A stretch of 64,000 bases of DNA from a virus. Positions 1 to 64,000 of the stretch are shown piece after piece. Where the stretch lies: IMG/VR virus record IMGVR_UViG_3300031857_000053, positions 1-64,000 of that record; one strand, written 5' to 3'. Both the position numbers and the translations under genes were made by a program. Every line of letters starts with the position of its first letter. Positions within the stretch are counted from its first letter, which is position 1. The notes beneath the pieces were generated by a model. That model saw only the letters and a list, made by a program, of their open reading frames with translations. It was not told where the DNA came from and did not search any database.

Positions 1-1
1 A

Positions 2-235
2 ACAAGAACAACTAATCTTCTTAGAGTAACACTAGCAAGTGGCACTGTAGCAGCAGGAACCTATGGAGCATCTTTTGCAAGTGTTGGTACAGCTAATGCT
101 ACTGTAAAAGGTATTACATTAAAACCAGGAGAAACTATTAACTTTAATCCAGGTGGAATTAATAATGTTTTAGATGCTATAGCTTATGATGCATCTCCAG
201 CTAATGCTGAATTATTAATCATTTATTTAACATAA
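2..235 (+). CDS. 5'-truncated ORF, probable small virion/tail-fibre-associated protein
   Basis: Frame 2 is open from the window start to TAA at 233-235 (TRTTNLLRVTLASGTVAAG...ELLIIYLT*) and lies 1 nt before the next ATG; beta-rich, Gly/Thr/Ala-rich composition like its neighbours. Confidence 0.6.
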   Translation, partial: TRTTNLLRVTLASGTVAAGTYGASFASVGTANATVKGITLKPGETINFNPGGINNVLDAIAYDASPANAELLIIYLT

Positions 236-236
236 T

Positions 237-650
237 ATGAGTACTCAAATTATAATATCCGGAGGTGGTGGTGGCGGCAGTGTAACACCTAATGTAAGAA
301 CAACAACTTTTGGTTGCTCAGTAAATGGTGGTGGATTTGCTCCATTAACAGGAATCATAGGATACACAGTTATTCCTTATGATGGGACAATTACTGGTTG
401 GAGCATAGTCTCTGATATATCAGGAGATTGTGTAATAGATGTATGGAAAGCTGCGGGTGTAGTTCCAACAGTAGCTAATACTATCGCGGGCACAGAGAAG
501 CCTACTCTTTCATCACAACAACTTAATTCAGATAATACTCTTACTACTTGGACAACAGCAGTAACAGCAGGTGATGTTATAGGATTTAATCTTGATTCTG
601 CATCTACCTTAACAAGTGTAAATTTAATTATAACAATTTTAAAAACATAA
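237..650 (+). CDS. tail-fibre-associated / structural protein
   Basis: 137 aa, Gly linker followed by a beta-rich domain; tightly packed in the fibre operon. Confidence 0.55.
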   Translation: MSTQIIISGGGGGGSVTPNVRTTTFGCSVNGGGFAPLTGIIGYTVIPYDGTITGWSIVSDISGDCVIDVWKAAGVVPTVANTIAGTEKPTLSSQQLNSDNTLTTWTTAVTAGDVIGFNLDSASTLTSVNLIITILKT

Positions 651-653
651 AGT

Positions 654-923
654 ATGGGTTTTACTTGGATAGAATTAGAAAGAAGAACAGTTCCTGAACA
701 ACAAATTACTTGGCAATATGATGAAGAGGGAAATCCTATTCCTAATACAGATGAAGTATTTGATTATATAATGGTATATACTTTAGTAGAATATTATTAT
801 ATTCAATATAATACTAAAGTAACTATTGAGGTTACTCATTTTAATCCGCAAACAGAAGCGGATATTGAATTAGGAATAAATAATATGGGAATTACAGAAG
901 AAAGAAAACTTGAAAATCAATAA
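654..923 (+). CDS. hypothetical acidic protein (possible fibre chaperone)
   Basis: 89 aa ORF between fibre-like genes with 2-3 nt gaps. Confidence 0.5.
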   Translation: MGFTWIELERRTVPEQQITWQYDEEGNPIPNTDEVFDYIMVYTLVEYYYIQYNTKVTIEVTHFNPQTEADIELGINNMGITEERKLENQ

Positions 924-925
924 TT

Positions 926-3652
926 ATGGCAACAAGAACGGTATCTAACGCAGGAGGTAACTGGAACGCTGTAGGCACTTGGACAGGTGGTGTTGTACCT
1001 ATTGCAGGTGATGATATTGCTTTTACTGCTACATCAGGAAATCTTACTGTGAATATCAATACTGCAGGTTTAGTAGGGGTAAACTTTACAAACTATGTAG
1101 GTACTATTACTTTTAATAATACACTAAACACAAGTGGAGTATTAAATCTTGGAACAGGTGGATATACACAAGCAGGAGCAAGTGGTATTGTTTTAAATGG
1201 TACTGCAACATTAACATCAGGAGGTGTTACTTGGTCGAGAACATTAGCATTTGGAGGTACTTCTGCAACATATACATTTGTTGGCAACTGGACTTCAACT
1301 GGGACTGTAACATTTCAAGGAACTGGAACTACTACTCTTACTAATAATACACTTAATATAAATGGTAGTTTGACACAAGGTGGTGGTGCTGGTATATATA
1401 CAGGAACAACTGCAATTGTATTTGGAGGCACAGGTACGTGGAGTAATAGTTCAACTGGAGCAATAAGAAATAATGTTATTATTAATACGCCAAGTACACT
1501 TACAATGTCAGGAAATCTTTATTATGATACAGGTATTTTTACTTACACAGCAGGCACAGTAGTTACAACAGGTTCTACTTTAAATGTAGCTGCTGCTACT
1601 ACATTTAATACAGGTACTTTAAATTGGAATAACTTTACAACAACAGGAGCAACTTATACAATAACACTTTCATCAAACTTAAATATTACAGGAACACTTA
1701 CATTAAATCACACAGGTACTTTAAGCTTTACAATAGGTGCTTTCTCATTCAACCCGACTGGTACTTTAGTAGTTTCACAAGGAACAACAACAATTCCAAA
1801 TACTTTAAATGTTACAAATGCTACACTTATTAGCTCATCTACAGGTGCTGTATTAAATACTAATACCATTAATATTTCAGGAAATCTTAGTACAACAGGT
1901 ACTGGAAATTGTACCGGAACAACATCATTAGTATTAACAGGTACTGGCACTTGGAATAACACATCTACTGGTACTATTAGAAATAATCTTACTATTAATG
2001 CAGGTGCAAATACAATTACAGTATCTGGTAATGTAAGGCATGATACAGGAACACTTACATATACATCGGGTATAGTTGATACTACTGGTTCTACTTTAAA
2101 TATTGGGGCAAATACAACTTTAACTACAAATGGTATAACTTGGAATAATATAACAACAAACGCGGCTTCAATAATAACATTAGGAAGTAATCTTACTCTT
2201 ACTGGAAACTTTACTTTAGGAAGTACATCAACAACAAGTTTTGTTTTAGGAGGTAATACTTTTGTAACTACAAATGCTAATCTTGTTAGTAATGCAACTG
2301 GTACTTTTACTGTTCCTACAAATCTTACCTTTAAATCTTTGACTGTTACAAATGGTTCAGCATTCAATGGTAATACATTAACTTTTACAGAGAATCTTAC
2401 TATTAATACAAGTGGTTGTACAGGCACTACAAATTTTATTTATGCTGGAACAGGTACTTGGACTGCATCAGGTACTAATTGTTTTATAAGAAATAATTTA
2501 ACTATTAATACACCTGGGGGAACACTTACTCTTTCGGGTACACCTTGGAAAGAAACAGGATTTATAACATATACAGCAGGTACATTTGATGAAACTTCTG
2601 CATATTTAGTTGTTGGTGGGGCAGGTGGAAATACTAATTGTAATTTAGGCGGATATACTTTTAATAAACTATTAGTTAATGGCGCAATTACATTAGTAAG
2701 TAATATTAATGCTACCACATTTGGAACTGCTGACCTTGCAAATGCTCCTATATCATTTACACTTGGAATTTATTCTCTTAATTTTACTCATTTACAGTTA
2801 AGAAATTATAATACAACAACTCTTCCTACCGCTTGGGTTGCTCAGAATGTAGAGTTAGTGGCAGCAAGTTCAGCAACATTAAATGCTAATTCAATCACAA
2901 TAACAGGTAATTTTACTCAATCAGGTAATGGTCTTTTTACAGGAACAACAACATTTACTTATGCTGTTCCTGCTTTATCAACTGGTACATGGTCAAGAAC
3001 TGGTCCTGGTAGATTAAGTAATAACTTTACAATTAATAGTGCTGGAACAATAAATTTTACTGGAGGTAATATTGGTGGTGGGATATTTACTTATACCGCA
3101 GGAACTGTAAATGTACAAGTAGGTTCTACTTTGTATAATAGTGCATCAGGAACTATATTTAATGGAGCAGGAATAACTTGGTATAATGTTGTTTTCGGTA
3201 GTGTTACTGGACTTACAGCTGTTACATCTGTAACTCTTAATACTCAATTAATTTGTTTAGATACTTTAACATTACAAGTTTCAGTTACAACTTTTTTAGG
3301 TACAGATGGAACATTTGATACTTATAATCTTATAATGGGTTCTGATGCTGCTATATTAAGAACTACTACTTTGGTATCCACAAAAACATATAGAGTAAGA
3401 CAATCTTTTACTTCTACACAAGCAACTGATGCTAATAGGATATTATTAAAATCTTCTATTGGAGGTTCACAAGCAATATTTACAGTAGATAATGGCTCTA
3501 CTATTGATGTAGGATTTGTAAATGCAACTGATATAAATTCATCACTTGGTAGACCTATTTATTCTTATAGAGGAGTATTTAGCAATACACTTAATTGGGG
3601 ATTACTGCCAACAGATAATACAAGATCTAGCAGATCAACTTTTGTGGGATAA
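926..3652 (+). CDS. tail fibre / adhesin-like beta-solenoid protein
   Basis: 908 aa, very T/G/N-rich. N-terminal GGNWNAVGTWTGGVVP..GDD motif; about four imperfect long repeats (GTT...GTGTW...G.IRNNLTIN...TGxFTYTAG..xxTGSTL...GITWxN). Confidence 0.7.
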   Translation: MATRTVSNAGGNWNAVGTWTGGVVPIAGDDIAFTATSGNLTVNINTAGLVGVNFTNYVGTITFNNTLNTSGVLNLGTGGYTQAGASGIVLNGTATLTSGGVTWSRTLAFGGTSATYTFVGNWTSTGTVTFQGTGTTTLTNNTLNINGSLTQGGGAGIYTGTTAIVFGGTGTWSNSSTGAIRNNVIINTPSTLTMSGNLYYDTGIFTYTAGTVVTTGSTLNVAAATTFNTGTLNWNNFTTTGATYTITLSSNLNITGTLTLNHTGTLSFTIGAFSFNPTGTLVVSQGTTTIPNTLNVTNATLISSSTGAVLNTNTINISGNLSTTGTGNCTGTTSLVLTGTGTWNNTSTGTIRNNLTINAGANTITVSGNVRHDTGTLTYTSGIVDTTGSTLNIGANTTLTTNGITWNNITTNAASIITLGSNLTLTGNFTLGSTSTTSFVLGGNTFVTTNANLVSNATGTFTVPTNLTFKSLTVTNGSAFNGNTLTFTENLTINTSGCTGTTNFIYAGTGTWTASGTNCFIRNNLTINTPGGTLTLSGTPWKETGFITYTAGTFDETSAYLVVGGAGGNTNCNLGGYTFNKLLVNGAITLVSNINATTFGTADLANAPISFTLGIYSLNFTHLQLRNYNTTTLPTAWVAQNVELVAASSATLNANSITITGNFTQSGNGLFTGTTTFTYAVPALSTGTWSRTGPGRLSNNFTINSAGTINFTGGNIGGGIFTYTAGTVNVQVGSTLYNSASGTIFNGAGITWYNVVFGSVTGLTAVTSVTLNTQLICLDTLTLQVSVTTFLGTDGTFDTYNLIMGSDAAILRTTTLVSTKTYRVRQSFTSTQATDANRILLKSSIGGSQAIFTVDNGSTIDVGFVNATDINSSLGRPIYSYRGVFSNTLNWGLLPTDNTRSSRSTFVG

Positions 3653-3669
3653 ATTAATTATATTTTAAC

Positions 3670-4071
3670 ATGAACTTTAAAGAATCCATATCACAATATT
3701 TTTTAGAAATCTCAGCGTTTCTAGCGATCTTTTTTACTGAAATATCTTCAGCTTTATTTGCTATAGGATTCTTAATTATGGTAGATACTTTTTTAGGTAT
3801 CTGGGCATCTAAAAATAAAGGTGGATGGAAATCTATTACTTCACGTAAAGCAGGAAGAATTGTATCTAAATTTATTGTATATCCTTTGGCTATTATAGTA
3901 GCTAAGGTATCTCAAACATATTTAACACCAGCAATTCCTTGGATAGATGTAACAGCGGGTATTATTGCTACTGTTGAAGTAAAAAGTATATTTGAAAATA
4001 GTAGTCTTATACTTGGATATAATTTATGGGAAAAAATTAAGAAAGCTATTTGGAAAGATAAAGAAGATTAG
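3670..4071 (+). CDS. phage holin (holin 4_1 / toxin-secretion type)
   Basis: Hydrophobic helices; motifs LIMVDTFLGIWAS, ITSRKAGRIVSK and EVKSIFEN are typical of this holin family; charged C-terminus. Confidence 0.75.
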   Translation: MNFKESISQYFLEISAFLAIFFTEISSALFAIGFLIMVDTFLGIWASKNKGGWKSITSRKAGRIVSKFIVYPLAIIVAKVSQTYLTPAIPWIDVTAGIIATVEVKSIFENSSLILGYNLWEKIKKAIWKDKED

Positions 4072-4073
4072 TT

Positions 4074-4105
4074 TTTGGAAATATGAATTATATTCCTTAT
4101 ATTGA
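4074..4105 (+). promoter_or_regulatory. Bacteroidota-type promoter variant TTTG-N20-TATATTGA
   Basis: TTTG at 4074-4077 and TATATTGA at 4098-4105, with the same 20-nt spacing as the consensus promoter at 5120. Confidence 0.45.
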
Positions 4106-4133
4106 ATATCAAACAATATGAAAATTATCTAGT

Positions 4134-4370
4134 ATGAAAAATTTTATTGAAAATATGTTAAGTTCAGATGGAAAGATTTCTTCTAAAAGAGTCGTTACAC
4201 TAGCAGCTTTTATTTTAATTGCTGTTGGTTTTCTAGTTGATTTATTTACCGATTTTACAATATCTGATAATGTTTATTCTGGTGTTGAATATATTGTAAT
4301 TGCCGGATTAGGTTTTACAGCATCTGAAAACTTTACTAATTATAGATCATCTTCTAAAGAAGTAAAATAA
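4134..4370 (+). CDS. small two-TM membrane protein (holin/antiholin-like)
   Basis: 78 aa; ISSKRV followed by two hydrophobic segments; adjacent to the holin. Confidence 0.55.
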   Translation: MKNFIENMLSSDGKISSKRVVTLAAFILIAVGFLVDLFTDFTISDNVYSGVEYIVIAGLGFTASENFTNYRSSSKEVK

Positions 4371-4380
4371 ATTATTGATT

Positions 4381-5046
4381 ATGGCATCTAAAGATAAACT
4401 TATTCCTACAGCAATTATTATGTCTAATTCTTTAAAAGGAGTTAAGACTACAAATAATTCTTTTAGTATGAGTTATGGTAAAAAGAGAACTCTTTATGAC
4501 AATAACTATACAAATGCTGTATATTTTTTTGCTAGTATTTATGCTAAAGAATTAAAGATATCAGGAGGAGATGCTACTTGGAATCATAAATTAGTTGATG
4601 GTAAAAATCTTACAGCACTTTATACACCAAATAGAAATATTCACGATCTTACTTTAGGCAATGTTGTTGCTTCTTCTGAAGCTGAGTGGAATGAATTACA
4701 AGTTACTATTAGTCGCGCTTTTAATATAGTTTATCCTTTTGATATTGTAAGTGCATTAACTGCTGCTGATATTTTAGTTTATAATAATTTGATGGGTGTA
4801 TTTGATAATGGTGCCACAGTTACTTTTGCTTTAACAGGAGCTGATGGATCTCCTTTAGGAACATTTGCGCAAGGTGTTACTTTTGCAGATGCTTGGAATA
4901 CAATTAAAGTTCCTTATGATGCATCAATAGGAGTAACTACATATTTTATAGCACCTATTTTTCAACCAGTTGGAGCTACTAAATTTTATTATAGATATAC
5001 TGGTTTAAGACGTTGGTTTGATTTTACAGGATACAATTTGATATAG
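4381..5046 (+). CDS. hypothetical protein (probably structural)
   Basis: ATG at 4381 preferred over the upstream non-ATG start at 4375; last gene before a terminator. Confidence 0.55.
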   Translation: MASKDKLIPTAIIMSNSLKGVKTTNNSFSMSYGKKRTLYDNNYTNAVYFFASIYAKELKISGGDATWNHKLVDGKNLTALYTPNRNIHDLTLGNVVASSEAEWNELQVTISRAFNIVYPFDIVSALTAADILVYNNLMGVFDNGATVTFALTGADGSPLGTFAQGVTFADAWNTIKVPYDASIGVTTYFIAPIFQPVGATKFYYRYTGLRRWFDFTGYNLI

Positions 5047-5068
5047 CTTTCTTTGTCTTTCTGTAACT

Positions 5069-5099
5069 AAGGTCTCTGTTTATCAGGGACCTTTTTTTT
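5069..5099 (+). terminator. Rho-independent terminator
   Basis: Stem AAGGTCTCTG / CAGGGACCTT, loop TTTAT, followed by a T8 tract. Confidence 0.85.
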
Positions 5100-5119
5100 A
5101 TTTTAAATTTAATATAAAC

Positions 5120-5151
5120 TTTGGAAGTTTAAACTTTATGTAATATATTTG
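5120..5151 (+). promoter_or_regulatory. Bacteroidota primary-sigma promoter (-33 TTTG / -7 TAnnTTTG)
   Basis: TTTG at 5120-5123, 20-nt spacer, TATATTTG at 5144-5151; exact match to the Bacteroides/Flavobacterium consensus; lies just after a terminator and 27 nt before an ATG. Confidence 0.75.
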
Positions 5152-5178
5152 TCTTAAGTTTAATTAAAAAAAATAACC

Positions 5179-5475
5179 ATGTCAGAACAAACCAACACAG
5201 AAGAGACAAAGGTTCCTACCGAAAAAGAGATCAAGGAACATCGTATAGCAATGGAAAACTTTTATAAAAGTGAATTGCCAATGCTTAAAATTAGATTAGA
5301 ATATGAGACACTTTTGACAGAGATTGAAAAACAAAAATTGATAAGAGTTGAATCTATTGCGCGTCAAGCTATGATTATGTATCCTCCAGAATCTAGAGAA
5401 GCGTCAACTAATAATAAAGAAGAAGCATCAGAAGCTCCAAAACAAAAACCAGAAAAGAAGCTTAAGTCAGTATAA
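5179..5475 (+). CDS. hypothetical coiled-coil protein
   Basis: 98 aa, helical and charged; first gene after the promoter. Confidence 0.6.
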   Translation: MSEQTNTEETKVPTEKEIKEHRIAMENFYKSELPMLKIRLEYETLLTEIEKQKLIRVESIARQAMIMYPPESREASTNNKEEASEAPKQKPEKKLKSV

Positions 5476-5495
5476 ATCCGTCATAAACCAACAAC

Positions 5496-5867
5496 ATGGC
5501 ACAAGTTAATCTAGTTGATAAGCGTCATAAATTTACATTATCAAGTATTATTAAATTTCAATTTCTTACTCATTCTTATCTTACTTCAACTTTGTTGAGT
5601 GAGTCAGAATTAGATTGTCTTACTTTACTTGGATTAAAAGGTGAACAGGATCTTGCTGATTTTTGTATAACAGCATCTTCTGATAATATTTTTAAGAGTA
5701 CTCAAACAGTAAGAAACTGTTTAACAAAAATGGAGAAGATTGGATTTATAGTTAAAGAAGGAAAAAGTAAAAAGAAGATTTTTATTAATCCAGATTTAAA
5801 AATACAGTGTTCAGGAAATATATTGTTGGACTTTAAATTTGTACACATTGACACCCAAAAAATCTAG
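5496..5867 (+). CDS. putative winged-helix DNA-binding protein
   Basis: LSESELDCL...KSTQTVRNCLTKMEKIGFIVKEG..KKIFINP resembles a wHTH recognition helix plus wing. Confidence 0.5.
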   Translation: MAQVNLVDKRHKFTLSSIIKFQFLTHSYLTSTLLSESELDCLTLLGLKGEQDLADFCITASSDNIFKSTQTVRNCLTKMEKIGFIVKEGKSKKKIFINPDLKIQCSGNILLDFKFVHIDTQKI

Positions 5868-6261
5868 AAGTTTTATAGAATCAACAGCAAAAGAACTAAA
5901 ATTAAATCCTAATTTAGTAGAACATGTAGTTGACTATTATTGGAAAGGAATAAGAAAAAGTTTAGTAGAATTAAAATCTCCTATTATCCAAGTAAGATCA
6001 ATAGGAGAATTTAGATTAAAAGTTTGGGATTTAGAAGAACAAAGAAGAAGATACCAGTTACACTTAGATTCTGGCGACCCAAATAAAATGAGTTTTGCAA
6101 AACATCAAATAAGAAAAGATGTAGAAGAAAGATTAAAAAATCTAAATAAAGTGATGGAGATTACATCTGCAGATAAAGAAAGGAAAGAAAAATTAAAAAA
6201 TAAAAAAACTAATGGGTCTATCATTAAAAGAAATTTGGAATCACCGGATGCAAATTCTTGA
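5839..6261 (+). CDS. HU/IHF-like DNA-binding protein
   Basis: N-terminal helices followed by IQVRSIGEFRLK (IHF-like GxF strand); crAss-like phages encode such proteins near the packaging genes; TTG start, possibly at 5848. Confidence 0.5.
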   Translation: MYTLTPKKSRSFIESTAKELKLNPNLVEHVVDYYWKGIRKSLVELKSPIIQVRSIGEFRLKVWDLEEQRRRYQLHLDSGDPNKMSFAKHQIRKDVEERLKNLNKVMEITSADKERKEKLKNKKTNGSIIKRNLESPDANS

Positions 6262-6553
6262 GGGAGTCAAGAACACAATCTTTAAAAAAGATCATATAGA
6301 GTTTATAGCTACAGAGCGAATGAAAATTTGTGAAGCATGTTCTCTTATTGATAAGGAAGGAAGTAAGTGTTTAGTTCCAGGCACAGCTCCTTGTTGTGGA
6401 GAATGTGGTTGTAAACTTGCTTTTAAAACTAGATCTATGTCATCATCGTGTCCACATCCAGATGGTCCTAAATGGGAAGCAGTAATTACAGAAGAAGAAG
6501 AAGAAAAATTGTATAACGATATTAATTATAATCCAGATAGCACTAGCATATAA
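6212..6553 (+). CDS. Cys-rich putative zinc-binding protein
   Basis: ERMKICEAC...C....CCGECGCKLAFKTRS..SSCP...KW pattern. Confidence 0.6.
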   Translation: MGLSLKEIWNHRMQILEGVKNTIFKKDHIEFIATERMKICEACSLIDKEGSKCLVPGTAPCCGECGCKLAFKTRSMSSSCPHPDGPKWEAVITEEEEEKLYNDINYNPDSTSI

Positions 6554-6591
6554 ATAAAATTTCATATTTTCAACTCAAAACCCAACTCAAG

Positions 6592-7443
6592 ATGTCAGTA
6601 ATATTCAAAGCAAAGAATCATAAATATGAAAGTATTGATCCAGAAGAACAAATTGATTGGATTAGTGTTACATCGTTTATTAGTCTTTTTAAACCAAAAT
6701 TTGATCCAACAAGTCAAGCTTTAAAATCATCTAAGAATAAAAAATCTAAATGGTTTGGATTATCTATGGAAGAGATCCAAGAAGCTTGGGAAAATGAAGG
6801 TAAAAGAGCTGTTGATTTAGGTACCTGGTATCATGATCAAAGAGAAAAAGATCTTACAGATCATATGACAATTGATAGATTAGGAGTTTCTATTCCTATT
6901 ATTAAACCTCTTTATGAAGGAGATATTAAACAAGCTCCAAATCAAAAACTTACTGAAGGGATTTATCCCGAACACTTTGTTTATTTGAAATCTGCAGGTA
7001 TATGTGGACAATCAGATCGTGTTGAAGTTGTAAAAGATACAGTAGATATTTATGATTATAAAACAAATAAAGAGATCAAATTACAAGGTTTTAAAAACTA
7101 TCAAGGAGTGGTTAGTAAAATGTATTCTTGTTGTTCTCATCTTGATGATTGCAATTTTAATCACTATGCTTTACAGCTTAGTGTTTATATGTATATTATT
7201 CTTAAGCATAATCCTAGGTACAAACCGGGCAAGATGCAACTCCACCACATTGTATTCGAAACAGAAGGATTAGATCAATATGGTTATCCAATTGCAAAAT
7301 TAGATTTAAATAATAACCCAATTGTAAAAGAAGTTGTACCTTACGATGTTCCTTATCTTAAAAGAGAAGTAATCGATATGATTAATTGGTTATACGATAA
7401 TAGAGATAAAATTAAAAATGAAAAAGAAAAAGATAAAAACTAG
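6592..7443 (+). CDS. PD-(D/E)xK family exonuclease
   Basis: Motifs SVTSFIS, GTWYH, E..V......GQSD, IYDYKT and HYALQLSVY; conserved upstream of the terminase in crAss-like phages. Confidence 0.8.
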   Translation: MSVIFKAKNHKYESIDPEEQIDWISVTSFISLFKPKFDPTSQALKSSKNKKSKWFGLSMEEIQEAWENEGKRAVDLGTWYHDQREKDLTDHMTIDRLGVSIPIIKPLYEGDIKQAPNQKLTEGIYPEHFVYLKSAGICGQSDRVEVVKDTVDIYDYKTNKEIKLQGFKNYQGVVSKMYSCCSHLDDCNFNHYALQLSVYMYIILKHNPRYKPGKMQLHHIVFETEGLDQYGYPIAKLDLNNNPIVKEVVPYDVPYLKREVIDMINWLYDNRDKIKNEKEKDKN

Positions 7444-7558
7444 GATACATTTTTTTCCAGGTATCTGTTTTGGAATAAATTTTCCTTTGGACTATTATAC
7501 CGATATGTCTATTAGTTTTTTATGTGTTAATATTAGTTTTAAATGGCGTAAACGATGA
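7418..7558 (+). CDS. small hypothetical protein (46 aa, not in ORF track)
   Basis: MKKKKIKTRIHFFPGICFGINFPLDYYTDMSISFLCVNISFKWRKR*; fills the gap and its stop overlaps the next ATG (ATGA). Confidence 0.45.
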   Translation: MKKKKIKTRIHFFPGICFGINFPLDYYTDMSISFLCVNISFKWRKR

Positions 7559-8067
7559 TAAGATTATTTGATATACATGATGGAAAACTAGTACCTACAG
7601 AACACTGTTATGCTTTAAGTTTTTTAAAAAATATTATGGATGAGTATCCGACAAATTATATAACTGTCTATAAATATATATTTTATATGACTTGTCCAAA
7701 TCCACAACTTAATCCTTTTTTTAATGTTCCAGAAGAAGACAAAGAAAGTTTAATATTAGATGAGATTGAAGCTGATTTTTCAACGGAAGATGAATTAATT
7801 ATAAGAGCAAAAGATCGTTGCAATAAACTTTTTGAAACACCTACAGTTAGATCTTATCGAGGTATGGCTACTATGATGGATAGATTAGCTAGGTATATGG
7901 AGACAACTCCTATAAGTCATGGTCGAGATGGTAACATTAATTCTTTAGTTGCTGCTGCTAAAAACTTTGAAGGTATTAGAGCTTCTTTTAAAGGAGTATA
8001 TAAAGATTTACAAGAAGAACAAAAGAACCATGTTCGCGGGGGCGCAGGACTAGCTTATGATCAATAA
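7555..8067 (+). CDS. conserved hypothetical protein, candidate small terminase
   Basis: 170 aa, overlaps the start of terL; ends in ...VRGG; assignment by position only. Confidence 0.45.
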   Translation: MIRLFDIHDGKLVPTEHCYALSFLKNIMDEYPTNYITVYKYIFYMTCPNPQLNPFFNVPEEDKESLILDEIEADFSTEDELIIRAKDRCNKLFETPTVRSYRGMATMMDRLARYMETTPISHGRDGNINSLVAAAKNFEGIRASFKGVYKDLQEEQKNHVRGGAGLAYDQ

Positions 8068-10264
8068 ACCTTTTATAGAGATTCCTACTTGGGAAAATGG
8101 TAATTGGATAGATGATACAATCTTCCAAACTAGAGATGATTTTAGAATTTTTGTTCATTCTTGTTTTAAATTACCAGGTAAATATGAATTTGATGAAACA
8201 GCTCAATTATTTAATGAGCAAGCAAGAATTTTTAATACTCAAGGTTATTATTGTGTAGCTCCTGTACGAAGTAAAGATTTTGTAGATTATTGGGATTTTG
8301 AAAAGCTTAAATGTCGCAAGGGAGTTATTTTTAAAAACAATAATAAGGTTTGGTATATTCCTCGAGACTATTATATGTTTCTTAATTTCCTTAGAATAAA
8401 TGATAAAGAAAAAAAGAAATTTGATTTTCCCGGAATTCGAGATGCGCAATATCATATGGCTTTATATGAGTTACTAGCAGAACTTAATTATAAGCATTGC
8501 GCTATTTTAAAGAAAAGACAAATAGCTTCATCATATTTCCATTGTGCTAAACTTATTAATTTAATTTGGTTTGAAGAAACACCTATTCTTAAAATAGGCG
8601 CAGCATTAAAAGATCAAGTTAATGATAAAGGATCTTGGAAGTTTCTTAATGAGTATCTTTCATTTCTTAATGAGCACACAGCTTGGTATCGTCCAATGAA
8701 TCCTTGGAAGACGGGTATGTGGCAACAACAAATTGAAGAAACAAATAGTTCAGGTAGAAAATATATGAAGGGTCTCAAAGGAGTTCTTTCTATGTTAACT
8801 TTTGAAAAAGATGCTACAGCAGGTGTAGGTGGACCTTGTTCTTTATTCTTTCACGAAGAAGCAGGTATTGCACCCAAGATGGATAAAACATATGAGTACC
8901 TTAGACCTGCTTTACAATCTGGTCATATAACTACTGGATTATTTATTGCAGCAGGATCTGTTGGTGATCTTGGTCAGTGTAGACCTTTAAAGGAAATGAT
9001 ATTGAGACCAGTGCCAAATGATATTTATGCTGTAGAAACTGATCTTTTAGATGAGAAAAAAACAATAGGATTAAGTGGATTATTTATTCCAGAGCAATGG
9101 TCAATGCCTCCTTATATAGATGAGTTTGGTAATTCTCTTGTTGAAGAAGCTTTAAAAGCAATAGATGTTCTTAGAGAAAGATGGAAAAGAGAACTTTCTC
9201 CAGAACAATATCAATTAAGGATATCTCAGAATCCAACTAATATTGCTGAAGCTTTTGCTTCAAGAAGTGTATCAATTTTTCCTTTAGATTATGTTGCAGC
9301 ACAAAAGCGTAGAATTCTAGATAAAGAATATGCTTACGAATTTGTAGAACTTAATAGAGCTCCAGATGGAAAAATTGAAGCTAAAATGACAAGTAAACTT
9401 CCTATTTCAGAATTTCCTATTACAAAAAATACTGAAGATAAAACAGGAACTATTGTTGTTTGGGAAAAACCAGATACTGGAGCTTCATGGGGAACTTATT
9501 TTGCTTCTATTGACCCTGTTGGTGAAGGTAAAACAACTACTTCAGAATCACTTTGTTCTATTTATATTTATAAAAATCCAGTAGAAGTAACTAGAGTTCA
9601 TAATGAAAAAACAGAAACTTTTGTAGAACAAGATAAAATTGTTGCTAGTTGGTGTGGTCGATTTGATGATATCAATAAAACCCATGAGAGATTAGAATTA
9701 CTTATCGAGTGGTATAATGCTTGGACACTAGTTGAAAATAACATAAGTCATTTTATTAGACATATGATTTCTAAGAAATTACAAAAGTATCTTGTACCTA
9801 AAAATCAAATTCTTTTTCTTAAAGATCTAGGTGCTAATGCTAATGTGTTTCAAGAATATGGCTGGAAGAATACTGGGACTTTATTTAAAAGTCATATGCT
9901 TAGTTATTTAATTGAGTTTTTAAAAGAAGAAATAGATGTCGAAACTAAGGAAGATGGTACCATAGTAAAAAGAGTCTATGGTATTGAAAGGATCCCAGAT
10001 GTTATGGCTATGGTTGAAATGGAAGCTTATGAAGATGGTGTCAATGTCGATAGATTAGTATCTTTGGCAGCACTTGTTGCTTTTGCTAAAGTACAACAAG
10101 CTAATAGAGGTTATAAAAAACGTGTGGAATATAAGGATACTAAGCATTTGCAAAAGTCAGATAATTTGTTTAAATTAAGCAATAATGCCTTTAGACATAT
10201 TGGAAATAATAGCAAAATTAGTTCTATAAGACCACCAAAAAACATGTTTAAAAATATAAAGTAA
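8057..10264 (+). CDS. terL: terminase large subunit
   Basis: Walker-A-like ILKKRQIASSY, Walker-B FFHEEAG, RNase-H-like nuclease FASIDPVG ... VENN ... NVDRLVS; immediately upstream of the portal. Confidence 0.9.
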   Translation: MINKPFIEIPTWENGNWIDDTIFQTRDDFRIFVHSCFKLPGKYEFDETAQLFNEQARIFNTQGYYCVAPVRSKDFVDYWDFEKLKCRKGVIFKNNNKVWYIPRDYYMFLNFLRINDKEKKKFDFPGIRDAQYHMALYELLAELNYKHCAILKKRQIASSYFHCAKLINLIWFEETPILKIGAALKDQVNDKGSWKFLNEYLSFLNEHTAWYRPMNPWKTGMWQQQIEETNSSGRKYMKGLKGVLSMLTFEKDATAGVGGPCSLFFHEEAGIAPKMDKTYEYLRPALQSGHITTGLFIAAGSVGDLGQCRPLKEMILRPVPNDIYAVETDLLDEKKTIGLSGLFIPEQWSMPPYIDEFGNSLVEEALKAIDVLRERWKRELSPEQYQLRISQNPTNIAEAFASRSVSIFPLDYVAAQKRRILDKEYAYEFVELNRAPDGKIEAKMTSKLPISEFPITKNTEDKTGTIVVWEKPDTGASWGTYFASIDPVGEGKTTTSESLCSIYIYKNPVEVTRVHNEKTETFVEQDKIVASWCGRFDDINKTHERLELLIEWYNAWTLVENNISHFIRHMISKKLQKYLVPKNQILFLKDLGANANVFQEYGWKNTGTLFKSHMLSYLIEFLKEEIDVETKEDGTIVKRVYGIERIPDVMAMVEMEAYEDGVNVDRLVSLAALVAFAKVQQANRGYKKRVEYKDTKHLQKSDNLFKLSNNAFRHIGNNSKISSIRPPKNMFKNIK

Positions 10265-10265
10265 C

Positions 10266-13040
10266 ATGAAGATTTTAAATGCGATGCAATTAAAGAGTGG
10301 AGCCAAAACGGAGTATAACCGTATGGGTTCCATTACACAACCTATTCAATTTTTACCTAGAAAAGAAAAAGATGAAGAGTGGATAGCTTGGAATATGGAT
10401 TGGTTAGAATGGGAGGGGCTTAAGCAAATTAGACGCAATGCTCAAAGGTTGATGAAAAACTATAAGCTTGCTAAAGGTATTATTGATAGAAATGATTACA
10501 TAGTTGAACAAGATAATGAGATGAGAGATCTTGTTGAAGTTCTTGTAAAACAAGATGATACAGCTTTAGAACTTAAATTTTATCCTATTATTCCAAATGT
10601 GATAAATGTTTTAACTAGTGAATTTGCTAAAAGAAATAACAAAATTACTTTTAGAGCTGTTGATGAAAACTCTTACAATGAGATGTTGCAGTTAAAGATG
10701 AATGCTATTGAATCAGTTTTGATGCAAGATGCTCAACAGAAGCTTATAGCTAATATGATATCTCAGGGTGCAGATCCTAATGATCCTGAATTACAAGAGC
10801 AAATGCAACAACAATTAGCTCCTGAAAATTTAAAAACATTACCTGAGATTCAAAATTTCTTTAATAAAGATTATAGAAGTTTATGTGAAGATTGGGCAAT
10901 TCACCAACATAGAGTAGATGATGAAAGATTTAAATTAGATGAACTTGAGGAAAGAGGTTTTAGAGATAGTCTTATTACAGATAGAGAGTTTTGGCACTTT
11001 AAGATGTATGAAGATGATTATGATGTAGAACTTTGGAATCCAGTTTTAACTTTTTATCACAAATCTCCTGAAGTAAGATATATTAGTCAAGGTAATTGGG
11101 TCGGTAAAATAGAAATGATGACCGTAGCCGATGTTATAGATAAATACGGTTATCTAATGACAAATGATCAATTGGAATCACTTGAAGCTATATACCCTGT
11201 ACGTTCTGCAGGTTATGCTAATCAGGGCTATCAAAATGATGGATCTTATTATGATGCTACTAAGAGTCATGATTGGAATACTAATATGCCCGGTCTTGCT
11301 TATAGACAATTTACTTCTATGTGGGATAATTACGATTATAATGGAGGTGATATTGTAAATTGGATTATGGGTCAATCTGAAGATTACTATGATGAGGGAA
11401 TGGCTTATATGCTAAGAGTCACTACTAATTATTGGAAATCTCAGCGTAAAGTGGGACATCTAACTAAAATTAATGATACAGGTGAAACAATCACTGATAT
11501 TATTGATGAAAGCTATGAGATAACAGATAAACCTATTTATAATACTCAGTTATTTAAAAATAAGACTAAAGATACTTTAATCTTTGGAGAACATATTGAT
11601 TGGATATGGATTAATCAAGTTTGGGGTGGTGTAAAGATTGGTCCTAATCGACCTACTTTCTGGGGAGCTAATAATCCTGGTGGAGTAAATCCTATTTATC
11701 TAGGTATTGATCAAAATAAAGTGGGACCACTTAAATTCCAATTTAAAGGTGATAATACTTTATATGGTTGTAAACTTCCAGTAGAAGGTTCTGTTTTCTC
11801 TGATCGTAATACTAGATCAACAGCTTTAGTAGATCTTATGAAACCTTATCAGATTGGGTACAATATAGTAAACAATCAGATAGCAGATATCTTAGTTGAT
11901 GAACTTGGAACAGTAGTATTATTAGATCAGAATGCTTTACCTCGTCACTCTTTGGGTGAAGATTGGGGAAAGAACAACTTAGCCAAGGCTTATGTTGCAA
12001 TGAAGAATTTTCAGATGTTACCGTTGGATACAACTATAACTAATACTGAAAATCCTTTAGCTTTCCAGCATTTCCAACAACTAGATCTTTCTCAGACTAA
12101 TAGATTATTATCTAGGATTCAATTAGCTAATTACTTTAAGCAACAATGTTTTGAAAATATTGGTGTTACTCCACAAAGACTTGGACAACAGATAGGTCAA
12201 TCGGATACTGCTACCGGGATAGAACAAGCTGTTGCTGGATCTTATGCTCAAACAGAGATGTATTTTATTCAACACTCAGATTATCTGATGCCAAGAGTTC
12301 ACCAGATGAGAACAGATCTTGCGCAATATTATCAATCTACTAAACCTTCTTTAAGGTTACAGTATATGACGACTAAAGATGAGAAAGTAAATTTTGAAAT
12401 CAATGGTACTGATTTATTGCTTCGTGATATAAATGTTTATTGTACAACTAAAGCTAATCATAGATCTATCTTAGAACAAATGAAGCAACTAGCTATGCAA
12501 AATAATACAGCTGGAGCCTCTATTTATGATCTAGGTGCCGTTATTCAATCTGAATCTTTAGCAGAACTTACACATACTTTAAAATCTGTAGAAGAAAAAT
12601 CTAAAGGTCAACGTCAAGAACAGATGGCTCATGAAGAGAAGATGAAGCAAATGGAAGCTGAACAGCGTACTAAAGAAAAGCAGATGGAACTTGATCATGA
12701 AGTTCTTGAAGCTGAGAAAAATAGACGTAAAGATATACTTGTAGCTGAGATTAAATCAGCAGGTTATGGAGCGATGCAAGATCTTAATGAGAATAAGATG
12801 AGTGATTTCCAAGATGTAATGAGTAACATGCGAAAAACTGAAGAATTTGATGCTACAATGAATCTTAATCGTGAGAAGGAAGTATCTAGAAATCAACATA
12901 GTCAACAGAAAATAGACTTAGAAAAACAGAAGCTCAGTCAACAAATGCTTTTAAAGAATGTAGATTATCAAATTGCAAAAGAAAATAAGAACAAATATGA
13001 TGTAGGAAAAAAAGAAAAAACACCTAAGAAAAAATCTTAA
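10266..13040 (+). CDS. portal protein (crAss-like)
   Basis: 924 aa; YPIIPNVINVLTSEFAKR, LVDLMKPYQIGYNIV and GVTPQRLGQ motifs; long coiled-coil C-terminus; terL-portal-scaffold-MCP synteny. Confidence 0.88.
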   Translation: MKILNAMQLKSGAKTEYNRMGSITQPIQFLPRKEKDEEWIAWNMDWLEWEGLKQIRRNAQRLMKNYKLAKGIIDRNDYIVEQDNEMRDLVEVLVKQDDTALELKFYPIIPNVINVLTSEFAKRNNKITFRAVDENSYNEMLQLKMNAIESVLMQDAQQKLIANMISQGADPNDPELQEQMQQQLAPENLKTLPEIQNFFNKDYRSLCEDWAIHQHRVDDERFKLDELEERGFRDSLITDREFWHFKMYEDDYDVELWNPVLTFYHKSPEVRYISQGNWVGKIEMMTVADVIDKYGYLMTNDQLESLEAIYPVRSAGYANQGYQNDGSYYDATKSHDWNTNMPGLAYRQFTSMWDNYDYNGGDIVNWIMGQSEDYYDEGMAYMLRVTTNYWKSQRKVGHLTKINDTGETITDIIDESYEITDKPIYNTQLFKNKTKDTLIFGEHIDWIWINQVWGGVKIGPNRPTFWGANNPGGVNPIYLGIDQNKVGPLKFQFKGDNTLYGCKLPVEGSVFSDRNTRSTALVDLMKPYQIGYNIVNNQIADILVDELGTVVLLDQNALPRHSLGEDWGKNNLAKAYVAMKNFQMLPLDTTITNTENPLAFQHFQQLDLSQTNRLLSRIQLANYFKQQCFENIGVTPQRLGQQIGQSDTATGIEQAVAGSYAQTEMYFIQHSDYLMPRVHQMRTDLAQYYQSTKPSLRLQYMTTKDEKVNFEINGTDLLLRDINVYCTTKANHRSILEQMKQLAMQNNTAGASIYDLGAVIQSESLAELTHTLKSVEEKSKGQRQEQMAHEEKMKQMEAEQRTKEKQMELDHEVLEAEKNRRKDILVAEIKSAGYGAMQDLNENKMSDFQDVMSNMRKTEEFDATMNLNREKEVSRNQHSQQKIDLEKQKLSQQMLLKNVDYQIAKENKNKYDVGKKEKTPKKKS

Positions 13041-13153
13041 TAGTGATATAATTTAACAAATGTTTCACTATTAGTTTATAAGTGTAAATTTATTAAGTTT
13101 AGATTTTATATTTTTGAGTAAATTTAATTGTCAGATCATAAAAACCAACCAAC

Positions 13154-14437
13154 ATGTCAGATAAAAAAGAAGAAGGCACAACCACTGTTAAAACAGTGGA
13201 TATTGCCGATTTAGATCAACTATTAGGAACCCCTGGCGCAGAGAGTGTTATGGTTCCAGAAGGTGAGAAAAAACAGGTTGAAAAACCTAATATTTTCACT
13301 AATAAAAAAGTAGATCTTTCGTTCCTTGAAAAAGATGATGAGGATGATTCATCATCACCGGATGTAAAAACAAATTTTAAGAAAGATGATTCTCTTCCAG
13401 AAAAATTAACTAAGGAAGATGAAGAAGAGATTTTAAATCAAATAACTGCAGATCCAGATAAGCCAGGTGGAAGACCTAAGATGAGTAAAGATGCTATGTT
13501 AGAACTTGCTCAAAGGCTTATTGAAACTAATCAAATTGTTCCTTTTCAAAATGAAAAGGGAGAAGATGAGGATCTTACTAAATACTCAGTTAAAGATTTT
13601 GAAGAACTTTTTACAGCTAATTTTAAAGAGAAAGAAAATAAAATACGTCAACAAGTTCCAATAGAATTTTTTGATTCTCTTCCTGAAGAGATGCAATATG
13701 CTGCAAAGTATATTGCTGATGGAGGGAAAGATTTGAAAGGTTTATTTAGAACTCTAGCTCAAGTAGAAGAAGTTCGACAACTTGATCCTTCAGAAGAAAG
13801 TGATCAAGAACAAATTGTTAGATCATATCTTAATGCTACAAATCCAGATTGGACACCAGATGAAATTGAAGAAGAGATTATTGGCTGGAGAGATCGAGAT
13901 GAATTAGAGTCTAAAGCTAAAAAATTCAAACCAAAATTGGATGCTATGCAAGAGCAAGTAGTTGCACAACAACTTGCTAGACAAGAGCAATTGCGTAAAC
14001 AACAACAGCAACATGCTCAAGCATATATGGAAAATATATATCAAGTATTAGAACCAGCTGAAATTAATGGTTTAAAACTTGATAAAAAAACACAAGGTTT
14101 ATTGTATAGTGGTCTAGTACAAGCAAACTATCCTTCTGTTTCAGGTAAACAAACAAATCTCTTAGGACACTTATTAGAAAAGTATCAATTTGTAGAACCT
14201 AATCATGCTCTTGTAGCAGAAGCATTATGGTTATTAGCAGATCCTGATGGCTATAGAAATAAGGTTAAAGAAAATGGTTCAAAAAGTACTATAGAGAAAA
14301 CAGTTAGATTACTTAAAACAGAAGAAAAAAATAAAATTGGTTCTTCCGTGGGATCTGATATTGATGCTGATCAAAGAGCATCTACTAGAACTCGTAGTGG
14401 AATTCAAAGACCAACAGGTGGATTTTTTAAAAGATAA
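13154..14437 (+). CDS. putative capsid scaffolding protein
   Basis: Acidic, disordered N-terminus and Gln-rich coiled coil; directly upstream of the major capsid gene. Confidence 0.65.
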   Translation: MSDKKEEGTTTVKTVDIADLDQLLGTPGAESVMVPEGEKKQVEKPNIFTNKKVDLSFLEKDDEDDSSSPDVKTNFKKDDSLPEKLTKEDEEEILNQITADPDKPGGRPKMSKDAMLELAQRLIETNQIVPFQNEKGEDEDLTKYSVKDFEELFTANFKEKENKIRQQVPIEFFDSLPEEMQYAAKYIADGGKDLKGLFRTLAQVEEVRQLDPSEESDQEQIVRSYLNATNPDWTPDEIEEEIIGWRDRDELESKAKKFKPKLDAMQEQVVAQQLARQEQLRKQQQQHAQAYMENIYQVLEPAEINGLKLDKKTQGLLYSGLVQANYPSVSGKQTNLLGHLLEKYQFVEPNHALVAEALWLLADPDGYRNKVKENGSKSTIEKTVRLLKTEEKNKIGSSVGSDIDADQRASTRTRSGIQRPTGGFFKR

Positions 14438-14465
14438 TATTAATAACTAAATAAATAACAACACA

Positions 14466-16091
14466 ATGAGCACTCCAGTTTTAAACAATGGTATATTCTT
14501 GCGTGACACGAAGTATGAAGCTTCTTCTCACGTAGATTCTTACCACTTAGTCAACATGTTAAAAGACGCTGAACCTATGGATATGGGTCCAGTAGACATC
14601 TGGGCAATGACCCAGAAGGTAGAGATGCCACTCTATCAGATGTCAAGTTTTGGTGGCAAAAATGTTATCATGGTAGATAACGCTAGAGGTGAGTATAAGT
14701 GGCAGACTCCTGTATCTCAGGATCTTCCTTATATCATCGAAGATATCGAACCAGATAATACTACTAAAGGTATAGATGGTACAACTTTCAGAATCAAAAT
14801 CAACAAGCGTGAGTTTGGTCATGGAGATATCATCACTTATGACAAGTATAATGGTGCAGAGATGTACATTACTGTGGATGATATTCTTCCAGCTAGTGAT
14901 GGTTATATCTACACTGTTCAACTTGTAAACAATGATAACTACAAGTATTTAGATAATAAATACTTAGAAGGTCAAACTAAGATTTTCCGTAAAGGTTCTG
15001 CTCGTGGTGAGTATGGAGAAAGATTCTCTGATATTACTACACGTTCTGGATACCGCGAATTTTACAATTTCGTAGGTGGATCTGAAGCACATGTTCACTA
15101 CTCTATTTCATCTCGCGCAGATATGATGACTCGTGGTGGTATGAATGCTGATGGTACAGTTCCTGTAACTGAAATCTGGAGAAACTTTGACAAATCTATG
15201 GATCCGTCAATTTCTAAGATTGAAGACATGGTTGCTACTATGGGTAAAGATTATGTAAAGCGCGCTGTTGCTAATGGAACATTGAGCAGAACATTTGTTA
15301 CTTCTATGGAAGCAGCACATCTTACTAAAATTGCTACAGATATCGAGACTTACTTAATGTGGGGACACGGTGGACGTATCAAGCAAGATGGTCCAGATGA
15401 TATCCGTATGTCAGTGGGTCTTTGGAAACAATTAGATAACTCTTTCAAAAAGGTTTATAATAAGTCTAATTTCTCTCTTGAACTATTCCGCGCTGAGCTT
15501 TATAATTTCTACGCAGGTCGTGTTGAATTCCAAGGTCCAGATCCTAAGCGTCAGCTTATTGTTCAGACTGGTATGGGTGGTATGCGCCTTGTTAATGAAG
15601 CTATTAAGCGTGAAGCTTCTAATTCTGGTTTAGTAATCCAAGCTGCTCAAAACAGTGGTATCGGAGCTATCTCTGGCCAGGGTATGGATTTAGGATTTGG
15701 ATTTGCTTATACTAGCTACGTTATTCCATTCTTAGCAAATGTTAAGTTTGTATTGAACCCAGCTTTTGACAATATCCATACAAATGATATTGAAAATCCA
15801 ATTATCGATGGTAACCCATTATCTTCTTATAGCTTTATTATCTTTGATATTACTGATACAGGAAATGATAATATCTTCTTATTGAAATTATCTTGGGATA
15901 ATCAATTGAAGTGGTGGTATCAAAACGGTACTATGGACTACATGGGAAGAACTCAAGGGTTCCAATCTAATGGACAGTTCAATGGATACCGTGTTTATAT
16001 GACACAAACAATGCCAGCTATTTGGGTAAAAGACCCAACTAAGGTATTGAAGATAGTTATGAGAAACCCAATCACGGGAGGATCATTCTAA
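14466..16091 (+). CDS. major capsid protein
   Basis: 541 aa; codon usage of a highly expressed gene (more C-ending codons, CGT); position after portal and scaffold; LMWGHGG...GLWKQL region typical of crAss-like HK97-fold capsids. Confidence 0.85.
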   Translation: MSTPVLNNGIFLRDTKYEASSHVDSYHLVNMLKDAEPMDMGPVDIWAMTQKVEMPLYQMSSFGGKNVIMVDNARGEYKWQTPVSQDLPYIIEDIEPDNTTKGIDGTTFRIKINKREFGHGDIITYDKYNGAEMYITVDDILPASDGYIYTVQLVNNDNYKYLDNKYLEGQTKIFRKGSARGEYGERFSDITTRSGYREFYNFVGGSEAHVHYSISSRADMMTRGGMNADGTVPVTEIWRNFDKSMDPSISKIEDMVATMGKDYVKRAVANGTLSRTFVTSMEAAHLTKIATDIETYLMWGHGGRIKQDGPDDIRMSVGLWKQLDNSFKKVYNKSNFSLELFRAELYNFYAGRVEFQGPDPKRQLIVQTGMGGMRLVNEAIKREASNSGLVIQAAQNSGIGAISGQGMDLGFGFAYTSYVIPFLANVKFVLNPAFDNIHTNDIENPIIDGNPLSSYSFIIFDITDTGNDNIFLLKLSWDNQLKWWYQNGTMDYMGRTQGFQSNGQFNGYRVYMTQTMPAIWVKDPTKVLKIVMRNPITGGSF

Positions 16092-16096
16092 TATTA

Positions 16097-16140
16097 GCGC
16101 CAGCGGAAGGTTATTCATGTTTCCTTCCGCATATTGGTGC
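16097..16140 (+). other. strong stem-loop directly after the capsid stop codon
   Basis: GCGCCA-GCGGAAGG ... CCTTCCGC-(ATAT)-TGGTGC; no T tract, so more likely a stabiliser or processing site than a terminator. Confidence 0.6.
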
Positions 16141-16142
16141 CT

Positions 16143-16200
16143 TGCTTGGATAGTGTTTTGAAATAAGAGACACGACTGGTTCGATCCTGGTCCAAGTGCA
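16143..16200 (+). ncRNA. tRNA-like element lacking a D arm
   Basis: Acceptor-like stem TGCTTGG/CCAAGTG, one hairpin GTGTTTT/GAGACAC, T arm ACTGG-TTCGATC-CTGGT. Confidence 0.45.
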
Positions 16201-16226
16201 AAAAGCTAACCTTAAACCAACATAAA

Positions 16227-17243
16227 ATGAAAGTAACACTTACAGAACTTCCTACGATCTCAGATCAAGGAAAAATTTCGATTAAACCGTTCTTTGACCC
16301 TGATGTAGATAATCTAGGTCTTCAGAATTATGGGATCTCTTTATTTGATGGAGTATTTCATGAAGAAGAATTAGCTTGTATAGAGCTTAATGGAATCAAG
16401 AGATATGTAACAGGTCTTAATCCTTATGCTCCAGAAGTTAAATTGATTCCAGATAAAGAGAGAAGAGAAGCTGTAATTTTAGATATTAATAAAGTTGTAG
16501 CAAAACTAGAAGCTGAACTAGCAACTAATATTATAGATCCAACTGATATTGATTTTTGGAATAAAGTAAAATTACTAAGACCGGATAATGATGATTTTTG
16601 GTCTACGATTAAAGTTCGTTGTGGTAACAAACCTGTTCCTTTAGATCCAGAAAATAATCCTCATGATCTAATTAGATTTTACGCAATCAATGCTGGTGGA
16701 TTTTCTATTGTAGCAAAGAGTTATGATGATGCTAAAAATAAACCAGTTGCTCCAAAGTTTTATTTAGATAAAGCGATTAATACAATTGCTACTAAAACAG
16801 AACTTAAAAAATTGCGTAATAAGGCTCTTGCTGAACTTGAGCATATGTATAAAAAGCAAGTTTCTAAGCTTATGTATGTAGCTAAAGTTGTAGATGGCAA
16901 TAGTTCTCAATATAAAAGATCAACTCCAGTTGATGTTATCTATGATAATTTAGATACATTTATTAATGGAGAAGGTGTAGAGAGAAGTGAGCGTAGAGCA
17001 GCTGAGTATTTTTTAGATACAGCTAGTCAAGATGTAGAAACTTTAAAACTTAGAGCTTTAATTAAAGATGCTAATTTTTATAAGTTATTGGCGCCTAAAT
17101 CAGATGGTATGATTTATCATATGTCTACACAAACTATTATGGGTAGAAATACTGCAGAGTGTTTAGAGTTTTTAAAGAATCCTTTAAATGATAAGATTCT
17201 AGAAGATTTATTACAAAAAGTTGAAGTACATTGGAAAAAATAA
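16227..17243 (+). CDS. conserved crAss-like protein downstream of the major capsid gene
   Basis: 338 aa; occupies the conserved post-capsid position in crAss-like head modules. Confidence 0.6.
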   Translation: MKVTLTELPTISDQGKISIKPFFDPDVDNLGLQNYGISLFDGVFHEEELACIELNGIKRYVTGLNPYAPEVKLIPDKERREAVILDINKVVAKLEAELATNIIDPTDIDFWNKVKLLRPDNDDFWSTIKVRCGNKPVPLDPENNPHDLIRFYAINAGGFSIVAKSYDDAKNKPVAPKFYLDKAINTIATKTELKKLRNKALAELEHMYKKQVSKLMYVAKVVDGNSSQYKRSTPVDVIYDNLDTFINGEGVERSERRAAEYFLDTASQDVETLKLRALIKDANFYKLLAPKSDGMIYHMSTQTIMGRNTAECLEFLKNPLNDKILEDLLQKVEVHWKK

Positions 17244-17249
17244 AAATAT

Positions 17250-18035
17250 ATGGCACGTTATAATAAGTATAAATTAATAGGTCCAAGAGCTATTAGAAGA
17301 GCTAAAGCTAAAACAGAAAAAGCAAAAGCTTTAGGATATGAAAATGCTGCAGATATGAAAAGATCTAAGGCTGAAAATCTATCTATAGCTATTGGAACAG
17401 GTAGATCTAAACTTAGATCTACTTCAACATCTACTAATAATAGTAATACTAATATTAGTACTACTTCAGGTTCTTCAGCTGGAGCAACTGGAGGAGCTGG
17501 TGGTACAGGAGGTGCAGGTGGAACTGGTGGTAGTTCTAGTGCTAATCGTACTATTAATGAAGGTAATACTAGTAATTATGGAAATAATTCTACAGTTACA
17601 GGTGGAAGCGGAAATATGAGTGCTATAGAAAATCGAAAATTTGGTGGACAAAAACTTAAAAATCAAAAATATATGAAAACTATGAGAAAAATGTTAAAAG
17701 GTGGACCAACTACAAAACAAACTGTTAAATCTGTTGGTACTTCAATGGGTAATAAAAAAACAACTAATTCTAATAATAAAACTACTAATACTAAAGTAGA
17801 TCAAAGTAGTGGAAGAAATACTAATAGTAGTAGAAATACTAATTCTACTAATGTTAGAAATACTAACTCTACTAATGTTAGAAATACTAATACTAATAAT
17901 AGTAGAAATACTACTACTAAAAATAATACTTCTAATACTGGAGCAAATTCATTTGTTGTTGGTGGAAATAAAAATCAAGTAGTTAAGACTGGTTCATATA
18001 AAAAAGGTGGTTCAGTTAAATCTAAAAAGAAATAA
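17250..18035 (+). CDS. basic low-complexity (N/T/S/G-rich) protein
   Basis: 261 aa; Gly/Thr and RNTNSTNV repeats; RKFGG, MLKGG and YKKGG motifs. Confidence 0.6.
   Translation: MARYNKYKLIGPRAIRRAKAKTEKAKALGYENAADMKRSKAENLSIAIGTGRSKLRSTSTSTNNSNTNISTTSGSSAGATGGAGGTGGAGGTGGSSSANRTINEGNTSNYGNNSTVTGGSGNMSAIENRKFGGQKLKNQKYMKTMRKMLKGGPTTKQTVKSVGTSMGNKKTTNSNNKTTNTKVDQSSGRNTNSSRNTNSTNVRNTNSTNVRNTNTNNSRNTTTKNNTSNTGANSFVVGGNKNQVVKTGSYKKGGSVKSKKK
17813..17893 (+). repeat. in-frame tandem repeat (mostly 24-bp units, AGAAATACTAA...)
   Basis: AGAAATACTAATTCTACTAATGTT / AGAAATACTAACTCTACTAATGTT plus degenerate copies encoding RNTNSTNV-like units. Confidence 0.75.
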
Positions 18036-18037
18036 AT

Positions 18038-18202
18038 ATGAAAACAATTAAGTCTTTAAACAAGTATCCTGAAGTAGTTACAAAACCAACTCAGTATAAA
18101 GGAGGAATGAATATAGCAGCATGTTGTGAAGTAGTTACTAATCCAACACGTTATAAAGGTGGTTTAAATACTGCAGCTTGCAATGTGCCTAAAAAGAAGT
18201 AA
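18038..18202 (+). CDS. small protein with an internal duplication (54 aa, not in ORF track)
   Basis: MKTIKSLNKYP-EVVTKPTQYKGGMNIAACC-EVVTNPTRYKGGLNTAAC-NVPKKK*; 2-nt gaps to both neighbours. Confidence 0.7.
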   Translation: MKTIKSLNKYPEVVTKPTQYKGGMNIAACCEVVTNPTRYKGGLNTAACNVPKKK

Positions 18203-18204
18203 TT

Positions 18205-18552
18205 ATGCCAAGAAAAGATAAATATGCAAAAGATCGTAAAAAAATAGAAACATCAATTGCAACAAGTAATTTTGGAAGTCATATGGGATATGTAGGAGCC
18301 TCTAAAAAAATTGAGGCTTCTAAAAAAAGTCGTATGAATGAGGATACTCGTAGTGCTAAAATTATTAGATATTATCAAGGAGGCGAATCTGATACTACTA
18401 AAGTTGAACCAAAACAAACTTTTAATTCTACTAATCCTTATCTTGATGAAGCAAGAAAAAAAATGTTTGAAACTTATAAAACAATTATAATAAATAACCC
18501 TAAAGATCAAGCTAAAGAATTAAAACTAAAAAAAAGTAATGGCAAAAACTAA
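18205..18552 (+). CDS. small basic protein
   Basis: 115 aa, Lys-rich, contains YYQGG. Confidence 0.6.
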   Translation: MPRKDKYAKDRKKIETSIATSNFGSHMGYVGASKKIEASKKSRMNEDTRSAKIIRYYQGGESDTTKVEPKQTFNSTNPYLDEARKKMFETYKTIIINNPKDQAKELKLKKSNGKN

Positions 18553-18727
18553 AAGCAAAGTAAACCAAGCAGGAGTATATACCAAAGCGGGTATGAGAAA
18601 GTCTTTATTTAATAAGATTAAAGCTGGTACTAAAGGTGGTGATCCTGGTGAGTGGAGCGCAAGAAAGGCTCAACTACTTGCTAAAGAGTATAAGTCAAAA
18701 GGTGGAGGATATAAAACTAAGAAGTAA
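18539..18727 (+). CDS. small basic protein (N-terminal half of a DUF5872-like family)
   Basis: YTKAGMRKSLFNKIKAGTKGGDPGEWSARKAQLLAKEYKSKGGGY. Confidence 0.65.
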   Translation: MAKTKSKVNQAGVYTKAGMRKSLFNKIKAGTKGGDPGEWSARKAQLLAKEYKSKGGGYKTKK

Positions 18728-18728
18728 T

Positions 18729-18905
18729 ATGAAAGGCGTACCACATTATAAAAAAGATGGAACTCTTTACAAAGGATCCGGAGTTCATAAAGATAGCAAG
18801 GGAAATCTAATGAGTGGCAAAAAACATAGCGCTTCAAGTATTTATCTTTTTCATTTAAAAGATCTTAGTAAAACTGTTCAAGCTAAAATTAAAGGTAAAA
18901 AGTAA
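18729..18905 (+). CDS. small basic His-containing protein (58 aa)
   Basis: True start is probably the ATG at 18729 (1 nt after the previous stop), not 18636; MKGVPHYKKDGTLYKGSGVHKD...MSGKKHS. Confidence 0.6.
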   Translation: MKGVPHYKKDGTLYKGSGVHKDSKGNLMSGKKHSASSIYLFHLKDLSKTVQAKIKGKK

Positions 18906-19171
18906 TGGCTAAAGATCCTCAGCAAAGTTTAAGAGATTGGTCAGCTCAAAAGTGGATGACATCTGGAACCTATGCTAATAAAAAGAAAGGTTCTTTTAAA
19001 GAGGTGAAGTCTAAAGGTAAAAAAAGATATTTACCTGAATCTGCTTGGAGTTCTTTATCATCTGGAGAGAAGGCTGCTACTAATAAAGCCAAAGCTGAAG
19101 GTAATAGAAAAGGTAAACAATTTGTATCACAACCAAAAAATATAAAGCAAAAAACTAAAGCGCATCGATAA
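18905..19171 (+). CDS. small basic protein (C-terminal half of a DUF5872-like family)
   Basis: QQSLRDWSAQKW...KRYLPESAWSSLS..EKAATNKAK...KGKQFVSQP. Confidence 0.65.
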   Translation: MAKDPQQSLRDWSAQKWMTSGTYANKKKGSFKEVKSKGKKRYLPESAWSSLSSGEKAATNKAKAEGNRKGKQFVSQPKNIKQKTKAHR

Positions 19172-19207
19172 TTTTACTATATTATACTAAACAAAAAACT
19201 AATTTTT

Positions 19208-19645
19208 ATGGGATATCCTGAATACAAAATAAAAAAAACTCGCAACTGGCAATTAGGTGGTGATCTTATTCAAAGAACTGCTTTTTATAATCATGATCTA
19301 ACAGTTAGCACTGTTGTAGAAGTAAATACCCTTAAAGGTATTATTGAATTAGATAATATAGAAGTCCTTGGTGGCCCAGTTCCAAGTTTTGGAAGTGTTG
19401 CACAAATCTATATTAATAATCCTAGCCTTAATTTGACCCAGGCTAATAAGGATAATATCTATGTACAACTTACACCTTATTATAAACCAGCAGTTGATGA
19501 TAAAGCTATTCCTTATCTTCTTGCTAATGGTGTATTGATACCAAATGGTTTAGGTGTTGAAATATATAATGCTAGTCCAGCAACAGCAGGCGCTGATCAA
19601 TGGGAAGGTGTTTTTTATATTTATTATGAAATCTATACTATTTAA
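19208..19645 (+). CDS. hypothetical beta-rich protein (possible capsid decoration)
   Basis: 145 aa; short basic leader ending WQLGG, then a neutral beta-rich domain. Confidence 0.55.
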   Translation: MGYPEYKIKKTRNWQLGGDLIQRTAFYNHDLTVSTVVEVNTLKGIIELDNIEVLGGPVPSFGSVAQIYINNPSLNLTQANKDNIYVQLTPYYKPAVDDKAIPYLLANGVLIPNGLGVEIYNASPATAGADQWEGVFYIYYEIYTI

Positions 19646-19656
19646 AAAATTAACTT

Positions 19657-19881
19657 ATGACTAAGAAAAAACCAACATCAAAAGCAAAATCATCTACTGT
19701 AGTTTCTATTGGAATGGGTGGCAAAGCAGAGATGAGAAAGTGGGAAATAGAATCTGCTATGAACACATTACAAAGAGCTAAAGAAATTCAAAATGATAAG
19801 AAGCTTATGGCTGATGTAAAAAACATGGCTTCTAAAAAAGCTAAAGAATATAGTAATATTGCATCAGGTAAAATTAAATAA
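19657..19881 (+). CDS. small basic protein
   Basis: 74 aa; IGMGG followed by KWEIESAMNTLQRAKEIQNDKKLM. Confidence 0.6.
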   Translation: MTKKKPTSKAKSSTVVSIGMGGKAEMRKWEIESAMNTLQRAKEIQNDKKLMADVKNMASKKAKEYSNIASGKIK

Positions 19882-19883
19882 TT

Positions 19884-20030
19884 ATGGCAAAGAAAAAAAT
19901 CATTGAATATAAAGGGACAAAAGCAGAGGAAAGATATACTACAAAAGCTGCTATGAAAAAACATGAGAAAACTGAAAGTAAAAAAGAAGAAGCTCGTGAA
20001 AAAAAATTAATGAAAAAAAAGAAAAAGTAA
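19884..20030 (+). CDS. small Lys/Glu-rich protein (48 aa, not in ORF track)
   Basis: MAKKKIIEYKGTKAEERYTTKAAMKKHEKTESKKEEAREKKLMKKKKK*; stop overlaps the next start (TAATG). Confidence 0.65.
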   Translation: MAKKKIIEYKGTKAEERYTTKAAMKKHEKTESKKEEAREKKLMKKKKK

Positions 20031-20260
20031 TGGCTATAGTTACTATAGATAGTATAAAACATAAGGTTTACAAAAAAACTAATAAAATAGGTAAAGGTAA
20101 ACCTGGTGATATCATGGTAAATCATTCCAATAAAGATAAAGGTAAGTGGGATACTATAAATTTAACTAAGAAAGCAGGAGCTAAAACTATAAAACAAGGA
20201 TTAGCAGCTACTAAAAAATGGCATAAGGATAATCCTTATAATACTAAAAAGAAAAAATAA
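20030..20260 (+). CDS. small basic protein
   Basis: 76 aa, Lys-rich, translationally coupled to the previous ORF. Confidence 0.6.
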   Translation: MAIVTIDSIKHKVYKKTNKIGKGKPGDIMVNHSNKDKGKWDTINLTKKAGAKTIKQGLAATKKWHKDNPYNTKKKK

Positions 20261-20273
20261 TATAATAATATCT

Positions 20274-20438
20274 ATGAAAGCTAAAGGTAAAAAAGTTAAA
20301 AAGATGGCCATGGGTGGATCAAATTTAAAAGCTGTAAATCCATCTAAAAATCCAGGATTGGCTAAACTTCCTACAGAAGTAAGAAACAATATGGGTTACA
20401 AGAAAAAAGGTGGTATTATAAAAGCTAAGAAAAAGTAA
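20274..20438 (+). CDS. small basic protein (54 aa, not in ORF track)
   Basis: MKAKGKKVKKMAMGGSNLKAVNPSKNPGLAKLPTEVRNNMGYKKKGGIIKAKKK*; ends 1 nt before the next ATG. Confidence 0.7.
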   Translation: MKAKGKKVKKMAMGGSNLKAVNPSKNPGLAKLPTEVRNNMGYKKKGGIIKAKKK

Positions 20439-20439
20439 T

Positions 20440-20721
20440 ATGGCAAAGACAGCTGCTTGGCAACGTAAAGCGGGTAAAGATCCTAAAGGAGGACTTAATG
20501 CTAAAGGAGTAGCTTCATATAGAGCAGCTAATCCTGGTAGTAAGTTACAGACTGCTGTTACTACTAAACCATCTAAACTTGATCCCGATAGCAAAGCTGC
20601 TAAAAGAAGAAAAAGCTTTTGTTCTAGAATGAGTGGGATGAAAAAAAAGCTTACAAGTTCAAAGACAGCTAATGATCCTAATAGTAGGATTAATAAGTCT
20701 TTAAGAAAGTGGAATTGTTAA
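20440..20721 (+). CDS. small basic protein (DUF6321-like)
   Basis: KGGLNAKGVASYRAANPGSKLQTAVT...RRKSFCSRMSG...SRINKSLRKWNC, a family common in environmental phages. Confidence 0.7.
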   Translation: MAKTAAWQRKAGKDPKGGLNAKGVASYRAANPGSKLQTAVTTKPSKLDPDSKAAKRRKSFCSRMSGMKKKLTSSKTANDPNSRINKSLRKWNC

Positions 20722-20737
20722 CTTTAAAAAATAAATT

Positions 20738-20920
20738 ATGAAAGCAAAAAAAATGATGGCAAAAGGTGGTTCTTTAAAAAAAGCTAAAATGGGTATGGGT
20801 GTTTATGGATCAGGATCTGATATGTCTAGTTCTATGATGGCAAAAGGTGGATCTAAAAAAAGTAAAACTATGTATAGAAAAGGTGGAGCAACATCTAAGA
20901 TGAAAAAAGGTGGATGTTAA
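20738..20920 (+). CDS. Met/Lys/Gly-rich peptide made of tandem xxKGG motifs
   Basis: 60 aa: MAKGG, AKMGM, MAKGG, YRKGG, MKKGG. Confidence 0.65.
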   Translation: MKAKKMMAKGGSLKKAKMGMGVYGSGSDMSSSMMAKGGSKKSKTMYRKGGATSKMKKGGC

Positions 20921-20936
20921 GTCTAAAAAAATAGTT

Positions 20937-21293
20937 ATGAGAAAAATAATAAAGAGTAAAAGTAAAAAACTTGCTAAAGCTAATTATGGTATGGCAATTA
21001 CAGGTGATAAAAATAAAACATTTGTAGGTACTGGTACACAAGCAAGATGGACTGAAGATAGTGTTAAAAAATCAAAAAGTAAATATCCTCAATTTTCTAA
21101 AGAAATAGATGAAGCTTTTACTAATCAAACTAAAAGAGATCAAGCTAAAGCCGATGCAGAAATAGCAAGAGCAAATGCGGCTAAGAAAAAAGCTGCTGCT
21201 ACTCCTACTGTTACACAAAAATATGGTGGAGGTATGTATAAAAAAGGTGGAGCAGCTAATAAAGCAAAAATGATTTACAAAAAAAAGAAGTAA
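20937..21293 (+). CDS. small basic protein
   Basis: ATG at 20937 (in frame with track ORF 20910) is the more likely start; ANYGM, QKYGG and YKKGG motifs. Confidence 0.6.
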   Translation: MRKIIKSKSKKLAKANYGMAITGDKNKTFVGTGTQARWTEDSVKKSKSKYPQFSKEIDEAFTNQTKRDQAKADAEIARANAAKKKAAATPTVTQKYGGGMYKKGGAANKAKMIYKKKK

Positions 21294-21295
21294 TC

Positions 21296-21481
21296 ATGGC
21301 AAAGAATTGGATTCAAGGAGCTATTAAAAATCCTGGTGCTTTTAAAGCTAAAGCTAAAAAAGCGGGTATGTCAACCGCAGCTTTTGCTAATAAAGTTACA
21401 AAAAAAGGATCTAAAGCTAGTACTACAACAAAGCGTCAAGCTAATTTAGCTAAGACTCTTAGAAAGATGAATAAAAAATAA
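21296..21481 (+). CDS. small basic protein
   Basis: 61 aa, NWIQGAIKNPGAF...KRQANLAKTLRKM. Confidence 0.65.
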   Translation: MAKNWIQGAIKNPGAFKAKAKKAGMSTAAFANKVTKKGSKASTTTKRQANLAKTLRKMNKK

Positions 21482-21483
21482 AT

Positions 21484-22188
21484 ATGAATAACGCTACTAT
21501 ACAACTTAAGATTAGGCAACGACTTAATAAACTTGCTAGCAATGACTATGATAACATAGAGTGCTGGCAAGTTGTCGAAGCTTTTAATAAAGGTCAAGTA
21601 GAGTGGTGCCGTAGAAATCTTCATGGTACTAATGCCAAACAAGAAGGAGATGAACAATCAAAAAGAAGAATAGATGATCTTCAAAAGTTATTAATACAAG
21701 TTCCTGTAACTTTAACTAATAAATCTTTATATTTTGAATCTCCAGATATACCAGATGATTACTTTGAATATAAAAGAATATCAGTATATGCAACAAATGA
21801 TTGCTGCGATAAACCTAGAAGGATGGTTATTTATTTAGCTGAAGAAGCCAATGTAGATGAGCTTCTTCGAGATGTCAATAAAAAACCAAGTTTTGAATGG
21901 GCTGAGACTTTTGCTACTTTTACTAATAACAGATTTAGAGTCTATACTAATAATGACTTTACTGTAACAGATACAATTTTACATTATTATAGACAACCTG
22001 TAAGGATTCAAATATTAAATTGTGTAGATCCATATACTCAAACAGTTAGTACTGTAGATGTTGAATGTGAGTTTAAAGATGATATTGTAGAATTATTTAT
22101 AGATGAAGCAGTTTCTATTCTTGCTGGTGATATTGAGTCAATTAACCAAATGTTAAGAGCTGATCAATCTGTTGAAACAAATAACTAA
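21484..22188 (+). CDS. tail ring / head-tail connector protein
   Basis: 234 aa; LNKLASN...EAFNKGQ...EQSKRRIDDLQKL...HYYRQP...IVELFIDEAV pattern of crAss-like ring proteins. Confidence 0.65.
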   Translation: MNNATIQLKIRQRLNKLASNDYDNIECWQVVEAFNKGQVEWCRRNLHGTNAKQEGDEQSKRRIDDLQKLLIQVPVTLTNKSLYFESPDIPDDYFEYKRISVYATNDCCDKPRRMVIYLAEEANVDELLRDVNKKPSFEWAETFATFTNNRFRVYTNNDFTVTDTILHYYRQPVRIQILNCVDPYTQTVSTVDVECEFKDDIVELFIDEAVSILAGDIESINQMLRADQSVETNN

Positions 22189-22195
22189 AAAAAAA

Positions 22196-22239
22196 TTTGC
22201 TTTGAATAAAAAAATTAATTATATTATAAACTATATTTG
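22196..22239 (+). promoter_or_regulatory. Bacteroidota-type promoter region
   Basis: TTTG at 22196-22199 plus N20 plus TATATTAT at 22220-22227; a consensus TATATTTG also occurs at 22232-22239. Confidence 0.5.
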
Positions 22240-22261
22240 TATAACCCTTAAAAACTAAATT

Positions 22262-23860
22262 ATGTCTTATTTCAATCATGCTTTTACAAAGCGCTTTCTA
22301 GGAACTGGTGTTACTAGAAATCTTGCAAGTACAGGTGCTGCCCAAAGTATTGGAAATCCTTATTCAACAGATGGATTCATTACTACAGCTAGTGTACCTA
22401 GTGTTACTTTAACACAACTTTCATCTAACAGTGGAACTTTACCTGTAATTGGGTATTATGGTTTCTTTGATCCTAGAAGTTTTACAAGTGTCAATTCGGC
22501 TACTGTTACTCCAGGTTGTCCACTTATCTTAGCTAGTACTTCGTTACTACGTGATGATAAAATTGGTCCTTTTCATGGAGGTTATAAAGAAACTAACAAA
22601 TCTAAGATTATTAATCCTAAATATGTTAGTAGAGTTTATCGCGTTGACTCTTGTGAACCACAACAAACTGCTATCTCAATTGGAAATACTCCTTATACAG
22701 ATGATCGTATAGCTAGTATTATTACTAATACAGCAGGTGCATCTATTGTTGATGGTACTTATGATAATCTTATTACTGCTGGTGGTACTGGTACTGGAGC
22801 AATTGTTACTGTAGTTGTTTCTGGTGGTAATGTAATTTTAGTTACATTAGTTAATGGTGGAACTGGATATACTAATGGTGATATTCTTACTTTAGTTAAT
22901 CCTCTTCCAACTGTTGGAGCTGGTACTCAACCTGATTTTGAAGTAACTTCAGTTACTTTAGCTGCTAATTGCTGTAGAGAATTCTTATGTGATGAAACAT
23001 ATTATTTACGTGTAGATGTAAAAGGTTCTCCTGCTTTACGCGCTTTAAATCATAATGCTTATCAAACAGTTTCTGCTTACACAGGATGTTGTTCTGGTCC
23101 TACACCAACTGCTGTAGATTCTACTACAGTATTTATTCAGTGGGCTGAACAAATTACAACAACAGCATATCTTAAAGATTTTGTTTTTGCTGTAGTTTAT
23201 GATGAATCAGGTGTTGCATGGTTTGCTCCAGGAACTACTGTAGATCCAGATGGTGTAGCTGTAAATGCTACTCAATGGTGGAGTAATTATGTTTCTCCAG
23301 GACATGTAAATGGTGAGTGCGCTGGTCTTCGTTTATTTGGAGCTTATGTAGAGACTAGATTTGGTAACTGTTCTTTCCAAGTAACAGATTTCTTTGAAAA
23401 AGAGCCGGTTAAAATCCTTGCTTCTTTAGTTGATTATACAGGAGATCCTTGTATTTTTGAAGGACTTTGTGTTGTTGAAGAGTGTCCAGGTTTACAAGGT
23501 AATGGTTTTGGAGAACAAGTTCTTCGTGACTTTATCTTATCTGAATCTTATTTACAGAACTTCTTCCACAGTGATATCCGTATTAGAGAGATCACTCAAG
23601 GAGATGATATCTTAAATGCGATTGATAGAAATGCGCTTTATACTCGTTATTATATTCAACATAATGTACCTCGTTTCAATAATCCATCTGGAGTATTTGA
23701 TAATGATCAGTATATGTTAGAGATTATTACTGATAATGCTAATGCTGCATTAGAAACTTTTATTGGAACTTGGTTAGGTAATTTTGCCCCATGCGAAGGA
23801 ATTGAAGAATTTTCTTGTGGTGAATGTACTGTTCCTCCAATTCAACCAGTAATACTATAA
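22262..23860 (+). CDS. abundant structural protein (auxiliary capsid protein-like)
   Basis: 532 aa, bracketed by its own promoter and terminator; position matches the crAss auxiliary capsid gene; contains an inserted GGTGTGA...NGGTGYTNGDILT domain. Confidence 0.5.
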   Translation: MSYFNHAFTKRFLGTGVTRNLASTGAAQSIGNPYSTDGFITTASVPSVTLTQLSSNSGTLPVIGYYGFFDPRSFTSVNSATVTPGCPLILASTSLLRDDKIGPFHGGYKETNKSKIINPKYVSRVYRVDSCEPQQTAISIGNTPYTDDRIASIITNTAGASIVDGTYDNLITAGGTGTGAIVTVVVSGGNVILVTLVNGGTGYTNGDILTLVNPLPTVGAGTQPDFEVTSVTLAANCCREFLCDETYYLRVDVKGSPALRALNHNAYQTVSAYTGCCSGPTPTAVDSTTVFIQWAEQITTTAYLKDFVFAVVYDESGVAWFAPGTTVDPDGVAVNATQWWSNYVSPGHVNGECAGLRLFGAYVETRFGNCSFQVTDFFEKEPVKILASLVDYTGDPCIFEGLCVVEECPGLQGNGFGEQVLRDFILSESYLQNFFHSDIRIREITQGDDILNAIDRNALYTRYYIQHNVPRFNNPSGVFDNDQYMLEIITDNANAALETFIGTWLGNFAPCEGIEEFSCGECTVPPIQPVIL

Positions 23861-23878
23861 TTACTAGTACTTAACTAG

Positions 23879-23922
23879 AAAAAAAAGGGAGAAGGAGGGT
23901 AACTTCTTCTCCTCTTTTTTTA
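23879..23922. terminator. Rho-independent terminator, possibly bidirectional
   Basis: A tract, stem GGAGAAGGAG (23888-97) / CTTCTTCTCC (23903-12), loop GGTAA, then a T tract. Confidence 0.85.
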
Positions 23923-23945
23923 TAATCACATTAATATAATTAGCA

Positions 23946-24500
23946 ATGAGTCAACATGTATTAAGTCTTGAAGCACCAGATACAATGAATAAGTCAATTT
24001 TAAGACTTATTGATACTAGTGTTTATAATAGTCAAATTCTTGTAAAGTGTCCTTTATTACAGATAACTTTACCGGGATTCTCTACTCCTGCTAATTTTAC
24101 AGAACAAAGCTTTCAACCTGGATTTACACTTAACTTAACAGCTTGTGATCTTGGAGTTCAATCTACTGGGTGTGGAACTACTTATGTAGATCTTCCGGAT
24201 GGGATTTACATTATTAGATATAGTGTTTCACCAAATGATTTAGTTTATGTAGAGTATAATCATTTGCGTATAACATCTGCTTTAAATAAATATAACGGTC
24301 TTCTTTGTGATCTTGATGTTGCAGCTTGTGATCCACCAGTTGAAGTAAAAGATAAACTTAATTCTTTGAGAATGATAAAGATGTATTTAGATGCGGCTAA
24401 AGCAAAAGTAGAATTTTGTCATGAGCCTACAAAAGGAATGCAGCTTTATAATTATGCGGTAAAACTTTTAGATAAAATGGATTGTTATTCTTGCAGATAA
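23946..24500 (+). CDS. tail hub-like structural protein
   Basis: 184 aa; LPDGIYIIRYSVSP motif and helical C-terminus; crAss tail-module synteny. Confidence 0.55.
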   Translation: MSQHVLSLEAPDTMNKSILRLIDTSVYNSQILVKCPLLQITLPGFSTPANFTEQSFQPGFTLNLTACDLGVQSTGCGTTYVDLPDGIYIIRYSVSPNDLVYVEYNHLRITSALNKYNGLLCDLDVAACDPPVEVKDKLNSLRMIKMYLDAAKAKVEFCHEPTKGMQLYNYAVKLLDKMDCYSCR

Positions 24501-24519
24501 ATAATTAAAACCAACAAAT

Positions 24520-24708
24520 ATGCAGTGTCCTAATTGTAAAACTCCATGTGTAGGCTGCGCTGGAGCTAAAATTGTAAAAGCCTCAAATGGTGCAACTGTT
24601 TGTACAAGATGTATAGGAGCTTATGAGCTTAAGATCAAAACAGTTCAACCTACAAATACACAACCAACTAATGTTAATGTTAGTTATACTCCACCACAAA
24701 AACCATAA
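24520..24708 (+). CDS. small Cys-rich protein
   Basis: CPNCKTPCVGC...CTRC. Confidence 0.55.
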   Translation: MQCPNCKTPCVGCAGAKIVKASNGATVCTRCIGAYELKIKTVQPTNTQPTNVNVSYTPPQKP

Positions 24709-24711
24709 ACA

Positions 24712-27102
24712 ATGGCTATTCAATCAAAAACATATGCGGTTGGTAATGATGCTTCAGTAAGAAGATTAGATAATCTTACAGGTTCTTGGATAGATGTAAG
24801 TGTTTCAAATACATTTCCAGAAGCTTGTAATGTTACTCTTTTAGATGTTGAAACTGTTCCAAGTAACGCAGATATTGTTTTTGTTGTTGGTGTAGTAACT
24901 TTAAGTTGTACAGGTGGTGGTAAAGAATTAGGTATTTATGTTTCTTATAATGCTGGAGTTACTTGGACAAAACCAGCTGGAAATTATACTAGTCTTTCAT
25001 TATCTCCAGCTGTTGATGTTTGGCAAGAAGTAAGTGTAGTAGATATAAATAATATTTTTATATGTGGTCCAAATGGGATTGTATTAAAGAGTACTGATGG
25101 TGGTCTTACTTTTAATGTTACTACACAAATACCAAGTGAAGATTTAACTTCAATTCACTTTATTAGTCCTTTAGTAGGTGTTGTAGGAACTATTGACGAT
25201 AATGTTTATAAAACAACTAACGGTGGTTTAAGTTGGACTCATCTTAATTCAACATCACCTATAAGTGGAACACCAAGTAATTCTATTACTGGTATTCATA
25301 TTTCAACTAATCAACAAACTATTGTTGCTCTAGGAATTTTTTATATATATGTATCAGTTAATGGAGGTTTAACTTTTACTCAAAAATGGGTTTGGGCTAA
25401 ATCTGGTATACATTTAACATGGACTGATGATTTAAATTTATGGGCAACAGGTGCTGAAGATAATAGACTTAAATCAATAGATGGTGGACTTACTTGGTTA
25501 ATAGTAACTAATTTGAATCCAGGATCTCCAGCTATTTTTGCTGAACACTTTTATTTAGTAAATCAAGGTTTTTTTGCAAGTGCAGTAAATGTATATCAAA
25601 CTTTTGATGGTTCTTTTACAGGAGTATTATCAGAAGTATCTACAACTAAAACAACTTATGCAATTTGGACTAACTATCAAGAAGTTTGTTTTGCATTAGA
25701 AGCTGCAGATTGTGATCCAGATTCTCCAGTTCAAACTCTTTATGTTACTAATGATCTTTCAGCTTATATAGGACAAACTATAAAAATATGTCCAGAAGAT
25801 ATCCCAGCGTTACCTGGTGGTATAGGTAATGGAATACCAATTTTTATAGATCCTTTAGATCAAGGTAATCAAGAATTTACTCTTACAAATTGTTGTGATC
25901 CTTTAGATATTATTACTATTCAAAACAATTTTGGATCATATCAAGGATCAGTAGTTAGTATTCCAGCTCTTGGAAACAAGTGTTGGTATGTAGAAAAAGA
26001 ACTACAAATAGGAGGATCTTATGTAGGTTTTATAAATCTTTCTGGGGGAACTCTTTATACAGATTGTACAAATTGTACCGATAATTTTCCTTGTGTAAAT
26101 TTTCCAGTACTAGATCAATGTAGATGTTTTGTAATATCAGAATCACCAGATTGTGGAGAAGCTATTACACTTTTAAATGTTTCTACACCTTTTCCAACTT
26201 GTGATGAATGTTTAGGAATAGCGCCTAATTGTTATACATTAACAGATTGTTCAGATTCAAATAATTTCTTTGTAACAAATGATCCTTCGGTGGTAGATTA
26301 TGAAGGTTTAATTGTTACTTTACAAGGATGTCCTGATATTTGCTACATTGTAACTTTAAGTATTGAGTGTCCAGGAGTAAACTTATTACCTTCACCTATT
26401 TTAGAATCTTTTACTACTTGTGCAGAATGTAATCCAACTCCACTCCCAACTCCAGTACAACTTAGAAGTAGAATGGTTAAACCTGGTTATAATACACCCG
26501 GATGTTCTACTCAATATACTGAAAAGATAAGTTGTAATTTTGCCGAACAAGTGTTTGATGAAATGGCTATTAATAGATATGGTGTAACAATTTGTTGTGA
26601 TCATGATATGGCTAAGTGGGAAATTAAAAAAGATTTATTAGATCTTAAATCAATTTTAGATCCTAATTTTATTATACCCGGTCCAATTGTTTGTACTTGT
26701 TATTCCATTCAAGCTATTGTAAATACAATAACTTTTAGATATATAGATTGTGAAGGTTGTGCTACAACAATAACAGTTGCAGAAAATACTACAGAATATG
26801 TTTGTTCTCAATCTGCTATTGAACCAGTTTGTGCTCCAGTTAATTCTCAGTTTTTAATTATAAATTCAGAAACACCTTGTACAACAAATACCGATTGTGT
26901 TATTAGTTGTTTTTGTTATGCAATTGAGCCATCAAAATTTGGAGTTTATATTTCTTATTATAATTGTGATAATGACTATGTTGAACAAACAGTATTAAAT
27001 CCTACATATATTTGTGCTATTGAAAACACAGTTACAATTATATCTGGAACAGGTACTGTAGCAAATATTGGAGATTGCAGTAGTCCCGAGTGCTCTAAAT
27101 AA
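24712..27102 (+). CDS. tail protein with a BNR/Asp-box beta-propeller and Cys-rich repeats
   Basis: Asp-boxes SYNAGVTW, STDGGLTF, TTNGGLSW, SVNGGLTF, SIDGGLTW; repeated Cys modules (CFALEAADC, FTLTNCC, CYTLTDC...CxxC). Confidence 0.7.
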   Translation: MAIQSKTYAVGNDASVRRLDNLTGSWIDVSVSNTFPEACNVTLLDVETVPSNADIVFVVGVVTLSCTGGGKELGIYVSYNAGVTWTKPAGNYTSLSLSPAVDVWQEVSVVDINNIFICGPNGIVLKSTDGGLTFNVTTQIPSEDLTSIHFISPLVGVVGTIDDNVYKTTNGGLSWTHLNSTSPISGTPSNSITGIHISTNQQTIVALGIFYIYVSVNGGLTFTQKWVWAKSGIHLTWTDDLNLWATGAEDNRLKSIDGGLTWLIVTNLNPGSPAIFAEHFYLVNQGFFASAVNVYQTFDGSFTGVLSEVSTTKTTYAIWTNYQEVCFALEAADCDPDSPVQTLYVTNDLSAYIGQTIKICPEDIPALPGGIGNGIPIFIDPLDQGNQEFTLTNCCDPLDIITIQNNFGSYQGSVVSIPALGNKCWYVEKELQIGGSYVGFINLSGGTLYTDCTNCTDNFPCVNFPVLDQCRCFVISESPDCGEAITLLNVSTPFPTCDECLGIAPNCYTLTDCSDSNNFFVTNDPSVVDYEGLIVTLQGCPDICYIVTLSIECPGVNLLPSPILESFTTCAECNPTPLPTPVQLRSRMVKPGYNTPGCSTQYTEKISCNFAEQVFDEMAINRYGVTICCDHDMAKWEIKKDLLDLKSILDPNFIIPGPIVCTCYSIQAIVNTITFRYIDCEGCATTITVAENTTEYVCSQSAIEPVCAPVNSQFLIINSETPCTTNTDCVISCFCYAIEPSKFGVYISYYNCDNDYVEQTVLNPTYICAIENTVTIISGTGTVANIGDCSSPECSK

Positions 27103-27134
27103 ATTGTTAATGATTAAAATATTTTGTATATTAA
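27103..27134 (+). promoter_or_regulatory. promoter variant ATTG-N20-TATATTAA
   Basis: Same geometry as the sites at 4074, 5120 and 22196; 15 nt before the ATG at 27150. Confidence 0.4.
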
Positions 27135-27149
27135 TATAAAGAAATTAAG

Positions 27150-28625
27150 ATGAAACCTCTAAATATTGACAACCAAGGCTGCAATCCAATATCATCAAAT
27201 TGTGTAATCTGGCAAGGTCCGGATATTCCTTGTATTAAATTGTGTAAAGGAGACTCTATAAGTGATGTTACTTTTAAACTTGCAACTGAACTTTGTGAAG
27301 TATTACGTCAACTTGATATTTCTACTCTTGATTTAGATTGTTTTGATCCTAATAATTGTGGACCAGCAGATTTTCATGCTCTTCTTCAACTTATCATAAC
27401 TAAAGTATGTGCTCTTGAAAATACTACATCACCAACAAGAAGTCCAATAAATTGTCCAGATTGTATAGTTCCAATTGCTCCATGTTTTTATTATACTAAT
27501 GGAACTGGGGATACTGTTACTACGATGCAACTTGTAGATTATATTCAAGCAATAGGAAATAAGATTTGTGGATTACTTAATCAAATAACGATTATTAATC
27601 AAACTTTACAAAATTACGGAATTAGAATCACAGCTTTAGAAAATGAACCTGATCCTGTACTTGTACTTCCATCTTTTGTTCCTGCTTGTGTTATTACTAG
27701 TACAACTCCTATTTCAATTGAAATTATTCTTCAAGCTCTTGAAACAGCTTTTTGTAATTTACAAGGAGCTACAGGAAATCCAAGTCAAATATTAACTGCT
27801 ATTTCAGCTCAATGTCCAGACCTTAATAATCAACCTCAATTAAGTGGTCCTGGAGTAATGGGAACTATTCTTGGGTGGAACAATACAGTTTCTAATTTAT
27901 CTCAATCTATAACTAATCTTTGGTTAACTATATGTGATTTAAGAGCTGCTGTAACTAATATTAAACTTACTTGTTGTAATGAAGGATGTCAAGATATTCA
28001 AGTTACAATGTCTTCTTATTTAAGTGCTACAACTTTACATATTACTTTTAATGGTGTTATACCATTAGGATTTTTAGAGTGTGCTCCAGGTGTTACAACT
28101 TTTACTATTTCTGATCAGAGTGGTAATTTTATAGTTAGAACAGGAAATGTTATTGGTAATTTGAATACTCCAGGTGGATTATCTTATGATACAACTGGTC
28201 TTAATATATTAGATAATCTTACTATTACTGCAACTTTATGTTTAACTAATGTATCATTAGGTCAAACTTGTCAATATTATTTAAATCATATTTTAAATAG
28301 TACTAATTGTCCTACTATTATTTATACTCCAACTTATACAGAAATTAATTATACTGGTACAGTACCTACTGGATCTGCTACATATGATGTTAAGTTATAT
28401 GATGCTGCTGGAATAACTTTATTACAAAATAATTCAATATTCCTTGTAGGCCCTACAGCAATTACTGGATCTTTTACTGGTTTAACTTCTGGTACAAGTT
28501 ATAGAGTTTTAGTAACAGTTACTACTGGAACTAGTACATATGATTGTCCATGGGTATTATTAGCAACTCCATTAGCTCCTTGTACTCCTCCAACAGCTGT
28601 TAGTGGTTCAATAGGATTTATATAA
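27150..28625 (+). CDS. Cys-rich fibre/spike protein with coiled coils and an FN3-like C-terminus
   Basis: Repeated ..LxxIxxKxCxL helical units; FTGLTSGTSYRVLV is an FN3-like strand motif. Confidence 0.6.
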   Translation: MKPLNIDNQGCNPISSNCVIWQGPDIPCIKLCKGDSISDVTFKLATELCEVLRQLDISTLDLDCFDPNNCGPADFHALLQLIITKVCALENTTSPTRSPINCPDCIVPIAPCFYYTNGTGDTVTTMQLVDYIQAIGNKICGLLNQITIINQTLQNYGIRITALENEPDPVLVLPSFVPACVITSTTPISIEIILQALETAFCNLQGATGNPSQILTAISAQCPDLNNQPQLSGPGVMGTILGWNNTVSNLSQSITNLWLTICDLRAAVTNIKLTCCNEGCQDIQVTMSSYLSATTLHITFNGVIPLGFLECAPGVTTFTISDQSGNFIVRTGNVIGNLNTPGGLSYDTTGLNILDNLTITATLCLTNVSLGQTCQYYLNHILNSTNCPTIIYTPTYTEINYTGTVPTGSATYDVKLYDAAGITLLQNNSIFLVGPTAITGSFTGLTSGTSYRVLVTVTTGTSTYDCPWVLLATPLAPCTPPTAVSGSIGFI

Positions 28626-28636
28626 AATAAAAAATT

Positions 28637-29185
28637 ATGAGCAATTGTGTAAAATGTAAATGTGTAACTAGTCTTTGTGGATGTGAAGATGTAGCTTTAA
28701 CAACTAATTTAAATTGTCTACCACCTTGTCCTAATCCAGAACCTTGTGCTGAGACTTTTAGTGATTGTTGTATTATTCATAATAATGATTCTTATGTATA
28801 TATAACAGATGCAGATGATTTAACTTTTTCTGTTCTTCAAGGAGAAAGACTTTGTGATACCCTACAAAAATTAGTTGCAACAATATATGGCTCTTGTGAT
28901 TTTGATCTTCCGTATATCTATGGATTAAAATCAACAGCTGTAACTAGCTCTACAATTAATGTAGTATGGACACCTGTTCCTTTAGTTAGTTCATATACTG
29001 TATACTATACTACTGTAGCTGGAATGAGCTGGAGTAACTCTGGACCAATTACTGCTAATACATCACCTACATATACTATTACAGGTCTTACTCCTAATAC
29101 TCCTTACTATGTATATGTAACATATACCATTTCTGGTAAAGAAAGTTGTAGATCAGTTTCATTAATTATAACAACATTAAACTAA
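28637..29185 (+). CDS. Cys-rich protein with a fibronectin type III domain
   Basis: VTSSTINVVWTP...YTVYY...YTITGLTPNTPYYVYV is the FN3 signature. Confidence 0.7.
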   Translation: MSNCVKCKCVTSLCGCEDVALTTNLNCLPPCPNPEPCAETFSDCCIIHNNDSYVYITDADDLTFSVLQGERLCDTLQKLVATIYGSCDFDLPYIYGLKSTAVTSSTINVVWTPVPLVSSYTVYYTTVAGMSWSNSGPITANTSPTYTITGLTPNTPYYVYVTYTISGKESCRSVSLIITTLN

Positions 29186-29189
29186 TATT

Positions 29190-29876
29190 ATGTCTGCTAA
29201 TGCTATACTCACAATTAATTTTACATCTCAATATGCTGATGGATGTCATAGAGTTGTTTATTCAAAAAATAATCCTCTAGGTCCATTTACTACTGTAATT
29301 GTAAACTGTACACTAGGTATTGGTGTTGCTTGTTCTGAAACTATTTTACTTGTAGTTAATCCTGAAGATTGTACACCAGATATTTATTATGGATATGTAC
29401 AACCTTGTTGTGAAGAAGCAAGTTCACTTGCTGGAAGAGTATCTTGGGTAGCAATTGTTGCACCTACAAATTATCAATGTTTAAATTATAATTTTTTATG
29501 TGATAATCCAGTTGCACCAGGAGGACCTTGTGCTCCTTTTGTAATTACAGATTGTACATCTACTGTTGTCAATATACCAGCAGTTGCATTAGGTGATTCT
29601 ATTCAAGTATGTGTAGATGCAGCAACTTCTCCTATAAATGCAGAGTTTACTATAACAGGTGGAACAGATAGTTGTCTATGTGATTGTACTACTTATGAAA
29701 TAGATAACACTGATACTGATGCTCAAACTTATCAATATTTTGATTGTACTGGTGCATTAGTAGGACCTATTAATATTGTACCAGGTCCTCCAAATACCAT
29801 TTGTGCTTCCACAGGCACTGTTCAAGTAAGTGATCCATTAGTAACTATTACTGCGATTGTATCACCTTGCGCATAA
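29190..29876 (+). CDS. Cys-rich virion protein
   Basis: 228 aa with CxxYxxxN....YxDCxG......xxIC modules also seen in the ORF at 24712. Confidence 0.55.
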   Translation: MSANAILTINFTSQYADGCHRVVYSKNNPLGPFTTVIVNCTLGIGVACSETILLVVNPEDCTPDIYYGYVQPCCEEASSLAGRVSWVAIVAPTNYQCLNYNFLCDNPVAPGGPCAPFVITDCTSTVVNIPAVALGDSIQVCVDAATSPINAEFTITGGTDSCLCDCTTYEIDNTDTDAQTYQYFDCTGALVGPINIVPGPPNTICASTGTVQVSDPLVTITAIVSPCA

Positions 29877-29880
29877 AAAT

Positions 29881-29942
29881 GTCATGGTTAAGTTGGTTTA
29901 CTGTGGCTGACAGCAAGGGGCTCGGGATTTCCTGAGCCTTTT
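29881..29942 (+). ncRNA. candidate small RNA: GUUGGU-loop hairpin followed by a terminator
   Basis: Hairpin 29881-29907 with loop GTTGGT at 29892-29897; the loop and adjacent stem are the reverse complement of TAAACCAAC leaders. Confidence 0.4.
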
Positions 29943-29949
29943 GTGTTTT
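29915..29949 (+). terminator. Rho-independent terminator
   Basis: Stem GGCTCGGG / CCTGAGCC, loop ATTT, followed by TTTTGTGTTTT. Confidence 0.85.
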
Positions 29950-30007
29950 ATAAACTTTAAATCTTTATCTTTAAACTTTCAAAAATTTTTCTTATATTTC
30001 TATAGTT

Positions 30008-30589
30008 ATGAGAATCTTCAATCCACCAAATAAAAAGGGTCCACGATTTAGAGCTAGTCGTCACAAGTTTTTAACTGAAAAGTTTTTTGATAATTTTATA
30101 AAAAAATATCCTGAATATTCTAATCTTACACGTGTAGAGTTTACTGCTATAATAGATAATTTTAATGAAAAACTTTGGATGGGAGTAATTGAAAACAGAG
30201 ATGGTGTTGAATTTCCAGAAGGTTTAGGTTATGTTTTTGTTGGATCATGTAAGAGTCCTAATAAATTAAATATTGATTTTAAAAAATCTACAGAGCTTGG
30301 TCAATGTGTAGTAAATAGGAATTTAGCTTCTGATGGTTATCTTGCTAAAATATTTTATACCAATTTTGCAAGTAAGTATCATTACACTCATCGAAAGTTG
30401 TGGACTTTTAAAGCTTCAAGAAAATTTAAATTAAAACTTTCTGAAGTTTATAGAGAGGAATGGCCTAACTATATTGTTGTAGATAATTTTGCAAAAGTAT
30501 CTTCTTTCTTTAAGCATCAAAGTAGAAAGTTTAAAGTTTCTAAAAAGATGGAATATTCAAAAAATTATAATGAATTTGATTTAGATTAA
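30008..30589 (+). CDS. IHF/HU-like protein of the crAss tail module
   Basis: Helices followed by GVEFPEGLGYVFV; position before the ring and muzzle genes. Confidence 0.55.
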   Translation: MRIFNPPNKKGPRFRASRHKFLTEKFFDNFIKKYPEYSNLTRVEFTAIIDNFNEKLWMGVIENRDGVEFPEGLGYVFVGSCKSPNKLNIDFKKSTELGQCVVNRNLASDGYLAKIFYTNFASKYHYTHRKLWTFKASRKFKLKLSEVYREEWPNYIVVDNFAKVSSFFKHQSRKFKVSKKMEYSKNYNEFDLD

Positions 30590-30590
30590 T

Positions 30591-31262
30591 ATGGCAACTA
30601 CAATAGGCGACAGTATATCTAGAGTGCGCAATGTACTCAAAGCGGTTAAAGAAGATCCTTTTTTAACTGATCGTTTTATCTATAGTATTATCTTGAAATA
30701 CAGTAAAACTTTATTGAAGCGTCAAGATGATTTAAAACAAATTATGAAATATCAATCACTCTTTGAAGTTCTTCCTTGTGTTGAGCTTATTGAAATTGAT
30801 AAGGTAGAAGCTTGTTGTAGTGGTATAAAATCTAAGTGTAGAATTATGCGAACAAAGGAAAAGATACCACCACCATTAGAAGGTTCTTATGGTCCTTTAA
30901 TTAGAAATGTTACTTCTATTGATTCATCTATAGAAATGATTTCTACTTATCCAAGTACATATGTTTCATTATCTAATAGTACAAATTTTAAATATAATAA
31001 GAGTAAATATTTTTGGTATATAGATGGTCATCTTTATTTTCCAAATATAGATTGGGATGCTGTTAGAATTGAAGCTTTATTTGATGGTGATGTTAGTTAT
31101 CTTAAAGCAGATGCTGAACCTTGTACTTTAATTCAAGATACTTTTTTTAGAATTCCAGATTTTCTTTTTTCTGAGATTGAGCAATACGCGATAAAAGAAC
31201 TTTTAACTGCTGGTCAAATCCCTGCTGATGGGGCTGATGATAGCCAAAATATTTTTAGATAA
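30591..31262 (+). CDS. tail ring / tubular protein
   Basis: 223 aa; LTDRFIYSII...LLKR, YFWYIDGHLY, IEALF..., F.IP..L; crAss ring-protein pattern. Confidence 0.65.
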   Translation: MATTIGDSISRVRNVLKAVKEDPFLTDRFIYSIILKYSKTLLKRQDDLKQIMKYQSLFEVLPCVELIEIDKVEACCSGIKSKCRIMRTKEKIPPPLEGSYGPLIRNVTSIDSSIEMISTYPSTYVSLSNSTNFKYNKSKYFWYIDGHLYFPNIDWDAVRIEALFDGDVSYLKADAEPCTLIQDTFFRIPDFLFSEIEQYAIKELLTAGQIPADGADDSQNIFR

Positions 31263-32299
31263 TGAGTTATAATTATACACTTAAATATAAAACCTTTGAT
31301 CAACTTATTTCAGAGGTTCAATCTGATTTTGAAACACTCAATTTAGAAGGTTTCATATTAAATCAACAACTAATTAAAGTTGCTAAAAGAATAAATTACG
31401 ATTTAGGATTAAGGATATTTCAAACTAAAGAAGCAATATTAGAAGTAGAAAAAGGAAGAGTAAAATTACCTGATGACTTTTATGTTTTAAACTTTGCTTT
31501 AATTTGTGATGAGTTTACAGTTAATCAAGGAACACCTCAAGGAACATGGATTGAAGAGAGACCTTTTATTACTCCTTATCAAGAAACAAATCCTAATCCT
31601 AATCCTTGTACTAATGGTCCTGTAAATTGTTCTACTTGCCAACAGGTTGTTTCAAGTTGTAGTTGTGTTACACCTGCTGCTTGTAGCGCAGGATTAAATA
31701 CTACAAATCCTTCAGGATATTATGGTGATCCTTGTATAAAACCTAGAGTTTTTCTTAATTGCAAAAATGAAAAATATGAACTTGTTCAAATTGTAAATAG
31801 TGGTGAAACTAGAACATATAAAAGATTATTTCAAATAAGAATTATAAATAATGCTCAGTCTATTGATTGTGATTGTCCTAATTTATATTGGAACACTCCA
31901 GAAAAAGCTTGGATAAAAGATAATTATCTTTATACAAGTTTTGATTGCGGAAAAGTATATATCAATTATCAAGGGATGTTAGAAGATGATGATGGGAATT
32001 TACTTGTTCCAGATCATGACATGCTCAATGAGTATTATGAATATGGTTTAAAGCAAAGAATTGTTGAGAACCTTATTATGAATGATGATGAAAGAGCTAT
32101 GAATAAATTACAGCTTATTGAGCAAAGATATAGAGCTGCTAGAAATTCTGCATTATCTATTGTTAATACTCCTAATTTTTCAGAGTTTAGACAAGTTTGG
32201 GAAATGAATAGAAGAGCTCAATATGCTAAGTACTATGACATGTTTAAGAGTTTTCCTCAATTTAGAAATGATTATCGAACATTTAGCAGAAGTGTATAA
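31262..32299 (+). CDS. tail tubular / ring protein (P22 gp4-like position)
   Basis: 345 aa; RVKLPDDF, YTSFDCGKVYINYQG..DDDGNLLVPD; carries a Cys-rich insertion; TAATG overlaps at both ends. Confidence 0.65.
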   Translation: MSYNYTLKYKTFDQLISEVQSDFETLNLEGFILNQQLIKVAKRINYDLGLRIFQTKEAILEVEKGRVKLPDDFYVLNFALICDEFTVNQGTPQGTWIEERPFITPYQETNPNPNPCTNGPVNCSTCQQVVSSCSCVTPAACSAGLNTTNPSGYYGDPCIKPRVFLNCKNEKYELVQIVNSGETRTYKRLFQIRIINNAQSIDCDCPNLYWNTPEKAWIKDNYLYTSFDCGKVYINYQGMLEDDDGNLLVPDHDMLNEYYEYGLKQRIVENLIMNDDERAMNKLQLIEQRYRAARNSALSIVNTPNFSEFRQVWEMNRRAQYAKYYDMFKSFPQFRNDYRTFSRSV

Positions 32300-35200
32300 T
32301 GGCAAATAACTATCAAAATACCTCGTCTCAAGATCCTAAACAACTTAATAAAAGTTTAAATGAGGATACTGCAAGTTCTAACTTAGATCCTAATTCGTGG
32401 ACCCATGCTAGAAATGCTATTACAAATTCTGTAACAGGAGATATTGGAAAGATAGGTAATGAACCAGGAAATCTTTTTTGTAATAAAGCTCCTTATCCTA
32501 TTATTGGTGTAGTACATCTTACAGCTGATGAATGGGCAATATATTCTACAGATGATGTGGATTCGGAGATCGGATTCTTTAAAGAGAGCACATGTGAATA
32601 TAGAAAAATTGTTAATGATAAATGCTTAAATTTTAATAGAGCTAATCTCATTAAAGGAGTCTCAAGATATACTTCAGATTGTTCTTATAAATTATATTGG
32701 GCTGATTCTTTAAATCCAGATAGGATATTAGATATCAATGATATTCCTTATATTCAAATTTGTACCGATGAGTTAGGTGTTAATATTGCTACAGCACCTT
32801 CAGGTTATGATCCTATTGGTTGTATCACATGTGTAGATACTCCAGATTTAAATTGTGATAAAATAAGATTAGCTTCTTTAATGACTCCTCCTTGTGTAAA
32901 AGTTTCAAAAGGAGCTGGTGGAGGAAGTTTACTTAATGGAACTTATATAGTTTCAATAGCTTATTCAGTAAACGGTCAAAAGTTAACTGATTATTTTATG
33001 CCTTCTAATCAGCAACCTTTATTTGAACATGATAATATTGCGGGATCAATTGATATAATAGTTGAATCTATTGATAGAGTAAATTTTGAAGAATTTGAAC
33101 TTGTACTTATATCAATAATTAATCAGCAAACAGTAGCAAGAAAAGTTGGTACTTATAGTACTCGACAAAATTTAATTACTTTAGATGCTATAAGAGATAC
33201 ATGGCCAATAGTTCCTTTATCAGATGTTTCTTTAAGATCTATTGTTTATGAAAAAAGTGATGGAATATTTAATGCTAGTGATTATTTGTTAAGAGTTGGT
33301 CCAAGAAGTAAATTTGATTTTAACTATCAACCTTTAGCTAATCAAATTGTAACTAAGTGGACAGCTGTAGAATATCCTGCTTCTTATTATGTAAATGGTG
33401 GATCTAATACTGGTTACATGAGAGATGAAGTTTATTCATTTTTTATTAGATGGGTTTATGATACAGGAGATAAATCTTCCTCTTATCATATTCCTGGTAG
33501 ACCTCATTTAAATTTTGCTACATTAGGTTATGATGAAACAGCAATTCAAAATACAGATGCTTTACCAGATGAGGCTGGATTTAATTTTACATGGTTAGTA
33601 CAAAATACAGCTACTCATGAATTACCTTTTACACCTACTGTACTTTCTGATGGTGGAGTAGAAGTAGCTAGTGGATATATGGGTTATTGGGAATCTACAG
33701 AAGAGTATCCGGATAATAATCCTGATATGTGGAATGCAAGTGCACATTGTTGGTCATCTTTAAATCCTAGTTCATCTTGTCCAGTAGTACCTGTACCAAT
33801 TATTCCTTATAGTGGTACTCAAATTGATGATTATGATTTATGTGGAGAAAAAATTAGACATCATAGATTTCCAGATAATTTTATAAATGATGCATCTAAC
33901 ACTTTTTCAGATGGTAGTGCTAATCATTTTAATACTAACTCTCCTTATTTTAATGGTGAGGCTGCTATTAGAATTATGGGAGTAAAGTTTGAAAACATTA
34001 TACAACCTAAAGATAACGATGGAAATACTATTAGTGGTATTATTGGTTTCGAGATTCTTCGTGGTACTCGGCAGGGGAATCGCAGCGTGTTGGCGAAAGG
34101 TATCATCAATAATATGGGCGAATACCAAATAGAAAATTTCACTTATCCCGGTTCTAGATTAGGATTATATCCTAACTATCCATATAATGATGTTAGACCA
34201 GATCCTTTTCTTTCAACTACAAAAACTAGAAATACTCCTTGTCTTTTTGGAGCAGGTGGTGAAGTTGATTATAATGCTCAACAAACTTTTAGAAAAGATA
34301 TTTTTTCTTTTCACTCTCCAGATACAAACTTTTTTAAACCTTATCTTTCAGGTAAAGAATTAAAAATATATGAAGAGTTTAGAGGAACTGCTTTAGGTAA
34401 ATTTGAGTTTTCTGAAAAACATCCTAAGCTTAAATTACTTTCTAATAATGGTATAGTATTATCAACTGTATTAGGTATTGCTCTTGGAACAAAGAAAACA
34501 AATGGTGAAAGAAGATACACATGGAAAGGTGGTAATATACCAGGAGTAGTAACAGGAGGAGTAGAAGTAGCAACAGCAGGACTTTCTGATTTACTTCAAC
34601 CACTTTTAGTACCAATTTGGACAGCAGGTAGAACTGCAGCAGCAACTTATCAAGCAGCTGTTGATACAGCTAATAGTACAACTCTAGGTGCTACAGCTGC
34701 AACTTTTGTTGCTAACTTAATTGGTCAATCTTCAAATTTTATATTTAATTCAGGAGTTAGTACAGCTACAATACCAGCTTTTGCTAATTTTTTATCAGAT
34801 TCTCCATATAGAGAATATGAAACTGATTTTGGTGATTTAGATTATCAAAATGGTATATTAGCATTTGCTCAAGGAGCCTTTCAAACTATTTATAATATTA
34901 CTCAATCAGCAGATGTTACTTTAGATCTTATACGAGCTATGATAAGATTTAGAGATTATGCTCTTAAATATAATTCTCATTGTTTATATGATTTTGCAGT
35001 ACCTCCTCCAGGACCTAATAGTAGAAGAAAACAAATTTTAAATCAACAATATACTGGTCCTCAATTAACAGATTTCTCATCTGATTTTACTATTAATAAT
35101 TTATATCGAACTACACATGTTAGTATAGAAATTAATGGTGATTTTCCATTTCCAACTGGAGATAATACAAGACAAAAAGCAAGTGATGTTGCTGATCTTA

Positions 35201-37452
35201 GTGATACAGATGATATAACAAATGGTGTTGATGTATTAAAAGATCCTACTAAATCATCTTTTAAAACTAATTCATCTTGTTTTTATGTAGGATATAAACA
35301 AAGAATAAGAAATCAATATGGCCAAATAGATTCTATTATACAAGTTCCAGTTTCAGTTTGTCCTGTAGTATATGATCCTACAGTTGTAACGGGAAGATTA
35401 ACTAGTAATCAATTATTTAATGGTGATATTTATATAGGTCGATATACAGAAAAAAATACTTTCTTCTTTTTCTATGAGTGGTTATATGATGAGCCAGATG
35501 GATTTGAATATAATTATCTTGCTCATCGAATGTTACCATTTCCTCGTTATTGGTTAGATAGTCAAAAATATGAGATGTCAAATTTCTTTACAGGACTTAT
35601 TGATCAACTTATGGCAGGAACTTTTAATTTTGCTGCAGCATTACCTAGTGGGTTATATAATCTTGATGGTCCTAGTTGTGGAATATTTACTGGTCCATTA
35701 GGAGCAAAATTAAGATTTGGTGTAGCCTATAGTTACTTCTATCTTTTTAATTCAGGGATCAGAGACTTCTATGTAGAGACTGATATCAATATTGCTCTTC
35801 GTGATTGGGGAGAATTAGATACACAAAAGCATTATCCAATTTTAGATGTTAAAACAATATTTGACACTAATATTATTAAGTCCGGTAATTACTTTAAATA
35901 CGATAGAAGCTTAAGTATAGCTAGTAGCTATATAAATTATATTTCTTGGGGTAATACTCAACCTCGAGATTATAATGCGGAAATAGCAGAGAACTGTTAT
36001 GTTTATGATCCTAATCAAATTATTTATTCATTACCGGCACAACTAGAAAGTAAAAGAGATAACTGGCTATTCTTCCTTGTAAACAATTACAAGAAGTTTT
36101 TATCTAGACCAGTATCTATCAAGCCTATTAATAAAAATGGGGTGATGATATTCTTTTACAATGAGAGTCCTGTTCAGTTCTTAGGAGTAGATCAACTTCA
36201 AACTGATGCGGGAACAAAACTTACAATAGGGGATGGTGGATTATTTTCACAACCACAACAAAACATAGTTAGCTCAGATAGACCATATGAGTATGGATCT
36301 TGTCAAGATGGATTAAGTATAAGTAATACCCCAGCTGGTATTTTTTGGGTATCCCAGAATCAAGGTAAGATATTTAAGATGCAGAATGGTATAGAAGAGA
36401 TAACACTGAAAGATCTTAAGTGGTGGTTTGCAGCTTACCTTCCATATCAACTAGTACTAGAGTTTCCTAACTTTGAATTAATAGATAACCCAGTGATTGG
36501 TATCGGGTGTCAATCGGTCTATGACAATGAGTCGATGATAGTATATTTTACCAAGAGAGATTTTGTCAAGAAGCGAGATCTTCCTGATGGCACTACTTTA
36601 ACATATGTGGACAAGGACAACTTCTTGGTTAATCAGTTTCTTCCTGTTAAGCTTGGTGATCCTACTTATTTTGAGGATGCTTCATGGACTGTGTCTTATG
36701 ATATTAAAACTGAGAGTTGGGTTAGTTGGCACGATTGGCATCCTAATCTCTTTATCCCTGGTAAGAACACCTTCATCTCTATAAAGAATACTACTACCGA
36801 TCCGAACTTTGCTAATGGAATGTGGATACACAATAAGCGTTGTGATTTGTATTGTAACTATTATGGTGATAACTTTCCTTTTGAGATTGAGTATGTTGTG
36901 AATACTGGTGTAACAATAAATACATTGCGCAGTATTGAGTATATGATGGAAGTATTTAGATACGGTGATAATTGTTATGATAGATTCCATGTTTTAGATT
37001 TCAACTTTGATGATGCTGTGATTTATAATACTGAGCAGTGTTCCGGTTTATTAAAACTTAATCTTACTCCAAAGAATAATGCTCCATTGATTATTCAGTA
37101 TCCACAGATAACTCCTAATAATATTCAGATACTTTTTTCTAAAGAGGAGAATAAATTTAGGTTTAATCAATTCTGGGATATTACTGACTCGAGAGGAGAG
37201 TTTCCTATTGGATCTCCTTATCCTCCGATATCAATGGTTGGTACTTTTGCTGAAAGATTAATTTGGAATACCGCTGTAAATGGTTATATTAGAACTTTAA
37301 ATCCTAATAATTTGAACTATAATAAAAATGAATTAGAGCGGAAGAAGTTTAGACACTATTCTAATTATGTATTTTTACGTAGAAATATTAGCGGAAATAG
37401 AAAGATGCTATTTATGGTAGCTACAAATAAAAACTTATATTCACCACGATAA
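32299..37452 (+). CDS. muzzle / tail stabilisation protein
   Basis: 1717 aa; N-terminal LNED...WTHARNA, GYMRDEVYSFFIRW, and C-terminal propeller motifs (YGSCQ, SWTVSYD..TESWVSWHDWHP); last tail gene before the cargo genes. Confidence 0.75.
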   Translation: MANNYQNTSSQDPKQLNKSLNEDTASSNLDPNSWTHARNAITNSVTGDIGKIGNEPGNLFCNKAPYPIIGVVHLTADEWAIYSTDDVDSEIGFFKESTCEYRKIVNDKCLNFNRANLIKGVSRYTSDCSYKLYWADSLNPDRILDINDIPYIQICTDELGVNIATAPSGYDPIGCITCVDTPDLNCDKIRLASLMTPPCVKVSKGAGGGSLLNGTYIVSIAYSVNGQKLTDYFMPSNQQPLFEHDNIAGSIDIIVESIDRVNFEEFELVLISIINQQTVARKVGTYSTRQNLITLDAIRDTWPIVPLSDVSLRSIVYEKSDGIFNASDYLLRVGPRSKFDFNYQPLANQIVTKWTAVEYPASYYVNGGSNTGYMRDEVYSFFIRWVYDTGDKSSSYHIPGRPHLNFATLGYDETAIQNTDALPDEAGFNFTWLVQNTATHELPFTPTVLSDGGVEVASGYMGYWESTEEYPDNNPDMWNASAHCWSSLNPSSSCPVVPVPIIPYSGTQIDDYDLCGEKIRHHRFPDNFINDASNTFSDGSANHFNTNSPYFNGEAAIRIMGVKFENIIQPKDNDGNTISGIIGFEILRGTRQGNRSVLAKGIINNMGEYQIENFTYPGSRLGLYPNYPYNDVRPDPFLSTTKTRNTPCLFGAGGEVDYNAQQTFRKDIFSFHSPDTNFFKPYLSGKELKIYEEFRGTALGKFEFSEKHPKLKLLSNNGIVLSTVLGIALGTKKTNGERRYTWKGGNIPGVVTGGVEVATAGLSDLLQPLLVPIWTAGRTAAATYQAAVDTANSTTLGATAATFVANLIGQSSNFIFNSGVSTATIPAFANFLSDSPYREYETDFGDLDYQNGILAFAQGAFQTIYNITQSADVTLDLIRAMIRFRDYALKYNSHCLYDFAVPPPGPNSRRKQILNQQYTGPQLTDFSSDFTINNLYRTTHVSIEINGDFPFPTGDNTRQKASDVADLSDTDDITNGVDVLKDPTKSSFKTNSSCFYVGYKQRIRNQYGQIDSIIQVPVSVCPVVYDPTVVTGRLTSNQLFNGDIYIGRYTEKNTFFFFYEWLYDEPDGFEYNYLAHRMLPFPRYWLDSQKYEMSNFFTGLIDQLMAGTFNFAAALPSGLYNLDGPSCGIFTGPLGAKLRFGVAYSYFYLFNSGIRDFYVETDINIALRDWGELDTQKHYPILDVKTIFDTNIIKSGNYFKYDRSLSIASSYINYISWGNTQPRDYNAEIAENCYVYDPNQIIYSLPAQLESKRDNWLFFLVNNYKKFLSRPVSIKPINKNGVMIFFYNESPVQFLGVDQLQTDAGTKLTIGDGGLFSQPQQNIVSSDRPYEYGSCQDGLSISNTPAGIFWVSQNQGKIFKMQNGIEEITLKDLKWWFAAYLPYQLVLEFPNFELIDNPVIGIGCQSVYDNESMIVYFTKRDFVKKRDLPDGTTLTYVDKDNFLVNQFLPVKLGDPTYFEDASWTVSYDIKTESWVSWHDWHPNLFIPGKNTFISIKNTTTDPNFANGMWIHNKRCDLYCNYYGDNFPFEIEYVVNTGVTINTLRSIEYMMEVFRYGDNCYDRFHVLDFNFDDAVIYNTEQCSGLLKLNLTPKNNAPLIIQYPQITPNNIQILFSKEENKFRFNQFWDITDSRGEFPIGSPYPPISMVGTFAERLIWNTAVNGYIRTLNPNNLNYNKNELERKKFRHYSNYVFLRRNISGNRKMLFMVATNKNLYSPR

Positions 37453-40400
37453 TGGGCTATAATAGTAAAGAGTTAAAAGTTAAATCTACGGCTAAGAAAC
37501 TTGCTAAGCCTAAAGACGCTATTGTTTCTCAGGATGGCCAATATAAATATACTGGACAGATTACTAAGATTTTAGGTAATCAATTTGGGACTCCAATTAC
37601 TATGGAAGGAATTTCTTATCCTTTACGTGGAAAAGATAATCTAGGTAATACACAGATGATGTATCCAGGAGCAGAGTATTTTTTTCCAGGTTCTAGTGTT
37701 ACAGAATATCCAATGAAAAGACAGTTAGGAGGTCCTACTCCACCAGAAGATTGGGAAGCTTTTTTAGCATATAATATTACTGCTCCTGAGAATAGACAAG
37801 CTCGTGAAGATTGGACTTATGGAGATCCTAATCAGTATGATCATTACGGGATGTGGGATGCTTTAGGTAAACCTAGTAATTTTGAAGAGGCTTTAAAAAA
37901 CAATCCCGATTGGACACTTAATGAATATGATGATTCGTATCATGGATTTAGTGTTAATCCTAATACTGGTGTTTGGCTTAAAAATTATCAACCAGGAGAA
38001 GGAGTTGCTCCAGGTAGTACAGCATGGATGGAAGCTAATCAACATTATCTTAATCCGGAATCCTATAATAATTTTGATCTTGTTTATGATCCAGAGCTTC
38101 AGAGAATGAGATATATTTCTAAACAAAAAAGAGGTGGATTTATTCCTATTGCTCAAAAGGGTATGCAATCAGAGTCTGGTACATATGTTCAAGTAGATAC
38201 ACCAGAAGGAGTTAAAACTTTAAATACAGATAGTGATGAATATAGAAAATATTATGCTAATCTTTATAGACAAGTAGGTGATGTATTTGAAGCACCAAAC
38301 ATGTTACCTGAAGCTACAGTTACTTCAACAGCAACTAATGCAGTATTGACTCCAGAAGAATTAGCTTATGTATTAGAGACAAGTCCTTCTGTAGATAGAA
38401 ACTCTTTTAGACCAGCTTATGGAGAAGAAGATATTGATCCAGGAATTGGTTATGGAACTCCACAGTGGCAAAGAAGTGGTTCTCAAAGATACCCTAATTG
38501 GGATAGTCTTACTAAAGAAGAAAAAAGACTTATAACTGATTCTGGTTCTATAGGTAGAAGTATTAGAAGTAAAGCAGGTTTTGGAAAAGATTATTATAAA
38601 AAAAATGAGGATGAATCTTTGTTAGGTGCCGCATCAGGTTTAGCACGTTTTATTTATGAAACAAGTCCTTTATCTGCAATTCAAAGAAGAGTATCTGATC
38701 CAATAGGAACACTTGAAGGTTTATATCAAACAGGTGCTGATATTTTAGGATCTGGTATTGCTGCATTAGATTATTCTTTAGGAAGTGGTCAAGGATTCTC
38801 AGGAATTAATCCACTAACAGGAGTAAATTATGGAGAAGGATTAGATGAAGTATTAGATATTGCGGATATTATTCCAGCAGGAGCAATATTTAAAAAAGGA
38901 TATGATGTTAAAAATTTAGTTAAAAGTATAAAAACTGCTGATAATACAATACGTAAAGAAGGTGAAAAATTTGTAAATAGATTGTTATCTCCAGAAGGTC
39001 AAAAAAGATTAAAGAATCAATTTGCAAAAGCAGACCCTACTTTAAATGATAGACAATTAGATTGGTTAGTACAAACAAGAATAAATGAAATAAATGCAGC
39101 AACTGAATATAATCAGGCTAGAGCTCTGGCTACAATTTCAGAAACAGATCCAAAAATTTTAAAAAATAAAGCTATGGTTGAGCATTTTATGCCTAATCAA
39201 AATGCTCATTTTAGTAGAAAACAAGTTTTTGATATAAAAAATGTTGAAGCACCACCTGATTTATTTCCTATAAATAGTACTATTACTAATCTTGATGATC
39301 AATATGGAGACTTTCTTAATCCAAATTTTGAACCAGGAACTATTGCACTTGGAAGTGGATTTGAAACAAATAAAGGTGTAGCTCGTCATGAAATAGGACA
39401 TAGTATTCAAAAAGGAAAAATGCCAATAGATTATGATTTATTAGAAATGATAAAATCTAAAAATCTTGCAGATAAAGCTTGGCGACTAGCTCTTACACGT
39501 CAATCAAAAGGTGATTTAGATTATTTTGAAAATGCTGGTGGTAGAAGTTTAACAAATGAAGCTTATCCTTTTGAAGAAGAACTTAGAAATAGACTATTAA
39601 ATAGAGGTATTATTAAAGATGATTATCAAACAATAACTCCTTGGATGCTTGCTAAAGCTAGATTAGATGCTCTTACTCAATTAAGTTCTACTGGTAAAAA
39701 TTTTAAAGAAGGAACTAGACTTTTAAAATTTACACCTCCTTGGAAATATAAAGAATTAGCAAGATTAATGAATGAAGCTCCTGGATTAATTCCAACAACA
39801 ATAGGAGCTGGAGTATTAGGTGCTGAAGCTTTACAAGAAGAAAAATACGGTGGTGGATTTAAAGATTTAAATTTTAATGAAGAAGATTATATGAAAAAAG
39901 GTGGCTCAAAAAAATTAAAAATAAATAGTAAATTTACAAACAAAAATATACAATCAAGTATCAACGAGTTGTTTAAAAGAAATGAGACGCTATTTGGTCC
40001 AAAGGGTAAAAAATATTACAAGCCTTTTGCAGAAGGTGGGTCAACAAATAATACTAATATGAAAAAGTTAACTGATAAAGAAATTGCATTTCCTCAACAA
40101 CCAACCGCTGCTGAGTTTTATGCTAGAGGTTTTGTACCTAATAGTCCTGTAGGATTCTATCGTCAAGGTGGGATGTCACCTGCAGAGGCATATCCACAAC
40201 AACCACCTGCGGATATGTTCTTTAGTGGTTATCCTTTTCAACCTCAGTATATGAGAGGTGGTATGACAAATGGAATAGCTTTTCCACAACAACCTACTGC
40301 TGAATATTTCTTTAGTGGATTTCCTTGGGAATCTAAATATGAAACAGGAGGACCTAGTTCTAGTGCTCCTCAAGATATGAATTCTATAGATGCTCAAATA

Positions 40401-42176
40401 GGAAATAAAAAAAATAATCTTTTGAAATTTTTACAAAGTAATGCTATGAAAGCTATTGCTAGAGAAGAAGCTCAAAAGGTAAAACAACAGATGATGCCGC
40501 GGATAAAAAACTATTTTAATGAAGGTGGATATTTTGATCAAGCAAAACCAGTATATGAGAAAGATCCTTATATACAAAAAAAGATGAATGTTTATCAAAC
40601 TATGGCAGATGATTCAATGGCTGGTTTAAAATCAGGTATACCACAACTTGGTTTAGATATTTCTGAACCATTGGGTAATGTTTTTGATAAACCACAAGAA
40701 AAAGAAAAAATAGTAAGTGATCAATATACAGGCACAGGTCCTAATGTTTCTACAGAAACACCTTATAAAGGAACTGAAGTTGAAGTTAATCCAAGTGCAG
40801 GAAACTTTGATTGGAATAGTCCCGGTGGATTTGCTTATGGTGGATATCCGTCATACGCACCAGGAGGTGAATGGACATGGGCTGATGAGTGGGAACAAAA
40901 AGATAGACAATCAAAATTAAGAAGTGCACTAGAAGAAAAAATGGGTGTAGCTTTAAATAAAGATATGTCTTATGATGATTTAGTAGCTATGGGTGTTAAA
41001 GAAAATATCATTAAAATGAGTGATATTAATCAAGGAACACAAGCTGGAAATCTTTATCCAGTATCTAGAAGAGGTATTGGATCTGATGGATATGGAGGTT
41101 ATAGATATAATTTTAGAGTTAGAGGAAATAGTTCAAATCCTATATTTTCAAATATAAATCAAGGAACAGGATATCCTAATATGAGTAATCTTACTCCAGA
41201 GCAACAAGCAGCAATGAAAAAAGAATATGCTGATATGGGATTTGATCTTGAGTATTCAGAAAAGAAAGGTTTATTACGTGATGCATTAGGATTAGGTCCT
41301 CGTGTAAAAAAACTTAAAATTACTAAAAGACCTGGTGCTGATAGCGGAAGTAGTTCAAGTATTTCAGGTCGTGAAAAAAATTCTGCTGATTATGATTTAC
41401 CTGTTACTATAGATTATTCAGTATTCCCAAAACAAGAACCAGTATATGATGCTTCTTGGAATACAGCAGAATATTTAGGTCCAGGATGGAAACTAAAAGC
41501 AGAAAAAGAACAACAAAAAAGAGAAATAGAAAAAAAATTACAAAAAATAGAAGCAGCAAAAAGACCTAATTTTTTAGGTTTAAGTAATGCAGCTTCTACT
41601 GTTCCAACAGTATATAATCCTTATCCAGTAAGTACTGCAGCTGATGAACCTTTAAATTTTAATATTGATCCTTCTTTAGAACAAGCAGCAGAAGAAAATG
41701 CTGTTATGCCAAATCAAAAATATGGTGGAGGATTTAATAATCAAGGATTAAAAAGATTCTTTCCAGGTGGTGTTAATAGAGCTGATAAATTGGTAATCAC
41801 TGAAAGAGGACCTAGTATTTTTAATCCTTATGCTACTGAAGCTATTATGCAAGGTCTTACTGGTGTTTTAAATAATGCTCAACAGCGTAAAGCTTCTCAA
41901 GCAATGTTAGCTGGTTTACAAGGAGCTGATGCTACTTTTGTAAAAGATCAACCATATGATCTAGGTAAAAATACTATTAATGAACATAGGTTTGATCCAT
42001 ACAGAGAAGGTGCTAAAACTACAGGTATACAATCTTTTATGGATGCTAATATTAATCCAGGAATACAACAAAGTAAATATGGTGGACAAGGTCAAGATGC
42101 AGAATATATTTATATGACTGAAGAAGATATTAATAACTTCATGGCTATGGGTGGAACATTAGAAATATTTGAATAA
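37452..42176 (+). CDS. modular virion cargo polyprotein with a zincin-like domain
   Basis: 1574 aa; HEIGH (HExxH) at 39387 with a downstream EAY..EEELR; many xxxGG motifs separate unrelated segments. Confidence 0.65.
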   Translation: MGYNSKELKVKSTAKKLAKPKDAIVSQDGQYKYTGQITKILGNQFGTPITMEGISYPLRGKDNLGNTQMMYPGAEYFFPGSSVTEYPMKRQLGGPTPPEDWEAFLAYNITAPENRQAREDWTYGDPNQYDHYGMWDALGKPSNFEEALKNNPDWTLNEYDDSYHGFSVNPNTGVWLKNYQPGEGVAPGSTAWMEANQHYLNPESYNNFDLVYDPELQRMRYISKQKRGGFIPIAQKGMQSESGTYVQVDTPEGVKTLNTDSDEYRKYYANLYRQVGDVFEAPNMLPEATVTSTATNAVLTPEELAYVLETSPSVDRNSFRPAYGEEDIDPGIGYGTPQWQRSGSQRYPNWDSLTKEEKRLITDSGSIGRSIRSKAGFGKDYYKKNEDESLLGAASGLARFIYETSPLSAIQRRVSDPIGTLEGLYQTGADILGSGIAALDYSLGSGQGFSGINPLTGVNYGEGLDEVLDIADIIPAGAIFKKGYDVKNLVKSIKTADNTIRKEGEKFVNRLLSPEGQKRLKNQFAKADPTLNDRQLDWLVQTRINEINAATEYNQARALATISETDPKILKNKAMVEHFMPNQNAHFSRKQVFDIKNVEAPPDLFPINSTITNLDDQYGDFLNPNFEPGTIALGSGFETNKGVARHEIGHSIQKGKMPIDYDLLEMIKSKNLADKAWRLALTRQSKGDLDYFENAGGRSLTNEAYPFEEELRNRLLNRGIIKDDYQTITPWMLAKARLDALTQLSSTGKNFKEGTRLLKFTPPWKYKELARLMNEAPGLIPTTIGAGVLGAEALQEEKYGGGFKDLNFNEEDYMKKGGSKKLKINSKFTNKNIQSSINELFKRNETLFGPKGKKYYKPFAEGGSTNNTNMKKLTDKEIAFPQQPTAAEFYARGFVPNSPVGFYRQGGMSPAEAYPQQPPADMFFSGYPFQPQYMRGGMTNGIAFPQQPTAEYFFSGFPWESKYETGGPSSSAPQDMNSIDAQIGNKKNNLLKFLQSNAMKAIAREEAQKVKQQMMPRIKNYFNEGGYFDQAKPVYEKDPYIQKKMNVYQTMADDSMAGLKSGIPQLGLDISEPLGNVFDKPQEKEKIVSDQYTGTGPNVSTETPYKGTEVEVNPSAGNFDWNSPGGFAYGGYPSYAPGGEWTWADEWEQKDRQSKLRSALEEKMGVALNKDMSYDDLVAMGVKENIIKMSDINQGTQAGNLYPVSRRGIGSDGYGGYRYNFRVRGNSSNPIFSNINQGTGYPNMSNLTPEQQAAMKKEYADMGFDLEYSEKKGLLRDALGLGPRVKKLKITKRPGADSGSSSSISGREKNSADYDLPVTIDYSVFPKQEPVYDASWNTAEYLGPGWKLKAEKEQQKREIEKKLQKIEAAKRPNFLGLSNAASTVPTVYNPYPVSTAADEPLNFNIDPSLEQAAEENAVMPNQKYGGGFNNQGLKRFFPGGVNRADKLVITERGPSIFNPYATEAIMQGLTGVLNNAQQRKASQAMLAGLQGADATFVKDQPYDLGKNTINEHRFDPYREGAKTTGIQSFMDANINPGIQQSKYGGQGQDAEYIYMTEEDINNFMAMGGTLEIFE
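40081..40350 (+). repeat. three imperfect peptide repeats (A[FY]PQQP..xxFxxG...Y..GG)
   Basis: IAFPQQPTAAEFYARGF / AYPQQPPADMFFSGYP / IAFPQQPTAEYFFSGFP. Confidence 0.75.
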
Positions 42177-42178
42177 TT

Positions 42179-44785
42179 ATGAAAAAAGTTAGAATAATAA
42201 GTTACCCAAAGTTACCAAAGGCAGCAGAGGGTATGGAAGTAAAAGGTTCTTCTAATGCTAAAACTTTAAATTGGCCAGCGCTTCTAGCTCAAAATTCTAA
42301 GAAGCCTATTAGTACTCGTAATACTTTAACTGAAGATCGTAAAGCAAAACCTAATCTTGAAGCTGAATTAGGAGAATATGTAGTAGCTAATCTTGATGGA
42401 TCAGGTTTACCAAGTGGTCATAAAATTGGTGGAAAAAAACATTATAATAATGGAACAAAACTTAATCTTCCAGAAGATAGTTTTATTTTTTCAGCAGCTA
42501 GAGAGATGGCTTTAAAAGGTTCTGAAATCTTAAATGAGTTTGGTATTACAAATAAAAAGCAATTAAAGAAAGGTGTTGTACCAGCTGATATAGCCAAAAA
42601 GCTTCCGGATATGAATAAGTATAGAGCAGTTCTAGCAGATCCAGATAGTGATAAAATGCAAAGGAAAACAGCGGAGATGATGCTTGCTAATATTAGTCTT
42701 AAGATGGCTAAGCTTGGTTTAGCTCAAGAATCATTAAAAGGATTTCCTCAAGGTATACCAAAAATATCTCAGCCATATGTTGATATGATGAACATGAATC
42801 CTGAAGAGTTCTTTACTCAAACTGAAGCTGAACCTGAAGAAGAGGGAGAAGAAGTAGAGGATACAGCAAAATATGGTAAACAAGTTGGACTACCTAAAGC
42901 TCAATTTGGAAGAGCTGTTAGAAGAGGCGGTGTTGCTTATAGATATAATCCGTCTACTAATATGATTGAGATTATAAATGCTCAAGGGAGAATTATAGGA
43001 TATGGTCGACCAGGTACTAATACGCAAGGTACTACTCAAACAACTAGTGGTGGTACTAGAACTGTTAAAACTAAAAAAATAGTTAAGAAACAAAACATAC
43101 CCGCAGATGCTATAATCATTGATCAAACTAATCCAGAATATAAAACAAAAAATGATTATATAAAAGCTAGAGATAAAGCTTTTGCTGAATCTGGTGATAA
43201 GCCTGTTTATACTAAAGATAAAGATGGTAAATATTATCAAGTTAATAAAGGAAAATATCTTAATGCAAAAAATGATCAAGAATTACTTGATCAACAAATA
43301 AAGCTAATTAAAGATAGATTTTCTAATCCTAAAGTAGCTGCAGCATTAAAACAAAAAATGTTAGAGGCATATGATAAAGATAAAGAATTTGGTAAAGATC
43401 AAGGATATCTTGGTAAGCAACCTGGTTTTACAAGAGCTGATATTGAGAACATGACTGAAGAAGAACTTGCTAAAAAGTTTATTGAGCTTAATGAAAGAAA
43501 TCTAAAAACAGCTAAATTATTTAATGTAAACAAAGAAGAATTAAAAAAAGTATATGAATGTTTTGATACTGAAAGTGGTAAATTACTTAGTAATAGTAAG
43601 TGTAAAGATGTTCCATATAAAACTTTAGATGAAGCATTTGCAAAAGCGGGACTACCACTTCCTCAAGAAAAAGCTGCTAGAAATAAAGAAGTTGGTATTC
43701 AACAATTATCTTATATAGGCTTTACCGAGTTATTAAAAGATAGAGATGCGGGTACTATAAAAGATGAAGAAACTAAAGAACTTATAAAACCTTTTATTCA
43801 AGATCAATTAGGAGCAAGTGATGAAAAATTTGGAGGTAAAGAAAAACAAAACTTTTCTAAAGCAGATGGAGTATATACTAATACTACTGCAGGTGAAATA
43901 GCTGGTATAGCTGGAGATGATATTATTGGAGAAGGATTAGTTGCAGAGGAAGATACAGAGATTGAAGAAGATGTTACTGTAAAAGATCCTCAGTATGTTT
44001 CACAATCTGGAGAAGCTCCTATTTTTAAACAAGATTTAATTAAAATAGCAGGTGCTCTTGGTGATGCTGCAAGATTAAAAAAGTATATGGCTTGGCAAGC
44101 TACTCCGGGTACTTTTACTGGGGAGCCTACTTTTTATAGTCCCGAAAGAGAACTAGCAAAGATAGGTGAGCAATCAGCTATGGCTATGAATAGTCTTGCA
44201 ACCTTTGCAGGTCCTCAAGCTTTATCATCTAGATTATCTGGTGTTACTGGACAAGCTGGTGCTGCTGCTGCTGATGTATTAGGAAAATATAATAATCTTA
44301 ATGTTGGTGTTCAGAATCAATTTGAGATGCAAAAAGCTCAAATTTTAAATCAAGCTGCTCAACAGAAAGCTGCTTTAAAGACAGCTCTTTTTGATAAGAA
44401 TACAATAGCTAATCAACAGTTTGATAATAGTAAAGCTTTAGCTCGTCAAAATATAAGACAAGGATATATTGATGCAATTACTAATGCTGTTAATGCGGCT
44501 AATCTAAACTTAGTTTACGATCAATATAAAACTGATCCAAGAAAAGGTGGTCTTGTTAGTTTTACTAATGGTAAACCAGTTACTCCAGAATACAATCCAG
44601 CAGATATGGCTACTCAATTTAATACTCTTAAGAGTAAACTTCCAGGTGTAGATGACGCTACAATCTATAAGTTATTGACTGGAGATAGAGGTACTACAGC
44701 TAGTAACAATAGTCAATACTTAAAAGATCTTAATACTACTATGAACTTTAATGCTGGACCATATGCTCAGCAAGAGGAAGTATAA
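42179..44785 (+). CDS. virion cargo / ejection protein
   Basis: 868 aa; NLEAELGEYV...GGKKHYNNGT....DSFIFS N-terminal domain like crAss cargo protein 1; Ala/Gln/Asn-rich helical C-terminus. Confidence 0.65.
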   Translation: MKKVRIISYPKLPKAAEGMEVKGSSNAKTLNWPALLAQNSKKPISTRNTLTEDRKAKPNLEAELGEYVVANLDGSGLPSGHKIGGKKHYNNGTKLNLPEDSFIFSAAREMALKGSEILNEFGITNKKQLKKGVVPADIAKKLPDMNKYRAVLADPDSDKMQRKTAEMMLANISLKMAKLGLAQESLKGFPQGIPKISQPYVDMMNMNPEEFFTQTEAEPEEEGEEVEDTAKYGKQVGLPKAQFGRAVRRGGVAYRYNPSTNMIEIINAQGRIIGYGRPGTNTQGTTQTTSGGTRTVKTKKIVKKQNIPADAIIIDQTNPEYKTKNDYIKARDKAFAESGDKPVYTKDKDGKYYQVNKGKYLNAKNDQELLDQQIKLIKDRFSNPKVAAALKQKMLEAYDKDKEFGKDQGYLGKQPGFTRADIENMTEEELAKKFIELNERNLKTAKLFNVNKEELKKVYECFDTESGKLLSNSKCKDVPYKTLDEAFAKAGLPLPQEKAARNKEVGIQQLSYIGFTELLKDRDAGTIKDEETKELIKPFIQDQLGASDEKFGGKEKQNFSKADGVYTNTTAGEIAGIAGDDIIGEGLVAEEDTEIEEDVTVKDPQYVSQSGEAPIFKQDLIKIAGALGDAARLKKYMAWQATPGTFTGEPTFYSPERELAKIGEQSAMAMNSLATFAGPQALSSRLSGVTGQAGAAAADVLGKYNNLNVGVQNQFEMQKAQILNQAAQQKAALKTALFDKNTIANQQFDNSKALARQNIRQGYIDAITNAVNAANLNLVYDQYKTDPRKGGLVSFTNGKPVTPEYNPADMATQFNTLKSKLPGVDDATIYKLLTGDRGTTASNNSQYLKDLNTTMNFNAGPYAQQEEV

Positions 44786-44852
44786 TATTTTAAATAAACT
44801 TTATAAGTGTAATAAACTTATAATATTTTTGGATAAATTTACAACATAAATT

Positions 44853-47800
44853 ATGGCAACTTATATACAAGGTGTAACCGATTATCTTCCACAGATCCAA
44901 CCTTTCCAACCGGATCTAAATTTTCTTGGAAATATTCTTCAAACAAAACAAAGTCGTTACGATGCGGCACATAAACAGTTAAGTAATGTTTACGGAACAA
45001 TGCTTAATTCGCCAATGTTACGTGATAAAAATATAAGTAATAGAGATAATTTTTTTAAGATGATTCAACAGGATATCCATAAGATGTCCGGAGTAGATCT
45101 TTCTTTACAGCAAAATGTAGATTCAGCTCAACAAGTTTTTAAAGCATTATATGATGATCAGGATATAGTTAAAGATATGACCTGGACTCGTAATTATAGA
45201 AATCAAAAAGAAAGAGGAGCTGCTTTTAAACTTTGTACTGATCCAGAAAAGTGTGGTGGTGGATGGTGGGAAGGTGGAGATCAATATCTCGATTATAAAG
45301 CTCAAGAATTTAAAAATGCTACTGATGAAGATGCTAGAAATTTTGGAGATGTAGAATATGTTCCTTATCAAAATTTCCAAAAAGATGCGATGAAGTGGGC
45401 AAAGGATATGGGATTTGAAATTAAGTATGATGATTTTTCAAAAGCACCTGGATATATAACTCATATAAAAAATGGTGAGGCAATGATCCAACCTTTAGCA
45501 AAACATTTTTTATCTGTATTTGGAAGTGATCCTAAGTATACAAAATACTTTGAAGCATTAGCATATAATACAAGAAAAGCTTGGGTTAATGCTAAGATTG
45601 GAGAATATAATAGTGAAGAAGAAGCAAGCTTAGCTTATATGGAGCAATTCTATACTGCTATTAATAATCAAGTAAAAGATGGTAAAAAACAAGCTGATGA
45701 AGATTCAGATGCAGCACAAGCTAAACTTACAATGGCTGAGAAGAATGCTGCAGAACAAGGAATCCAAGGTGATGAAAATGATTGGTTGCGTCAATTAAGC
45801 GGTTATAAAGATGAAGTAGAATCTATTAATAAAGTAAAAGATATTTATACTAATGCTGAGAATACTCTTAGCAATATGAATATTAACGCGAATAACATCA
45901 ATCTTTATCTTTCTAATTTTGATAAGATGATGGGTCTTCAAATGTTGGAGAGAGAATCTATTAATGCTTCTTCTGCTTATGCTAATCTTACTACTGAGGT
46001 TAGCTATGATGTAGATGCTAAACAATTAGCCGCAAGTGAGAGAGCTTACAATGAGCAAAAAGCTATAATGGAAGAAGGTTATGTAAAATATGATGAAAGT
46101 GGTAATCCTATTGAATATGTGCCGGGTAGAAAAGCTATGAAAGAAGCGTGGCTCGAAAGAGAAAAAGCAGGAATTGAAGGAGGTGTTACTACAGAACAAA
46201 GAAAAAGTTTAGCTAGAGAATATTTAGGAGGAGGATCAGAAGATGTTACATTTCTTCCTAAAGTAGCAGGTGCACAAACAGGTGAATTAGTTCCAGATTT
46301 AGCTACTAAAACTAATCTTGCAAAATCTAAAGCATTAGATGAAGAAAGTGTAAATTATAAAGCTAGTGCTAATGATTTTATTTTTACTCATTTTAAAAAT
46401 TATTATCAAAATAGTGCTGAAGCATTACAAAAACCTGATATTCAAAGAACATTAGGACAAGTCCTTTATTTAACTGATAAAAGTATAAAACCATCAGATT
46501 GGAATAAAGTAGTTAAAGGATTTCTTAATGGAGATCCAGAAGCAATGACTAAAGTAGAACAAGCATATAAATCAAATCCTGATATAGTATATAAAGCACT
46601 TTCAAAATTTTCTAGACCTAGTAAAATAAAAGCTTCTGGAAAAGGTCAATATAGTACTTTTTATAGCACAGCTTTTTCTAATATTACTAGTGATCCTGCT
46701 TATTTAGAAAACCTTGGAGCAATTGAAAAAAATATTCAAGAAACTACACAGGCTCAAGAAGGAATGAAGAATCTTCAAAATGAAAATAATAAAGTTGCAA
46801 CAAGTATTTTTAAAGCGCAAAATAAAAATCTTCCTTTTGTAAATCTTATTCCAGAATTAGTTAAAGCTGCAAAATATGGAACTTATAATCCTATTAATTC
46901 TCCATTTACAGAAGGTTCTTTAAATACACCTGCTGCTCATACTATAGATAATTGGACTAGTTTATTATCAAGTTTTTATAAAACAGCAAGAGGAAAAGTT
47001 ATATCTGATTTTGCGGATAAAAGAGCAGAAGCTATTAAAGATAATCCTTTATTAAATCAACTTACTGCAGAAGGTGGAAGATTAGTTTATAAAAGAACTA
47101 ACACTGCTTTAGATGAAGTTAATAAAATTTTCTTAGGAAAAAATACTGGAAAGTGGACACCTATTGATGATAAAGATGGAATAATTAATCAAAGATTAAT
47201 AGCTTTTGAAAAAGCTCAAGCTGATCCAACTTTATATAATAATCCTGATTCAGAAATTAATAATCTTTATAAAGATTGGCGTAAAAGTAAAATAAAAAAT
47301 ATTAGTTGGACAGGTGGTCTTGAAAATTTATTTATCCTTAAGCCAGGAAAAAAGAATCTTTCAGAGATTCAAAATCCTTTAAGAGCAATAAAAGAAGGAT
47401 TTACAGGTTCTATGGATGAGTTTATAGAAACTGAAATTAAACCATATAAATTGGGAACAGTTAAAGATAAAATAGCTTTTGATGTTCTTAAAGTTTATAA
47501 TAATGAAGATACTAAAAAATCTTGGTTATCTGCTTATGCTGAAAAAGCTAATTCTTGGATGGATCCAGATTATCAAGATTACTCAGATAGAAGTACTAGT
47601 TATGCTTCTGCAGTTTTTGAAATGAAGTTTAGTCCTGCAGAACCTACTGCAAATTTAGAAGCTTTAAGTTTAATTAAAGCTATTAATAATGCTAAGTCAC
47701 AAGGAGAATTAAAAATAGCAAGATATGGAGGGTTTCATGATAAAGAAGCTTTTATGACATCTTATGAAGAAAATGGTGAATTTTATGAAGAACAATATAA

Positions 47801-48395
47801 TCAAATTAATAATGATTTGAGAAGACAGCTTCAAGATCCAAAACTTGCAACAAAAGATGATGCTTTAAATTTAGATATAAAAATAGCTCCTAATGTTGCT
47901 TTTGGAGAAAAAGGAATGACAGCTGTTGAGATAAGAGTTCCTCAATCATATATTAATGCTCGTGCAACAAGTAATAAAGAAGGTCGTAATTTATTTACTA
48001 AAGAGTGGGGTAAAAATAAATTAATATTTCTTATGCCAGATACATTTTTACCAGAAGATATTAGAGCTAAAACTACAGGTAATAATGATGATATTGCTAT
48101 GAGAGGTTTACCAAAAACTTCTTATCCAGTGAATGATGGTGGAATAGTTGAATTTACAAAAGTTATTCCTGATCCTAGTCAACCTAATAATTATACATAT
48201 ACTGCACAGGTAACATTTTTTGTACCTGATCCTAATAATCCAGGTAATATAATACCGGTTTATGGTACACCAAAAACAGGTATAGGAAAAGATGTAGATT
48301 TTACAGCTTTAAAAAATGAACAAATAAGAATTCTTGAAGAACAAGCTCGTAAAAATAGACAAGATCCAAATTTTAAAAAAAAATTAAATCAATAA
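44853..48395 (+). CDS. virion cargo / ejection protein
   Basis: 1180 aa, mostly helical; N-terminus FQPDLNFL..ILQTKQSRYD typical of crAss-like cargo proteins. Confidence 0.6.
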   Translation: MATYIQGVTDYLPQIQPFQPDLNFLGNILQTKQSRYDAAHKQLSNVYGTMLNSPMLRDKNISNRDNFFKMIQQDIHKMSGVDLSLQQNVDSAQQVFKALYDDQDIVKDMTWTRNYRNQKERGAAFKLCTDPEKCGGGWWEGGDQYLDYKAQEFKNATDEDARNFGDVEYVPYQNFQKDAMKWAKDMGFEIKYDDFSKAPGYITHIKNGEAMIQPLAKHFLSVFGSDPKYTKYFEALAYNTRKAWVNAKIGEYNSEEEASLAYMEQFYTAINNQVKDGKKQADEDSDAAQAKLTMAEKNAAEQGIQGDENDWLRQLSGYKDEVESINKVKDIYTNAENTLSNMNINANNINLYLSNFDKMMGLQMLERESINASSAYANLTTEVSYDVDAKQLAASERAYNEQKAIMEEGYVKYDESGNPIEYVPGRKAMKEAWLEREKAGIEGGVTTEQRKSLAREYLGGGSEDVTFLPKVAGAQTGELVPDLATKTNLAKSKALDEESVNYKASANDFIFTHFKNYYQNSAEALQKPDIQRTLGQVLYLTDKSIKPSDWNKVVKGFLNGDPEAMTKVEQAYKSNPDIVYKALSKFSRPSKIKASGKGQYSTFYSTAFSNITSDPAYLENLGAIEKNIQETTQAQEGMKNLQNENNKVATSIFKAQNKNLPFVNLIPELVKAAKYGTYNPINSPFTEGSLNTPAAHTIDNWTSLLSSFYKTARGKVISDFADKRAEAIKDNPLLNQLTAEGGRLVYKRTNTALDEVNKIFLGKNTGKWTPIDDKDGIINQRLIAFEKAQADPTLYNNPDSEINNLYKDWRKSKIKNISWTGGLENLFILKPGKKNLSEIQNPLRAIKEGFTGSMDEFIETEIKPYKLGTVKDKIAFDVLKVYNNEDTKKSWLSAYAEKANSWMDPDYQDYSDRSTSYASAVFEMKFSPAEPTANLEALSLIKAINNAKSQGELKIARYGGFHDKEAFMTSYEENGEFYEEQYNQINNDLRRQLQDPKLATKDDALNLDIKIAPNVAFGEKGMTAVEIRVPQSYINARATSNKEGRNLFTKEWGKNKLIFLMPDTFLPEDIRAKTTGNNDDIAMRGLPKTSYPVNDGGIVEFTKVIPDPSQPNNYTYTAQVTFFVPDPNNPGNIIPVYGTPKTGIGKDVDFTALKNEQIRILEEQARKNRQDPNFKKKLNQ

Positions 48396-48406
48396 ACTAA
48401 AGAGAG

Positions 48407-51400
48407 ATGGCAGATGTAATTTCAGAAGATATTAATTTATCTCTTCCAGATCCAGCAAATCTTGCAGCATCTGTTGCAGGTGGTGTAATGAATCCTCTTC
48501 TTAAAGAGTCTATTGATATTGATTTACCACAACCTCCTCCAAGATATCCAGTTGGTGTATCAGCAACAAATATGATACCTACTCAGACTAATGCATTAAC
48601 TGATTCTAATAGTTTAATAGAGCAAAGTAATAATAGTTTAGCAACAGCAAATCAATGGGCTCGTAATCCATATCAATATGGTAAGTTAAAAACTTATAAT
48701 GCTGATTCTGATGGAGCAAACTTTGCAAGATATGCAGCAGTACCTAGAGTGTTTAAAGAACAAGGCTTTTCTTTATATAGAGATAATGAAGCACTATATA
48801 ATGAGAATGCTACATGGTGGGATTATTTTAAAAGAAGTGCCGGTGCATCTTGGGAACTATTTAAAACAGGGTTTACAGATATGTTACCTTGGAATGCTTG
48901 GGATGGTAAATCATCAGATCTTGTAGCAGCAAAAGAGATGGAAAGATGGCACGCAATTGGTGCCGATAGTAGATCTGGAGTAGGATCTTTTATAAATAAT
49001 ATGACAGTAGATTCTGGATACACTTTTGGTATTCTTGGTGAATTTGCTGCAGAAGAAATAGCTCTTTGGGGAGCAACAGCTCTTTCTGGTGGAGCTCTTG
49101 GTGAAGTTGCTTTAACAAGAACTGGTAAAAAAATAGATGATGTTATAGATGCACTTAGTATAGAAAAATTTAGAGCAAAAGTAAATAAAGCTTATGATTG
49201 GATGAAGAGTCCTGATAAGATGAAAGATATTTATAGTTATGCTAAAGGAACTCTTAAACGTGCTGGTAAAACTTTAATACCTCAAACAGGAAGTTTTATA
49301 GCTAATGATATCATTGCTGCTGGTAAAAAAGGAGATCTTGTTTTTAATATGGCAAAAGCTTCAAAAGGATTTGGCGCTTTTTACCGAGATAGTCGAGCTG
49401 TAGCTGCAGTTTTATCTGAAGCATCTTTAGAAGGTGGTAGTGCAGAACTCATGGTAAGAGATCAATTGATTGATGGATTCTATGATAAAAACGGTAGACT
49501 TCCTAATGATAAAGAGATGTCGGCAATTTACAGTGAAGCAGCTAATGCTGGTAGAGAAACATATCTTTGGAATTTACCAGCTCTTTATATTTCAAATCAA
49601 ATAGTTTTTGAAACAGCTCTTAAAGGATTTAAACCTGCTGCTGTATTTAGAGAGGAATTAAGAACAGGATTAAGTGGACGATTGGCTTTTAATGAAGCTT
49701 GGAAAAAAGCTGGTGTAAAAGCTTGGACTACTGTTGAAGAAGGAGCACTACAAAGTTTTAAAAATATATTTAATCCTACTACATATAAACCTAAAAATCT
49801 TTTAAGAAATACTGTTGGTAAATTTGCTCTTTATACTAAAGAAAATTTAGCAGAAGGTTTACAAGAGGTATATCAAGATGCTGTTCAAAAGACAATGGTA
49901 GATTATTATTCTGCTAGATTTACGCATCCTGCTCTTTCTGGATCTAGATCTGTGTGGGGAGAGTTTGCAAAAAATATTGGTAATCCTAATTTAGAAACTT
50001 TTGCATCTGGATTTTTAATGGGATCTATGGTACAGATTCCACAAAAAATTGCTTTTAATTATTTACCTAAACAATTTTATAAACTTACAAATAGAGCTGA
50101 GTATGATAAAAATATGGCTCTACAACAAGAGCATACCGATAAAGTAGTAGATGCTATGAATTATTTTACTATGGGTGAAAAGTATTATGATTCTATTAAT
50201 GAAAATGCGGTAGTTCAATTAAATGGTAATGCTGAAGCTCAACAAGCTAATATGGCTGGTGATAAAAAAGCTTTTGGTGATATAACAGATGAGACAGAAG
50301 GAAATCACTTTATGACTTTACTTGAAAGTGGTAAATTAGATATTCTTGTAGATCAATTTAAAGATCTTAAAGGTCTTAATAAAGAAGCTTTAGAAGAAGC
50401 TTTTGGTCCAGTAGATAAATCTATAGCTGAAGATTCATATACATTTTATCAAAATAGACTTGATAACATGATTAAGAAATCTGAACAATTAAAAAAATTA
50501 TACGAGACTGCAGAAAGAGAAATAGGTGATGGTCCTTTTCATCCTAGTACAGTTGATGGAAAAAAAGATCCTAAATTATATGAAGCCATGATGCAAGGAG
50601 CTATTGCTCACAAGATGGCTAAAAGAGATTTTGTATTACAAAATTATTCTTTCTATAGAACTCTTCAGAGAGTAGATAGTCTTACTAATAATTTAGTTTC
50701 AAATAGTGAGTTAGCTAAAACATCAGCTTCAGATTTAATGTTAGCTACTTCTCCTCAATTGATGGTCGATGAAATAGCTATTACAAAAAAATTATTAGAA
50801 GGTTATAAAACAATTGAAAAAGATCCTGATAATAAATCAAAGATTCAATCACTTGAAGAAAGATTAGAATATCTAGAAGAATTACAAAGTGCAATAGAAG
50901 GTATTACAGTAGCTCAAAAATTAGAACCTAGTAGAGAATTAGGTACTCAAGTAAAAGAAATAGAAGATGCTGATAAAGCAGCTAGAATAGATGAAGGTAC
51001 TGTAGTTAAAAATAAAAAAGGAAAAGAGCATAAAGTATCTTATGTAAAAAAAGGTGATGCATATAATAGTAAAGGTGAAAAAATTGGAAAGTTAAAAGAT
51101 CTTGATATTGTTAGTCAACCGGAAGGCAAAGAGGAAAAAGATGCTATGACATATGCAACAGAAAGATTATTCAATGCATATTCACAGTGGATGAAATACT
51201 CAGCTAAAGTAAATAACAATGATAATGTAACAGATAGAGCTATTGAAAAATCATTTGCTGATTTCCGAGATATTTATTTATTAAAACAAGATTCTAAATT
51301 TTTAGGTGAAACTATTCAAACTCTTTTAAATCCTAATTATTTTAGAGTATATACTGAAAGATTAAGAAATGTTATTGCTGATATAGATAAATCTCGAAAA

Positions 51401-53911
51401 ACTTTATTAAAAAATTCTTATGAAAGATTTTTAAGATTAAGAAAGATGAATGATTTATTCAATCAGCTTTATGAGATGAAAGTTTTTTTAGATGAGAGAG
51501 GAATGCAAGATGTTTTAAATAATCGTGTTCCATCTATATTTTTTAATATTCCTAAAGCTAAAGATAGTATAACACCAGTATCTTTTGATTCTGAAAAATA
51601 TAGACAGATCTTAGATTTATTTGAAAAATATGAACAAACATCTGGTAAGCAATTTGAAAATAAACCAATTGTTGAAGCAATTCCATTTATTAGTGAGACT
51701 ATCAATTATAATATAGAGAATAGGGAAAAAGGAGAAGATAAAAGAACTTTAGCTGAGCATGCTGCATATTGGGGATTTGATCCTGAGATGAAAACTATAA
51801 CTTCAATTAAAACATTAGATGTTTTAAAAAAGATAGTTGATAGTCCTTATTCTACTTATAAAGAAAAAGCTTTAGCTAGAAGATTACTTACTATTGTTAA
51901 AGCTAATAGTGAAATAAAATTTGAAAAACTTTCACGTCCAAATAAAGCATTATATACCGATGAAGGAAAAATGGGAATGAGTGTAGATCCTAGATATTCA
52001 TCTTCTGATTTTGGAATTACAAAAAACTTTTCATTACCTATTGAAGCAATTATTCTTAATACAGTTATTAAGGATATTACAGCTTATGATATGTCAAAAA
52101 ATCTTGCTTTTAAAAATGATGTTGCTAAATTATTTGAAGCAGCTAAAGAAGAATTTAAAAAGAATAGACCAGCGAATGCTACTTTATTTGGAGATAAAGT
52201 TGATTTTGAATTTTATGGTTTAAGAAATCAAGAAGATTTTGTAGCGGAAGCTCTTACTAATGATCGCTTTGCAACGTGGTTAAAAACTATTGATTATCAA
52301 ACTACCGGTAAATCTGCGTGGCAAGAACTATTAGATATGCTTAGTCAATTCTTTGCAAAGATTTTAGGTATATCAAAAGATAATACTCTTTTAGATGAAG
52401 TAGTATATGTCGTTACTAAACATATTGATAAAATAGAAGGAGTTACTGAAGATAGTTTAGCTCAAGAAGCTAAATACAAAGCAGCAACTCAAGCTGGGAC
52501 AAATGTTCCAGGTGGTATATCTAAAGATAGTACTATTAACGAACTTGCTGCAGCAGGTGTTTTAAAAGAACTTGTTGCTGATTACAAAAGAATTAATAGT
52601 GAGAGACAAGTTGTAGCTCCAGATTCTGTATACGATCCACTTTATGATCAGCGTCCAGAGTCAGAGCTTATTGAAACTGAAGGATTCAAAAGATATCTTG
52701 ACTCTACATCAGCAAGTAATATTATTAGTGCTCACAATAGAAAGAAAGGTATTACTCCATCAACTACAATAACTACTCCTACTACTACTCCTGTTTCTGA
52801 TATAGAAGCTAAGAGAGCTGATATAGAAAAAAGAAGAAAAGAAAGTCTAAATGCTATTAAACAAAGACCTAATGAAACTTTGTTTACAGCTCCTTATTAT
52901 AAAGAAGGATATAATTTTAAACAGCTTCCTACAGACTCAGCTATGAGAACTGAAGCTGAAGAAAAAGAATATTATGAAATATTAAAAAACAATAATGCGT
53001 TAACTGATGTATCTATTCAAGTTAAAACTAGAGAGGAGGCTGAAAAATTAATCAACGCTAAATATGATACAGAACTAGCTGCTTTAGAAAAAGCTCCTGT
53101 TACTACTGTTGATACAACACCAGTTAATAAAAGAACTAAAGAAAGACTTCTTACTAAAGGTTATAATTATTCTGATATTGATAGTATGAATCAGCAACAA
53201 GCTGAAGCATTATTAGTAGAAGGATATACTAAGAAAGAAAAACTAGAAGCTATAGCTGCAGAAGAAGAATTGCAAAAACAAATTAAACGCGAAAAAGAAT
53301 TACTTACTAAGGTTGAATTAATGGCATCTATTATAAAAGATATTAATGAAGCTGAATATTTAACTGACCTTGCTGCTGTACAAAATAGAGTTTCAGATAT
53401 TATTAATCGTACTCCAGGTGTTTTAGATATAAATGCAATAGAAAGAGGAATTGAGTCTAAGAAAAAATCACTTAGTGCTAATATTGCTTTAGATAAAATG
53501 ATTGTTAATGAGTTTATTAGATTAGATAACAATCAATTAGTAAAAGTAATTGAAATAAATAATAATGGTATTAAAGTACAAACTACAGGAAAAATAGAAG
53601 ATGGTGCTTCTCAAGTTGAATTTTGGATTAACAAAAAACAATTTGATAAAGATCAAAGAGAACCAAATAAAAGATATGTTATGTATAAAGATCAACCAGG
53701 TATAGAAGAAGTCACAGGTATACCGGTAACTTCACAAGAAGATGTTGAATCTACAAAAGAGAATGTTACTAGTGCTAGAACATTAGTTTCTGATGAAGAT
53801 TTACAAAATGAATTTAAAGAAGTAGAATCTCAAGAAATAGTTGATCTAGAAAAGGATTTTCTTGATACCTTAGATCAGTGTTTACCGGGTAGTCAACTTT
53901 CCATTTTTTAA
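48407..53911 (+). CDS. large ejection protein with membrane-like segments and a degenerate zincin domain
   Basis: 1834 aa; Gly/Ala hydrophobic segments (GYTFGILGEFAAEEIALWGATALSGGALG; FASGFLMGSMV), EGLQEVYQ, long coiled coils, YGL.N.EDFVAEALTN. Confidence 0.65.
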   Translation: MADVISEDINLSLPDPANLAASVAGGVMNPLLKESIDIDLPQPPPRYPVGVSATNMIPTQTNALTDSNSLIEQSNNSLATANQWARNPYQYGKLKTYNADSDGANFARYAAVPRVFKEQGFSLYRDNEALYNENATWWDYFKRSAGASWELFKTGFTDMLPWNAWDGKSSDLVAAKEMERWHAIGADSRSGVGSFINNMTVDSGYTFGILGEFAAEEIALWGATALSGGALGEVALTRTGKKIDDVIDALSIEKFRAKVNKAYDWMKSPDKMKDIYSYAKGTLKRAGKTLIPQTGSFIANDIIAAGKKGDLVFNMAKASKGFGAFYRDSRAVAAVLSEASLEGGSAELMVRDQLIDGFYDKNGRLPNDKEMSAIYSEAANAGRETYLWNLPALYISNQIVFETALKGFKPAAVFREELRTGLSGRLAFNEAWKKAGVKAWTTVEEGALQSFKNIFNPTTYKPKNLLRNTVGKFALYTKENLAEGLQEVYQDAVQKTMVDYYSARFTHPALSGSRSVWGEFAKNIGNPNLETFASGFLMGSMVQIPQKIAFNYLPKQFYKLTNRAEYDKNMALQQEHTDKVVDAMNYFTMGEKYYDSINENAVVQLNGNAEAQQANMAGDKKAFGDITDETEGNHFMTLLESGKLDILVDQFKDLKGLNKEALEEAFGPVDKSIAEDSYTFYQNRLDNMIKKSEQLKKLYETAEREIGDGPFHPSTVDGKKDPKLYEAMMQGAIAHKMAKRDFVLQNYSFYRTLQRVDSLTNNLVSNSELAKTSASDLMLATSPQLMVDEIAITKKLLEGYKTIEKDPDNKSKIQSLEERLEYLEELQSAIEGITVAQKLEPSRELGTQVKEIEDADKAARIDEGTVVKNKKGKEHKVSYVKKGDAYNSKGEKIGKLKDLDIVSQPEGKEEKDAMTYATERLFNAYSQWMKYSAKVNNNDNVTDRAIEKSFADFRDIYLLKQDSKFLGETIQTLLNPNYFRVYTERLRNVIADIDKSRKTLLKNSYERFLRLRKMNDLFNQLYEMKVFLDERGMQDVLNNRVPSIFFNIPKAKDSITPVSFDSEKYRQILDLFEKYEQTSGKQFENKPIVEAIPFISETINYNIENREKGEDKRTLAEHAAYWGFDPEMKTITSIKTLDVLKKIVDSPYSTYKEKALARRLLTIVKANSEIKFEKLSRPNKALYTDEGKMGMSVDPRYSSSDFGITKNFSLPIEAIILNTVIKDITAYDMSKNLAFKNDVAKLFEAAKEEFKKNRPANATLFGDKVDFEFYGLRNQEDFVAEALTNDRFATWLKTIDYQTTGKSAWQELLDMLSQFFAKILGISKDNTLLDEVVYVVTKHIDKIEGVTEDSLAQEAKYKAATQAGTNVPGGISKDSTINELAAAGVLKELVADYKRINSERQVVAPDSVYDPLYDQRPESELIETEGFKRYLDSTSASNIISAHNRKKGITPSTTITTPTTTPVSDIEAKRADIEKRRKESLNAIKQRPNETLFTAPYYKEGYNFKQLPTDSAMRTEAEEKEYYEILKNNNALTDVSIQVKTREEAEKLINAKYDTELAALEKAPVTTVDTTPVNKRTKERLLTKGYNYSDIDSMNQQQAEALLVEGYTKKEKLEAIAAEEELQKQIKREKELLTKVELMASIIKDINEAEYLTDLAAVQNRVSDIINRTPGVLDINAIERGIESKKKSLSANIALDKMIVNEFIRLDNNQLVKVIEINNNGIKVQTTGKIEDGASQVEFWINKKQFDKDQREPNKRYVMYKDQPGIEEVTGIPVTSQEDVESTKENVTSARTLVSDEDLQNEFKEVESQEIVDLEKDFLDTLDQCLPGSQLSIF

Positions 53912-53929
53912 TTAAAAAACTATAAAGAC

Positions 53930-56900
53930 ATGATTTGTAATTTAGCTAATAATGAATCTTATAAACCTTTCCGAAAATATATCTTTAAAAAGTTATCTCT
54001 AGCTCCAGAAGGTTTTACATTAGAATCTTTTACTAAAGATATCTATAGAAAAGTATATGATAATACTACTGGTACTCCTGAAGATAAACATGCTAATGCT
54101 ATTAATCATGTTGCAATAGGAACTATATTTTTAAATCGTATTCAAGCATTAGAACCTTCAGTTTATGATACTATTAAAGATATAGATTTTAATAAATTTA
54201 TAAAACTTGTAAATAATATTAGTAAATCAGAACCTGATTTTTCTTCATTAGAAGAAATGTTAGGTTTGAAAAATAATCCTGTTGAAGAACTTAAAGAACT
54301 TAATGCTGCAGCTGCTGAATCTAGAGATAACAGTACAGCGGGTATACAGATGACATTATTTGAAGGTAGCGATATTAAAGTTAACGAAGAAGATGAACCA
54401 GCTGATACCACAAATAATAATATGGTAACTGCTACTGAAGAATATCAAGGTAAAGATACTGTTCAAGCGGATCAAGATAGAGAAACTATAAATATAGATA
54501 ATCCTAAATCTCCAGATTATTATAAAGCGAATCCTTTATATAGATTTTATTATAAAGTTAAAAGAGGTGTTTTAAAATTATTACAAAGACCAGGAACTAA
54601 TTTTGATAGTTCTCAAATTACTATTCCTTATAATGGAAAGAAAGGTGTATACTTAACAGTAATGAGTTCTAGTAAATTAAGTAGAGATGATTTTAAAGAA
54701 GATCCTACAATAGGAGGTAGCAATGATAAAAAGTTTATTTACGATGCTGGTGAACCAGTGTTTGTTTTAACTGATGTAGATGGTATTCCAGTTAAGTTTA
54801 ATGAAGAAGGTCAATTTGATGAAAATGGTAAATTATCTTATCATAAATTTAGAAATATTTATTCAACTCAAGTAAAAGATGGTAAAGTTTCTTTATACAA
54901 AAGTGCTAATCTAAATGCTTTAGATGATGTAAAAAGAGTAGATCTTTTAAAACAAAAATTAATGAAGCTTAATCCAGGGCTTAGTGAAAAAAATGCTAAA
55001 GCTCAAGCTGAAAAAACAATACTTGATCAACTTCAAATTATATATGATATTAGACAAGCTCTTAAAGCTAATCCAAATTTAATAGTTAAGACTGTTATAA
55101 ATGGTGGTTCAATGGGAGCTGTAAAAAAAGATATGAGTGTCAAAACACCTCTTGAGAATTTAACAATAGGTAATAGAGATTTTACTATTTATGCTGTAAA
55201 AAGTGATAGCGAAAATTCTGGATACACTTATACTAACACTGATGCTACAGGTTCTTATGATGTTGAAATAACTCGTCCTGATATTAGTCAAGTTGAAGGA
55301 TTAACAGATACAATTGTTTCTATATTATTTGATAAAGGTATAAGTAAAGATAAAGGAGTTTCAAAAGCTATTACTGCTGAAACTAGAAAAGAATTATTAC
55401 AAAATTATATATTTACTAGAACTGAAGGTTTAGATATGTTTGTTAATGAAGATGGTGGGTATACTGTTAAAATAGGAGGACAAGAAATTTATAGATTAAA
55501 AAATAAAAATTATACTTCAGTTGAAGAAGCTGCTCTTCTTGAAAAAAGAAAAAGTGCTGAAAAATTAGTTCGAGAATATTTTACTACGCTTGCTCCTCAA
55601 GCTGAGATCTTAGAAAAAGATCTTAATGATGTTGACATGAAAAATATAATTGAAGGAACTATTGATAAAGTTAGAGATCAATTTAAAAAAGGATATGTTT
55701 TTTATAATACAGAAAATAAAAAGTATTATAGAATAGGTTATCCTATACATCATATTAATGCTAAATATCAAAATGCTACTTATCCTGGTTTAACTCTTTC
55801 TAAAGAAGGAAACAATACAATATTTACAATTGATCGTAATGCTTCATATAATAACTATATAAAGAAAAATTTTACAATACCTTTTGAGTTAAATGAGAGT
55901 GGAGAGATTCCATCTCTTAATGCTTTTTATACTTATGAGTATGCTGAGGGTGAATTAAATAAAATATATAAGCCAGCTGAATCTACATCAGCTCAACCAT
56001 CTACTAGTGTTAAACCTGCTACTAGAAAAACATACTCTGGGAAAGTAACTAAGTTGACACTTAATCAAATATTTGTATTTGGAAGTAATCCTGAAGGAAG
56101 ACATGGTGCTGGTGCTGCTAAAGATGCTAAAGATTTATTTGGTGCAAAGTATGGACAAGGAAGAGGGATGCAAGGTCAATCTTATGCACTTGTAACTAAG
56201 AATCTTAAAGCTGGATTTGTTGAACCTAGCACAGGTATAACATATAAAAAAGCAGGAGAAAAGAGTGTTTCAAAAGAACAAATAATTGAAAACATAAAAG
56301 AGCTATATTCAGTTGCTAAAGAAAATACAAATAAAGAATTTTTAATACCTGATTACTCTAAAAGCAATCTTAATGGTTATACAGGTCAAGAAATGGCAGA
56401 TATGTTTAGTGCTGCTGGACCTATACCAAATAATATTGTGTTTCATAAAAACTTTGATAAATTAATTACTACTCAACCATCTACTAGTGTTAATCCATTA
56501 GTAGAAGCAGGAATTAAACCTTCTGATATGTTTGGTAATGCTGCTAAAGATATTCAGATGGCATCTGAATCTACTCAGTTTATTGGATTTGGTACAATAA
56601 TGAAAGAAGGTAATGTATCTTCTACAGATAAATATGCTAAAGCTTGGGGTACTAAAGCTAATACAGGAGTGTATACAGCTGGTGATACTATAATGGTATC
56701 AGGAAGTGGTAACTTTGGTAGAGGAGGTGTTGATAAAACTGTTGAAGCACAAGCTATTAGAAAAACACTTAGTGAAAAATATAAACCTTTATTAGATAAG
56801 GCTATAGAAGCAGGTGCATCTTTTAGAATTGGTAATCAATATGCAAAAGGTAATTTGTCAGATCAATTAGTTGCAGATTATTTACAAAAAAAGGGTTATA

Positions 56901-59900
56901 CTGAAGAAAAACTTAATGGTTATTCTAGATGGGTATCTCCTACCAAAACTACTCAACCATCTACTAGTGTTAATAAAGGTGTAGAAATATCTTCTAATGC
57001 TAAAGGTTTAGCAGCGGCACTCACTAATCCTACAGAGTTAGCTAAATCAAAAGGTAATATTAAACAATCTTATCCTATATATTTTCAATGGTTAGATAAA
57101 AATGGAGAAGTAAGAGATTCAAACTTTAAAGATGTTGAACAAGCTTATCAAAAATTAAAAGATAATTCTGAAGCTAAAACAAAACCTACTAAAGAAAATA
57201 GTAATAATTATAAACTAATGGTAGATTTGATAAAAGCTAAATTAGAACAACATCCCAGATTAGTTTTAGAAATAACTAAACAAGGAGGTTCAGCTTGGAT
57301 ATTATCTTCTACACATCAACCAACTAAACAAAATACTGTTTGGGAAACAGGTGGACAAAACTGGTTTATTCAAGCTCTCAATGATGCTTATTTATCTACA
57401 CAACCATCTACTAGTGTTTCTGTAGATACTAAAGCTGATATTACTTTACCTACTACACCTGATCAACAAAATACTAATTCTATTGATCAAGCTCTTAATA
57501 TTATTGATGATGCAATTAATAATTTTGATAAACTTAAAGCTTTAAAACTTATTGATCAAAAAGCTACAGTAGAACAAATAGAAGCAGCTAAAAAGTGGTG
57601 GGAAAACCATCCTATGTCTAGTAAAATTCCGCTCTATGTTTTATTCAATGCTGTTAATACTAAAAATCCAACATCAATTGCTAATTGGACATTAGATGGT
57701 ATTACACTATATCAAGGTGCTGATTACTCTGATTTGTATCACGAAGCATGGCACGGGTTTACTCAGATGTTTTTAACTAAAGAACAGAAAGAAAATCTTT
57801 ATAAAGAAGTAGGAAAAAAATCTGGTGGTTTTACAGATTATAAAGGAAACTATACTTTATTTAAAGATGCTAAACCAAAACAACTAGAAGAATATTTAGC
57901 TGAAGATTTTAGAAATTATATGTTATCTGGAGGTAAGAAGATTGCTGGTAAAGCTCCTGTTAGAAATAAAATTTTTAAGTTTATTGCTGATATATTAGAA
58001 TGGTTATTTGGAAATCTTACAAGAGAACAAATAGCTAATGGTACAGAAAGCTTAAGCACTATTCATGACTTATATGAAAAACTTCGTGTAGGTAATCTTA
58101 GTGAGTATACTTTCTCTCAAAGCAATGCTCAATATGATAAGCTTAGTAAAGGAGAGATTTTAGCTACAAGAAATACTGATAAACCTGTTGACGATATAGA
58201 TACTAAAAACTATATCTTAAATATGGTTGATTCTTTTTTATCTCAATATGTTGATAGAGTTTCTGAAGGAAAAAGAAAAAAATATATTGCTAATGCTAGA
58301 CTTCAAGCTGAAGCTAGAGGAGAAACTTTTGTAGAATCTACAGCAGAACTTTCATATAAATATACCGCAACATTATTAAAAACAGCAGAAGGTAGAAAGT
58401 TAGCTTATGGTTATGCTCAAGAAATGATTAAAGCTATTCATGATGGACTTGTATTATTACAACAAAATGAAAGTAGTGAAATTATTCGTGCTAATAGAAA
58501 AAAAATAATTGATACTTTAAGTTGGACTTATAATAACTTTGGAGATATAAATAATCTTAAAAATAATAAGATAGATAAGGAGGGTAGATTTCAAAATGTT
58601 ATTGCGTTTCATACTGCTAAAAGTAGATTATTTACTAAACAAGAAAAAGAACTTTTCTTTAGTGAAGATGCGCTTAATGAAGAAGATTTATTTTTAATTG
58701 GAAGAGATGGTTTAGGAAGTGTAGGTGGTAATGAAAAATCATCTAAAGAATTAGCATCAGAAGATATCCTTATTATGATGAATAGTTTACATGAGGTAGA
58801 TGCTAAAGGTAATACTATATATGTAGAAGGAACTGAAGTTGAAATAGAAACTAAACAAGGTGTTAAGCTTAAGATAGGTGTACCTAAGCTTCAAGATTTT
58901 GATGTTACTTGGAATATTCTATCTAAGAAATTAGAAAATAATCAAGATGCTGAGAACATGTACGCGATCTTAAGTGATCTTGCAAAGTCAAAACCTAATC
59001 TTCCATTTAAACAATTATTAAATAAACTTGGTCCAATAAAAACTGCGGGATCAGCAGAGTTTAGATTATGGACTAATTTTTGGCAAACTTTTAATTTATC
59101 TAGAGTTGGTTTAGTATATACTAAAGTTAATATAACAACTAAAACAGAGAGTAAAGGTGAGGTTAAAGAATTAAATTTTGATAATTGGGAATTTACAGCT
59201 AGACCTACTAAAGCTACCACTAGTATAAATACAATTAAAAAAAATTGGGATTATGCTTTTAGAATGAAAGATAAAGGTGATTATATCGGTAAAGATTCTC
59301 TTGGACAAAATTATCTTTTATTAGATAAGATTTTAGAAGATTTTAAAGATAATATAAAAGGAAAAGAATTTGAGTTTTTTAAAGCAATAGGTATAGATTT
59401 TGATACAAATAATGAAGATATTCTTAAAGAAGTTTCTTCTAAAAATTCTTTAGATACAGCTAAAAGAATTTATAATATTATTAAAGCTTTATCTAATGCT
59501 AAATATAAAGAAGAACCTCTTATAGGAAAACCTAAATATACTATATATGCTCCATCTCAATTATTTAAAGAAATATATGAAATAGGTGAAGATAAACAAT
59601 ATGTTTGGAAAGATAAATTTGAAATAGATTCTCAAGGTAATAGACGTAAAGTAGGAACTGAAAAAAAATTTTTAGTAGATATAGGTTATAAAACATCAGG
59701 AGAAGGAACAAGATTTGATAACTTAGCTGAAATTCAAGCTGAGTATTCTGATAAATGGGGAACTAATCAAGTTACAAATGCAGAAGGTAATACTCAATTT
59801 GATTTAACATTAAATAATTTTCTTACTGTTTTAAAGAATACACTTAATCAAGTACAAGATGTAAAAGATGCTAACGGCAAAGTTATTATACCTGCATATA

Positions 59901-62900
59901 AAGTTTTAATTAGTCTTCCATGGATGAGTAATTTAGATGTAGATAAAAATCCAGATGCTGAGTCTTCTATTTTATTAAATTCTTTATTTGATCTTAATAA
60001 AAATAGTACAAAATATGGTGAAAGAATAAAAGATGAAAAAACTAAATCTGGATATGTAGAAGTACAATTAAAAAATCTTAGTGGAGTAGCATTTAATAAA
60101 GATGATGTTTATGATGAAAAGAAATCTACTTCTTTATTTAATTCAGATCCTTTAACAAAACTAGTAGCAGATTTTCATACTGGTTTGATGAATGGAAATT
60201 TTGAGTTAATGCGTCACTCAGATAAAGGAACATCTTTTAGTTTCTTTACTACTTCTTTAGATAAAAAGAATATTAATAATAGAAATAAATATTTATATGT
60301 TGATACTGCAGATTTTGTTACAAGTTTAGGAACAAAGAATGCTATTAATAAATATATTTTTCCAACTTTAAATTCAGAATTTAAGCGAATAAAAAAGTTT
60401 AGAAATATTAAACAAGCAGTAGAAGATGCTAGAAAAGAAACTGATCCGGAAAAAAAGAAGGATATGTTTAAAGCAATTGGTAATACTGATTTTAATTATA
60501 TAGAAAAAGGATCTTCTTTTGTAACATTTCAAGGTGTTTTATCTCCAGAAACTAAAGTAAAAATACTTAAGCAACTAGATAAAAATAGTTTAACAGAATA
60601 CTTAAATACTCCAGAAGGTTTTGAATTAAAAGTTGAAATTGGAAAAGATATTCAAAATTATTTTAATAATCAAATTGAAGCTGTAAGTAAAAAGTTTCCT
60701 GTTAGAAGAAGTGGTGTTAAACTTATAAGTGGTGATATTATTAAAAAAATAAAAGATCATGTTACAGCTAATTATACTGAAGGATTAGGTCTTTCACAAA
60801 CAGGAAAAGATATACTTAGAAATACTGATTTTAATAAAGTAGCTTTAAGATCTTTTGTAATTAATTCTTGGATACATAATACTGAAAGTATCAAATTAGT
60901 TTATGGAAACCTTGCTCAATATAATATGGCTAAGGAAGAATTTCATAAGAGAAATGCTGGTTCAAGTTCTACTGGTACACTTTATAGAACTGATAAAGCT
61001 GCAATGGATTATGTAAATAATATTCTTAATGGTGGTGATACATATGCTAAATCAATAGGACAAACTAATAGATATTATGATGGAACTCTTAATACAGCAA
61101 TTGTACAAGATAGTGTTCAAAGATCTGTTTATATAGAAGATTATTCTAAAGACTTAATTGCTGAACAATTAAAAAGAAATGGTGGAAATCAACGAGAAGC
61201 TGAGAAAAAAGTTTTTGGTTACGATGAAAAAAATAATAAAGTTGGTACTCTAGAAAAACCAATTAAGGGTGGATTAATTACAGCATATACTGATATGAAA
61301 GAAGGAGATGGTCAAGGTTGGGTAACTTTTGATTCATATAGAATGCTATTAAACTTAGAAGGTAAGTGGTCAGATTCACAAGAAAATTTATATCAAAAAA
61401 TAGTAAAAGGTGAACAAGTTTCTAGTGCTGATATAGCTTTCTTTTTTCCTCCACAAAAGTTACAATACTGGGGACCTCTTGGTAACAGATTATCTGGTAA
61501 AGCTGCAATAGGACAAAAGATTAATTCTGATGTACAGCTTACAGCTATGCACAAGTTTTCTTTAGTACCACTTATTCCTACTGTAATTAAAGATAAAAGA
61601 ATTCAAAAGCTCCACGATAAGATGGTTCGAGAGCAAGTGGATTATGTAACATTTGAATCCGGATCAAAGATTAGTAATATTACAAGTGCTGAAAAGTTTG
61701 GAGAGAATGGCAAACAAACTTTTGATCTTTTTTACGCAGATAATAAGCGTAATATTAGTGAGGAACCATTTACAATCAATCCTATTTATGTAAACTATTT
61801 AAAGAATCAGTTAGAGATAGCACCTAAGTTTAAAAAGAAAGTAACTTTTTCTACTCAGCTTAGAAAACTTATTGAAGATGGTTTAGTAGAGAATGGTGTG
61901 CCAATTGATTTTGGAAGAAATTTATCTCGTGAAAAAAGAATTGAAGCTTGGGATGCTATTACAACAGAAGATGCTAAGATGGCCGCATCTCCTAAGTATA
62001 AGATCTATAAAACATATGAGAATAAATTAAAGAAACTTACCGAGCTTAAAAGAGATCAACTTTTAGAAGAGATGGGTTGGAAGATGGTGAATGGTAAACC
62101 AGTTGGTACAATAGAGAACTTAGTTAGATTTGTTAAAGCTGAATTAGAAAGACAAAATTTAGGAGATCATGAAATAGATTTCTTAGATGTAGTTGATGGT
62201 GGTACAAAGCTTAAAACAGATGCTTCATTTTCTTTGTCTGCAGATAAGATTGAAAAGTTACTTAATTCTATTGTAGTAAATAGATTGATCAAACAAAAAA
62301 TTAATGGTGAAGCTTTAATCCAAGTATCTACTGCTGGTTATGAAAATAATGAAGCTTGGGATGCAGCAAGAGGTGCTACTGAAGAAGAGTTAGAAAAGTG
62401 GGGAACAGATGATCTTCCTACTTATAGAAAAGGAAAAGATGGAATTACTAAAGCAATGAAAGTGAAAGTTGCTTTACAAGGAAAGTTTTTATCTCTACTT
62501 AATCTTAATCATAATGATGGTCAAACTATAGCTGTTTATGATATTGTTAATGGTAAAAAAGTTCTTAATCTAGAATCATCTAGAACAAGACTTAATTCCA
62601 TGATTAAAAATGAAGAGTGGTTAAATAAAGAAAATCATCGTAAGATGATTACTATGGTTGGTGTTCGTATTCCAGTACAAGGATTAAATTCTATGGAGTT
62701 TATGGAAGTATACGAATTCTTACCAGAGGAAGCAGGTAATATTATTATACCTCCAACAGAGATTGTAGCTAAATCAGGAGCTGACTTCGATATCGATAAG
62801 CTTACAGTGATGATGCCTAATATAAAAACCAAAATAAATAAAGCTAAAATTACTAATGCTTTATTAAGAGAACTTGGTGAAAAAAATCCAACTTTAGATT

Positions 62901-64000
62901 TTAGTAGAGATAATATTAATATGCTACTTGATTTTGAAAAAGGATCTGGTGGCGCATATACTCTTACCGAAGAAGATTTAAATACACTTCGTATTCTAGA
63001 AGAAACTAGTGAAGTAAGTGTAGTTTATCCTACTGGAGATAATTCTATAGAAGGATTAGAGAATGATCTTATTTGGAATATAAAAGATATTTTAGCATTG
63101 CCGGAAAACTTTGTTAATCTTATTACACCTAATAGTACTGATACAGTTCAACCAATTGCTACTAAACTTGCACCTTTAGTTAAAGATTATGATCAGATGC
63201 AGAAAACAGCTGGTGATATTACTACTTTATCTAAAGAAGATCAAGCTTTATTAAATGAGAATCCTAATGTGATGGAAGGAACTAGAGTATTGGAAATACT
63301 TTATAATATTTCTAAGCAACAGTATAATCAGATTGGTAAAGAGACTTTAGGTATTGGAGCTGTAGATAATACTTTCAATATTCTATTGAATAGAATTGGA
63401 GCTTATATGAATGCTTATGCTACTGTAAAATCATTTAATGGTAAAAATAAAACTACAATTAGACAAACATTAAAGTTTAAACATAATACTCTTAATATAA
63501 ATGGTCAAGATGTTATTTCTTTATCGCATTTATACGATAATAATGATTTAAATAGAGTTTCAGATATTATCTCTCAAATGATGAATGGTTGGGTGGACGT
63601 TGCAAAAGATGCTTGGATTTTTGATATTCAAGGTAACAAGGATCTTTCTCCTACACTTTTGTTTATGATTCAAGCGGGTGTCTCAATAGAGAATGCTATT
63701 TATATGGTTTCTCAACCTATGGTAAGAGAATATATAAGATTAAAGAAGACCGCTCAAAGTAGTGTATCAGATGTTATTACTGATGTTGATACTAAATATC
63801 CAGGTTTTGCAGCAAAGAAAATGATCATTGATAAATACTTTTCACAAGATGCAGATTTTGGTTCTCAAATTGCTGCAGCAAATGATATTATAAATGATGA
63901 AGTACGTGAAAAAAAATTAAATGCGATCTATGGTAATGTTAATGTCGCTAATACTAGTGCTGAAATTATAAATAGAGTTTTTGGTGATAATGATATTGAT
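53930..64000 (+). CDS. virion-packaged single-chain RNA polymerase polyprotein (3'-truncated, at least 3357 aa; absent from ORF track)
   Basis: ATG at 53930 (MICNLANNESYKPF...). Motifs checked in frame: HEAWH zincin at 57740, RIPVQG at 62666, and catalytic GADFDIDK (DFDID at 62783-62797) as in the phi14:2/crAss vRNAP. DGQGW, STQLRK and GWVDVAKD are also present. Confidence 0.9.
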   Translation, partial: MICNLANNESYKPFRKYIFKKLSLAPEGFTLESFTKDIYRKVYDNTTGTPEDKHANAINHVAIGTIFLNRIQALEPSVYDTIKDIDFNKFIKLVNNISKSEPDFSSLEEMLGLKNNPVEELKELNAAAAESRDNSTAGIQMTLFEGSDIKVNEEDEPADTTNNNMVTATEEYQGKDTVQADQDRETINIDNPKSPDYYKANPLYRFYYKVKRGVLKLLQRPGTNFDSSQITIPYNGKKGVYLTVMSSSKLSRDDFKEDPTIGGSNDKKFIYDAGEPVFVLTDVDGIPVKFNEEGQFDENGKLSYHKFRNIYSTQVKDGKVSLYKSANLNALDDVKRVDLLKQKLMKLNPGLSEKNAKAQAEKTILDQLQIIYDIRQALKANPNLIVKTVINGGSMGAVKKDMSVKTPLENLTIGNRDFTIYAVKSDSENSGYTYTNTDATGSYDVEITRPDISQVEGLTDTIVSILFDKGISKDKGVSKAITAETRKELLQNYIFTRTEGLDMFVNEDGGYTVKIGGQEIYRLKNKNYTSVEEAALLEKRKSAEKLVREYFTTLAPQAEILEKDLNDVDMKNIIEGTIDKVRDQFKKGYVFYNTENKKYYRIGYPIHHINAKYQNATYPGLTLSKEGNNTIFTIDRNASYNNYIKKNFTIPFELNESGEIPSLNAFYTYEYAEGELNKIYKPAESTSAQPSTSVKPATRKTYSGKVTKLTLNQIFVFGSNPEGRHGAGAAKDAKDLFGAKYGQGRGMQGQSYALVTKNLKAGFVEPSTGITYKKAGEKSVSKEQIIENIKELYSVAKENTNKEFLIPDYSKSNLNGYTGQEMADMFSAAGPIPNNIVFHKNFDKLITTQPSTSVNPLVEAGIKPSDMFGNAAKDIQMASESTQFIGFGTIMKEGNVSSTDKYAKAWGTKANTGVYTAGDTIMVSGSGNFGRGGVDKTVEAQAIRKTLSEKYKPLLDKAIEAGASFRIGNQYAKGNLSDQLVADYLQKKGYTEEKLNGYSRWVSPTKTTQPSTSVNKGVEISSNAKGLAAALTNPTELAKSKGNIKQSYPIYFQWLDKNGEVRDSNFKDVEQAYQKLKDNSEAKTKPTKENSNNYKLMVDLIKAKLEQHPRLVLEITKQGGSAWILSSTHQPTKQNTVWETGGQNWFIQALNDAYLSTQPSTSVSVDTKADITLPTTPDQQNTNSIDQALNIIDDAINNFDKLKALKLIDQKATVEQIEAAKKWWENHPMSSKIPLYVLFNAVNTKNPTSIANWTLDGITLYQGADYSDLYHEAWHGFTQMFLTKEQKENLYKEVGKKSGGFTDYKGNYTLFKDAKPKQLEEYLAEDFRNYMLSGGKKIAGKAPVRNKIFKFIADILEWLFGNLTREQIANGTESLSTIHDLYEKLRVGNLSEYTFSQSNAQYDKLSKGEILATRNTDKPVDDIDTKNYILNMVDSFLSQYVDRVSEGKRKKYIANARLQAEARGETFVESTAELSYKYTATLLKTAEGRKLAYGYAQEMIKAIHDGLVLLQQNESSEIIRANRKKIIDTLSWTYNNFGDINNLKNNKIDKEGRFQNVIAFHTAKSRLFTKQEKELFFSEDALNEEDLFLIGRDGLGSVGGNEKSSKELASEDILIMMNSLHEVDAKGNTIYVEGTEVEIETKQGVKLKIGVPKLQDFDVTWNILSKKLENNQDAENMYAILSDLAKSKPNLPFKQLLNKLGPIKTAGSAEFRLWTNFWQTFNLSRVGLVYTKVNITTKTESKGEVKELNFDNWEFTARPTKATTSINTIKKNWDYAFRMKDKGDYIGKDSLGQNYLLLDKILEDFKDNIKGKEFEFFKAIGIDFDTNNEDILKEVSSKNSLDTAKRIYNIIKALSNAKYKEEPLIGKPKYTIYAPSQLFKEIYEIGEDKQYVWKDKFEIDSQGNRRKVGTEKKFLVDIGYKTSGEGTRFDNLAEIQAEYSDKWGTNQVTNAEGNTQFDLTLNNFLTVLKNTLNQVQDVKDANGKVIIPAYKVLISLPWMSNLDVDKNPDAESSILLNSLFDLNKNSTKYGERIKDEKTKSGYVEVQLKNLSGVAFNKDDVYDEKKSTSLFNSDPLTKLVADFHTGLMNGNFELMRHSDKGTSFSFFTTSLDKKNINNRNKYLYVDTADFVTSLGTKNAINKYIFPTLNSEFKRIKKFRNIKQAVEDARKETDPEKKKDMFKAIGNTDFNYIEKGSSFVTFQGVLSPETKVKILKQLDKNSLTEYLNTPEGFELKVEIGKDIQNYFNNQIEAVSKKFPVRRSGVKLISGDIIKKIKDHVTANYTEGLGLSQTGKDILRNTDFNKVALRSFVINSWIHNTESIKLVYGNLAQYNMAKEEFHKRNAGSSSTGTLYRTDKAAMDYVNNILNGGDTYAKSIGQTNRYYDGTLNTAIVQDSVQRSVYIEDYSKDLIAEQLKRNGGNQREAEKKVFGYDEKNNKVGTLEKPIKGGLITAYTDMKEGDGQGWVTFDSYRMLLNLEGKWSDSQENLYQKIVKGEQVSSADIAFFFPPQKLQYWGPLGNRLSGKAAIGQKINSDVQLTAMHKFSLVPLIPTVIKDKRIQKLHDKMVREQVDYVTFESGSKISNITSAEKFGENGKQTFDLFYADNKRNISEEPFTINPIYVNYLKNQLEIAPKFKKKVTFSTQLRKLIEDGLVENGVPIDFGRNLSREKRIEAWDAITTEDAKMAASPKYKIYKTYENKLKKLTELKRDQLLEEMGWKMVNGKPVGTIENLVRFVKAELERQNLGDHEIDFLDVVDGGTKLKTDASFSLSADKIEKLLNSIVVNRLIKQKINGEALIQVSTAGYENNEAWDAARGATEEELEKWGTDDLPTYRKGKDGITKAMKVKVALQGKFLSLLNLNHNDGQTIAVYDIVNGKKVLNLESSRTRLNSMIKNEEWLNKENHRKMITMVGVRIPVQGLNSMEFMEVYEFLPEEAGNIIIPPTEIVAKSGADFDIDKLTVMMPNIKTKINKAKITNALLRELGEKNPTLDFSRDNINMLLDFEKGSGGAYTLTEEDLNTLRILEETSEVSVVYPTGDNSIEGLENDLIWNIKDILALPENFVNLITPNSTDTVQPIATKLAPLVKDYDQMQKTAGDITTLSKEDQALLNENPNVMEGTRVLEILYNISKQQYNQIGKETLGIGAVDNTFNILLNRIGAYMNAYATVKSFNGKNKTTIRQTLKFKHNTLNINGQDVISLSHLYDNNDLNRVSDIISQMMNGWVDVAKDAWIFDIQGNKDLSPTLLFMIQAGVSIENAIYMVSQPMVREYIRLKKTAQSSVSDVITDVDTKYPGFAAKKMIIDKYFSQDADFGSQIAAANDIINDEVREKKLNAIYGNVNVANTSAEIINRVFGDNDID
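55994..57418 (+). repeat. four identical in-frame 18-bp direct repeats CAACCATCTACTAGTGTT (QPSTSV)
   Basis: Copies at 55994-56011, 56474-56491, 56954-56971 and 57401-57418; periods 480, 480 and 447 nt. Confidence 0.95.

Follow-up and report, generated by a model that had tools for sequence, protein, structure and literature searches.

Four exact copies of an 18-nt sequence, CAACCATCTACTAGTGTT, lie in frame within the giant virion RNA polymerase-type gene of an uncultured phage and bracket three unrelated protein domains. Comparison with related contigs indicates that, throughout a lineage of uncultured, AT-rich crAss-like phages, this linker is conserved at the DNA level and domains are exchanged, gained or lost at it. 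We consider it likely that the in-frame linker serves as a DNA junction for domain exchange, mainly through short-homology recombination, and that the exchanged domains are a probable counter-defence payload. The stretch of DNA analysed (the window) comprises nt 1 to 64,000 of IMG/VR record IMGVR_UViG_3300031857_000053.

A domain array within a crAss-like RNA polymerase gene

The 18-mer encodes QPSTSV, at residues 689, 849, 1009 and 1158 of a 4124-aa ORF (Table 1), and copies 2 and 3 have in common the 27-mer ACTACTCAACCATCTACTAGTGTTAAT. Both the four identical repeats and this longer identity had been described in an earlier note made from the sequence alone, and they were reproduced exactly. 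No additional copy was found in the window at up to three mismatches (chance expectation 0.12) or in the whole 107-kb genome at up to two. The insert sizes given in the note, 154, 154 and 143 aa, likewise hold, and the description of the inserts as unrelated agrees with an hhalign probability of 0.6 % for insert 1 against insert 2. The domain boundaries coincide with the repeats: each insert is a single complete domain, inserts 1 and 2 are ordered almost throughout in their AF2 models, and free-standing homologues have lengths that agree with those of the inserts (approx. 155 aa for insert 1, 116–150 aa for insert 2 and 117–147 aa for insert 3).

Table 1. Features of the polymerase-type ORF and its domain array (positions in the window)
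Feature	Position	Strand	Basis or remark
vRNAP-type giant ORF, 4124 aa	53930..64000 in window, ends 66304 in genome	+	carries the cassette array; ORF list and translation
Linker copy 1 (AQPSTSVK)	55994..56011	+	exact 18-mer
Cassette 1, A1S_2505-family domain, predicted macrodomain-like fold, 154 aa	56012..56473	+	NCBIfam, phrog, AF2, Foldseek
Linker copy 2 (TTQPSTSVN)	56474..56491	+	exact 18-mer, inside the 27-nt identity with copy 3
Cassette 2, predicted Rossmann-like alpha/beta domain, 154 aa	56492..56953	+	homologues and AF2 model
Linker copy 3 (TTQPSTSVN)	56954..56971	+	exact 18-mer
Cassette 3, probable minimal NADAR-like domain, 143 aa	56972..57400	+	profile comparisons
Linker copy 4 (STQPSTSVS)	57401..57418	+	exact 18-mer
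HEAWH zincin-type motif, candidate processing peptidase	57740..57754	+	motif only; just downstream of the array
DFDID catalytic motif, crAss-type RNA polymerase	62783..62797	+	motif match

The carrier gene can be assigned by sequence as a homologue of the crAss-like DFDID polymerases, in line with the note. Besides the DFDID motif, an instance of the DxDxD motif described for crAss-like RNA polymerases (PMC7886860), it has tblastn relatives in crAss-like phages of Bacteroides, Flavobacterium and Cellulophaga (22–27 % identity) and shows 25–35 % identity to giant ORFs of IMG/VR contigs across >2000 aa. Immediately after linker copy 4 the sequence becomes homologous to other crAss-like polymerase proteins. 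The ORF comprises an N-terminal region, three unrelated domains within residues 689–1163, the HEAWH peptidase-like motif, the polymerase core and a C-terminal DUF7831-like domain. The HEAWH motif was conserved in all five relatives checked (L044, L046, L047, L048 and L051), and no Pfam model matched its region at E≤1. Virions of the crAss-like phage phi14:2 carry its polymerase, which is translocated into the host (PMC7886860), and by homology the carrier polymerase is probably packaged and injected as well.

Conservation of the linker at the nucleotide level

The exact 18-mer was present in 43 other IMG/VR phage contigs, eight of them with two copies, where it connects a wide variety of domains. 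Each of the 51 copies is read as QPSTSV within a large ORF (up to >4000 aa) and their flanks are unrelated, whereas 596 Gb of prokaryote genomes yielded only two matches, attributable to chance. A logo of 59 junctions has a sharp core from −5 to +20, with background outside; this linker core of approx. 24 nt, CTACT-CAACCATCTACTAGTGTT-rA, encodes (S/T/P)-T-Q-P-S-T-S-V. Exact copies make up approx. 85 % of those observed against 0.4 % predicted from codon usage (P=0.0044 for the exact ACT plus 18-mer given the peptide), and among low-GC giant ORFs approx. 37 contigs are exact and approx. six have one or two synonymous changes, figures that are partly ascertained because the first search picked exact copies and only part of the serine codon families was included in the degenerate scans. 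Within the serine codon families scanned, the second Ser was encoded by TCN in no relevant copy among the matches listed. Unselected second copies comprised eight exact copies, five with one non-synonymous change and one with a synonymous change, a pattern that fits constraint on the nucleotides rather than on the peptide. The DNA-level role that the note had proposed for the repeats thus gains support from synonymous sites conserved across approx. 45 phages and from the breakpoints described below.

Breakpoints and domain turnover at the linker

The same downstream cassette follows at least seven different upstream cassettes, and the converse is also true. Across 18 junction pairs, one flank was 87–99 % identical (95–99 % in 16 of the 18) and the other no more similar than random sequence (24–39 %), the switch falling at the linker. 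The near-identical segments are single cassettes, with a linker or decayed linker at both ends wherever the contigs reach, and they are more similar than the genes that carry them: cassette identities of 98.8, 92.6 and 97.3 % were accompanied by polymerase-core identities of 77, 68–70 and 77 %, respectively. Homologues of the three inserts are spread over different phages, where their placement with respect to the polymerase core is not the one seen here.

At the locus of the window itself, 6.6 kb of contig L243, from a close relative, match at 93 % identity as far as position 55985, 9 nt upstream of linker copy 1, and similarity resumes at 56969, inside linker copy 3, so that inserts 1 and 2 are absent; beyond 56969 identity is 74 % through an insert-3-type cassette, a different allele. 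Both the number and the identity of the inserts vary between relatives, and the gain, loss and shuffling of domains at the repeats that the note had envisaged is what these comparisons indicate. Not every boundary turns over, since some relatives retain the order of inserts 1–2 or 2–3 with diverged linkers.

Identity of the inserted domains

Insert 1 belongs to NCBIfam NF049995 (A1S_2505_Nterm; E 2.9e-28), matches phrog_2072 and has more than 1100 free-standing homologues. Its AF2 model (pLDDT 91.7) has a predicted macrodomain-like fold: in a Foldseek comparison with the PDB, the best 50 matches listed were all macrodomains (E from 1e-4, probability 0.99–1.00, TM 0.50–0.62), among them those of alphavirus nsP3, TARG1, YmdB and a bacterial macrodomain, and at the sequence level no Pfam family, Macro included, matched at E≤1. 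Insert 2 has 183 representative homologues, mostly at variable positions in giant proteins (up to 6057 aa), a few of them being free-standing. Its model (pLDDT 93.6) had no clear structural match (Foldseek against PDB and BFVD, E≥0.02; VIA-align best Z 5.3) and is of a generic Rossmann-like fold to which no family can be assigned. Insert 3 is probably a minimal NADAR-like domain. Its family profile had YbiA (E 0.0056) and a second NADAR protein as its top two matches among PDB sequences, and hhalign against Escherichia coli YbiA gave a probability of 79 % (E 1.6e-5, 86 columns). The nearest ESM Atlas clusters were NADAR/Phage_30_3, with NADAR best at 0.89, which is a lead only. Insert 3 had no Pfam match, and the Pfam NADAR model PF08719 matched neither it nor any of 13 homologues at E≤1. 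Of the ADP-ribose/NAD theme that, according to the note, the inserts appear to share, the part concerning insert 1 is upheld by its predicted fold and that concerning insert 3 is probable; the theme does not extend to insert 2.

The wider pool of cassettes includes canonical NADAR (at a linker in L004, E 8.7e-13), cpYpsA SLOG, AlkB-like oxygenases, a zeta-toxin-like kinase and DUF7831, and half of 20 linker-bounded cassettes sampled belong to no known family. Macro, NADAR and SLOG domains are known to co-occur in phages and are often packaged (PMC9503650).

Discussion

Our current working model is that linker copies, which sit between self-contained domains of giant virion RNA polymerase polyproteins, act as sites of crossover. 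All copies are in the same frame and each spans complete codons, with the result that recombination between any two of them leaves the ORF intact; such an event would add, remove or replace one or more domains, and the partners might be co-infecting phages or two linkers within one genome. The most likely route would be short-homology recombination by host or phage functions. Cassettes with intact linkers would be those that continue to spread, which would explain the fixed synonymous sites. The domains would probably enter the host with the polymerase at injection and act early, and ADP-ribose adducts or signals generated by host defences are plausible targets. The integron-like mechanism suggested in the note is not supported: no tyrosine or serine recombinase was recognized in the 107-kb, 91 %-complete genome (searches with PF00589 and PF00239 gave nothing, whereas controls responded), single-strand folds of the four repeat regions had no shared attC-type hairpin (z −2.3 to +0.8), and the cassettes are domains read through in one 4124-aa frame, whereas those of integrons are separate and mostly promoterless genes. 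As no integrase was found, short-homology recombination is the best reading. Two points weigh against it: RecT, ERF, RecA/UvsX and YqaJ were likewise not recognized in this genome, and a core of about 24 nt approaches the minimum for efficient homologous recombination.

Alternatively, a dedicated enzyme might recognize the linker and target exchange to it, either as a site-specific recombinase, as in integrons and shufflons, or as a sequence-specific nuclease whose cut would stimulate repair from a co-infecting phage. The shortness of the core for efficient general recombination, the unusually sharp restriction of conservation to it, the palindrome ACTAGT within it and the large unannotated part of the genome would all suit such an enzyme. 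We nevertheless regard this alternative as unlikely, given the lack of a tyrosine or serine recombinase and of a consistent hairpin noted above; moreover, the rest of the genome shows no avoidance of ACTAGT (36 found, 36 expected), and similarity ends at slightly varying points in or beside the linker, at no single fixed nucleotide. Very unlikely, in our judgement, is that constraint on the protein alone preserves the motif, whether as a flexible Thr/Ser/Pro linker or as a cleavage site for the HEAWH peptidase, its nucleotide identity reflecting recent common descent and codon bias and recombination being incidental. The motif is indeed always in frame and typical of linkers in composition, the conserved HEAWH motif lies close downstream, an embedded metallopeptidase has been proposed to process polyvalent proteins (PMC5512222), and homologous flanks, too, have a fairly high codon identity (0.66–0.79). 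Codon bias, however, falls far short of the observed proportion of exact copies, and the single changes seen among unselected copies are non-synonymous (QSSTSV, QPSTGV) no less often than they are synonymous. The more distant homologues of insert 2 have unrelated S/T/P/Q linkers, so the QPSTSV peptide is not required, and protein constraint leaves unexplained both the breakpoints at the linker and cassettes with similarity 20–30 points above that of the core. A role in cleavage could nevertheless co-exist with the role as DNA.

Every comparison sequence comes from a metagenome assembly, and assemblers classically form chimeras at shared repeats, which raises the question of whether the mosaics were created by assembly of co-occurring phages across a short repeat. 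We regard this as extremely unlikely. A repeat of 18–27 nt is far below read length and the usual final k-mers; in five junction pairs, the members of which come from different contigs, both flanks reach 85 % identity or more, and four of the five span different metagenome sample ids (L003/L035, L018/L020, L028/L033 and L085/L108); and a long open frame is kept at every junction. DNA and protein functions might also be combined in a dual-purpose linker, a 'domain integron' with an enzyme-targeted DNA core of approx. 24 nt and a QPSTSV cut site for the HEAWH peptidase. A phage or host enzyme would then bring about the uptake, removal and exchange of effector domains in frame, and the peptidase would free each domain after injection. 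We consider this joint proposal rather unlikely; if it were true, linker-bounded domains in metagenomes would form a catalogue of injected counter-defence effectors.

Polyvalent injected proteins are known to vary in their domains, and a defined, codon-fixed junction would be a concrete, testable mechanism by which domains could enter and leave without breaking a 12-kb frame. Modular exchange would here act on single protein domains inside an essential virion enzyme, and the linker suggests a natural design rule for in-frame domain swaps. The 18-mer (or the 24-mer) could be used as a metagenome probe for domains delivered at infection. The macro-like and NADAR-like content would fit the countering of ADP-ribose-based defences, for example DarT-type DNA ADP-ribosylation or ADP-ribose-derived signals.

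One close parallel is with the polyvalent proteins of phages and conjugative elements (Iyer, Burroughs, Anand, de Souza & Aravind, 2017; PMC5512222). As in those proteins, several unrelated effector-type globular domains, NAD/ADP-ribose-related ones included, are strung together in one giant, probably virion-associated polypeptide fused to a virion RNA polymerase, and domain content differs between relatives. The HEAWH motif is a candidate for the zincin-type peptidase that is proposed to release the parts of polyvalent proteins; the Pfam polyvalent-protein models gave no match to the carrier protein. That report raises possible 'recombinational variability' of cassettes, but the terms 'linker' and 'shuffling' do not appear in it, nor does it describe a junction conserved at the nucleotide level (PMC5512222). 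The present array differs in that an in-frame DNA core of approx. 24 nt marks the boundaries and exchange breakpoints map to it. With integron arrays it shares unrelated modules that are split by a repeated boundary element and that vary in number and identity among relatives; however, there is no IntI-type integrase or attC hairpin, the boundary is a coding 18-mer and the modules are protein domains.

Polymorphic toxins such as CdiA (VENN) and Rhs (PxxxxDPxGL) also contain an in-ORF demarcation sequence, which lets homologous recombination replace the next domain in frame, much as the breakpoints fall at the linker in our 18 junction pairs. Only the C-terminal toxin is swapped at those loci, together with its immunity gene, and orphan C-terminal cassettes occur, whereas the cassettes described here are internal, have a linker on both sides, form arrays of up to three, apparently without an immunity partner, and are carried by a probable phage structural or ejection protein. 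The R64 shufflon (pilV) likewise joins alternative segments in frame through repeats of approx. 19 bp (sfx) in one gene, but those repeats are inverted and a dedicated tyrosine recombinase, Rci, inverts segments of a single replicon; in the present array the repeats are direct, searches gave no recombinase and domains are exchanged between genomes. Finally, the His boxes of T-even tail fibres, and other phage module-boundary sequences, are conserved in-gene stretches that act as crossover points between diverged phages. T-even swaps alter receptor-binding segments of one homologous protein, whereas the domains exchanged here are unrelated and probably enzymatic, and a single junction sequence is fixed at the nucleotide level across phages with 25–35 % core protein identity.

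The linker and the gene that carries it

The 18-mer CAACCATCTACTAGTGTT, which reads QPSTSV, is present in four copies in the window, all four in frame within the polymerase gene, a giant crAss-like virion RNA polymerase-type ORF. These linkers, numbered 1 to 4 from 5' to 3', bound segments of 154, 154 and 143 aa (inserts 1 to 3), and the identity between linkers 2 and 3 extends over 27 bases. No other copy at three or fewer mismatches was found in the window (0.12 expected by chance), and no further copy at two or fewer mismatches across the complete 107,266-nt virus record. A 'fifth copy' at 59204-59242 (PTKATTSIN), a weak member in the repeat search, is probably a chance resemblance and was not counted, because it differs from the 18-mer at seven positions and nothing in its context supports it. 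The named relatives of the polymerase ORF are crAss-like phage proteins (Bacteroides, Flavobacterium, Cellulophaga) at 22-27% identity, and giant ORFs of many IMG/VR contigs align with it at 25-35% identity across more than 2000 residues. We infer from sequence that the polymerase is virion-borne and translocated into the host in this phage too, as for phi14:2 (PMC7886860).

Features of the polymerase gene and its surroundings
Feature	Position	Strand	Remarks
Upstream ORF	48407-53911		1834 aa
Polymerase ORF	53930-66304	+	4124 aa; extends beyond the window end
Linker 1	55994	+	Residue 689 of polymerase ORF
Linker 2	56474	+	Residue 849
Linker 3	56954	+	Residue 1009
Linker 4	57401	+	Residue 1158
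HEAWH zincin-type motif	57740-57754	+	In polymerase ORF
DFDID motif	62783-62797	+	In polymerase ORF
DUF7831-like C-terminus	65717-66301		Past the window end; equals 1717-2301 of contig L242

A weak resemblance to DUF7831 (E 1.4e-4, below the cut-off) was seen for the ~195 C-terminal residues of the polymerase protein, and the sequence just before them, ...YKQPSGAS..., may be a decayed linker; DUF7831 is a linker-bounded cassette in contigs L018, L027, L032 and L041.

Conservation of the linker as DNA

The exact 18-mer was found in 43 other IMG/VR contigs, eight of which hold two copies, and all 51 of these copies lie in the QPSTSV frame within a large ORF, with flanks that vary among contigs and, in most cases, ACT (Thr) directly 5' of the 18-mer. 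In 596 Gb of prokaryote genomes it was found only twice, each time in an unrelated context. The initial search picked exact copies, and the comparison data are metagenome assemblies throughout. A logo of 59 distinct junctions has a sharp-edged core from -5 to about +20 (CTACT, the 18-mer and rA) with background level beyond, and the synonymous positions -4 and -1, which lie outside the search pattern, are T in 93% and 98%. Weaker conservation in the logo reaches about +36, and several apparently different cassettes open with (K/N/E)-x-G-V right after the linker (window 56972-56983; contigs L005, L006, L008, L019, L025 and others); judging by these sequences, the patch of homology may extend further in some of the cassettes.

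With the codon usage of the same ORFs, the exact DNA is expected for 0.44% of TQPSTSV peptides. In a scan with degenerate third positions, the linker in low-GC giant ORFs was exact in about 37 contigs and had one or two synonymous changes in only about six. A separate scan with TCN for the second serine gave no such ORF among the matches listed. Second copies in the fetched contigs, which had not been selected for exactness, comprised eight exact copies, five with one non-synonymous base (four QSSTSV and one QPSTGV) and one with one synonymous base, a pattern that is expected if the nucleotides, and not the peptide, are constrained. The joints of more distant insert-2 homologues are unrelated Ser/Thr/Pro/Gln-rich linkers, so that the QPSTSV peptide is unnecessary for this domain or for polyproteins generally. 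Half-decayed linkers, for example CAACCATCTACTACTACA (QPSTTT) and CAACCATCTACAACTCCT (QPSTTP), stand at cassette ends in L018, L020 and L026, some 417-492 nt downstream of exact linkers, and of the two halves of the linker, the 5' one appears to be the slower to decay.

Exchange of cassettes at the linker

A single downstream cassette, for example the P-loop or zeta-toxin-like kinase starting with KEGVSELFESNPEL, was found behind at least seven different upstream cassettes, and one upstream cassette can precede three different downstream ones. In 18 junction pairs from different contigs, one flank is 87-99% identical over 150 nt (95-99% in 16 of them) and the other random (24-39%), and in the alignments the switch from similar to random falls at the linker. 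Both flanks are at least 85% identical in five junction pairs, four of which have different metagenome sample ids and so speak against chimeric assembly. When whole ORFs were compared by blastn, the near-identical stretches were single cassettes with a linker or decayed linker at each end, wherever the contigs reach both ends. These cassettes are also much more alike than the polymerase cores of the phages that carry them (98.8% against 77% for L007/L017, 92.6% against 68-70% for L027/L039 and 97.3% against 77% for L075/L007). Together with the conservation of synonymous sites and the breakpoints at the linker, this bears out the proposal of the earlier note that the repeats are DNA-level junctions for the shuffling of domains.

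One close relative of the window's own locus was found, the metagenome contig Ga0181352_1001201 (L243), which is 93% identical over 49199-52833 and 53065-55985, stretches that comprise the gene upstream and the N-terminal portion of the polymerase gene. The similarity ends at 55985, 9 nt short of linker 1, restarts at 56969 within linker 3 and, at only 74%, runs through an insert-3-type cassette, the contig ending just beyond linker 4. These breakpoints and the 74% stretch indicate a relative without inserts 1 and 2 and with a different insert-3 allele; the linkers at its junctions are decayed (QSSQV, QSSTNV). Conserved flanks around a different number and identity of inserts, which the earlier note had named as support, are thus present in L243, and neither relatives with the same three domains in order and diverged repeats nor domain boundaries lying off the repeats were seen. 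Between the two 93%-identical stretches, ~230-280 nt are unaligned (window 52834-53064, L243 3660-3935); this segment sits near the C-terminus of the upstream ORF and appears to have been replaced locally as well.

Different contigs hold homologues of the three inserts, at 64-70% identity. In most cases the homologue is on the C-terminal side of the polymerase core, whereas the array of the window, like that of L006, is on the N-terminal side. The N-terminal region of the polymerase ORF had no relative in IMG/VR, and when the N-terminal regions of distantly related proteins were aligned with MAFFT, the result was too uneven for placing the array as a clean insertion. In some more distant giant proteins (among P0149, P0152, P0153, P0155 and P0158) insert-1-type and insert-2-type domains, or types 2 and 3, follow one another in the order of the window with no canonical linker between them, so not all boundaries are in flux. 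This retained order hints that the macro-like and Rossmann-like domains are functionally paired.

A possible mechanism of exchange

These data are best explained by short-homology recombination at the linker, which is conserved and in frame. Since the linker consists of six codons in a fixed frame, the ORF would be kept after any linker-to-linker crossover. Our working hypothesis is that intact linkers would keep cassettes transferable and decayed linkers would fix them in place, and such a bias in transferability could by itself maintain the linker sequence, without selection on the peptide. In mechanism, exchange at the linker comes closest to the demarcation motifs of polymorphic toxins and to the recombination that takes place at conserved motifs of T-even tail-fibre genes. 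The integron-like mechanism that had been suggested for the array shares the shuffling of cassettes at repeats, but the analogy fails because three defining features are absent: no tyrosine or serine recombinase was found anywhere in the virus record, the repeats form no attC-like or other conserved hairpin, and the cassettes are not separate genes. Homologues of RecT, ERF, RecA/UvsX and YqaJ were not found in the genome either. A dedicated, unrecognised enzyme might make the crossovers, but this is less likely. The ACTAGT palindrome was considered as a nuclease target and rejected, the site being at its expected frequency in the genome. QPSTSV may also be a cut site of the candidate HEAWH peptidase, which would be compatible with the data.

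The polymerase protein can be placed among the polyvalent proteins described by Iyer et al. (2017; PMC5512222), who mention a possible recombinational variability of cassettes; the words 'linker' and 'shuffling' are absent from that paper. The QPSTSV peptide was not found in a phage context in the searchable literature, nor is such a linker mentioned in the crAss-like phage literature examined.

Identity of the inserts

Each insert is one complete domain: inserts 1 and 2 are ordered almost end to end in their AlphaFold2 models (pLDDT 91.7 and 93.6), and free-standing homologues of roughly equal length exist for all three. Inserts 1 and 2 are unrelated (hhalign probability 0.6%). Insert 1 is a member of the A1S_2505 N-terminal family of NCBIfam (E 2.9e-28) and of phrog_2072, its sole family matches in Pfam, PHROGs, NCBIfam and PDB sequences; Pfam Macro was not matched. 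More than 1100 free-standing proteins make up the family of its homologues. Among PDB structures, the matches of its model listed to rank 50 are macrodomains only (E from 1e-4, TM 0.50-0.62), namely those of alphavirus nsP3, TARG1, YmdB and one bacterial macrodomain.

Inserts 2 and 3 had no match in Pfam, PHROGs, NCBIfam, PDB sequences or GenBank phages. Insert 2 was modelled with confidence as a Rossmann-like alpha/beta domain; at least 183 representative proteins, mostly giant, contain it, and its closest homologues are P0143 and P0144. A search for its family with Foldseek (PDB, BFVD) and VIA-align wide gave generic Rossmann, methyltransferase or HAD-like matches only (Z ≤ 5.3), the ESM Atlas gave no usable match, and hhalign showed no relation to two SLOG-type cassettes. 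Insert 3 is probably NADAR-like, as three weak lines of sequence comparison agree: a PDB profile search puts YbiA at the top, followed by a NADAR protein; the hhalign probability for Escherichia coli YbiA is 79% (E 1.6e-5), and the alignment matches up the conserved Y-Q-x-x-K and W-x-x-G motifs; and the nearest ESM Atlas clusters are NADAR/Phage_30_3.

Linker-bounded cassettes elsewhere include canonical NADAR, circularly permuted YpsA SLOG, AlkB-like 2OG-Fe(II) oxygenases, DUF7831 and several without a family. Macro, NADAR and SLOG domains are reported to occur together in DNA viruses, packaged in virions for use early in infection (PMC9503650). Taken with the insert identities, this supports the ADP-ribose theme proposed earlier for insert 1, through its macrodomain-like fold, and makes it probable for insert 3; no such link was found for insert 2, which has no specific structural or profile relative. 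An insert-1-like (A1S_2505/macro-like) segment also lies at 67687-68056 of the human-gut crAss-like phage cr50_1 (uncultured; MT774375.1/NC_055868.1), under a gene annotated 'DNA helicase', and phages of Aeromonas and Vibrio have the domain by itself, as a hypothetical protein.
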